A stretch of 37,074 nucleotides of DNA, from sequence record NC_003444. One strand, 5' to 3'. Position numbers and translations under genes: made by a program. The notes under the pieces were generated by a model. It made no database searches, was not told where the DNA came from, and worked only from the letters and a program-made list of their open reading frames with translations. Source of the stretch: Enterobacteria phage SfV. Positions 1-37,074 of the stretch are shown piece after piece. Numbering within the stretch: position 1 is the stretch's first letter; the number at the start of each line of letters is the position of its first letter.

Positions 1-67
1 TCCGGACTGCCCGCCCCATCGTTTTTTTATACCCGCGAAAAATGAAATTTAACCAGGAGTGCCGCAT

Positions 68-562
68 ATGGCTGGAACGGCGGGGCGTTCCGGGCGTCGC
101 CCCAAGCCAACGGCGCGCAAGGCGCTGGCCGGAAACCCCGGCAAGCGAGCCCTGAATAAAGATGAACCTGTTTTTACGCCCATCAAAGGTGTTGAGCCAC
201 CGGAGTGGTTCGCTGAAGAAGATCTCCCTCTCGCTACGATCATGTGGCAACTGACAACTAAAGAACTCTGCGGTCAGGGCCTGCTGTGCGTGACTGACCT
301 CGCGGTGCTTGAGCGGTGGTGCGTGGCCTACGAGTTCTGGCGGCGTGCCGTGAAAAATATTGCCAGACAGGGCAACACCATCACCGGTGCAATGGGCGGT
401 ATGGTCAAAAATCCGGAGCTGACCGCCAAAAAAGAACAGGAGTCCGAGATGAGCAGTACGGGGGCAATGCTCGGACTCGACCCCAGCAGCCGCCAGCGTC
501 TGATTGGCCTGGCGGGGAAGAAGAAAGCCACTAACCCGTTTCTGAAAATCATCGAATCATGA
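68..562 (+). CDS. terminase small subunit (P27-family-like)
   Basis: ORF 59..562; ATG at 68 preceded by AGGAG (55-59) at 8-nt spacing; basic N-terminus; directly upstream of and ATGA-overlapping the large terminase gene. Confidence 0.75.
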
Positions 563-2292
563 GCCGGAAATCTTACCCCAACGTAAATGCTGCCAATCAG
601 TATGCCCGTGATGTCGTGCGCGGAAAGATTGTGGCCTGCCAGTTTGTGATTCAGGCCTGCCAGCGCCATCTTGATGACCTGATGGCGGAAAAAAGTAAGT
701 CGTTTCGTTACCGCTTCGACAAGGACCTGGCTGAACGGGTCGCGAAATTTATTCAGCTGTTGCCACACACCAAGGGGGAGTGGGCATTCAAGAGGATGCC
801 CATCACGCTGGAACCGTGGCAGCTCTTTGTGATCTGCTGTGCGTTTGGCTGGGTCAATAAAGGCTCCCGGCTGCGCCGCTTCAGGGAGGTGTATACCGAA
901 ATCCCCCGTAAGAACGGCAAATCGGCAATCTCTGCCGGTGTTGCCCTGTATTGTTTTGCCTGTGATAACGAGTTCGGCGCGGAAGTGTATTCCGGTGCCA
1001 CGACAGAGAAACAGGCGTGGGAAGTCTTTCGCCCGGCGCGACTGATGTGTAAACGCACACCCATGCTGACGGAAGCGTTCGGGATTGAGGTTAACGCCTC
1101 AAACATGAACCGTCCGGAGGATGGCGCGCGGTTTGAACCGCTGATCGGCAACCCCGGTGATGGTTCATCACCCCACTGTGCCGTGGTTGATGAATATCAC
1201 GAGCATGCCACCGATGCGCTTTATACCACAATGCTTACCGGGATGGGGGCGCGACGTCAGCCACTGATGTGGGCCATCACCACCGCCGGGTACAACATTG
1301 AGGGGCCGTGCTACGACAAGCGGCGGGAAGTCATCGAGATGCTCAACGGCTCGGTGCCTAACGATGAACTGTTCGGGATCATCTATACCGTTGATGAAGG
1401 TGACGACTGGACCGACCCGCAGGTGCTGGAAAAAGCCAATCCAAATATTGGCGTGTCGGTTTATCGCGAATTTTTGTTAAGTCAGCAGCAGCGTGCGAAA
1501 AATAACGCCCGTCTGGCAAACGTCTTTAAAACAAAACACCTCAATATCTGGGTGTCGGCGCGTTCGGCGTATTTCAACCTGGTGAGCTGGCAGAGCTGCG
1601 AGGATAAATCACTGACCCTTGAGCAGTTCGAGGGGCAGCCGTGCATTCTGGCCTTTGACCTGGCGCGTAAGCTGGATATGAACAGCATGGCGCGACTTTA
1701 TACCCGCGAGATTGACGGTAAAACGCATTACTACAGTGTGGCCCCGCGCTTCTGGGTACCGTATGACACGGTGTACAGCGTCGAGAAAAATGAAGATAGA
1801 CGGACAGCCGAACGCTTTCAGAAATGGGTGGAAATGGGCGTCCTGACCGTTACCGATGGTGCTGAGGTGGATTATCGCTACATCCTCGAGGAGGCCAAAG
1901 CGGCGAACAAAATCAGCCCGGTCAGTGAGTCACCCATCGACCCCTTCGGGGCGACCGGGCTGTCACATGACCTTGCTGATGAAGATCTGAATCCCGTCAC
2001 TATCGTCCAGAACTTCGCCAATATGTCCGATCCGATGAAAGAGCTGGAAGCAGCGATTGAATCGGGACGCTTTCATCATGACGGCAATCCCATCATGACC
2101 TGGTGTATCGGCAATGTGGTCGGCAAAAACATGCCAGGTAACGATGATTTAGTGAAGCCCGTCAAGGAGCAGGCGGAAAACAAAATCGATGGTGCGGTTG
2201 CACTGATTATGACGATCGGTCGGGCAATGCTCAAAGAACCTGACGATTTCCTCTCATCTCTTGATCCGGACGATGATCTCTTAATTCTATGA
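559..2292 (+). CDS. terminase large subunit (HK97-type)
   Basis: 577-aa ORF; position between small terminase and portal; ATPase and nuclease regions typical of large terminases. Confidence 0.9.
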
Positions 2293-2450
2293 AATCACTA
2301 ATTGCTGATGTTATCGGGCTGGCTGGTTTTGGCCTGCTTACGTGCGGGGTTTACCTGCAGTTTGGTATGGCTCCGGCTCTGATTTTGTCCGGTGCTTTAC
2401 TGCTGGTGGGCGCACTGGCTATGGCCAGAAGGGGGACGCGTGCTGCTTGA
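2289..2450 (+). CDS. small hydrophobic protein (putative membrane peptide) between terminase and portal
   Basis: ATG at 2289 overlaps terL stop (ATGA); 53 codons, almost entirely hydrophobic ([53 protein letters not shown]); below the 60-aa cut-off of the ORF track. Confidence 0.35.
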
Positions 2451-3666
2451 TGCTCTGTTCAGAAGTAAATCACTGGAGAATCCTTCCACCCCGATAACCG
2501 GTGATGCCGTTGATACTGATGGGCTGTTCCGGGCAGACGTTTATGTCAGTCCTGAGACTGCGATGAAACTGGCTGCGGTGTATTCCTGTATCTATGTCCT
2601 GTCTTCCAGCCTTGCCCAGATGCCGTTGCATGTTATGCGCAGGCACAAGGGGAAGGTTGAACCCGCACGCGATCATCCGGCGTTTTATCTGGTTCATGAT
2701 GAGCCCAATACCTGGCAAACCAGCTACAAATGGCGCGAACTGAAACAACGTCACATCCTTGGCTGGGGGAATGGGTATACCTGGGTGAAACGTAATCGTC
2801 GCGGTGAAGTCATATCCCTGGATTGCTGTATGCCGTGGGAAACGACGCTGATGAATACTGGTGGCCGATATACCTACGGTTTGTACAACGAATATGGGGC
2901 GTTTGCGATCAGTCCGGACGATATGATCCACATCCGTGCGCTGGGTAATAATCAGAAGATGGGGCTGAGTCCGATTATGCAACATGCCGAAACAATAGGC
3001 ATGGGGATGAGCGGTCAGAAGTACACAGAAAGCTTCTTCAGCGGTAATGCCCGTCCGGCGGGGATAGTATCCGTTAAAAGCGGACTCAATAAGGAAAGCT
3101 GGGGCTGGCTTAAAGATCAGTGGCAGAAGGCATCGCAGGCGTTACGCCGCCAGGAAAACAAAACCATGCTGCTGCCAGCCGATCTGGATTACAAGGCACT
3201 GACTGTGTCGCCAGTTGACGCTCAGATCATTGACATGATGAAGCTGAACCGTTCAATGATCGCCGGTATTTTCAATATTCCTGCGCACATGATTAATGAC
3301 CTCGAAAAAGCCACCTTCTCCAATATTTCTGCGCAGGCGATTCAGTTTGTCCGCTACACGATGATGCCGTGGGTGACGAACTGGGAGCAGGAGCTTAACC
3401 GTCGCTTGTTTACCCGCGCTGAGTTAGCCGCCGGGTATTACGTCAGGTTCAATCTGACGGGGCTTTTACGCGGAACTCCGCAGGAGCGCGCGCAATTCTA
3501 TCACTTCGCTATTACCGATGGATGGATGAGCCGTAATGAGGCCCGCGCATTCGAGGATATGAATCCGGTTGAAGGGCTGGACGAGATGCTGGTAAGCGTG
3601 AATGCTGCTAACCCGGCAGGAGATTTTAAGCCCCCAAAAAACGATGAGGGAAAAACCAATGAATGA
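2440..3666 (+). CDS. portal protein (HK97 family)
   Basis: ORF 2392..3666; start probably GTG 2440 (GGGGGA just upstream) giving [10 protein letters not shown]; length and position typical of a portal. Confidence 0.85.
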   Translation: MLLDALFRSKSLENPSTPITGDAVDTDGLFRADVYVSPETAMKLAAVYSCIYVLSSSLAQMPLHVMRRHKGKVEPARDHPAFYLVHDEPNTWQTSYKWRELKQRHILGWGNGYTWVKRNRRGEVISLDCCMPWETTLMNTGGRYTYGLYNEYGAFAISPDDMIHIRALGNNQKMGLSPIMQHAETIGMGMSGQKYTESFFSGNARPAGIVSVKSGLNKESWGWLKDQWQKASQALRRQENKTMLLPADLDYKALTVSPVDAQIIDMMKLNRSMIAGIFNIPAHMINDLEKATFSNISAQAIQFVRYTMMPWVTNWEQELNRRLFTRAELAAGYYVRFNLTGLLRGTPQERAQFYHFAITDGWMSRNEARAFEDMNPVEGLDEMLVSVNAANPAGDFKPPKNDEGKTNE

Positions 3667-4261
3667 CCGTGAAATCCGTTGTTACAGCGGTGAGGTGCGT
3701 GCTGAGAGGCATGACGATAACCCGGCGCACATTATCGGTTATGGATCGGTGTTTGACTGTCGTTCTGAGCTGATATTCGGTTCATTCCGCGAAATCATCC
3801 GGCCCGGCGCTTTTGACGATGTGCTTGGTGATGATGTACGCGCACTGTTTAACCACGATCCTAATTTTATTCTTGGGCGTAGTGCAGCAGGCACGCTGAA
3901 TCTCTCAGTTGATGAGCGCGGATTACGCTATGACATCCAGGCTCCGGAGACACAGACCATTCGTGATCTGGTGCTGGCCCCGATGCAACGTGGAGATATT
4001 AACCAGTCATCTTTCGCTTTCCGTGTCGCCCGTGACGGTGAGGAGTGGTATCAGGATGAGGACGGGGTTGTTATTCGCGAGATAACCCGCTTTTCCCGTC
4101 TGCTGGATGTCAGTCCTGTGACATATCCTGCCTATCAGGAGGCTGACTCGGCTGTTCGCTCCATGAAAGCATGGCAGGAGGCGCGCAACAGCGGCGCGCT
4201 ACAGAAAGCCATTAATCAACGTATGGCGCGTGAACGCGTCCTGACCCTTCTTAACGCGTAA
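3659..4261 (+). CDS. prohead maturation protease (HK97 S78-like)
   Basis: ORF 3602..4261; ATG 3659 preceded by GAGGG; placed between portal and major capsid gene. Confidence 0.8.
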   Translation: MNDREIRCYSGEVRAERHDDNPAHIIGYGSVFDCRSELIFGSFREIIRPGAFDDVLGDDVRALFNHDPNFILGRSAAGTLNLSVDERGLRYDIQAPETQTIRDLVLAPMQRGDINQSSFAFRVARDGEEWYQDEDGVVIREITRFSRLLDVSPVTYPAYQEADSAVRSMKAWQEARNSGALQKAINQRMARERVLTLLNA

Positions 4262-4271
4262 AGGAAACATC

Positions 4272-5501
4272 ATGAAACTGCATGAACTGAAACAGAAACG
4301 TAATACTATCGCAACTGACATGCGCGCCCTGAATGAAAAAATTGGTGATAACGCATGGACGGAAGAGCAGCGCACGGAGTGGAACAAAGCAAAATCCGAA
4401 CTGGAAGCGCTTGATGAACGAATTGCACGCGAAGAAGAACTGCGTCGTCAGGATCAGGCGTACATTGAAAGCAATGAGGAAGAGCAGCGTCAGAATCTTG
4501 ATCCGGAAAACAATTCGCAACAGGATGAGAAACGAGCTCAGGTTTTTGATAAGTGGATGCGTCACGGTGCCAGTGAGCTGACATCAGAAGAGCGAAAGGC
4601 GTTGCGTGAACTTCGTGCCCAGGGTGTAGCTCAGGATGAAAAGGGCGGATATACCGTACCAGAAACATTCCTGGCGAAAGTTGTTGAGAAGATGAAATCC
4701 TACGGTGGCATCGCCAGTGTGGCGCAGATTCTGACCACTTCTGACGGTCGCACCATGGAGTGGGCAACAGCTGATGGTACTTCCGAAGTTGGTGTTCTGC
4801 TGGGCGAAAATGAAGAAGCCGGTGAAGAAGACACCGATTTCGGTATGGGAAGTCTTGGGGCGCTCAAAATGACATCGAAAATCATTCGTGTGTCTAATGA
4901 GTTGCTGCAGGACAGCGCGATCGATATGGAAGCTTATCTTGCCCGTCGCATTGCTGAACGTATTGGTCGTGGTGAAGCCCGTTATCTGATTCAGGGGACG
5001 GGTGCTGGTACGCCTAAACAACCCAAAGGGCTGGCAGCATCAGTGACCGGCACAACACAGACTGCCGCGGCAAATGCGGTGAAGTGGCAGGAAATTCTGG
5101 CTCTGAAACACAGCATTGATCCTGCATATCGTCGCGGACCGAAATTCCGCCTGGCGTTTAACGATAATACGCTGAAACTGATCAGTGAGATGGAAGACGG
5201 TCAGGGACGCCCTTTATGGTTGCCGGATATTGTTGGTGTGGCACCTGCTTCAGTGTTGAATGTACCGTATGTCATTGATCAGGAAATTGATGATATCGGG
5301 GCGGGTAAAAAATTCATGTTCTGTGGTGACTTTGATCGCTTCATTATCCGTCGTGTGCGATACATGATTCTTAAACGTCTGGTTGAGCGTTACGCGGAAT
5401 ATGATCAGACCGGTTTTCTGGCCTTCCATCGTTTTGACTGTATCCTGGAAGACACCTCTGCCATTAAAGCGCTGGTGGGGAAAGGTAGCGTTGGTGGTTG
5501 A
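4272..5501 (+). CDS. major capsid protein (HK97 fold) with N-terminal coiled-coil scaffolding (delta) domain
   Basis: 409 aa; charged coiled-coil N-terminus (ELKQKRNTIATDMRALNEKI...) followed by capsid domain; follows the protease. Confidence 0.9.
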   Translation: MKLHELKQKRNTIATDMRALNEKIGDNAWTEEQRTEWNKAKSELEALDERIAREEELRRQDQAYIESNEEEQRQNLDPENNSQQDEKRAQVFDKWMRHGASELTSEERKALRELRAQGVAQDEKGGYTVPETFLAKVVEKMKSYGGIASVAQILTTSDGRTMEWATADGTSEVGVLLGENEEAGEEDTDFGMGSLGALKMTSKIIRVSNELLQDSAIDMEAYLARRIAERIGRGEARYLIQGTGAGTPKQPKGLAASVTGTTQTAAANAVKWQEILALKHSIDPAYRRGPKFRLAFNDNTLKLISEMEDGQGRPLWLPDIVGVAPASVLNVPYVIDQEIDDIGAGKKFMFCGDFDRFIIRRVRYMILKRLVERYAEYDQTGFLAFHRFDCILEDTSAIKALVGKGSVGG

Positions 5502-5526
5502 TTAGTCTTTTTACGTAATACAGCAC

Positions 5527-5569
5527 GCCGCGTAATGCGGTTTTTTTGTGCCCGCGTTCTGGCGGGCAC
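5527..5569 (+). terminator. post-capsid terminator-like hairpin plus U7 tract, followed by an 8-bp perfect hairpin
   Basis: Short GC stem 5528-5540 followed by T7 (5541-5547); then perfect stem gtgcccgc/gcgggcac (5548-5555 / 5562-5569) immediately before the SD of the next gene. Confidence 0.4.
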
Positions 5570-5579
5570 AGGAGGTTTT

Positions 5580-5903
5580 ATGCTGTTAAAAATGGAAGAG
5601 ATTAAGCTTCAGCTCCGTCTGGATGATGATTTCTCTGATGAAGATGAGTTGCTTGAACTGCTTGGTAAGGCCGCTCAGAGTCGAACGGAAAACTTCCTTA
5701 ACCGTAAGTTGTATGCAACCGCAGATGACAGGCCTGCGGATGATCCTGATGGGCTTGTGATATCTGATGATGTGAAGCTGGCACTTCTGCTACTTGTCAG
5801 CCATTTCTACGAAAACCGCTCAACGGTTACAGACGTTGAGAAAATGGAGTTGCCAATGAGTTTTAACTGGTTGGTTGCTCCTTATCGCCTTATACCACTA
5901 TGA
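5580..5903 (+). CDS. head-tail connector protein (gp6-like)
   Basis: ORF 5535..5903; ATG 5580 preceded by AGGAGG (5571-5576); size and position. Confidence 0.7.
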   Translation: MLLKMEEIKLQLRLDDDFSDEDELLELLGKAAQSRTENFLNRKLYATADDRPADDPDGLVISDDVKLALLLLVSHFYENRSTVTDVEKMELPMSFNWLVAPYRLIPL

Positions 5904-6310
5904 AAATTCGTCAGGCACAGACCAGCGCAACCTACATTCTGCCGGACCCCGGCGAACTGAATAAACGCGTCCTGATCCGCCTGCGGGTGGATATGCCCGC
6001 GGATAACTTTGGCGTGGAGCCTCAATACCCGGTTACGTTCCGGACATGGGCGAAGGTTATCCAGACCAGTGCCACCACCTGGCAGGAAACCGCGCAGACC
6101 GGGGACGCCATCACCCATTACATCACCATTCGTTACCGCCGGGGGATCACCACTGATTATGAGGTGGTCTGCGGTGACAGTGTGTACCGGGTGAAACGTC
6201 AGCGCGATCTGAACGGGGCGCGGCGTTTTCTGCTGCTGGAGTGTACGGAGCTGGGCGAATGTAGGCAGAGTCACGGAGGCAACAATGACGACTTCCTTTT
6301 TGCACGTTGA
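5900..6310 (+). CDS. head closure / head-tail joining protein
   Basis: 136-aa ORF, ATGA overlap with upstream gene; position in head-tail junction module. Confidence 0.6.
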   Translation: MKIRQAQTSATYILPDPGELNKRVLIRLRVDMPADNFGVEPQYPVTFRTWAKVIQTSATTWQETAQTGDAITHYITIRYRRGITTDYEVVCGDSVYRVKRQRDLNGARRFLLLECTELGECRQSHGGNNDDFLFAR

Positions 6311-6791
6311 TTTTCAGCAGCCCGCGGAGATGCGCTTTAACCGCGCCCGTGTCCGGCGGGCGTTTGTCACGATTGGTCAGCGTCATATGCGTGATGCCCG
6401 TCGGCTGGTGATGCGCCATGCGCGGTCGGCACCGGGTGAAAACCCCGGTTATCAGACCGGACGCCTGGCTCGTTCGATTGGTTACATGGTACCCAGAGCC
6501 AGTAAACATCGCCCCGGTTTTATGGCACGTATAGCCCCTAACCAGCGTAATGGTGAGGGAAACCGCCGCATCACCGGTGATTTTTATCCGGCTTTTTTGT
6601 TCTATGGCGTCCGGGGAGGAGCAAAACGTCGTCGTAGTCATCATCGTGGTGCATCCGGTGGCAGCGGCTGGCGGCTGGCTCCACGTAATAACTTTATGGT
6701 GGAAACGCTTGAAAAGAACCGCAGCTGGACACGCTATTTTCTGGCGCGGGAATTACGTAAATCACTGAAGCCGGAGCGACGACGCAGATGA
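6285..6791 (+). CDS. tail-component / neck protein (HK97 gp10-like)
   Basis: 168-aa ORF with GGAGG 6 nt upstream of ATG 6285; Arg-rich C-terminus; position. Confidence 0.55.
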   Translation: MTTSFLHVDFQQPAEMRFNRARVRRAFVTIGQRHMRDARRLVMRHARSAPGENPGYQTGRLARSIGYMVPRASKHRPGFMARIAPNQRNGEGNRRITGDFYPAFLFYGVRGGAKRRRSHHRGASGGSGWRLAPRNNFMVETLEKNRSWTRYFLARELRKSLKPERRRR

Positions 6792-7348
6792 AACTGACGC
6801 CTGTTATTGCTGCGCTGCGTGCCCGCTGCCCGTATTTTGAAAACCGGGTGGCAGGCGCGGCACAGTTCAAAAATCTGCCGGAGGTCGGAAAGCTGAGACT
6901 CCCGGCGGCGTATGTGGTACCGGGTGATGACTCTCCGGGAGAAAACAAAAGCCAGACCGACTACTGGCAGGAGCTGAAAGAGGGCTTCTCCGTGGTTGTC
7001 ATACTGAGTAACGGGCGTGATGAGCGCGGTCAGTTTGCTTCGTATGATGTGGTGGACGATGTCCGGCAGATGCTCTTTAAGGCCCTGCTGGGCTGGAACC
7101 CGGAAGCGTGCGGTAACCCGATTACCTATGACGGCGGCACGCTGCTGGATCTGAATCGTCATGAGCTGATTTATCAGTTCGATTTTTCGGTCATCAGCGA
7201 GCTGACCGAAGACGATACCCGCCAGCAGGATGAGCTGAACAGTCTGGATGAACTGCGAACGCTGGCGATTGATGTTGATTATCTCGATCCCGGTAACGGG
7301 CCTGACGGCGATATCGAACATCACACCGAAATAACCCTTCCTTCCTGA
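6788..7348 (+). CDS. tail completion / tail terminator protein (Mu-like)
   Basis: 186-aa ORF, ATGA-coupled, immediately upstream of the sheath module. Confidence 0.55.
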   Translation: MKLTPVIAALRARCPYFENRVAGAAQFKNLPEVGKLRLPAAYVVPGDDSPGENKSQTDYWQELKEGFSVVVILSNGRDERGQFASYDVVDDVRQMLFKALLGWNPEACGNPITYDGGTLLDLNRHELIYQFDFSVISELTEDDTRQQDELNSLDELRTLAIDVDYLDPGNGPDGDIEHHTEITLPS

Positions 7349-7356
7349 GAATCTTC

Positions 7357-7527
7357 ATGTTTGTGAAACCTGTTAAAGGGCGGTCAGTGCCTGACCCTGC
7401 CCGCGGTGACCTTTTGCCCGCCGAAGGGCGAAATGTTGACGAGAACAACTACTGGCTGCGCCGTGAAGCAGCGGGTGATATCCGGCGCGTTAATAAAAAG
7501 GTGAACACCGATGACGATAAGCTTTAA
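7357..7527 (+). CDS. small conserved protein preceding tail sheath (DUF2635-like)
   Basis: 56-codon ORF MFVKPVKGRSVPDPARGDLLPAEGRNVDENNYWLRREAAGDIRRVNKKVNTDDDKL; overlaps sheath start by 17 nt; not in the ORF track (<60 aa). Confidence 0.5.
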   Translation: MFVKPVKGRSVPDPARGDLLPAEGRNVDENNYWLRREAAGDIRRVNKKVNTDDDKL

Positions 7528-9007
7528 CACCATTCCGTCGAATACGCTGGTTCCGCTGTTTTATGCGGAAATGGATAACCAGGCGGCGAATACTGCACAG
7601 GACAGCGGGGCATCGTTGCTGATTGGTCACGCCAATAACGGTGCAGAGATTGTTGCCAACAGTCTGGTGTTGATGCCGTCGGCAGACTATGCACGCCAGA
7701 TTTGTGGTGCGGGAAGTCAGCTGGCGCGTATGGTCGAGGCTTATCGCCAGACCGACCCGTTTGGTGAGCTGTATGTGATTGCCGTTCCGGAAGCCACAGG
7801 CGCGGCGGCAACGGTTACGCTGACGGTGACCGGGGAAGCAACCGAAAGCGGCACGGTGAATGTCTATGTGGGACGTACCCGCGTGCAGGCTCCGGTGACC
7901 AACGGCGATAACGTCACGACGATTGCCAGCAGTATCCAGGATGCCATCAATGCCGTTCCGACTCTGCCGTTTACAGCTTCATCTTCGGCTGGTGTTGTCA
8001 CGCTGACCGCGCGTCATAAGGGGCTTTGCGGGAATGAAATTCCTGTCAGCCTCAATTACTACGGCTTCGGTGGGGGCGAAGTGCTGCCAGCGGGCGTACA
8101 GATTGCCGTGGCGACGGGGACCGCCGGAACGGGCGCTCCGGTTCTCACCGGCGCGGTGGCTGCAATGGCGGATGAGCCGTTTGATTATATCGGTCTGCCG
8201 TTCAACGACACGGCCTCCGTTAACACGCTGGTGACCGAGATGAACGATACCAGCGGTCGCTGGAGCTATGCGCGTCAGCTGTATGGTCATGTGTATACGG
8301 CAAAGACCGGCACACTGTCAGAACTGGTGAACGCAGGTGACCAGTTTAACCAGCAGCACATCACCCTGGCGGGGTACGAAAAAGAGACCCAGACGCCTGC
8401 CGACGAGCTGGCGGCAAGCCGTACCGCCCGTGCAGCGGTGTTTATCCGCAACGATCCGGCACGTCCCACGCAGACCGGTGAGCTGGTGGGTATGCTGCCT
8501 GCGCCGAAGGGGAAACGGTTCACGATGACCGAGCAGCAGACCCTGCTGTCTCATGGCGTGGCAACGGCGTATGTCGAAAGCGGGGTGCTGCGCATTCAGC
8601 GTGATGTCACCACGTACAGGAAAAATGCTTACGGGGTTGCGGATAACAGCTACCTCGACAGCGAGACGCTGCATACCAGTGCGTATGTACTGCGCAAACT
8701 GAAATCCGTCATTACCAGTAAGTACGGGCGTCACAAGCTTGCCAGCGACGGTACCCGCTTTGGTCCCGGTCAGGCGATTGTCACCCCGGCGGTAATCAAA
8801 GGGGAACTGCTGGCAACCTACCGTCAGCTTGAGCGTGCGGGGATCGTGGAAAACTACGAACTGTTTAAGCAGTACCTGGTTGTGGAGCGTGATGCCAGCG
8901 TTCCGAACCGCCTGAACACGCTGTTCCCGCCTGACTATGTTAACCAGTTGCGTGTTTTTGCCGTGGTTAACCAGTTCCGTCTTCAGTATTCAGAGGAGTC
9001 TGCATAA
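7511..9007 (+). CDS. contractile tail sheath protein (Mu gpL-like)
   Basis: 498 aa; N-terminus MTISFNTIPSNTLVPLFYAEMDN typical of Mu-type sheath proteins; followed by tube gene. Confidence 0.85.
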   Translation: MTISFNTIPSNTLVPLFYAEMDNQAANTAQDSGASLLIGHANNGAEIVANSLVLMPSADYARQICGAGSQLARMVEAYRQTDPFGELYVIAVPEATGAAATVTLTVTGEATESGTVNVYVGRTRVQAPVTNGDNVTTIASSIQDAINAVPTLPFTASSSAGVVTLTARHKGLCGNEIPVSLNYYGFGGGEVLPAGVQIAVATGTAGTGAPVLTGAVAAMADEPFDYIGLPFNDTASVNTLVTEMNDTSGRWSYARQLYGHVYTAKTGTLSELVNAGDQFNQQHITLAGYEKETQTPADELAASRTARAAVFIRNDPARPTQTGELVGMLPAPKGKRFTMTEQQTLLSHGVATAYVESGVLRIQRDVTTYRKNAYGVADNSYLDSETLHTSAYVLRKLKSVITSKYGRHKLASDGTRFGPGQAIVTPAVIKGELLATYRQLERAGIVENYELFKQYLVVERDASVPNRLNTLFPPDYVNQLRVFAVVNQFRLQYSEESA

Positions 9008-9363
9008 TGGCCCGTATCGGGGGAACCTGTTATTTCAAAATTGACGGTCAGCAGCTATCGCTGACCGGCGGCATTGAGGTGCCCATGAACAGGACGGTCA
9101 ATGATGACATCATCGGCCTGGACGGTTCAGTGGACCGCAAGGAAACTCACCGTGCGCCTTATGTCAAAGGGACCTTCAAGGTGCCGAAGAATTTTCCGGT
9201 GAGCAAAATCACCTCGTCTGATGAGATGACCATCACTGCCGAGCTGGCGAACGGTCAGGTCTATGTATTGTCGTCAGCCTGGCTGCACGGCGAAGCGAAC
9301 CATAATGCCGAAGAAGGTACGGTTGATCTTGAGTTCCACGGTGAAGAAGGGGATTACCAGTAA
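9007..9363 (+). CDS. tail tube protein (Mu gpM-like)
   Basis: 118 aa, start overlaps sheath stop (TAATG); position. Confidence 0.8.
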   Translation: MARIGGTCYFKIDGQQLSLTGGIEVPMNRTVNDDIIGLDGSVDRKETHRAPYVKGTFKVPKNFPVSKITSSDEMTITAELANGQVYVLSSAWLHGEANHNAEEGTVDLEFHGEEGDYQ

Positions 9364-9632
9364 TGAAAGAGCTTGAGTTAAAGAAACCGATTACTGCTCA
9401 TGGCGAGACACTCTCCGTACTGGAGTTTGATGAACCCAGCGGGAAGGATGTCCGCGAGCTGGGGTATCCCTACCAGATGAATCAGGATGAGTCAGTCAGA
9501 CTTCTGGCGCATGTGGTGTCGAAATACATTGTGCGGCTGGCGAAAGTGCCGCAAAGCTCTGTCGACCAGATGTCTCCGGCAGACCTGAATGCAGCGGCGT
9601 GGCTTGTGGCTGGTTTTTTCCTCCAGGCCTGA
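9363..9632 (+). CDS. tail assembly chaperone (short form)
   Basis: 89-aa ORF between tube and tape-measure genes; contains slippery site near its 3' end. Confidence 0.7.
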   Translation: MKELELKKPITAHGETLSVLEFDEPSGKDVRELGYPYQMNQDESVRLLAHVVSKYIVRLAKVPQSSVDQMSPADLNAAAWLVAGFFLQA

Positions 9633-9781
9633 CGGCTGAATACCTCACTGATCGCTTCTTTGACTGCGCCAGCTACTGGCGCATTAATCCTTTCGAATTG
9701 CTGAATATGCCGATCAGTGAAATTCCCTTACTGGTCAGTCAGGCAAACAGGATAGAGCAGGAGAAACGCACACATGGCTGA
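9363..9781 (+). CDS. tail assembly chaperone, -1 frameshift fusion product (slip at T_TTT_TTC 9614-9620)
   Basis: Heptamer T TTT TTC in the 0 frame at 9614-9620; the -1 frame continues open through ORF 9599..9781, which ends inside the tape-measure start region. Confidence 0.5.
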
Positions 9782-11609
9782 ATTTGAGCTTAAGGCGTTG
9801 ATCACCGGTGTCGACAGGCTTTCTCCCGCGCTGTCGAAAATGCAAAAGAAAATCCGGGGATTTAAACGCCAGGCGGAAGAAGCGTCACAGGGTGGGCTGG
9901 CGCTTGGTGGCGGACTGGCAGCGGGGCTGACGCTTTCCCTGAAATCTTATGCCGATCAGGAAAACGCCGCCACCGGGCTGAAAGTCGCCATGATGGATGC
10001 GAACGGCGAGGTTGGAAAGAGCTTTCAGGACATCAATAAACTGGCTATTGGCCTGGGTAACCAGCTACCCGGTACAACGGCTGATTTCCAGAACATGATG
10101 CAGATGCTGGTGCGTCAGGGGATCCCGGCAGAAAACATTCTGGGTGGTGTGGGTAAAGCGACAGCTTATCTTGCGGTACAACTGAAAAAAACACCGGAAG
10201 CGGCTGCCGAGTTTGCCGCAAAGATGCAGGATGCTACCGGAACGGCGTCAGAAGACATGATGGGGCTGTTCGACACTATCCAGAAGGCGTTTTATCTGGG
10301 CGTTGACGATACCAACATGTTGTCCTTCTTCACTAAAACCAGTTCTGTTCTGAAGATGGTGAACAAGGACGGTCTTCAGGCTGCACAGAGCCTTGCCCCC
10401 ATCAGCGTCATGATGGATCAGATGGGGATGAACGGGGAGTCGGCAGGTAATGCCCTGCGAAAAGTTATCCAGTCCGGATTAAGTGTTAAGAAAATCAGGG
10501 ACGTCAATAAAGTCATGGCCCGCCAGAAACTCGGAGTACAGCTCGATTTTACTGACGGCAAAGGAAGTTTTGGCGGTCTTGATAACATGTTCAGGCAACT
10601 GGCAAAGCTGCGAAAACTGACCGACGTTAAGCGAACCGGTGTACTTAAGGCAATATTTGGTGATGATGCCGAAACCCTTCAGGTGGTCAATGCGCTGATC
10701 GATAAAGGAAAGGATGGCTACGATCAGATCCAGCAGAAGATGAATAAACAGGCCAGCCTGAATAAACGTGTTCAGGCACAGCTTGGTACGCTGTCCAACC
10801 TGTGGGAGGCAATGACAGGGACCGCAACTAACGGCCTTGCGGCTATTGGCGGCGCATTTTCTGGTGACGCTAAAAATATCACACAATGGCTGGGGGAGTT
10901 GGGGGAGAAATTCACGAAGTTTGCGGATGAAAATCCCCGGGTTATTCGCGGCGTCGTCGGGCTTGCTGCCGGTCTTGCGATTCTGAAACTGGGATTGATG
11001 GGCGTTGGCGGTGCCATCAGTATTGTCAGCAGGATCATGTCGATGACGCCGATTGGCATGATTGCGACGGCGATAGCCCTGGCTGCGGGATTAATTATCA
11101 CTAACTGGGATGTTGTCGGACCTTATTTTAAGAAACTCTGGGAAACCATTGGTCCTTATTTTGAGGCTGGCTGGGAACTCCTTAAGAAAGTTTTTGCCTG
11201 GTCGCCGCTGGGGATGGTGATCAATAATTGGGGGCCGGTTGTTAAGTGGTTTCAGGATATGTGGGACAAGCTGAAGCCAATTATTGAGTGGTTTACCGAC
11301 AGTTCCGGTGACACGGTCGATGCCATTAACTCTGCGCAGTGGGGCGCGGGTGCTTATGATGCTTATGGGACGGGAATACCGGCGCGGGGATACACACCTT
11401 ATCCGGCGGTAGATCCGGCTCAGTCAAACAATGCCTCCGGTGCCACAGGCCCGAATCCCTTCATGATTAACAAAGCTTCTGCGCCAAAAGTTGATGGTGA
11501 GATCAAGGTATCTTTTGTGAATTCGCCTCCGGGTATGCGGGTTATGGAAACGCGATCCAGCGGTTTTGATGTCAGCCATGATGTTGGCTATACGCGCTTT
11601 GGCAGGTAA
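9774..11609 (+). CDS. tail tape measure protein
   Basis: 611 aa; Gly/Ala-rich hydrophobic segments; follows the chaperone pair. Confidence 0.85.
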   Translation: MAEFELKALITGVDRLSPALSKMQKKIRGFKRQAEEASQGGLALGGGLAAGLTLSLKSYADQENAATGLKVAMMDANGEVGKSFQDINKLAIGLGNQLPGTTADFQNMMQMLVRQGIPAENILGGVGKATAYLAVQLKKTPEAAAEFAAKMQDATGTASEDMMGLFDTIQKAFYLGVDDTNMLSFFTKTSSVLKMVNKDGLQAAQSLAPISVMMDQMGMNGESAGNALRKVIQSGLSVKKIRDVNKVMARQKLGVQLDFTDGKGSFGGLDNMFRQLAKLRKLTDVKRTGVLKAIFGDDAETLQVVNALIDKGKDGYDQIQQKMNKQASLNKRVQAQLGTLSNLWEAMTGTATNGLAAIGGAFSGDAKNITQWLGELGEKFTKFADENPRVIRGVVGLAAGLAILKLGLMGVGGAISIVSRIMSMTPIGMIATAIALAAGLIITNWDVVGPYFKKLWETIGPYFEAGWELLKKVFAWSPLGMVINNWGPVVKWFQDMWDKLKPIIEWFTDSSGDTVDAINSAQWGAGAYDAYGTGIPARGYTPYPAVDPAQSNNASGATGPNPFMINKASAPKVDGEIKVSFVNSPPGMRVMETRSSGFDVSHDVGYTRFGR

Positions 11610-11669
11610 TGAAAAATTAGTTTGTTAATTAGTCCCACTCCGGTGGGATTTTTTATGCACGGAGTTTAT

Positions 11670-12998
11670 ATGACGTGGAAAGACAGGCTTCAGGACGCGT
11701 CATTTCGCGGTGTACCGTTTAAGGTCGAAGAAGAAAGTGCGGGAACAGGTCGCCGTGTGGAAACGCACGAATACCCGAACCGCGACAAACCCTATACCGA
11801 AGATCTGGGAAAAGTCACTTTCCGCCCGTCCATCACGGCTTATGTGGTGGGAGATGACTGCTTTGACCAGCGCGATCGCCTGATTGACGCGCTGAATAAA
11901 CCCGGTCCCGGCACGCTTGTCCATCCGACATACGGTGAGCTGAAAGTCTGTGTTGACGGGGAAGTTCGGGTCAGCACATCGAAAAGTGAAGGACGTATTG
12001 TCCGCTTTGACCTGAAGTTTGTCGAAGCAGGAGAGCTCTCTTACCCCACATCAGGTGCGGCGACGGCGCAGACGCTGATGTCATCCTGTTCTGCACTGGA
12101 TGACTGCATCAGTGACAGCTTCAGCGGTTTCAGTATCGATGGCGTGGCGGATTTTGTGCAGAACGACGTCGTTGGTAATGTCAGCACAATGCTTGGGTAT
12201 GTTTCTGATGCGATGAAAGTGGTGGATTCTGCCGTATCGGATGCGGCCAGGCTGTTGCAGGGGGATATCTCGGTACTTCTGCCGCCACCATCGTCAGGCA
12301 AAAATTTCGTTGAGCAGGTGCAGAAAATGTGGCGTACCGGGAAACGCCTTTATGGTAACGCCAGCGACCTGGTCACCATGATCAAAACGCTTTCCGGTGT
12401 CAGCCTCGGCAGCGATCTGCAACCGCGCGGCGTCTGGAAAACGGACAGTAAAACCACCGCCACGGCGACGCAGCAGCGTAACGTGGTTGCCAGCACCCTT
12501 CGTACGACCGCAATCAGCGAAGCGGCGTATGCCGTCACCCGATTGCCTGCGCCAACAACTTCCGCGGTGATGCAGAATTCCGCAGTGGGGCAGGCAACAA
12601 CACCTGCGCAGAGCACTGGCTGGCCTTCCGTCACGCATCCGGCACTGAACAATGCACCGGCGGTGAAAAACACGGTTGACCTGCCAACGTGGGAAGAACT
12701 GACTGACATTCGCGACACACTGAATACGGCAATTGATAAGGAGTTGTCCCGTACAACCAGTGATGCGCTGTTTCTGGCGCTGCGCCGGGTGAAAGCAGAT
12801 CTGAATGCGGATATCAACACGCGCCTTGAACAGTCTGCACGGATCATTCAGCGCACACCGGATGAGGTTTTACCCGCGCTGGTGCTGGCGGCGACCTGGT
12901 TTGATAACGCGGCGCGTGACGCGGACATTATCCGGCGTAATGCCATTACGCATCCCGGCTTTGTGCCGGTGATCCCTCTGAAGGTGCCAGTGCAATGA
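11670..12998 (+). CDS. DNA circularisation protein (Mu gpN-like)
   Basis: ORF 11622..12998; ATG 11670 after GGAG; N-terminus MTWKDRLQDASFRGVPF characteristic of the Mu N family. Confidence 0.8.
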   Translation: MTWKDRLQDASFRGVPFKVEEESAGTGRRVETHEYPNRDKPYTEDLGKVTFRPSITAYVVGDDCFDQRDRLIDALNKPGPGTLVHPTYGELKVCVDGEVRVSTSKSEGRIVRFDLKFVEAGELSYPTSGAATAQTLMSSCSALDDCISDSFSGFSIDGVADFVQNDVVGNVSTMLGYVSDAMKVVDSAVSDAARLLQGDISVLLPPPSSGKNFVEQVQKMWRTGKRLYGNASDLVTMIKTLSGVSLGSDLQPRGVWKTDSKTTATATQQRNVVASTLRTTAISEAAYAVTRLPAPTTSAVMQNSAVGQATTPAQSTGWPSVTHPALNNAPAVKNTVDLPTWEELTDIRDTLNTAIDKELSRTTSDALFLALRRVKADLNADINTRLEQSARIIQRTPDEVLPALVLAATWFDNAARDADIIRRNAITHPGFVPVIPLKVPVQ

Positions 12999-14074
12999 AC
13001 GACAATGTCACGCTACGGGTAAATGGCCGGGAGTGGAATGGCTGGACATCGGTGCGCATCGGTGCCGGTATTGAACGACTGGCGCGGGATTTCAGTGTGG
13101 ATATCACCCGCCAGTGGCCGGGAGATGAGGGTATTACCACGCTTCAGCCGCGCATTAAAAACGGTTCAAAAGTGGAAGTGCTGATTGGTGATGAGCTGGT
13201 GATCACCGGCTGGGTGGAGGCGACGCCCGTTCGTTACGATGCCCGTTCGGTCAGCACCGGTATTGCCGGACGTAGTCTGACGGCTGACCTGATTGACTGT
13301 GCAGCCGAACCGACACAGTTTAACGGACGATCGCTGGTACAGATTGCGCAGGCGCTTGCTGCGCCTTTCGGCATTGAGGTGGTGAACAACGGTGCGCCGT
13401 CGGGTGTTATTCCTGACGTCCAGCCCGATCACGGTGAAACGGTGATTGAGGTAATCAACAAAATACTCGGTCAGCAGCAGGCACTGGCTTACGACGACCC
13501 ACACGGCAGGCTGGTGATTGGTGGTATTGGCTCAACGCGGGCACATACTGCGCTGGTACTCGGGGAAAACATCCTTTCCTGCGATACGGAGAAGAGTATC
13601 CGGGAGCGTTTTTCTGTTTACCAGGTGGCGGGGCAGCGTGCCGGAAACGACGATGATTTCGGTGAGGCCACCACCACCGCGCTGCGGGCCCGCACAGAGG
13701 ACGCATTTATTGCCCGTTACCGTCCGATGTATATCAGGCAGACAGGGCAGGCTACGGGGGCAGGCTGTATTGCGCGTGCTGACTTTGAAGCCCGACAACG
13801 GGCGGCGCGGACGGATGAAACCACCTATGTGGTGCAGGGCTGGCGACAGGGTAACGGTACGCTGTGGCAGCCCAACCAGCGGGTGATTGTCTTTGATCCG
13901 GTCTGTGGTTTCGACAATACCGAACTGCTTGTTTCGGAAGTCACGTTTACTCAGGACCAGAACGGCACCCTGACGGAAATCCGTGTCGGCCCGCCTGATG
14001 CTTATCTGCCTGAACCCGAAGCCCCCGGCGCGCGGAAAAAGAAAAAAGCCAGAGTACAGGAGGACCCGTTCTGA
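12995..14074 (+). CDS. baseplate hub protein (Mu gpP / gp44-like)
   Basis: 359 aa; ATGA coupling; position in Mu-type baseplate module. Confidence 0.8.
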   Translation: MNDNVTLRVNGREWNGWTSVRIGAGIERLARDFSVDITRQWPGDEGITTLQPRIKNGSKVEVLIGDELVITGWVEATPVRYDARSVSTGIAGRSLTADLIDCAAEPTQFNGRSLVQIAQALAAPFGIEVVNNGAPSGVIPDVQPDHGETVIEVINKILGQQQALAYDDPHGRLVIGGIGSTRAHTALVLGENILSCDTEKSIRERFSVYQVAGQRAGNDDDFGEATTTALRARTEDAFIARYRPMYIRQTGQATGAGCIARADFEARQRAARTDETTYVVQGWRQGNGTLWQPNQRVIVFDPVCGFDNTELLVSEVTFTQDQNGTLTEIRVGPPDAYLPEPEAPGARKKKKARVQEDPF

Positions 14075-14622
14075 TGAGGACGATTGAAGCCATGCAGCGA
14101 CAACTCCTCGGCCTGATTGGGCGGGCCGTGGTGAAAAGTATCAGTGCCGCCACGAAATGTCAGACCGTGGATGTGTCCCTGATTGCCGGTGAACCCAAAG
14201 CCGGGGTTGAACATCTTGAACCCTACGGTTTTACCGCAAGGGCAAACAGCGGTGCGGAAGCGGTGGTGTTGTTTCCGGATGGCGACCGTTCTCATGCGGT
14301 GGTTGTTACGGTGTCGGACCGGCGCTACCGCCTGAAAGGGCTGCAGACGGGTGAGGTGGCTGTCTATGACGATCAGGGGCAGTCCGTGACGCTGACCCGG
14401 GAGGGGATCGTGGTGGACGGTGCAGGTAAAACGATCACGTTTCGCAATGCACCTGAAGCACGTTTTGAAATGGACCTGGAAGTGACAGGACAGGTGAAAG
14501 ACCTGTGCGACTCCGGCGGCACCACCATGTCAGCGATGCGGCTTGCCTATAACGGCCATCGTCACAGAGAGAACGGTCAGGGCAGTAACACCGATAAACC
14601 TGATAAAGCGATGGAGGCATGA
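14074..14622 (+). CDS. baseplate assembly protein V / spike (Mu gp45-like)
   Basis: 182 aa; position and size. Confidence 0.8.
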   Translation: MRTIEAMQRQLLGLIGRAVVKSISAATKCQTVDVSLIAGEPKAGVEHLEPYGFTARANSGAEAVVLFPDGDRSHAVVVTVSDRRYRLKGLQTGEVAVYDDQGQSVTLTREGIVVDGAGKTITFRNAPEARFEMDLEVTGQVKDLCDSGGTTMSAMRLAYNGHRHRENGQGSNTDKPDKAMEA

Positions 14623-15047
14623 TGGAACTGTGGCTGACGGTGAACGGTAAACGCACCTGCGCCAGCGCACCGCTGGATCCGCTGACCCGTGCCGTGGTGA
14701 TTTCCCTGTTCACCTGGCGGCGGGCTGAACCTGATGACAATGCCGACGTCCCGATGGGATGGTGGGGGGATACCTGGCCTGCGGTACAGAATGACCGTTA
14801 CGGCTCCCGGCTGTGGCTGCTTCAGCGCAGCAAACTGACCAATCAGCTGGTGCAGACGGTAAGGGGGTATATCCGCGAATGCCTGCAATGGATGATTGAT
14901 GACGGCGTGGTGTCCCGTATTGATCTGGATATCCGCCGCACCGGGATTAATGAGCTGGGGAACAGTATCACCCTCTGGCGTCGTGACGGACCGGTAATGA
15001 TTTCTTTTGATGATCTGTGGAGTGCGATAACGCATGGCGGACAGTGA
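14619..15047 (+). CDS. baseplate protein (Mu gp46 / gp25-like)
   Basis: 142 aa; ATGA coupling; position. Confidence 0.75.
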   Translation: MMELWLTVNGKRTCASAPLDPLTRAVVISLFTWRRAEPDDNADVPMGWWGDTWPAVQNDRYGSRLWLLQRSKLTNQLVQTVRGYIRECLQWMIDDGVVSRIDLDIRRTGINELGNSITLWRRDGPVMISFDDLWSAITHGGQ

Positions 15048-16092
15048 ATTTCAGCGCCCGACGCTGGCAGAAAATATCAGTATGCTCCGTAACGATTTAT
15101 TCGCCAGGCTGGACGTCAGCGACACGCTCCGGCGCATGGATGAAGACGTGCGGGCAAAGGTGTATGCGGCGGCGCTGCATACGGTTTACGGTTACATCGA
15201 TTATCTGGCAATGAACATGCTGCCTGACCTGTGCGATGAGTCCTGGCTGGCGCGACATGCTGCGATGAAACGGTGTCCGCGCAAGGGGGCCACGGCTGCC
15301 AGCGGGTATATGCGCTGGGAAGGTGTCAGCGATGGCCTGAAGGTGACCGCCGGGAGTGTTATTCAGCGCGATGACCTGGTGCAGTACACGGCAACTGCCG
15401 ATGCAATCAGCTCCGGTGGTGTCCTGCGCGTGCCGATCGCCTGCTCAAGTGCAGGCGCGGTCGGTAACGCTGACGACGGTACGTCATTAATCCTGGTCAC
15501 GCCGGTGAATGGTCTGCCGTCTTCCGGCGTGGCAGATACACTGACAGGTGGATTTGATACTGAAGAGCTGGAAACGTGGCGCGCCCGCGTCATTGAGCGG
15601 TATTACTGGACGCCTCAGGGCGGGGCTGACGGGGACTATGTCGTCTGGGCTAAAGAAGTTCCCGGCATTACCCGCGCATGGACATACCGACACTGGATGG
15701 GAACGGGAACTGTCGGTGTGATGATTGCCAGCAGTGACCTGATTAATCCCATTCCGGAAGAATCAACGGAAACGGCGGCAAGACAACACATTGAGCCACT
15801 GGCCCCGGTGGCAGGCTCTGATTTGTATGTATTCAGGCCGGTGGCGCATAAAGTGGATTTTCATATCCGCGTGACGCCGGACACACCGGAAATACGGGCT
15901 GCCATCACCGCGGAGTTGCGTTCGTTCCTGCTGCGTGATGGTTATCCGCAGGGAGAACTGAAGGTATCGCGTATCAGTGAGGCGATTTCCGGTGCGAACG
16001 GGGAATACAGCCATCAGTTGCTTGCCCCGGCGGACAATATCTCCATTGCAAAAAATGAACTGGCGGTTCTGGGGACGATTTCATGGACGTGA
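15034..16092 (+). CDS. baseplate J-like protein (Mu gp47-like)
   Basis: 352 aa; position. Confidence 0.85.
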
Positions 16093-16667
16093 CAAACGAT
16101 GATTACATCCGCCTGTTATCGGCACTGTTGCCGCCCGGTCCTGCATGGTCAGCCAGCGATCCGGCGATTGCCGGTGCGGCACCTTCATTAACCCGCGTTC
16201 ATCAGCGTGCGGATGCCCTGATGCGGGAGCTGGATCCGCGCACCACCACTGAACTGATAAACCGCTGGGAGCGTCTGTGCGGTCTGCCGGATGAATGTAT
16301 TCCGGCGGGAACGCAGACCCTTCGCCAGCGTCAGCAACGGCTGGATGCGAAGGTTAACCTGGCGGGCGGCATCAATGAGGATTTTTACCTTGCACAGCTT
16401 GCTGCCCTGGGCAGACCAGACGCCACCATCACGCGATACGACAAAAGCACGTTCACCTGCTCATCGGCCTGTACTGACGCGGTGAATGCGCCGGAATGGC
16501 GGTATTACTGGCAGGTCAACATGCCAGCTGCCACCAACACCACCTGGATGACATGTGGCGATCCCTGTGATTCCGCGCTGCGTATCTGGGGCGACACCGT
16601 TGTCGAGTGTGTGCTTAACAAACTCTGCCCGTCGCATACCTACGTAATTTTTAAATATCCGGAGTAA
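16083..16667 (+). CDS. tail protein (Mu gp48-like, DUF2313)
   Basis: 194 aa, Cys-containing; position between baseplate J and tail fibre. Confidence 0.7.
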
Positions 16668-16670
16668 TCC

Positions 16671-17321
16671 ATGCATCGTATAGACACGAAAACCGCGCAG
16701 AAGGATAAGTTCGGCGCGGGTAAGAACGGTTTTACCCGTGGTAACCCCCAGACAGGCACGCCTGCCACCGATCTGGATGATGACTACTTTGACATGTTGC
16801 AGGAAGAACTCTGCAGCGTGGTGGAGGCATCCGGGGCCAGTCTGGAGAAGGCGCAGCACGACCAGCTGCTTACCGCGCTTCGTGCGCTGCTGTTAAGCCG
16901 CAAGAATCCGTTTGGCGATATCAAATCGGATGGCACGGTGAAAACGGCTCTCGAAAACCTTGGTTTGGGAGAAGCGGCAAAACGGGATATAGGGACAGGG
17001 GCAAATCAGATACCTGATATGAGTTTATTCGCGTCAATTAATACCGTAACGGCTGCTGCGCAAAAATTTCCGTCCGGATTAGTTTTACAGTGCGGTCAGT
17101 TGAATGGTGCCCCGAATGTATCTTCAACATACGGGATGAAGTTCCCGATGACGTTCTCAAGAGTCATTGCTGTCGTAGTTACATTAAACGTTACTGGCGC
17201 GGCAGGGCAGCCGACTGTATCGGCGACAAATGTCCAGAACACTGGATTTGATATTACTGTGTCGCCTGGTTCAGGATACGGCGCATCTGCTGATGCGTAT
17301 TACATTGCAATGGGATATTAA
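16671..17321 (+). CDS. tail fibre protein (short)
   Basis: 216 aa; N-terminus [22 protein letters not shown] resembles conserved tail-fibre N-terminal domains; followed by assembly chaperone. Confidence 0.75.
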
Positions 17322-17325
17322 CGAA

Positions 17326-17733
17326 ATGTCATATTTTTATTCTGCATCGACAAACGGATTTTATTCGACTGAATTTCACGGCACCAATATTCCTGATGAT
17401 GCAGTGGAAATCTCGGAATCAGAATGGGAAACATTGATTAATTCACAGGGTGTAACAAAAATGATTACCTGTGGTGAGAACGGTCATCCTGTCATTGTTG
17501 ACCGTCCTTCTCCAACACCAGAACGATTAGCCTTAATAAATGATGAAAAGAAATCTGCACTGATAGCAGAGGCAACGAATGTAATAGCTCCGCTTCAGGA
17601 TGCGGTTGATTTAGGTATGGCAACAGATGATGAAACGAAACTGTTACTGGCATGGGAAAAATATCGGGTGCTATTGATGCGTGTTGATATAAAAAATACA
17701 GAGTGGCCGAAAAAACCAGAGGGAAATAAATAA
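17326..17733 (+). CDS. tail fibre assembly protein (Tfa-like)
   Basis: ATG 17326 (MSYFYSASTNGFY...), 135 aa; typical Tfa N-terminus; position. Confidence 0.75.
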   Translation: MSYFYSASTNGFYSTEFHGTNIPDDAVEISESEWETLINSQGVTKMITCGENGHPVIVDRPSPTPERLALINDEKKSALIAEATNVIAPLQDAVDLGMATDDETKLLLAWEKYRVLLMRVDIKNTEWPKKPEGNK

Positions 17734-17784
17734 TGGGGATTTCGTTATCGGATGAAGAAAGAGACCGTTAATTATAACTGCAGA

Positions 17785-17807
17785 TCCCCCCCTAAGTTTC
17801 GGGGGGG
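17785..17807. terminator. G/C hairpin between convergent tail-fibre and gtr operons (possible bidirectional terminator)
   Basis: C7 (17785-17791), 8-nt loop, G8 (17800-17807), in the 124-nt gap between convergent genes. Confidence 0.35.
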
Positions 17808-17857
17808 GTATTGATGCAAAACTTAGCTCAATAGCATTAAGTAACTACCATTCAACA

Positions 17858-19111
17858 TTAAGGCTGTTTTTTTATTAATGTCATCGTCCATCCTGCAGGG
17901 TTGAACTTGAAAGAATACGATTCTCCTGGTGCTAAACTTTCAAATTTTTTAACTTGCTCTTTCCACCCGTAATCTGGGAGTGGGGTAAGATTGAAAAAAT
18001 ATAAACATGAGATTAACGATGTTGTATATAATATCCATGGTAGGAATTTAAAGTCCAACTGGGAAATATGGTTTAAGAAGTAAACCAATACAGAGTACCA
18101 TATAATTGTTGGTATGACAGAATATCTTCCCCCGCCATGAATTAATAATGGCCATTGCTCACTTGTAGAAGAAAGCATTGGTTTTGCTAGTGAAAACGTT
18201 AATGTTAGTATTGCGAAAACTATTGCCGAGCGCATGGGGTAATTGGAAACAATAAATGTAAAAATAGTGATGGAAAGACAAATCATTGTAATTGCAATGC
18301 AAATTGAATCATGATTCCATAAAGGTGGCAAAAAGTCACCATTAGCCCATAAACCCAGAAAAACCTTTGTTGTTAATATTTTGCAAAGTGTTGCGAAATT
18401 AGCTCCAAGAACCATATCAACTCTGGTCTCAGAGGATGTCATGATAATAGAAATAAATTGAATCAAACAAATAGCAATGAAAACGTATTCGTGAGTGGTG
18501 ATTTTTTTTGTAGATAAGCGTTTTTGTATAAGTATATTTATCCCTACCATTGGAGCCATGAACACTATAAATGGGCCACTTAGTCCACATATGATTATCG
18601 CTATATAATCGTGTGCTTTTTGATAATTATTTGTAGGCTTTGGAGCTAACATAACAAGAAGTAAATATAGTGATAAATACCAATGATCATTAGTAACATT
18701 GGCGTGCACTTCTGATACTTCCGGCATTGTTATAATAAACAAAGCAGTAAATATTCTTGGTGTTATGTTTACGTAACTAAATCTTCCAGAGAGTATGAAA
18801 GATACAAGCAATGCCCTAACAATAATTGCGGAGATGTTAAAAATTAAAGGGGCATACATTAAATTAAAATTTAATGATATGGAGGCAATAAGTTTTGATA
18901 TGGTTTGATAATATCCATTTTGAGGGAATATCATTGATGTGAATATCCCATTATTGTATGCCATAGCATACCATACATGAGCATCTTCTGCCCAAAACTG
19001 CGGTGCTCTGATTATATCAGGACGGCGCAAATACATCAAAATAACTGCAATGAAAAATACACCAATTAAGAAAAATAGTTTTTTTACATATGATGTTTTA
19101 AGGCTTTTCAT
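17858..19111 (-). CDS. gtrC: serotype-specific O-antigen glucosyltransferase GtrC (type-specific Gtr; matches my memory of 417-aa GtrV)
   Basis: 417-aa polytopic membrane protein directly downstream of gtrB; third gene of a gtrA-gtrB-gtr(type) cassette. Confidence 0.75.
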
Positions 19112-20031
19112 TTTTGTTTCTCATTTTTGATGATGTATTTTGGGCGATGTTTGCTTTCAATATAGATTCTGCCTATATATTCACCGAGAACACCAATCCC
19201 GATCAGTTGCACTCCACCCAAGAAAAGTATTGATACAAGCAGGGAGGGATACCCGCGTACTGGGTTACCAAAGACAAGGGTGTCTATAATCATCCATGCA
19301 CCATATAAAAATGAAATGCTTGCAACAAACAAACCTATATAAGTCCATACGCGAAGAGGAAAGGTTGAAAAACTTGTGATACCTTCCAGTGCCAGATTCC
19401 ATAATTTCCAGCCATTAAATTTTGAGATGCCAGCAACGCGCTCTGCGCGTACATATTCAACGACATCTGTCTGACCACCCACCCAGCTCAGTATGCCTTT
19501 CATGAAAAGATTGCGCTCAGGCAACAGTTTAATGTTCTCCACAACCTCACGAGACATGAGTCGAAAATCTCCGACATTTTCCTCGATCTTTGGGGTGCTT
19601 ATTTTGTTGTGTAACTTATAGAACCACTCAGCTGTCTTACGTTTCAGTCGTCCATCAGTTGAGCGGTCTGAACGTTTAGCAAGCACCATGTCAGCACCTG
19701 CCTGCCACTTTTCAATAAGATGAGGGATGACCTCAATAGGATCTTGCAGGTCGACATCAATAGGAATTACAGCATCGCCGCTTGCATGGTCTAACCCTGC
19801 AAATAAGGCTGGTTCTTTACCAAAGTTGCGTGTAAATGACAGCGGAACAACTAGTGGGTCTGAAACAGCCAGCGCGTTAATAATTGACTCTGTGGCATCT
19901 TTACTTCCGTCATTTATGAATACAATTTCTACTTCATATGGCTTCAACTCTTGGAATTCACGTACCGTTTTATAGAAAACAGGTATCGCTTCTTCTTCAT
20001 TGAAGACAGGAACGACAAGAGATATTTTCAT
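19108..20031 (-). CDS. gtrB: bactoprenol glucosyltransferase GtrB (GT2 family)
   Basis: 307 aa; N-terminal GT2 signature ([15 protein letters not shown]...INDGSKD) plus C-terminal transmembrane helices. Confidence 0.9.
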
Positions 20032-20390
20032 TTCGCATCCCTAAAGACAATGAACTTTGAATAGACGAAACCGCACACCAGACTGATGGCGGAGAAGGTG
20101 ATAAGAGTGACTATTGGAGGAAGTGAGCATTTATCAGCTGCCCAACCAACAATCACACTCAATATTCCCATAAATCCCACGTATAACATGTAGCGCATCG
20201 CTGTAGTCGATGCTTTGAATGTGAATCTTGCATTCGCGAAGAAGCTAAAGCTCACAGCCACTACGAAACCTGTGAAGTTTGCCAGAGCCTGACTGGTATG
20301 TGCGGCATAGATACATACACCAAAAACCACCCAGTGTATAAGTGTGTTCAGCACACCTATAGATGTGTACTTTACAAATAACTTTAACAT
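20028..20390 (-). CDS. gtrA: GtrA flippase-like membrane protein
   Basis: 120 aa, four predicted TM segments, ATGA-coupled upstream of gtrB. Confidence 0.85.
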
Positions 20391-20591
20391 TTATTTAATC
20401 AATGAGCTCTGAAAGGCATGAAGTCTATCATCCAAGTCTCAATTGGTCGATACTTGCTATGTCTGATGAGACAAAACTGAGACACATAAGGCCTCACAAT
20501 GGCTTGCAAGGCTTTACATGTTTTGATGTGGTGGGACGTGTGAGCCCAGTGTTGATGGGATAATCCTTTGAATTACAAGCGGATTCTTATA

Positions 20592-20637
20592 ATTCGTAAT
20601 GCGAAGGTCGTAGGTTCGACTCCTATTATCGGCACCA
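20592..20637 (+). other. attP core: 3' 46 nt of a tRNA-Thr(CGU) gene (thrW-like), not an intact tRNA
   Basis: Sequence attcgtaatgcgaaggtcgtaggttcgactcctattatcggcacca = anticodon loop (CGT), variable/T arm (GGTTCGACTCC) and acceptor 3' end with CCA; upstream sequence diverges from tRNA; lies immediately next to the integrase gene. Confidence 0.8.
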
Positions 20638-20651
20638 TTTAAATCAATAAG

Positions 20652-21815
20652 TTACACATCATTAGTACCTTCCTTATTTTTTGACTGGGACGAATTTGGG
20701 ACCGATGGGTTCAGGATCGAGTCTATTTGCCGTGCGTGTTCGGTAAGGTGATTAGGTGCAAGGTGAGCATATCGACGAACCATTTCGATAGACTCCCAGC
20801 CTCCCATTTCCTGTAACACTGACAACGGGACTCCGGCTTGACCCAGCCAACTTGCCCAGGTGTGTCTCAAGTCGTGAAATCTGAAATCATCAATACCAGC
20901 CCGTCTCAGCGCCGCTTTCCAGGCTGTGTTTGCGTCATACCGCATCTCCCTTACTGTTGGCGCTTTCGTTCCGTCTGGTTTGGTACAGCTTTCCTTGTAC
21001 ACAAATACCCAACGGTGATGATTCCCGATTTGTTTTTTCAAAACGCGACATGCAGTATCATTCAGCGCAACGCCAATTGCGCGGTTTGATTTACTCTCTT
21101 CCGGGTTTATCCATGCCACCCGGCGCTGCATGTCTATTTGTTGCCATTCAAGGTTGATGATGTTCGAGCGTCTTAAGCCTGTTGCCAGTGCAAATTCAAC
21201 AACAGACTTTAATGGCTCCGGACATTCATCAATCAGCCTTTGTGCTTCATGGGGCTCCAGCCAGCGGATCCGTTTATTCTTTGGTTGAGGCACTTTAATA
21301 ATTGGTGCCTTATCCAGCATTTTCCATTCACGCTCTGCGGCTCTTAGTAGGGCCTTTATAAATGAAAGATGCGTAGCCTTCGTTGCAACGGACGCTGGTT
21401 TTGGCGTGTATTCTGGAACAGGTTTCCCTTTTTTCCTGCATGCTTCTGCCCTGAGTCTCCAGTTTTCCTCATGACGCCGGTTCGTCATTTTCTGGATTGC
21501 TGAATAAATTTTTGATTCAGTAATGTCTCTTAGTTGCATTCCTGCGAAATGTTGAAGCCAGAATCCGATCCGGCTTTTGTCATCGTCCAGTGATTTTTGA
21601 TGTGCTTTCTCTTCAAGCCACCTGACACACGCTTCCTCGAACGTTATATCAGGTATTTCACCAAGTTTGCTGACCCGCCATGCTTCAGCCTTTAGCTTGT
21701 CATGGAGTTCTGTCGCCTGCCTTTTGTCCTTTGTTCCAAGAGACTGTTTAAATCTTTTACCGTTCGGCAATGTGAAACTGGCGTACCATATTTCACCTCT
21801 GCGGAAGAGTGACAT
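20652..21815 (-). CDS. int: tyrosine integrase (site-specific recombinase)
   Basis: 387 aa; C-terminal catalytic region [10 protein letters not shown]...RRYAHL with the tyrosine; SD AGAGGAAA upstream; adjacent to attP. Confidence 0.9.
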
Positions 21816-22042
21816 TTTCTTTCCTCTGTTATGCCATCACCCGCGCTCACCTGGACAGTATGCAGCGGAGACTGAAGAGCCGCAATGCAGGCTTGTCGTG
21901 TTGTGAGGTAAGGAGATTTACTCTTAGTGGGATCTTTGCGTGTTGCCTGAAGACGCCCTGTGCGTATCCAGTTAATGGCAGTCGGTCTGGATATCTTGAG
22001 AAAATCACAGGCCTCATCGAGTGTGAGGCTGTATGGCTCCAT
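21692..22042 (-). CDS. xis: excisionase (AlpA/Xis-type HTH)
   Basis: ORF 21692..22126; ATG at 22042 ([31 protein letters not shown]); overlaps int start by ~120 nt. Confidence 0.65.
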
Positions 22043-22347
22043 TATTTCACCTCTTGCTGTGACATTGTTGAAAAATGGATACCAGCTCGTTGCTGCCAGA
22101 CGATCCAACCGAGAGTCATATCCCATGCCATGTATTCGTTATCGCCGTTTTTTGCTCTCCGACGATCTACTAAGTCACCGAAACGCTTTTCCATGAATAA
22201 TTCATAAGCTTCGCGTTCATCTGGTTCTACTTCCAGAGATAGGAGTGCGATTTCATAAGCACGGCGCTCAATATCGTCTCGCACGTCAAGGCTGCTGATA
22301 CGCTCTTTAATTTCTTTAATCAGTTCTTTGTCGGTAAAAGTGGTCAT
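22042..22347 (-). CDS. hypothetical acidic protein (YfdT-like by memory)
   Basis: 101-aa ORF, stop overlaps xis start (TAATG). Confidence 0.5.
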   Translation of the reverse strand: MTTFTDKELIKEIKERISSLDVRDDIERRAYEIALLSLEVEPDEREAYELFMEKRFGDLVDRRRAKNGDNEYMAWDMTLGWIVWQQRAGIHFSTMSQQEVK

Positions 22348-22709
22348 TATGCTCCAGCCTCCGGTGCTTTTGGCATTACTGCCCAGTGAGTGATATTGAC
22401 GTTTTCAAGGTCCCCGACCTGAAATGTCCACTGCCATTCTCCGGTTTCTTTTTGTCCCCAGGTGTACCAGAGAGAACGCCAGCCAATTAGCCAGCCTTCT
22501 CCGTTAGCATCGAATAACAAAACACTTTCATTTGCTGGTGGCAGTTCAGTTGACACTGGTATTACTTTGTTTTCCTGTGCTGCACATTTAGCTTCAAGCG
22601 CATCGAATTTACGCACCAGGTATTCAGCATCTGTTTCATTTACTTTCAGATCTCGCGGTACACATCTCCCACGAAGAAACCCTTCCATTTCGAAAACATT
22701 CATGCGCAT
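22347..22709 (-). CDS. hypothetical protein (DUF551 / YfdS-like)
   Basis: 120-aa ORF with Trp-rich C-terminal half. Confidence 0.5.
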   Translation of the reverse strand: MRMNVFEMEGFLRGRCVPRDLKVNETDAEYLVRKFDALEAKCAAQENKVIPVSTELPPANESVLLFDANGEGWLIGWRSLWYTWGQKETGEWQWTFQVGDLENVNITHWAVMPKAPEAGA

Positions 22710-23236
22710 TTGCGTAACTCCGATAACTCGTTAAAGCGTTCCATAAATATCCCGTAGGCATGGCCCGGTGCCAGTGGAATCACGTTGAACATCTCTGTTG
22801 CCGGGATACCTTCCAGTACAGGCCAGAAAGAGCCATCATCAAGCCCGAGATCGCGGCGTTCGGTTGCCAGCATGATGAGATCGGCATATTTCACGGGCGT
22901 ACTCATAACTGGGGGTAACCCGTATTTCTCACGGATTACGGCGTCTATTTTTTCTTCCATTTGTTTATAGTCAGGAAGAAGGCGTTTCAGTGGTGCGGGA
23001 ATGTCCTGGCAATACGCTTCTGTTGCATCATGCATTAACGCTTCAAAAGCAAATTCCTGCGGCACCAGCTGGCTGCAAAGAACCGCATGTTGGGCGACGC
23101 TGTAGAAGTGCGAAAGATGACCGGCAAAGCGACAGATATTTGAAAGGGAAACCGCGATATCGTTAATATCGATGTCGTCTTTATTTATCCTGTCATAATA
23201 AAAATGCTTCCCGGAAAAAGTTTTAATAAATGACAT
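22700..23236 (-). CDS. HD-domain phosphohydrolase (YfdR-like 5'-deoxynucleotidase)
   Basis: ORF 22700..23263; ATG at 23236 after GGAG; HD-type metal-binding histidines/aspartates; near-identity by memory to E. coli CPS-53 YfdR. Confidence 0.65.
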   Translation of the reverse strand: MSFIKTFSGKHFYYDRINKDDIDINDIAVSLSNICRFAGHLSHFYSVAQHAVLCSQLVPQEFAFEALMHDATEAYCQDIPAPLKRLLPDYKQMEEKIDAVIREKYGLPPVMSTPVKYADLIMLATERRDLGLDDGSFWPVLEGIPATEMFNVIPLAPGHAYGIFMERFNELSELRKCA

Positions 23237-23363
23237 TTTGTTCTCCACGTATATGCGCTGCACCGCGCTGAATTCTGGTAAAAAGAATCCCTCACCATCC
23301 GGCGATTATTGAGTAAATTACGTTTCCATAAATGCCCCCGCAGGGGCATTTGCAGTAATGAAA

Positions 23364-24188
23364 TCAGGCGGTGAAAGTACCAATAAAGGTTTCTACTTTG
23401 CTGTCCTTGAATTTCTCAACAAGCAGATCACGAAATTCGTTAGCCATTTCTTCCTGCACCGCCTCCAGCTGAATAATGCGCAGAACCAGTACCGGACGAT
23501 CGCCAGTGATAATGCTGAGGCGTAATTTAAACGGACGTTCTTTCAGACCTTCAAACGGAATGCATTTAAATTCAAATGCCACTGGCATAATGTCTTTGGT
23601 CTTCGCTTCGACAGACTCCATCAGGGAGCGTTTGCCGCTGAAGTCATTATCTTCAAAATCAGCGGTCTGGTTTGCTTCAATCGTGATTTTACGGACCGCC
23701 GCAGCCGCTTTTGTTGCCTGAATGGTGTCACCATTAGCATCAAAGCCCACAAGGTAGTCGGCCCAGTCTTCAATCCATTCTGCCAGTGATTTCTGGGAGT
23801 TACGCTCGCCATTAACAGACAACAGAGCAGAGAACGGTGCTGTCTTTTTCAGTTTGAGAGTGGCGGTGTTATCTGCGTGACCTGGTTCATCAATAGTACC
23901 CAGGTTAAGCACACTGACGGCACGCATATTATCAGCATCGATAAAGCAGCGGGTGCCTTCATCTGCAAGATCTTTAGAATAACGGGTAAAGTCATCGATG
24001 CTGGCAGTGGAAAGCGCACCACGGAAACGGAAGCGATTTAAATTAAATTTTTCCAGATCATGAATGCGGAAATTCTCAGGCAATGCCACAGCATCGGCAC
24101 CAATCTTACTGATAATTTCATTAACACCCTGAGCAGAAATAAGGGCATGGATTTGATTAATTGCGGTTGCGTCTAAGTTCTGAGACAT
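23364..24188 (-). CDS. DUF2303 / YfdQ-like protein
   Basis: 274-aa ORF; same length as E. coli YfdQ by memory. Confidence 0.6.
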
Positions 24189-24253
24189 AATAAGTCCTCA
24201 CTATATAAAGATATTCAGTGATGAGATAAATAATCAGTTAATTAAGAACGATA

Positions 24254-24616
24254 TTAATGACCTGCTGCGCGGAGTTTTCCGTCAGGTTCACCGGCAAGAG
24301 TCAGTAATTGTCCCTGGTCTTCCTGCAGAATAGTCAAGCGACCACCGCGATTGACATACATCGGCGTTTCGGTGGTGTCTTCTTCGGAAATTTTCCCGCG
24401 GTTAGTCGGGCGAACATATGAGAGTTTGTGTTTGATTTTCACACGGTTCTCATCAAATGGTTCGATTTCCAGGTTGAGTGAGACCTTACCTTTGGTTTTC
24501 GTGTTCATCACACCGGAAGCGACTTCACTGAGAACTGCGCCGATTTTGGTTTCAAATACGCCGCCGTCCAGCTCCCCGATAAATGCCTGCACATCAGTAC
24601 TGCGTTCGCTAGCCAT
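24254..24616 (-). CDS. YfdP-like hypothetical protein
   Basis: ORF 24254..24934; start placed at ATG 24616 (MASERSTDVQ...) with GAGGAG upstream, giving 120 aa; the N-terminal extension of the track ORF runs into a non-coding-looking region. Confidence 0.55.
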   Translation of the reverse strand: MASERSTDVQAFIGELDGGVFETKIGAVLSEVASGVMNTKTKGKVSLNLEIEPFDENRVKIKHKLSYVRPTNRGKISEEDTTETPMYVNRGGRLTILQEDQGQLLTLAGEPDGKLRAAGH

Positions 24617-24666
24617 TTTGCTGCTCCTCATCATATCGACCCTGCAAGGCCGATTAGTTTCTCCAC

Positions 24667-24798
24667 AAAACAGAGAAGAACACCTGCGGTGGCAGCCGCC
24701 CGGATGGATTGGGTTATGAGCCCGTCGTCCGGTGATGCTCTTCTCTGTTTTGTAAAAAGGACGGTACCAGCCGGAAGCAAGGGTACAAACTGGTACCG
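24667..24798. ncRNA. candidate structured RNA element (function unknown)
   Basis: 12-bp perfect inverted repeat aaaacagagaag/cttctctgtttt (24667-24678 / 24740-24751) enclosing nested GC hairpins; 9-bp stem cggtaccag/ctggtaccg (24762-24770 / 24790-24798) followed on the minus strand by a T5 run; no convincing ORF. Confidence 0.3.
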
Positions 24799-25053
24799 CC
24801 AGGACTACACACAGCATAAAGTTGTGGTGCCGGGTGCCTCCCGGTGCCTGGCGAAGGTTGCACACCAGACGGGTGGGTATCCACAGAAGGTCGACTGTCA
24901 GCCTCAACCTTAACCCGCGTGCGCTGAGCCGCATTCACCACAACGCTAAGGATTCTCTTTGGTTGAAAATACTTAGCTGTTATGTGCCTGTCTTTTCACC
25001 ACTTCAGGCTCGGTGGTATCCTTTTAAGCCCGTATACATAAAAGGAAAATCAA

Positions 25054-25299
25054 ATGACTTTTGATGAAAAAGAACTTGATAATGCAATTAATAAAATCAT
25101 CGTAACGTCGCTCTTTTCCTGTCTCAGCGACACTCAGCAGAAACAGTTCTACGAATCGGCTTTCAACATGATCGAGCGTTGTTGTTTCTGCGATGCCGAC
25201 GAGTTACCTGAAAAAATCAGGAAACAGTTGGCTGATGCTCTTCGAGTGCGACTTTCTGACCAATTTTCTGAAATGTGCTCTCCGAATTTGGACAAATAG
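25054..25299 (+). CDS. hypothetical protein, 81 aa, antisense to the pL transcript
   Basis: ATG 25054 preceded by AAGGA; Cys-containing (CCFCD); 3' end overlaps the convergent ORF by 83 nt. Confidence 0.4.
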   Translation: MTFDEKELDNAINKIIVTSLFSCLSDTQQKQFYESAFNMIERCCFCDADELPEKIRKQLADALRVRLSDQFSEMCSPNLDK

Positions 25300-25492
25300 A
25301 AAAAGGCCATTTCCATTCAGGGTCTGATGGAAAGACTTCAGCCTGTTCCAAAGCACGGCGTAAAGAGAACACAACTCCAGCCATAATCTGATGTTTCCCA
25401 TTGGTCCAGCTATCGCCGCTCTGATCTACAGGGGCGGCTATGTCGTATGACCAAACGACTTCACAGTTATTGTTTAAAATCTGGACTTTCAT
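25217..25492 (-). CDS. hypothetical protein, 91 aa, first ORF downstream of pL
   Basis: ORF 25217..25513; ATG at 25492 (MKVQILNNN...) with AGCAGGTG upstream; not Arg-rich, so not N-like. Confidence 0.45.
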   Translation of the reverse strand: MKVQILNNNCEVVWSYDIAAPVDQSGDSWTNGKHQIMAGVVFSLRRALEQAEVFPSDPEWKWPFSICPNSESTFQKIGQKVALEEHQPTVS

Positions 25493-25612
25493 TTCATACA
25501 CCTGCTTTAACATGAGTACCTAGTGGCACAACATGACTCAACGAATCATCCTGGACTTCATATGCCCCAGGCGGCTACTTCGTGGGCGTCCTGCCTGTTT
25601 GTTGTTTCTCTT

Positions 25613-25646
25613 GGGTACATTATGTATCTCATGGGTACATTGTCAA
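25613..25646 (-). promoter_or_regulatory. pL-like early-left promoter with operator half-sites
   Basis: Minus strand TTGACA (25646-25641), 16-nt spacer, CATAAT (25624-25619); repeated gggtacat motifs (25613-25620, 25633-25640) overlap the promoter. Confidence 0.5.
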
Positions 25647-25648
25647 GT

Positions 25649-25673
25649 ATAAAAAAACCTGCCGAAGCAGGTT
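25649..25673 (-). terminator. rho-independent terminator downstream of cI
   Basis: Minus strand hairpin aacctgc-ttcg-gcaggtt followed by a U7 tract, 12 nt after the cI stop. Confidence 0.55.
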
Positions 25674-25685
25674 CATAAACATTGA

Positions 25686-26360
25686 TTAGGCTTTGATTTT
25701 GTATCTTCTTGGTTTTCCTGAGAAAATCACCGTTCCAATTATAGAGCAATTACCGTTGATCTTAATGTAAGGCTCAGGCCAGTTTGGGTTTAACGCTTTG
25801 AGATAACGCTGTGTCCCATCTTCTATCAACCTTTTGAAGGTGGTTTCACCTGTATCGTGCATCAATGCAATAACGTCGTCACCGTGGCAGGCAGGTACTT
25901 CAGGATCGACAAAAATCATGTCTCCCGGGCGGTACTCATCAATCATTGAATCACCTATCACCCGTAAGATATAAGTCATTTCCCCACAGGGTACAGGGCA
26001 GGGATACGTTTCTGCTGTGCTCAAATCAACCTCAGAATATCCAACTTCTTTCCATGCTCCGGCCTGTACCCATGATATGACAGGGACTAATGTGATTTGT
26101 TTATTAGTGATTGAAACATCAGGTTTTTTTGTGATGTTCGTTGTCTGGTGTTCTTGATCGAGCCATCCGACAGGCAGGTCGAAACATTTTTCGATGTGTC
26201 GTGCCATGCTGTCACCGATATTTTTAGTAGCACCATCTCCCATAAACCTGCTGGTCTGGGTTGGCTCGCGATCAATCATGGTGGCAAAGGAAGAATTCCC
26301 GCCAACACCATCTCTCAGTTTTCTGGCGTTAGACCGCCGGATGTCATGGACTGTTTTCAT
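25686..26360 (-). CDS. cI: CI-type repressor (HTH plus S24 LexA-like autopeptidase domain)
   Basis: 224 aa; C-terminal S24 domain with GDSM serine motif and a conserved lysine downstream; divergent from cro across an operator region. Confidence 0.9.
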   Translation of the reverse strand: MKTVHDIRRSNARKLRDGVGGNSSFATMIDREPTQTSRFMGDGATKNIGDSMARHIEKCFDLPVGWLDQEHQTTNITKKPDVSITNKQITLVPVISWVQAGAWKEVGYSEVDLSTAETYPCPVPCGEMTYILRVIGDSMIDEYRPGDMIFVDPEVPACHGDDVIALMHDTGETTFKRLIEDGTQRYLKALNPNWPEPYIKINGNCSIIGTVIFSGKPRRYKIKA

Positions 26361-26376
26361 AACGAAATTAAAACCT

Positions 26377-26447
26377 TTGTACCGATAGGGTACAAGTATC
26401 TTGAAGGTTCATCTCAATCATGTAATATGTATATCGGAGGTACATAT
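26377..26447. promoter_or_regulatory. oR / pR / pRM region
   Basis: Palindromic operator TTGTACC-gatag-GGTACAA (26377-26395); pR -35 TTGAAG (26401-26406), 16-nt spacer, -10 TAATAT (26423-26428); second inverted repeat atatgta/tacatat (26425-26447) over the cro RBS. Confidence 0.55.
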
Positions 26448-26460
26448 TGTATGAAAGCGT

Positions 26461-26651
26461 ATTGGGACTCTTTAACCAAAGAACAGCAGGGCGAGTTGGC
26501 CGGAAAAGTTGGCTCAACACCAGGCTACTTACGGCTAGTTTTCAATGGTTATAAAAAAGCCAGTTTTGTGCTGGCTAAAAAACTTGAGCAATGCACGTCA
26601 GGTGCAATTACGAAATCTGACTTAAGACCGGATATCTATCCGAAAGATTAA
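26461..26651 (+). CDS. cro: Cro-like repressor (YdaS/Cro HTH)
   Basis: ATG 26461 after GGAGG; 63 aa; first gene rightward of the operator region. Confidence 0.75.
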
Positions 26652-26682
26652 CAGAACACCTTCAATTTTTAACCACAGAACG

Positions 26683-27246
26683 ATGAGGCTAACCGTGGGT
26701 AAGCATCACTGGAAAGTAGAAAAACAGCCTGAGTGGTACGTGAAAGCTGTCAGAAAAACTATCGCGGCGTTGCCGGGGGGTTACGCTGAAGCTGCTGAGT
26801 GGCTGGATGTAACAGAGAACGCTTTATTCAACCGCCTTCGTGCAGATGGCGATCAGATTTTCCCGCTGGGATGGGCAATGATTTTACAGCGCGCGGCTGG
26901 CACTCACTACATTGCGGATGCTGTCGCACAGTCTGCTGGTGGGGTGTTTGTATCGCTTCCTGAAATTGAGGAAGTAGAGAACGCCGATATAAACCAGCGC
27001 CTGCTGGAAGTCATCGAACAGATCGGGAGTTACTCAAAGCAGATTCGTTCGGCAATCGAAGATGGGGTAGTGGAGCCACACGAGCAGACAGCAATTAATG
27101 ATGAGTTGTATCTGTCAATTTCGAAGCTCCAGGAGCATGCAGCACTGGTCTACAAAATCTTTTGCGCTCCAGAAAAGAGTGACGCCCGCGAGTGTGCAGC
27201 TCCGGGCGTCGTGGCGTTTTGTGTCTGTGGAGAAACTAACGCATGA
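26683..27246 (+). CDS. CII-like regulatory protein (phage 186-type CII family, tentative)
   Basis: 187-aa ORF immediately after cro; family assignment from memory only. Confidence 0.5.
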   Translation: MRLTVGKHHWKVEKQPEWYVKAVRKTIAALPGGYAEAAEWLDVTENALFNRLRADGDQIFPLGWAMILQRAAGTHYIADAVAQSAGGVFVSLPEIEEVENADINQRLLEVIEQIGSYSKQIRSAIEDGVVEPHEQTAINDELYLSISKLQEHAALVYKIFCAPEKSDARECAAPGVVAFCVCGETNA

Positions 27247-28079
27247 ACAGTTTAACGGCAAATAACCGTTTGTCGCAACAGCTGGTGGTCAGCGTCGCTG
27301 AACACCTGTTGTTACGGCATGAATGCAGATTACCAAATCACCTGGCTGTAAGTAACCACAGAGAACTTTACCTGACTGTGGGGGGCGAGTTGTGCAGGAA
27401 CTTAACCGCTGGTTTCGTGACGGAAGAGGACTTTATGTTCATGTTATTCGTTGGGAGCCAGAAACACAGCGCGTTATCTATCTTCGCAAAGACTACCCGC
27501 ATGAGTGCTTTAGTCCTTTGTGGAAATTCAGGCGTGATTTTGTTGAGTGTGAAGGACCACCAGCACATTGATTCTGCCATTCCGGGACGTTACACTGTTC
27601 AGGCACCTTATAAAGCGGGTGCCGGGATTGGCGTCCTGGAATTGATCAAGGCGATATATGACGCGCCAGCGTCTTTTTTATCGTCCGCATTTGCTCACAT
27701 CAAAGTTATGGTGGGCTGGGCGGGGGCATCGAAAGATGCGCCGGTTTCCTTGATCACCGGTTACGCCAACCCCGTTCAGTTCACCACCAGCGAAATTGCC
27801 GTTTCCGGTGGTGGAAGTATTTCACCGATCAAGGAGGCTGCCATCATGGCTACTGTCCCAGCCCTCACTCGTCTGAATGATGAAGACTTACATAAACTCA
27901 GTTATGTAACAACTGCACTACGTGCTCTGCGCAAGGTAACTCTTTCGGATCCCCAGGCGCATCAGGTTTTGGTAGAAACCCTTCTTAACTTGCAGGCTGA
28001 ACGTATTCGTCTGGCGGATAAGGCTAATTTTCATATTCACCGTCTCCTGAATATCAGCGGAGGGCATCGTCATGCTTAA
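27243..28079 (+). CDS. hypothetical protein (gene model uncertain)
   Basis: 278-codon ORF with ATGA coupling to the upstream gene; strong internal AAGGAGG-ATG at 27846; alternative-frame GTG ORF 27392..27571. Confidence 0.4.
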   Translation: MNSLTANNRLSQQLVVSVAEHLLLRHECRLPNHLAVSNHRELYLTVGGELCRNLTAGFVTEEDFMFMLFVGSQKHSALSIFAKTTRMSALVLCGNSGVILLSVKDHQHIDSAIPGRYTVQAPYKAGAGIGVLELIKAIYDAPASFLSSAFAHIKVMVGWAGASKDAPVSLITGYANPVQFTTSEIAVSGGGSISPIKEAAIMATVPALTRLNDEDLHKLSYVTTALRALRKVTLSDPQAHQVLVETLLNLQAERIRLADKANFHIHRLLNISGGHRHA

Positions 28080-28308
28080 TCCGTTGAGCCTCAATATTCG
28101 CCGTTTACTTCAGCGTAAAAAAACATCAATTCCTACAGTTGGGCAGTGGTACACCACGCCTGCAGGGCATGTTCTACGTGTTAGCCTGGTTGACCGTGAA
28201 TGTCAGAAAGTGATTTGTGAACCGCTGGGCCGTAATTACCGCGTCAGTATGCCGCTTATAACCTTTCGCTCCGAAAAAAACATGAAGCATCTCGGAGGTG
28301 CAGCATGA
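28072..28308 (+). CDS. hypothetical protein
   Basis: 78-aa ORF overlapping neighbours at both ends; no recognisable motif. Confidence 0.45.
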   Translation: MLNPLSLNIRRLLQRKKTSIPTVGQWYTTPAGHVLRVSLVDRECQKVICEPLGRNYRVSMPLITFRSEKNMKHLGGAA

Positions 28309-29123
28309 GTATGGAGCTGATGGTTAAAGCGATGAAAATTCGAGTGGGTAATCCATTGCGAAAACTGGTTCTGATCAAGCTGGCTGATAATGCCAGCGAT
28401 CAGGGTGAGTGCTGGCCCAGCTATCAGCATATCGCTGATCAGTGCGAGATTAGCAAACGTTCTGTGATGAATCATATTGCGGCCCTCTGTGAGTCCGGGC
28501 TGGTAAAAAAAGTCACCCGGAAAGGTGAAAAAGGTAACTCAAGTAATATCTATCTCCTTCATCTGGATGGTGCAGGAGATTCACTAGGGGGTAGTGCAAA
28601 TAATTCACTATCTGGTGCAGCAAATTCACCAGGTAGTGCAGGAGTTGCACCAGGGGGTAGTGCAGGAGATTCACCCAGAACCAGTCACTCTTTTGAACCA
28701 GTCAAAGAACCAGTCAATGAACCAATAGCTGTTGGTGCATCAGTTGATGAGTCCGTGCGAGTTCGTTCAAACCGACCGGAATACTCTCCGGAGTTTGAGC
28801 AGGCATGGCTGGCATATCCCAAACGTGCTGGTGGCAATTCAAAATCTGCAGCCTTCAAAGCCTGGAAAGCCCGTTTGAACGAGGGAGTAAACCCCGAAAC
28901 CATGCTGGAAGGTGTGAAACGCTACGCGGGCTGGGTATCTGCGATGGGCAATAGCGGCACACAATTTGTGAAACAGGCTGTCACGTTCTTTGGTCCAGAT
29001 CGTCATTTCGAAGAATCCTGGGAAGTTCCTGCGGTATCTGCAGCCAGACGCGAGGACCCGTACTTCAAAGCCAGTTACGACAACGTGGACTACAGCCAGA
29101 TCCCGGCAGGATTCAGGGGGTGA
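28305..29123 (+). CDS. replication initiation protein (lambda O-like, N-terminal HTH)
   Basis: 272 aa; N-terminal HTH replisome-organiser-like region; internal repeat-encoded low-complexity linker (iterons); position after cII. Confidence 0.7.
   Translation: MSMELMVKAMKIRVGNPLRKLVLIKLADNASDQGECWPSYQHIADQCEISKRSVMNHIAALCESGLVKKVTRKGEKGNSSNIYLLHLDGAGDSLGGSANNSLSGAANSPGSAGVAPGGSAGDSPRTSHSFEPVKEPVNEPIAVGASVDESVRVRSNRPEYSPEFEQAWLAYPKRAGGNSKSAAFKAWKARLNEGVNPETMLEGVKRYAGWVSAMGNSGTQFVKQAVTFFGPDRHFEESWEVPAVSAARREDPYFKASYDNVDYSQIPAGFRG
28569..28716. repeat. iteron-like direct repeats inside the replication gene (candidate origin)
   Basis: ggtgcaggagattcac at 28569 and 28660; gggggtagtgca at ~28587 and ~28654; gaaccagtca three times (28678, 28695, 28707). 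Confidence 0.5.
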
Positions 29124-29614
29124 TCATGAGTCTTTTGAATGAAGTTCAGAAATTCATTGAAGCCCATCCGGGGTGTACTTCCGGAGACATTGCGGATGCT
29201 TTTGCAGGTTACTCACGGCAGCGCGTTCTGCAGTCAGCAAGCAAGTTACGTCAGAGTGGGCGTGTGGTTCACCGTTGTGAAGAGGATACACGCAGACATT
29301 TCCCGCGCCTGACTGAGAGAGCGCAGGAGCCGGAACCACAACCAGTTCGTGAAACCAGACCTGTGCGCAATTTCTATGTCGGCACTAACGATCCCCGGGT
29401 GATTTTGTGCCTGACCCGCCAGGCTGAAGAACTGGAGTCAAGGGGCTTATACCGTCGTGCTGCAACGGTGTGGATGGCGGCATTCCGTGAAAGCCACTCC
29501 CAGCAAGAGCGAAACAATTTTCTTGCGCGTCGTGAGCGGTGCTTACGGAAAAGCAGCAAGCGCGCTGCATCGGGTGATGAGTGGTATCTGTCAGGGAATT
29601 ACGTGGGGGCTTAA
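29120..29614 (+). CDS. PerC-like regulator domain protein
   Basis: 164 aa; C-terminal AEELESRGLYRRAATVWMAAF...RRERCL resembles the PerC-family signature from memory. Confidence 0.45.
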   Translation: MIMSLLNEVQKFIEAHPGCTSGDIADAFAGYSRQRVLQSASKLRQSGRVVHRCEEDTRRHFPRLTERAQEPEPQPVRETRPVRNFYVGTNDPRVILCLTRQAEELESRGLYRRAATVWMAAFRESHSQQERNNFLARRERCLRKSSKRAASGDEWYLSGNYVGA

Positions 29615-30267
29615 TGAGTAATAAATATTGCCAGGCGCTGGTGGAACTGCGGAACAAACCAGCCCATGAACTGAAGGAAGTGGGTGATCAGTGGCGCACG
29701 CCGGACAACATTTTCTGGGGAATTAACACCCTGTTTGGCCCGTTTGTTCTGGATCTGTTCACTGACGGTGATAACGCCAAATGTGCCGCGTATTACACGG
29801 CGGAAGACAACGCGCTGGCGCATGACTGGTCAGAACGCCTTGCGGAGCTTAAAGGTGCTGCCTTTGGTAATCCTCCATACAGCCGCGCCAGTCAGCATGA
29901 GGGGCAATACATCACCGGCATGCGTTACATCATGAAACATGCCAGTGCCATGCGTGATAAGGGCGGGCGCTATGTTTTCCTGATCAAAGCTGCCACCAGC
30001 GAAGTGTGGTGGCCGGAAGATGCAGATCATATTGCTTTTATTCGCGGGCGTATTGGTTTTGAACTGCCTGTCTGGTTTATCCCGAAAGACGAGAAGCAGG
30101 TACCGACAGGAGCTTTTTTCGCTGGTGCTATTGCTGTTTTTGACAAGACCTGGAAGGGACCGGCAATCAGCTACATCGGGCGCGATGAACTTGAGGCATG
30201 TGGTGAGGCGTTTCTGGCGCAGGTTCGCCAGCAGGCGGAAAAACTGGTCAGGGAGATGGTGGCATGA
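29614..30267 (+). CDS. phage-type DNA N6-adenine methyltransferase (Dam-like)
   Basis: ORF 29581..30267; ATG 29614 overlaps upstream stop (TAATG); catalytic NPPY motif (FGNPPYS). Confidence 0.8.
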   Translation: MSNKYCQALVELRNKPAHELKEVGDQWRTPDNIFWGINTLFGPFVLDLFTDGDNAKCAAYYTAEDNALAHDWSERLAELKGAAFGNPPYSRASQHEGQYITGMRYIMKHASAMRDKGGRYVFLIKAATSEVWWPEDADHIAFIRGRIGFELPVWFIPKDEKQVPTGAFFAGAIAVFDKTWKGPAISYIGRDELEACGEAFLAQVRQQAEKLVREMVA

Positions 30268-30590
30268 CGACGTTAACTCAATGCCAGCAGCAGGTGCTGG
30301 ATATGCTGATTTCTTATCAGAAAGAACGTGGCTTCCCGCCAACCAATCAGGAGGTGGCAACCATGCTGGGATACCGTTCAGTGAATGCAGCGGTGGAGCA
30401 TCTTCGCGCACTGGAGAAAAAAGGCATCATCACGATAAAGCGTGGCGTGGCCCGGGGGATCACGCTTCATACCGCGGTGAAGGACGACGACAGCGAGGCT
30501 GTCGGGATTATCCGCTCACTGCTTGCCGGTGAGGAAAACGCCAGGCTGCGTGCAACCCACTGGTTACATAAGAGGGGCCTGAAAGTATGA
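30264..30590 (+). CDS. LexA N-terminal DNA-binding-domain protein lacking a peptidase domain
   Basis: 108 aa; residues 4-70 align by eye with the LexA winged-helix DBD; no S24 domain; ATGA-coupled on both sides. Confidence 0.7.
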   Translation: MTTLTQCQQQVLDMLISYQKERGFPPTNQEVATMLGYRSVNAAVEHLRALEKKGIITIKRGVARGITLHTAVKDDDSEAVGIIRSLLAGEENARLRATHWLHKRGLKV

Positions 30591-30976
30591 AGCTGATCCT
30601 GCCTTTCCCGCCCAGCGTGAACACGTACTGGCGACACCCCAACAAAGGGGCGTTTGCAGGTAAGAGCCTAATAAGCGCGGCGGGGCGAAAATTTCAGAGC
30701 GCGGCGTGCGCAGCAATAGTTGAACAGTTACGTCGTCTGCCGAAACCAACGTCGGCACCTGCTTCAGTGGAGATCGTGTTGTTTCCTCCGGATAACAGGA
30801 TCCGCGATCTGGACAACTATAACAAGGCGCTGTTTGACGTTCTGACCCACGCGGGTGTGTGGGAAGACGACAGCCAGGTGAAAAGAATGCTGGTGGAGTG
30901 GGGACCGGTTATCCCGGAAGGGAAGGTCGAGATCACTATCAGTAAGTACGAGAAAACGGCGGGTGCAGCCGCCTGA
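30587..30976 (+). CDS. rusA: Holliday-junction resolvase RusA
   Basis: 129 aa; N-terminus MKLILPFPPSVNTYWRH and conserved acidic residues typical of RusA. Confidence 0.9.
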   Translation: MKLILPFPPSVNTYWRHPNKGAFAGKSLISAAGRKFQSAACAAIVEQLRRLPKPTSAPASVEIVLFPPDNRIRDLDNYNKALFDVLTHAGVWEDDSQVKRMLVEWGPVIPEGKVEITISKYEKTAGAAA

Positions 30977-30995
30977 GCAAGAGGAGAAACGAAGT

Positions 30996-31805
30996 ATGAA
31001 TAATCTGATGGTCATTGATGGTATTGAAGTTCGTCGTGATGCTTATGGGCGTTACAGCCTGAACGATCTGCACAGGGCAGCCGGGGGAGAACAAAAAAAC
31101 CGCCCGAAATACTGGCTCTCCAATAAGCAAACCTGTGAATTGATTGAACAACTTTTCACCGAGGGTGGAATTCCGCCTCTGGAACAAAATCAACCAGTTA
31201 GCGTCATTAATGGCGGAAATAACCAGGGGACGTATGTCTGCAAAGAACTGGTGTATGCCTATGCAATGTGGATCAGCCCGTCATTCCATCTGAAGGTGAT
31301 CCGTACTTTCGATATGGTAACCAGCACACCGGAAAAATTATCCGGGCAGGCTGCTGACAAGATGCAGGCTGGAGTGATTCTGCTGGACTTTATGCGCAGG
31401 GAGTTAAACCTGTCTAACTCTTCAGTGCTTGGGGCCTGTCAGAAACTCCAGGAGGCTGTTGGCTTACCGAATCTGGCACCGCGCTATGCCATTGATGCTC
31501 CTGCTGATGCACACGATGGCTCAAGTCGCCCGACACTGTCACTGAGTGCACTGCTGAAACAGTATGGTATCCGCCTGACGGCTAATCAGGCATATCACCA
31601 GATGGTGAAGCTGGGGATCGTCGAGCAGCGCGAACGATACAGCCGTACCGGGATTAACAACATCAAAAAATTCTGGTCGCTGACGGCGAAAGGCTGCATG
31701 TTCGGCAAGAACATCACCAGTCCCGCAAATCCGCGCGAGACGCAGCCGCATTTCTTCGAATCCCGATTCCCTGAGCTGTTAAAGCTGCTCGATACCGTTC
31801 ATTGA
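30996..31805 (+). CDS. KilA-N domain protein (antirepressor-like)
   Basis: ORF 30963..31805; ATG 30996 after GAGGAG; N-terminal KilA-N-like region. Confidence 0.7.
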   Translation: MNNLMVIDGIEVRRDAYGRYSLNDLHRAAGGEQKNRPKYWLSNKQTCELIEQLFTEGGIPPLEQNQPVSVINGGNNQGTYVCKELVYAYAMWISPSFHLKVIRTFDMVTSTPEKLSGQAADKMQAGVILLDFMRRELNLSNSSVLGACQKLQEAVGLPNLAPRYAIDAPADAHDGSSRPTLSLSALLKQYGIRLTANQAYHQMVKLGIVEQRERYSRTGINNIKKFWSLTAKGCMFGKNITSPANPRETQPHFFESRFPELLKLLDTVH

Positions 31806-31806
31806 G

Positions 31807-32802
31807 GTGACCGTGAGAGCACTACTGACCCCTGAAATTGCCCCGCGTATGGGGATCGTATTGTTCAGGCCAGGTTCAGAGCTGATGCCCCTGTTTATGC
31901 AGGGGCGTGTCCTGCTGGAGCCTGAGCCAGAACGTTATTCATCTTTCGCCAGTGGTGCCGTTCCGGCGGCATCACAACCGCTGGCGGATGATCCTGCCGT
32001 TCGGGCCGTGTTCCGCAATGAGGCAGTGATCCGTCGTGCTGGTGGCGTGGAATGTCTTGAAAGCTGGTTACTTCGTGAAAAAGGCTGCCAGTGGCCTCAT
32101 TCCGACTGGCACAGCGAGAACATGACCACAATGCGACACGCTCCGGGCGCAATCCGTCTGTGCTGGCACTGCGATAACCAGCTGCGCGATCAGTTCACGG
32201 AACGGCTGGAATCAATGGCAACGGATAACTGTGCCCGCTGGGTGTTGTCTGTAGTCCGTCGGGATCTCGGTTTTGATGATAACCATGCCGTGACAATGCC
32301 GGAACTGTGCTGGTGGCTGATTCGTAATGACCTCGCGGATGCCTTACCTGAAAGCGCAGCCCGTAAGGCGCTGAGATTACCGAAACCTGTTGTGCCGTCT
32401 GTCACCCGGGAAAGTGACCTTGTGCCTTCGGTTCCTGCCACCAGCATCATCCAGGATAAAGCGAAAAAGGTGCTGGCGCTGAAAGTGGATCCGGAGTCGC
32501 CGGAGTCTTTTATGTTACGCCCAAAACGCCGCCGCTGGGTTAATGAAAAGTACACGCGCTGGGTTAAGACACAGCCGTGTGCATGTTGTGGAAAGCCTGC
32601 TGATGATCCCCACCACCTGATAGGCCACGGTCAGGGTGGAATGGGTACAAAAGCGCATGACCTCTTTGTGTTGCCTTTGTGCAGAAAGCATCACGACGAG
32701 CTGCATGCGGATACCGTGGCATTTGAAGAGAAGTATGGCTCTCAGCTGGAGCTGATATTTCGTTTTATCGATCGTGCGCTGGCAATTGGCGTATTGGCGT
32801 AA
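31807..32802 (+). CDS. Cys/His-rich nin-region protein (DUF968-like)
   Basis: 331-aa ORF (start uncertain, GTG 31807); C-terminal CACCGKPADDPHHLIGHG...CRKHHDELH metal-binding-like motif. Confidence 0.5.
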   Translation: MTVRALLTPEIAPRMGIVLFRPGSELMPLFMQGRVLLEPEPERYSSFASGAVPAASQPLADDPAVRAVFRNEAVIRRAGGVECLESWLLREKGCQWPHSDWHSENMTTMRHAPGAIRLCWHCDNQLRDQFTERLESMATDNCARWVLSVVRRDLGFDDNHAVTMPELCWWLIRNDLADALPESAARKALRLPKPVVPSVTRESDLVPSVPATSIIQDKAKKVLALKVDPESPESFMLRPKRRRWVNEKYTRWVKTQPCACCGKPADDPHHLIGHGQGGMGTKAHDLFVLPLCRKHHDELHADTVAFEEKYGSQLELIFRFIDRALAIGVLA

Positions 32803-32815
32803 GTGGAGAACGAGC

Positions 32816-33568
32816 ATGAACCTTGAAGCCTTACCAAAATATTACTCCCCAAAATCTCCAAAATTGAGCGATGACGCACCGGCGACAGGCTCAGGTGGTT
32901 TAACGATTACGGATGTGATGGCTGCGCAGGGGATGGTGCAGTCGAAAGCACCGCTTGGGTTTGCCTTATTCCTGGCAAAAGTTGGTGTTCAGGATCCTCA
33001 ATTTGCGATTGAAGGTCTGCTCAATTACGCGATGGCACTGGATAACCCGACATTGAACAAATTGAGTGAAGAAACCCGGTTACAGATCATCCCTTACCTT
33101 GTGAATTTTGCCTTTGCTGATTATTCCAGGTCTGCGGCAAGTAAGGCTCGCTGTGAGCATTGTGCTGGTACTGGATTTCATAATGTATTGCGCGAAGTGG
33201 TGAAACACTCCAGAAGCGGGGAATCTGTTATCAAGGAAGAGTGGGTGAAGGAACTATGTCAGCATTGTCATGGTAAGGGAGAAGTCAGCACAGCGTGCAG
33301 AGGGTGTAAGGGTAAAGGTATTGTCCTGGATGAAAAAAGGACCCGGCTTCATGGCACACCTGTTTATAAGATTTGTGGGCGTTGCAATGGAAACCGGTTT
33401 AGCCGTTTACCAACCACACTGGCGCGGCATCATGTCCAGAAGCTGGTACCAGACCTGACAGATTATCAGTGGTACAAAGGATATGCAGATGTCATTGATA
33501 AACTGGTTACAAAGTGCTGGCAGGAAGAAGCATATGCTGAGGCGCAATTAAGAAAAGTGACGAGATAA
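32816..33568 (+). CDS. late-gene antiterminator Q (zinc-finger type)
   Basis: ORF 32774..33568; ATG 32816 after GGAG; four CxxCxG motifs; immediately upstream of the late promoter and lysis genes. Confidence 0.75.
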   Translation: MNLEALPKYYSPKSPKLSDDAPATGSGGLTITDVMAAQGMVQSKAPLGFALFLAKVGVQDPQFAIEGLLNYAMALDNPTLNKLSEETRLQIIPYLVNFAFADYSRSAASKARCEHCAGTGFHNVLREVVKHSRSGESVIKEEWVKELCQHCHGKGEVSTACRGCKGKGIVLDEKRTRLHGTPVYKICGRCNGNRFSRLPTTLARHHVQKLVPDLTDYQWYKGYADVIDKLVTKCWQEEAYAEAQLRKVTR

Positions 33569-33599
33569 ATGATTTTCGCCGAAGATGGCGACATAATGC

Positions 33600-33628
33600 T
33601 TGCATTTTTCAAAAAATATGGATAAGAT
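33600..33628 (+). promoter_or_regulatory. pR'-like late promoter
   Basis: -35 TTGCAT (33600-33605), 17-nt spacer, -10 TAAGAT (33623-33628); 30 nt downstream of the Q stop. Confidence 0.5.
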
Positions 33629-33675
33629 TTTTCCAACGATGGGCTTTGTATGTCTACCGTTGATAAGATTTAAGA

Positions 33676-33699
33676 ACCCGCCGCTGAGCGGGTTTTTTT
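33676..33699 (+). terminator. tR'-like rho-independent terminator
   Basis: Stem cccgc/gcggg with loop cgctga followed by T7 (33693-33699); ~60 nt downstream of the putative pR' start. Confidence 0.55.
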
Positions 33700-33817
33700 G
33701 TGCCTTGATGTTGGCAGTACGGTAAACACGCTGGTGGTCGTGAATACTGACTTTTTATCTTGCTGGCTTTTTAGACAAGAGTTATTGGTATGTCATGTTA
33801 ACCAGAAGGAAAAAGGC

Positions 33818-34012
33818 ATGCTAAAACAGCAAGATATGACAGAAACGGCGAAAGTTGTTTTTAATGAATTAAGCATCGAACCGGCAACAGTCGGGGAGAT
33901 TGCACAAAACACATATCTTTCACGCGAACGCTGTCAGTTAATACTGACCCAGTTGGTTATGGCGGGGCTGGCAGATTACCAGTTCGGCTGTTACAGACGC
34001 CTTCAGCAATGA
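33818..34012 (+). CDS. small putative DNA-binding protein (64 aa)
   Basis: ORF 33698..34012; ATG 33818 after AAGGAAAAAGG; first gene after tR'. Confidence 0.45.
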   Translation: MLKQQDMTETAKVVFNELSIEPATVGEIAQNTYLSRERCQLILTQLVMAGLADYQFGCYRRLQQ

Positions 34013-34161
34013 AGGACTTTTAATTTGTGAAAATGGGCGGCTGGTGGGTGTTGGTAGCACCTGCCAGCCATTCGCTCATGCTTACTGGTCACAAGCGAAC
34101 CACGGCCCACTGCTTTAGCGCAAAAGCAGAGTGAGCCTACCAGAGTTACGCTTACTGATCC

Positions 34162-35214
34162 ATGAAAAATACTGTAAAAATAAACAGTGTTGATTTAATC
34201 AACGCTGATTGCCTGCATTTTATTCAGTCCCTGCCTGATGATTCCATTGACCTGATTGTTACCGATCCGCCGTACTTCAAGGTGAAACCCAACGGTTGGG
34301 ACAATCAGTGGAAAGGGGACGAAGATTACCTTAAGTGGCTGGATCACTGTCTGGCCCAGTTCTGGCGGGTGTTGAAACCTGCCGGAAGCCTTTACCTGTT
34401 CTGTGGACATCGCCTGGCATCTGATATTGAGATCATGATGCGTGAACGTTTCAACGTGCTTAACCATATCATCTGGGCGAAGCCGTCCGGACGTTGGAAT
34501 GGGTGTAATAAAGAAAGTCTGCGTGCATATTTTCCTGCCACAGAGCGCGTTCTGTTTGCTGAACATTACCAGGGGCCATATCGTGGCAAAAGTGACGGCT
34601 ATGCGGCAAAAGAAAGGGAACTCAAACAGCACATAATGGCACCGCTGATATCGTATTTCAGGAATGCTCGTGCCGAACTGGGTATAACGGCAAAACAAAT
34701 TGCCGAAGCCACAGGTAAGAAAAATATGGTTTCCCACTGGTTTGGTGCCAGTCAGTGGCAGTTGCCGAATGAGGCTGACTACCGGAAGTTACAGGCACTG
34801 TTTTCCCGTATAGCGGCAGAGAAGTTTCAGGAACAGCAACTGGAACAACCACACCACCAGCTGGTGGCATCTTATGATTCACTGAATCGCAAATATTCTG
34901 AATTGCTGGATGAGTTTAAATCACTCCGGCGCTATTTCTCCGTATCAGTCTCCGTGCCTTATACCGATGTCTGGACGCATAAGCCCGTTCAGTTCTATCC
35001 GGGTAAACATCCGTGCGAGAAACCGGCGGATATGCTCCGGCAAATAATCAATGCCAGTAGTCGACCAGGCGATCTGGTTGCTGATTTCTTTATGGGATCC
35101 GGTTCCACAATAAAAGCGGCAATGGCGCTGGGGCGTCAGGCGTTAGGTGTTGAACTTGAGTCAGAGCGGTTTAATCAGATGGTGAAAGAGGTAAGTGAAC
35201 TGGTGGGGAAATAA
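34162..35214 (+). CDS. orphan DNA methyltransferase (beta-class N6A/N4C amino-MTase)
   Basis: 350 aa; motif IV DPPY near N-terminus (LIVTDPPYF) and SAM-binding motif I near C-terminus (DLVADFFMGSGST); no adjacent endonuclease. Confidence 0.85.
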   Translation: MKNTVKINSVDLINADCLHFIQSLPDDSIDLIVTDPPYFKVKPNGWDNQWKGDEDYLKWLDHCLAQFWRVLKPAGSLYLFCGHRLASDIEIMMRERFNVLNHIIWAKPSGRWNGCNKESLRAYFPATERVLFAEHYQGPYRGKSDGYAAKERELKQHIMAPLISYFRNARAELGITAKQIAEATGKKNMVSHWFGASQWQLPNEADYRKLQALFSRIAAEKFQEQQLEQPHHQLVASYDSLNRKYSELLDEFKSLRRYFSVSVSVPYTDVWTHKPVQFYPGKHPCEKPADMLRQIINASSRPGDLVADFFMGSGSTIKAAMALGRQALGVELESERFNQMVKEVSELVGK

Positions 35215-35290
35215 TTCTGGTGGCCACGTTGCGTGGCCTTTTTATTTCCAACACAGCACCCGCAAATATCGCGAGGTGAGAGATGACGAA

Positions 35291-35626
35291 ATGCCTCATA
35301 ACCCAAATACATGGCCGGACTGGCTGGAGTTGTTTCAGAGCTGGTGGCGTGGAGACACACCGCTTGGTGCAGTGATTATGTCGATCGTTATGGCTGGTTT
35401 GCGCATCGCCTATTTTGGCGGTGGTGGTGGCTGGAAGCGAAAAACGCTCGAGATTTTGCTATGTGGCGCTCTGACGCTGACCTTTGCATCCGCTCTTGAG
35501 TATGTCGGATGGCCTAAATCGCTTTCTGTTGCCATTGGTGGTGGCGTGGGGCTGATCGGTGTCGATGCTATTCGTGGGGCTGCAATGCGAGTAATCGGTA
35601 ACAAATTTGGTAGCTCGAAGGAGTAA
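35291..35626 (+). CDS. holin (lambda S-like, three TM segments)
   Basis: ORF 35195..35626; ATG 35291; three hydrophobic segments and charged C-terminus; immediately upstream of the endolysin. Confidence 0.7.
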   Translation: MPHNPNTWPDWLELFQSWWRGDTPLGAVIMSIVMAGLRIAYFGGGGGWKRKTLEILLCGALTLTFASALEYVGWPKSLSVAIGGGVGLIGVDAIRGAAMRVIGNKFGSSKE

Positions 35627-35629
35627 TTT

Positions 35630-36106
35630 ATGCAGGCACTAAATTCCCAGCGTAAAGCTTTCCTGGATATGGTGGCATGGTCAGAAGGAACGGATAACGG
35701 GCGACAACCGACACGTAACCACGGTTATGATGTTATTGTTGGTGGCGAACTGTTCACTGATTACTCCGATCACCCTCGCAAACTTGTCACGCTAAACCCC
35801 AAACTCAAATCAACAGCCGCCGGACGTTACCAGCTTCTTTCACGCTGGTGGGATGCTTACCGTAAACAGCTTGGCCTGAAAGATTTTTCTCCAGAAAGCC
35901 AGGACGCTGTAGCTCTGCAGCAGATTAAAGAGCGTGGTGCTTTACCGATGATTGACCGCGGCAGTATTCGTCAGGCAATCGACCGTTGCAGCAATATCTG
36001 GGCGTCGTTACCTGGTGCAGGTTACGGTCAGTATGAACATAAAATCGGTGACCTGATTGCCCGATTTAAAAAAGCTGGTGGGGTAGTAAATGAAGCTGAG
36101 ATATAA
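35630..36106 (+). CDS. R: endolysin (lambda R-type lytic transglycosylase)
   Basis: 158 aa, near-identical by memory to lambda R (NSQRKAFLDMVAWSEGTDNGRQPTRNHGYDVIVGGELFTDYSDHPRK...). Confidence 0.9.
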   Translation: MQALNSQRKAFLDMVAWSEGTDNGRQPTRNHGYDVIVGGELFTDYSDHPRKLVTLNPKLKSTAAGRYQLLSRWWDAYRKQLGLKDFSPESQDAVALQQIKERGALPMIDRGSIRQAIDRCSNIWASLPGAGYGQYEHKIGDLIARFKKAGGVVNEAEI

Positions 36107-36482
36107 GCTGGTTATTGTTGCCTTCGTTGTTACCGTCATTGGTTCCTTCATCTGGTCTGCCGGGCATTACTACAGCAAATATCAGCACGAAAAGGAGCGT
36201 GCTGATGAGGCTGTACGAAATGCTGAATCAGCAACTGCCATTACCCGTAACGTTCTGCAATCACTGCAAATCATCAATACAGTTATAGAGGCTAACCAGC
36301 ATGCAAAACAGCAGATCGCACTGGAGTCACAGAGAACCCAGGAAGATATCAAAGTGGCTGTTGCGGATGATGATTGTGCTTCACGTCATGTGCCTGCTGC
36401 CGCTGCTGACCGGTTGCGGAAGTACGCGAACAGTTTACGTACCGATTCCGGCGGTACCGTTGCCAGCAAGCCTGACTACTGA
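36090..36482 (+). CDS. i-spanin (Rz-like)
   Basis: 130 aa; N-terminal TM segment then coiled-coil-like region; overlaps endolysin 3' end. Confidence 0.7.
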   Translation: MKLRYKLVIVAFVVTVIGSFIWSAGHYYSKYQHEKERADEAVRNAESATAITRNVLQSLQIINTVIEANQHAKQQIALESQRTQEDIKVAVADDDCASRHVPAAAADRLRKYANSLRTDSGGTVASKPDY

Positions 36483-36639
36483 AACTCCCCAGCCAGTCAT
36501 TCCCGAGCCGCTGACCTATGGGGCCAGTCTGGATCTGAATGTGAGCCTGCTTTCGGCGTTGGGACAATGCAATATTGACAAAGCGGGGATTCGAAGTATC
36601 GAGATGCGCCGTAACGCTTTGCTGGCAGCAGTCAGATAG
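36367..36639 (+). CDS. o-spanin lipoprotein (Rz1-like), +1 frame, overlapping and extending past Rz
   Basis: ORF 36301..36639; ATG-ATG at 36367; signal peptide ending in lipobox LLTGC; Pro-rich mature region. Confidence 0.6.
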   Translation: MMIVLHVMCLLPLLTGCGSTRTVYVPIPAVPLPASLTTETPQPVIPEPLTYGASLDLNVSLLSALGQCNIDKAGIRSIEMRRNALLAAVR

Positions 36640-36665
36640 TCCGGATAAAGAACAGGAATATATTT

Positions 36666-37016
36666 ATGCCCCCTCGAACTCCAAAAGCCTGCCGCGTTCG
36701 CGGCTGCCGTAATACCACGACAGACCCGTCAGGCTACTGCGAAAGCCACAAAAGCGAAGGCTGGAAGCAATACAAACCTGGACAATCCCGTCATCAGCGC
36801 GGTTATGGTTCTAAGTGGGATGTTATCCGTGTGCGTGTGCTGCAACGTGACAAAGGCCTGTGTCAGTTATGTCTGCGTGCTGGTGTGGCGCGTGAAGCGA
36901 AAACCGTTGACCACATCATCCCTAAAGCACATGGCGGCACTGATGCCGACAGTAATCTGCAGAGTCTGTGCTGGCCGTGCCATAAGGCGAAGACGGCCCG
37001 TGAACGGCTTAAGTGA
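36666..37016 (+). CDS. HNH endonuclease
   Basis: 116 aa; Cys-rich N-terminus and HNH core (DHIIPKAHGG...N...CWPCH); AGGAA upstream of ATG. Confidence 0.85.
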   Translation: MPPRTPKACRVRGCRNTTTDPSGYCESHKSEGWKQYKPGQSRHQRGYGSKWDVIRVRVLQRDKGLCQLCLRAGVAREAKTVDHIIPKAHGGTDADSNLQSLCWPCHKAKTARERLK

Positions 37017-37074
37017 TAATAACTCTCAACTGTCTGAGGGGAGGGGCGGGTCAAATCTCTGTGACCTGACGTCT

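What the first reader, a model, noticed from the sequence alone, without database searches (positions are those of the whole stretch)
36666..37074. HNH endonuclease abutting the right genome end, small terminase at the left end, with an inverted repeat spanning the junction
HNH endonucleases immediately upstream of terS across the cos site are a known requirement for cos cleavage in HK97-like packaging systems. The window ends 58 nt after the HNH stop and starts 67 nt before terS, so the ends look like cos termini. If the ends are joined, an 8-bp inverted repeat ggggcggg (37043-37050) / cccgcccc (10-17) flanks a 33-nt spacer containing the palindrome gacgtc (37068-37073). This could be a cos-site symmetry element, though an 8-bp match in GC-rich DNA is weak evidence.
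Basis: partly seen in the sequence, partly recalled or inferred. Interest (0 to 1): 0.45.

Follow-up and report, generated by a model that had tools for sequence, protein, structure and literature searches.

The report
Known phage cos site, slightly misplaced
The window is a complete Shigella SfV-type phage genome whose ends lie in its already-described DNA-packaging (cos) site, but the real 10-base sticky end most likely sits at bases 8-17 rather than at the window boundary, and the reported 8-bp inverted repeat appears to be a by-product of two conserved cos elements rather than a symmetry signal.

Summary
The general reading (HNH–cos–terS, cos packaging) is right and already published for SfV/SfI/SfIV.

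Two specifics fail. First, the window boundary is not a terminus. Run-off sequencing of SfI virion DNA (identical sequence here) left a 10-nt gap, TGCCCGCCCC, which is window 8-17. phiP27's annotated cos, and the ends of HK97, φ1026b, PY54, Gamma and phi3626, fall in the same register. Second, the inverted repeat is not a cos symmetry element. Its right arm is the overhang itself and its left arm is part of a conserved G-run. It arises in about 6% of shuffles, is broken without compensation in relatives, and is absent in HK97.

What is there is a conserved architecture: G-run/TCAAATCT, about 31 nt, GAC|YG, a 10-nt C-rich 3′ end, then a T-tract/ACCCGCG/A-tract, the likely P27-type TerS site.

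I infer that the HNH nicks the bottom strand at 7|8 and TerL nicks the top strand at 17|18. Support comes from Gamma and phi3626, whose measured HNH nicking specificities match their own cos inner boundaries.

Verdict: already known, low interest.

The parts
36666..37016 (+). HNH endonuclease gene (116 aa). It has an N-terminal zinc ribbon (C9x4C14...C25xxH28) and an HNH core (C66xxC69, D82-H83, N97, C102xxC105-H106).
   Evidence: Pfam HNH E 5.5e-16. Translation. Full-length match to the GVE2 HNH endonuclease 5H0M, E 2e-12. 35% identity to phage Gamma HNH, E 8e-16. 40% identity over 65 aa to HK97 gp74.
37017..37035 (+). Hypervariable spacer directly after the HNH stop; not part of the conserved cos block.
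   Evidence: At least three unrelated alleles among 46 distinct spacers from close relatives.
37036..37050 (+). Conserved G-run GAGGGGAGGGGCGGG, the upstream cos element.
   Evidence: Conserved in 50/50 SfV-like, 56/61 HK97-like, 50/63 phi1026b-like and 20/39 Gamma-like distinct sites, versus about 0 in controls. Also present in phiP27, PY54, Morganella, Klebsiella, LincolnB and phi3626.
37051..37067 (+). TCAAATCT-CTG-N2-ACCT motif following the G-run.
   Evidence: Shared with HK97 in the same register: 41 nt from the T of TCAAATCT to the outer cut in both. The consensus is tcAAAtctct. The pattern occurs once in the window, against 0.12 expected.
37068..37073 (.). GACGTC palindrome; no evidence of function.
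   Evidence: Replaced by GCATCC, GACGCC or AAGGCC in relatives that keep the rest of the cos.
4..7 (+). GGAC immediately left of the cohesive end. The inferred bottom-strand nick lies between 7 and 8; the minus strand reads 5'-GGGGCGGGCA^GTCCGG-3'.
   Evidence: gGAC|YG is nearly invariant across 129 distinct aligned sites. AC|CG or GT|CG at this boundary matches the measured nicking sites of the HNH enzymes of Gamma and phi3626. The strand assignment is inference.
8..17 (+). 10-nt cohesive end TGCCCGCCCC, inferred to be a 3' overhang. The top-strand cut lies between 17 and 18.
   Evidence: Run-off sequencing of SfI virion DNA left this 10-nt gap, and the SfI sequence is identical here. The phiP27 record annotates the aligned CGCCCGCCCC as 'cos-site'. 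The register matches the HK97, phi1026b and PY54 record ends. Phi1026b-group ends are ten-base 3' extensions.
18..52 (+). Putative TerS-binding region (cosB-like): T7 tract at 22-28, ACCCGCG at 31-37, A5 at 38-42, then AAATTTAA.
   Evidence: This non-coding block is conserved between E. coli, Klebsiella and Burkholderia phages that share a P27-family TerS. It has a similar position and design to the HK97 TerS site at +15..+29, a C:G step next to an A-tract. Binding was not tested.
68..562 (+). Small terminase gene (P27 family); RBS AGGAG at 55-59.
   Evidence: PF05119 E 2.3e-21. 51% identity to the phi1026b-like TerS. No detectable similarity to HK97 gp1.
559..2292 (+). Large terminase gene (ATPase and nuclease domains).
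   Evidence: PF03354 and PF20441. 26% identity over 520 aa to HK97 gp2, E 4e-31.

Best explanation
The window is a complete SfV-type temperate phage genome, linearised inside its cos region.

cos is an asymmetric, HK97/P27-type site of about 105 bp spanning the joined ends. It consists of:
- a G-run plus TCAAATCT element (37036-37067);
- about 31 nt further on, GGAC (4-7);
- the 10-nt C-rich cohesive end TGCCCGCCCC (8-17);
- a T-tract/ACCCGCG/A-tract block (18-52) just before terS.

Proposed mechanism:
- On concatemeric DNA, the P27-family TerS binds the downstream A/T-tract block and positions TerL.
- The zinc-ribbon HNH protein encoded just upstream nicks the bottom strand at 7|8 (5'-CA^GT-3').
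- The TerL nuclease nicks the top strand 10 nt away at 17|18.
- This gives 10-nt 3' overhangs.
- Packaging then runs rightwards from terS.

Status of each step:
- Shown by the literature or record annotation for close relatives: cos packaging and the 10-nt end.
- Shown here: homology, the shared register and the conservation pattern.
- Inferred: overhang polarity in this phage, which nuclease cuts which strand, TerS binding to 18-52, and any role for the G-run.

The 8-bp inverted repeat arises only because the G-rich upstream element and the C-rich overhang happen to be complementary in this clade.
For: Identity and context:
- The window length of 37,074 bp equals the published SfV genome size.
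- The nearest records are SfI, SfII, SfIV and E. coli prophages at 95-98% identity.

Position of the end:
- SfI run-off sequencing left a 10-nt gap, TGCCCGCCCC. The SfI sequence is identical to the window across the junction and its record ends exactly with that decamer.
- phiP27, whose HNH is 78% identical, annotates the aligned CGCCCGCCCC as its cos-site.
- A gapless alignment with HK97 puts HK97's mapped right end at window 17|18. The distance from TCAAATCT is 41 nt in both, and terS starts at +50 versus +51.
- The phi1026b, PY54, Gamma, LincolnB and phi3626 ends fit the same frame.

3' polarity:
- A gap (rather than an overlap) between run-off reads implies recessed 5' ends; this is my inference.
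- Reported 3' ends: HK97 10-nt, phi644-2/phiE125 ten-base, phi3626 9-nt by record annotation, P. larvae phages 9-nt.

Architecture:
- Found in 50/50, 56/61, 20/39 and 50/63 distinct HNH-downstream regions in the four clades. Controls gave 0-2 (reverse complement, upstream) and shuffle means of 0.1-2.9.

HNH nick assignment:
- N.phiGamma nicks CG^GT, and Gamma's end is GTAC|CGCCGCCCC.
- N.phi3626 nicks BCG^AY, and its annotated 3' end CGCAGTGTC is preceded by GGT.
- N.phi105's RAC^CR site lies 1 nt from its annotated cos.

TerS site:
- The block after the cut is conserved between Burkholderia and E. coli phages with P27-family TerS.
Against: - No end-mapping of this exact genome could be examined. 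The original SfV paper is not in the library, and the deposited record starts 7 nt left of the proposed inner nick for reasons I could not determine.
- The SfI paper does not state overhang polarity. One paper describes the Wbeta/Gamma end CGCCGCCCC as a 5' overhang, by PhageTerm. If that is correct, the Gamma correspondence would be on the wrong strand.
- HK97 gp74, lactococcal sk1 HrdP and S. aureus phage HNH proteins are reported as non-specific nucleases in vitro.
- The window has AC|TG rather than AC|CG at the inner boundary.
- The phi105 match is off by one base.
- The HNH here is only 35% identical to N.phiGamma.
- TerS binding to 18-52 and any role for the G-run are untested.
Confidence: 0.8

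Rival explanations
1. One reading: the window ends are the physical cos termini, and the inverted repeat GGGGCGGG/CCCGCCCC, with the GACGTC palindrome between the arms, is a two-fold symmetry element recognised by the cleavage machinery, as in lambda cosN.
For: The repeat is exact and spans the junction. It is kept in 70 of 80 close relatives. A 7-bp version (GGGGCGG/CCGCCCC) exists in phage Gamma. Arms re-paired at random among sites give slightly lower complementarity, 4.92 against 5.18 observed, though that control ignores shared ancestry.
Against: 5.9% of shuffles give such a repeat. The right arm lies inside the experimentally defined overhang. The repeat's centre is about 15 nt left of the inner nick, so it cannot specify symmetric nicks. 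All five variant arm combinations among relatives break the repeat, with no compensatory change. The HK97 clade has at most 3-5 complementary bases and packages normally. Four distinct Gamma-clade sites carry GGGGTGGG with an unchanged overhang. GACGTC is not conserved.
Confidence: 0.05
2. The repeat plus the following T7 tract is an intrinsic transcription terminator, or another RNA or ssDNA hairpin, at the end of the late lysis/HNH transcript.
For: A G/C-rich stem is followed 4 nt later by TTTTTTT. The minimum-free-energy fold pairs the two arms.
Against: The fold energy is ordinary: z = -0.61, and 39 of 200 shuffles fold at least as well. The loop would be 33 nt. The terminator scan finds nothing at the junction. 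The HK97 equivalent gives z = +1.3. By analogy with lambdoid late operons, a general-knowledge argument, late transcription would need to cross cos to reach terS and terL.
Confidence: 0.04
3. The cos position is as in the best explanation, but the HNH protein does not cut at a defined site. It only stimulates TerL, which makes both nicks, the second after a 10-bp translocation step.
For: This alternative is stated explicitly for HK97. gp74 enhances TerL cleavage and is non-specific on its own. sk1 HrdP is non-specific.
Against: Measured HNH specificities of Gamma and phi3626 coincide with their own cos inner boundaries and differ from each other in step with the cos sequence. GAC|YG is the best-conserved part of the cut region, whereas the outer cut has no conserved context.
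Confidence: 0.25
4. The HNH gene is a free-standing homing endonuclease, a selfish element that happens to sit at the genome end and has no packaging role.
For: Some records annotate homologues as 'homing endonuclease'.
Against: The position between the lysis genes and terS is conserved in four HNH clades from Gram-negative and Gram-positive hosts, always with the same downstream cos architecture. HK97 gp74 is described as essential for packaging in vivo.
Confidence: 0.03

Closest known systems
cos sites of Shigella phages SfI/SfII/SfIV and E. coli Stx2e phage phiP27 (P27-family small terminase)
   Same: The sequence from the G-run to terS is identical or near-identical. SfI's experimentally missing decamer TGCCCGCCCC equals window 8-17. 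phiP27's annotated cos-site CGCCCGCCCC is in the same register. The HNH is 78-97% identical, and TerS is in the same Pfam family.
   Different: Essentially nothing apart from where each record was linearised. phiP27 has C rather than T at overhang position 1 and a shorter T-tract.
HK97 cos with gp74 (HNH), gp1 (TerS) and gp2 (TerL)
   Same: The gene order HNH-cos-terS-terL-portal-protease-capsid is the same. TerL and the HNH are homologous. Both have a G-run plus TCAAATCT 41 nt upstream of the outer cut, GAC|CG(TG) at the inner boundary, a 10-nt C-rich end, terS starting at +50/+51, and a C:G step next to an A/T tract downstream.
   Different: TerS shows no detectable similarity. HK97 gp74 lacks the N-terminal zinc ribbon. 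The HK97 HNH gene lies about 320 nt from cos, against 58 nt from the window end here. The overhang sequence differs (CGCCGCCAAA). HK97 has no inverted repeat.
Burkholderia phages phi1026b / phiE125 / phi644-2
   Same: TerS is 51% identical. The HNH is about 50% identical by tblastn. Ten-base 3' extensions ending CGCCCGCTTC sit at the aligned position. The downstream block GTCGAATTTTCACGCCCGCGAAATTAAAAATT resembles window 18-50.
   Different: The motif after the G-run is GAAAAAGTCT rather than TCAAATCT. They are siphoviruses of a distant host.
Group-1 zinc-ribbon HNH nicking endonucleases next to terminase genes (N.phiGamma, GVE2 HNHE 5H0M, N.phi3626, N.phi105; Xu & Gupta 2013)
   Same: The domain layout and size are the same, with full-length homology. 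The gene position next to cos and terS is the same. Their own cos regions share the G/C-run, a 29-31 nt spacing, and an inner boundary that equals the enzyme's nick site.
   Different: The nicking specificity of the window's enzyme is unmeasured. The predicted site is CA^GT rather than CG^GT. Overhangs are 7-9 nt in the Gram-positive phages.
Lambda cos (cosQ-cosN-cosB)
   Same: Both have a tripartite logic: an upstream element, a nicking site, and a downstream small-terminase binding region adjacent to the small terminase gene.
   Different: By general knowledge, lambda has a 12-nt 5' overhang, a partly two-fold symmetric cosN, no HNH partner, and an unrelated small terminase. Here the site is asymmetric and the end is most likely a 10-nt 3' overhang.

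Membership tests
HK97-type HNH-assisted cos packaging module | HNH gene immediately upstream of terS/terL across cos in the circular map | tested here: met
   HNH at 36666-37016 and terS at 68-562; the ends join seamlessly.
HK97-type HNH-assisted cos packaging module | Large terminase homologous to HK97 gp2, followed by portal, S78 protease and HK97-fold capsid genes | tested here: met
   BLASTP E 4e-31, 26% identity over 520 aa. Pfam Phage_portal, Peptidase_S78 and Phage_capsid.
HK97-type HNH-assisted cos packaging module | Small terminase homologous to HK97 gp1 | tested here: not met
   No BLASTP similarity. gp1 has no Pfam family, while the window's TerS is PF05119/P27.
HK97-type HNH-assisted cos packaging module | Defined 10-nt 3' cohesive ends | not testable with these tools
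   Only indirect support: the SfI 10-nt gap, the register match to HK97 and phi1026b ends, and reported 3' polarity in relatives.
HK97-type HNH-assisted cos packaging module | HNH protein required for cos cleavage or packaging | not testable with these tools
   Known for HK97 gp74 from the literature. No data for SfV.
P27-family small-terminase cos phages (phiP27, SfI, phi1026b) | TerS in PF05119 / TIGR01558 | tested here: met
   E 2.3e-21. RefSeq names the E. coli homologues 'phage terminase small subunit P27 family'.
P27-family small-terminase cos phages (phiP27, SfI, phi1026b) | C-rich decamer YGCCCGCYYC at a fixed distance from the G-run, followed by a T-tract and ACRCCCGCG | tested here: met
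   Alignments.
Group-1 zinc-ribbon HNH nickases (Xu & Gupta) | N-terminal CxxxxC...CxxH zinc ribbon plus a C-terminal HNH with [CxxC]2 | tested here: met
   C9x4C14, C25xxH28, C66xxC69, H83, N97, C102xxC105-H106. Definition.
Group-1 zinc-ribbon HNH nickases (Xu & Gupta) | Full-length homology to a characterised member | tested here: met
   GVE2 HNHE 5H0M residues 1-126, E 2e-12. N.phiGamma 35% identity, E 8e-16.
Group-1 zinc-ribbon HNH nickases (Xu & Gupta) | Strand-specific nicking at a 3-5 bp site (CG^GT type) | not testable with these tools
   Predicted CA^GT on the minus strand at 7|8; needs biochemistry.
Lambda-like symmetric cosN | Nicks placed symmetrically about a two-fold axis formed by inverted half-sites | tested here: not met
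   The overhang TGCCC|GCCCC has no dyad. The centre of the reported repeat (about 37067) lies outside the 7|8-17|18 interval.
Intrinsic terminator | Short G+C stem, 3-8 nt loop, then a T-run; stable fold | tested here: not met
   33-nt loop, z = -0.61, no scan hit.
Headful (pac) packaging | Permuted, terminally redundant ends; P22/Sf6-type terminase | tested here: not met
   TerL is of the HK97 type. The SfI and SfIV papers contrast this group with the pac phages Sf6 and SfX. The ends of this genome itself were not examined.

The most novel reading that the evidence does not exclude
The terminase-adjacent zinc-ribbon HNH proteins are the sequence-specific nickases that make the inner (bottom-strand) cut of 3'-overhang cos sites, at GAC|YG. 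TerL makes the outer cut 7-10 nt away. Both cuts are set in register, about 30 and 40 nt from a conserved G:C-run/AAATC element shared by phages of Proteobacteria and Firmicutes.

For this window, that means the HNH cuts the minus strand at 7|8.

The support is a match between enzyme and site. Gamma pairs CG^GT with AC|CG, and phi3626 pairs CG^AY with GT|CG. phi105 fits to within 1 nt.

In the papers I could read this link is not drawn. Xu & Gupta called the biological function unknown, and a 2026 paper still calls the division of labour 'suggested'. I cannot exclude that it is published elsewhere.
Probability: 0.45. Interest if true: 0.5.

Novelty: already known. Interest (0 to 1): 0.22.

Why it matters
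For this window it matters little. It confirms that the sequence is a complete SfV-type genome with a published type of cos site, and it corrects the likely position of the physical ends by 7-17 nt, which is useful for annotation, PhageTerm-style checks and cos-plasmid design.

The wider comparison matters somewhat more. It gives a simple sequence rule (G-run, about 31 nt, GAC|YG, then 9-10 nt) that locates cos in over a thousand E. coli prophages and in distant phages. It also gives a concrete, testable assignment of the two cos nicks to HNH and TerL. The packaging literature I read still treats that assignment as unresolved.

Tried and rejected
- **Original SfV paper and Kala et al. 2014.** Neither is held in the library, so I could not learn how the SfV record's position 1 was chosen.
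- **Full-text search for the overhang strings.** It returned only unrelated primer hits.
- **Collection scan with the motif GNGGGSSGGRTCAAATCY.** I replaced it with motif-independent sampling through HNH homologues.
- **GVE2 genome end.** The record is arranged differently and the HNH was not in the fetched stretch, so I did not pursue it.
- **Lrm1.** The record end is not obviously at cos. AC|CCCCCT lies 44 nt from the end and does not fit AC^CSSD strictly, so this is inconclusive.
- **Serratia phage Swain.** Its HNH is 42% identical but there is no G-run architecture, so the design is not universal among HNH-terminase phages.
- **Terminator or hairpin reading of the repeat.** Rejected.
- **Two-fold symmetry reading.** Rejected.
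- **Homology between the HK97 and SfV TerS proteins**, as an explanation for the similar downstream sites. No sequence evidence. I therefore call the ACCCG plus A/T-tract likeness a resemblance only.

Full report
**1. Observation**

- ORF 36666-37016 encodes a 116-aa HNH endonuclease (PF01844, E 5.5e-16). Its stop lies 58 nt before the window end.
- terS (PF05119, E 2.3e-21) starts with the ATG at 68. It is followed by terL, portal, an S78 protease and an HK97-fold capsid gene.
- GGGGCGGG (37043-50) and CCCGCCCC (10-17) are exact reverse complements, separated by 33 nt once the ends are joined. GACGTC is at 37068-73.
- Joining the ends is legitimate. Record ON470603 reads ...GACCTGACGTCT|TCCGGACTGCCCGCCCC... 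without interruption. The joined 147 nt occur 100% identical in E. coli chromosomes, in 1,120 of 5,426 complete genomes.
- The repeat is statistically ordinary. 5.9% of dinucleotide shuffles of the 125-nt spacer contain a perfect 8-bp inverted repeat with a 3-60 nt spacer, and the genome holds 55 such pairs.

**2. What the window is**

Its length of 37,074 bp is the published size of Shigella phage SfV (quoted in PMC3636060). Its closest records are SfI, SfII, SfIV and E. coli prophages. These records are linearised at different points of the same sequence:
- SfIV at window 1;
- SfII 58 nt earlier;
- SfI at window 18.

**3. Where the cohesive end really is**

The SfI authors sequenced off both ends of virion DNA and found 10 nt missing relative to the prophage, 5'-TGCCCGCCCC-3'. 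SfI is identical to the window from the G-run through this decamer, and its record ends with exactly those ten bases. In the window they are positions 8-17.

Independent support:
- phiP27, whose HNH is 78% identical, carries a GenBank 'cos-site' feature on the aligned decamer CGCCCGCCCC.
- A gapless alignment with HK97, anchored on a shared G-run/TCAAATCT motif, puts HK97's mapped right end at window 17|18. The distance is 41 nt in both. It is only 24 nt to the window boundary. terS starts at +50 in HK97 and +51 here.
- The record ends of phi1026b (CGCCCGCTTC) and PY54 (TGCCTGTCCC) fall in the same frame.

A gap between run-off reads, rather than an overlap, implies recessed 5' ends and therefore 3' overhangs. 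This is my inference. It agrees with the following reports:
- 10-nt 3' ends in HK97;
- ten-base 3' extensions in the phiE125/phi644-2 group;
- an annotated 9-nt 3' end in phi3626;
- 9-nt 3' ends in P. larvae phages.

One paper calls the Wbeta/Gamma end a 5' overhang, so polarity is not beyond doubt in every clade.

**4. A conserved architecture**

I sampled regions downstream of HNH homologues from IMG/VR without using the DNA motif. The pattern tested was 'G-run (at least 9 G in 12), then 29-33 nt, then AC|YG'.

| Clade | Distinct regions with the pattern |
|---|---|
| SfV-like | 50/50 |
| HK97-like | 56/61 |
| Gamma-like | 20/39 |
| phi1026b-like | 50/63 |

Controls: reverse-complement and upstream regions gave 0-2 per clade, and shuffles averaged 0.1-2.9 per clade.

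The consensus of 129 distinct sites is:

gGgggGGGGgGG.tcAAAtctct...gGAC | cGCCcgC..c | gTc..aTTTT.AcgCcc.Cgaa

Among close relatives, the 20 nt just after the HNH stop are hypervariable. Conservation begins at the G-run and runs to the terS ribosome-binding site.

**5. The inverted repeat**

- Its right arm is 8 of the 10 overhang bases, and its left arm is the 3' part of the G-run.
- 70 of the 80 close-relative sequences compared (IMG/VR loci with spacer sequence, plus the window and two phage records) keep both arms. The other ten (five variant arm combinations) break the repeat, and none shows a compensating change.
- Four distinct Gamma-clade sites carry GGGGTGGG with an unchanged overhang. 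The HK97 clade has only 3-5 complementary bases.
- The Klebsiella relative has an HK97-like decamer (CGCCGCCTCA) with an unchanged G-run.
- The repeat's centre lies outside the interval between the nicks.
- GACGTC is replaced in several relatives.
- As RNA the junction folds no better than shuffles (z = -0.61), and no terminator is called.

I conclude the repeat is incidental: a G-rich element and a C-rich overhang that happen to be complementary in this clade.

**6. Mechanism (partly inferred)**

*TerS.* The window's TerS is P27-family and is 51% identical to that of a phi1026b-like Burkholderia phage. It has no detectable similarity to HK97 gp1. The non-coding block after the cut (T-tract, ACRCCCGCG, A-rich) is conserved between these distant phages. 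It occupies a position similar to HK97's mapped TerS site at +15..+29, a C:G step beside an A-tract. So 18-52 is the likely TerS site.

*Nicks.* The HNH here is a full-length homologue of the zinc-ribbon nickases characterised by Xu & Gupta:
- GVE2 HNHE (5H0M), E 2e-12;
- N.phiGamma, 35% identity.

Each enzyme's measured specificity fits its own phage's cos:

| Enzyme | Measured nick site | Own genome end | Fit |
|---|---|---|---|
| N.phiGamma | CG^GT | ...GTAC\|CGCCGCCCC | Exact; the inner boundary on the bottom strand is CG^GT |
| N.phi3626 | BCG^AY | annotated 3' end CGCAGTGTC, preceded by GGT | Exact; bottom strand GCG^AC |
| N.phi105 | RAC^CR | annotated 7-nt cos GCGCTCC | Site lies 1 nt from the cos boundary |

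GAC|YG is also the most conserved part of the cut region, whereas the outer cut has no conserved context.

I therefore propose that the HNH nicks the minus strand at 7|8 (CA^GT) and TerL nicks the plus strand at 17|18.

Against this: gp74 and other packaging HNH proteins are non-specific in vitro. HK97 workers also keep open a model in which TerL makes both cuts.

The role of the G-run is unknown. TerL and the HNH are homologous to their HK97 counterparts while TerS is not, so I suspect the G-run is read by TerL or the HNH, or acts through DNA shape. In phi105 it is a C-run.

**7. Comparison and novelty**

This is the published cos region of the SfV/SfI/phiP27 group and an instance of the HK97-type HNH-assisted packaging module. 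One defining feature was not met: TerS is not gp1-like. It fits better as a P27-TerS cos phage. See the membership table.

The finding is therefore already known.

The only part that might be new is the enzyme-to-site correspondence in section 6. I could not find it stated in the papers I could read, but I cannot exclude that it is published elsewhere.

**8. Limits**

- No virion-end data for this exact genome were available.
- Polarity and strand assignment are inferred.
- Counts across IMG/VR loci are not phylogenetically independent.

Noticed in passing
L090 (phi1026b gp83 note), L091 1001-1363 (PY54 gene 66), L094 698-1051 (Morganella IME1369_02), and hits H60, H82 and H1/L001 2315-2500: Homologues of this HNH endonuclease are annotated as 'holin', 'class I holin' or 'lysis protein' in several public records. 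In ON470603 the gene is truncated to a 186-nt 'homing endonuclease'. These look like annotation errors carried over from its position next to the lysis cassette.
   Followed up: partly
L005 1150-1260; L065 and L080 about 1885-2000: Mosaic joints fall at the cos cut. The Klebsiella phage combines an HK97-like decamer (CGCCGCCTCA) with SfV-like downstream DNA. L065 and L080 keep the SfV-like upstream half, but their similarity to the window ends right after the overhang and a different P27-family terS follows.
   Followed up: partly
window 37017-37035: The 20 nt directly after the HNH stop exist in at least three unrelated alleles among otherwise 95-99% identical relatives. This makes a sharp boundary with the conserved cos block.
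   Followed up: partly
L059, L063, L072 (IMG/VR contigs): Three viral contigs end exactly at the HNH stop codon, just before the G-run. This could be an assembly break at the G-rich stretch or a prophage-boundary call. The cause is unknown.
   Followed up: no
L302 975-1026 (phi105): In phi105 the purine run upstream of cos is a C-run (GACCCCCCACCC) instead of a G-run, at the same 30-nt distance from GAC|CG. The element may therefore act as a G:C tract irrespective of strand.
   Followed up: no
L098 900-915 (phage Gamma); L098 end and L099 start: In Gamma the G-run overlaps the HNH stop codon, so cos begins inside the gene. The record carries the 9-nt CGCCGCCCC at both ends. PMC8878798 calls this end a 5' overhang, whereas related systems are reported as 3'.
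   Followed up: partly
window 36090-36482 and 36301-36639: These are the lysis genes just upstream of the HNH. A DUF2570 (Rz-like) ORF overlaps, in another frame, an Rz1/LysC-family ORF (PF23793), which is an overlapped spanin pair.
   Followed up: no
L092 (Serratia phage Swain right end): An HNH homologue (42% identical) sits 71 nt from the record end with no G-run/AAATC/GAC|YG architecture. Not all terminase-adjacent HNH phages share this cos design.
   Followed up: no
joined junction, E. coli genome search: The exact cos junction is present in 1,120 of 5,426 complete E. coli genomes, up to 4 copies per genome and 13 copies on plasmids. This packaging module is among the commonest in E. coli prophages.
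   Followed up: no
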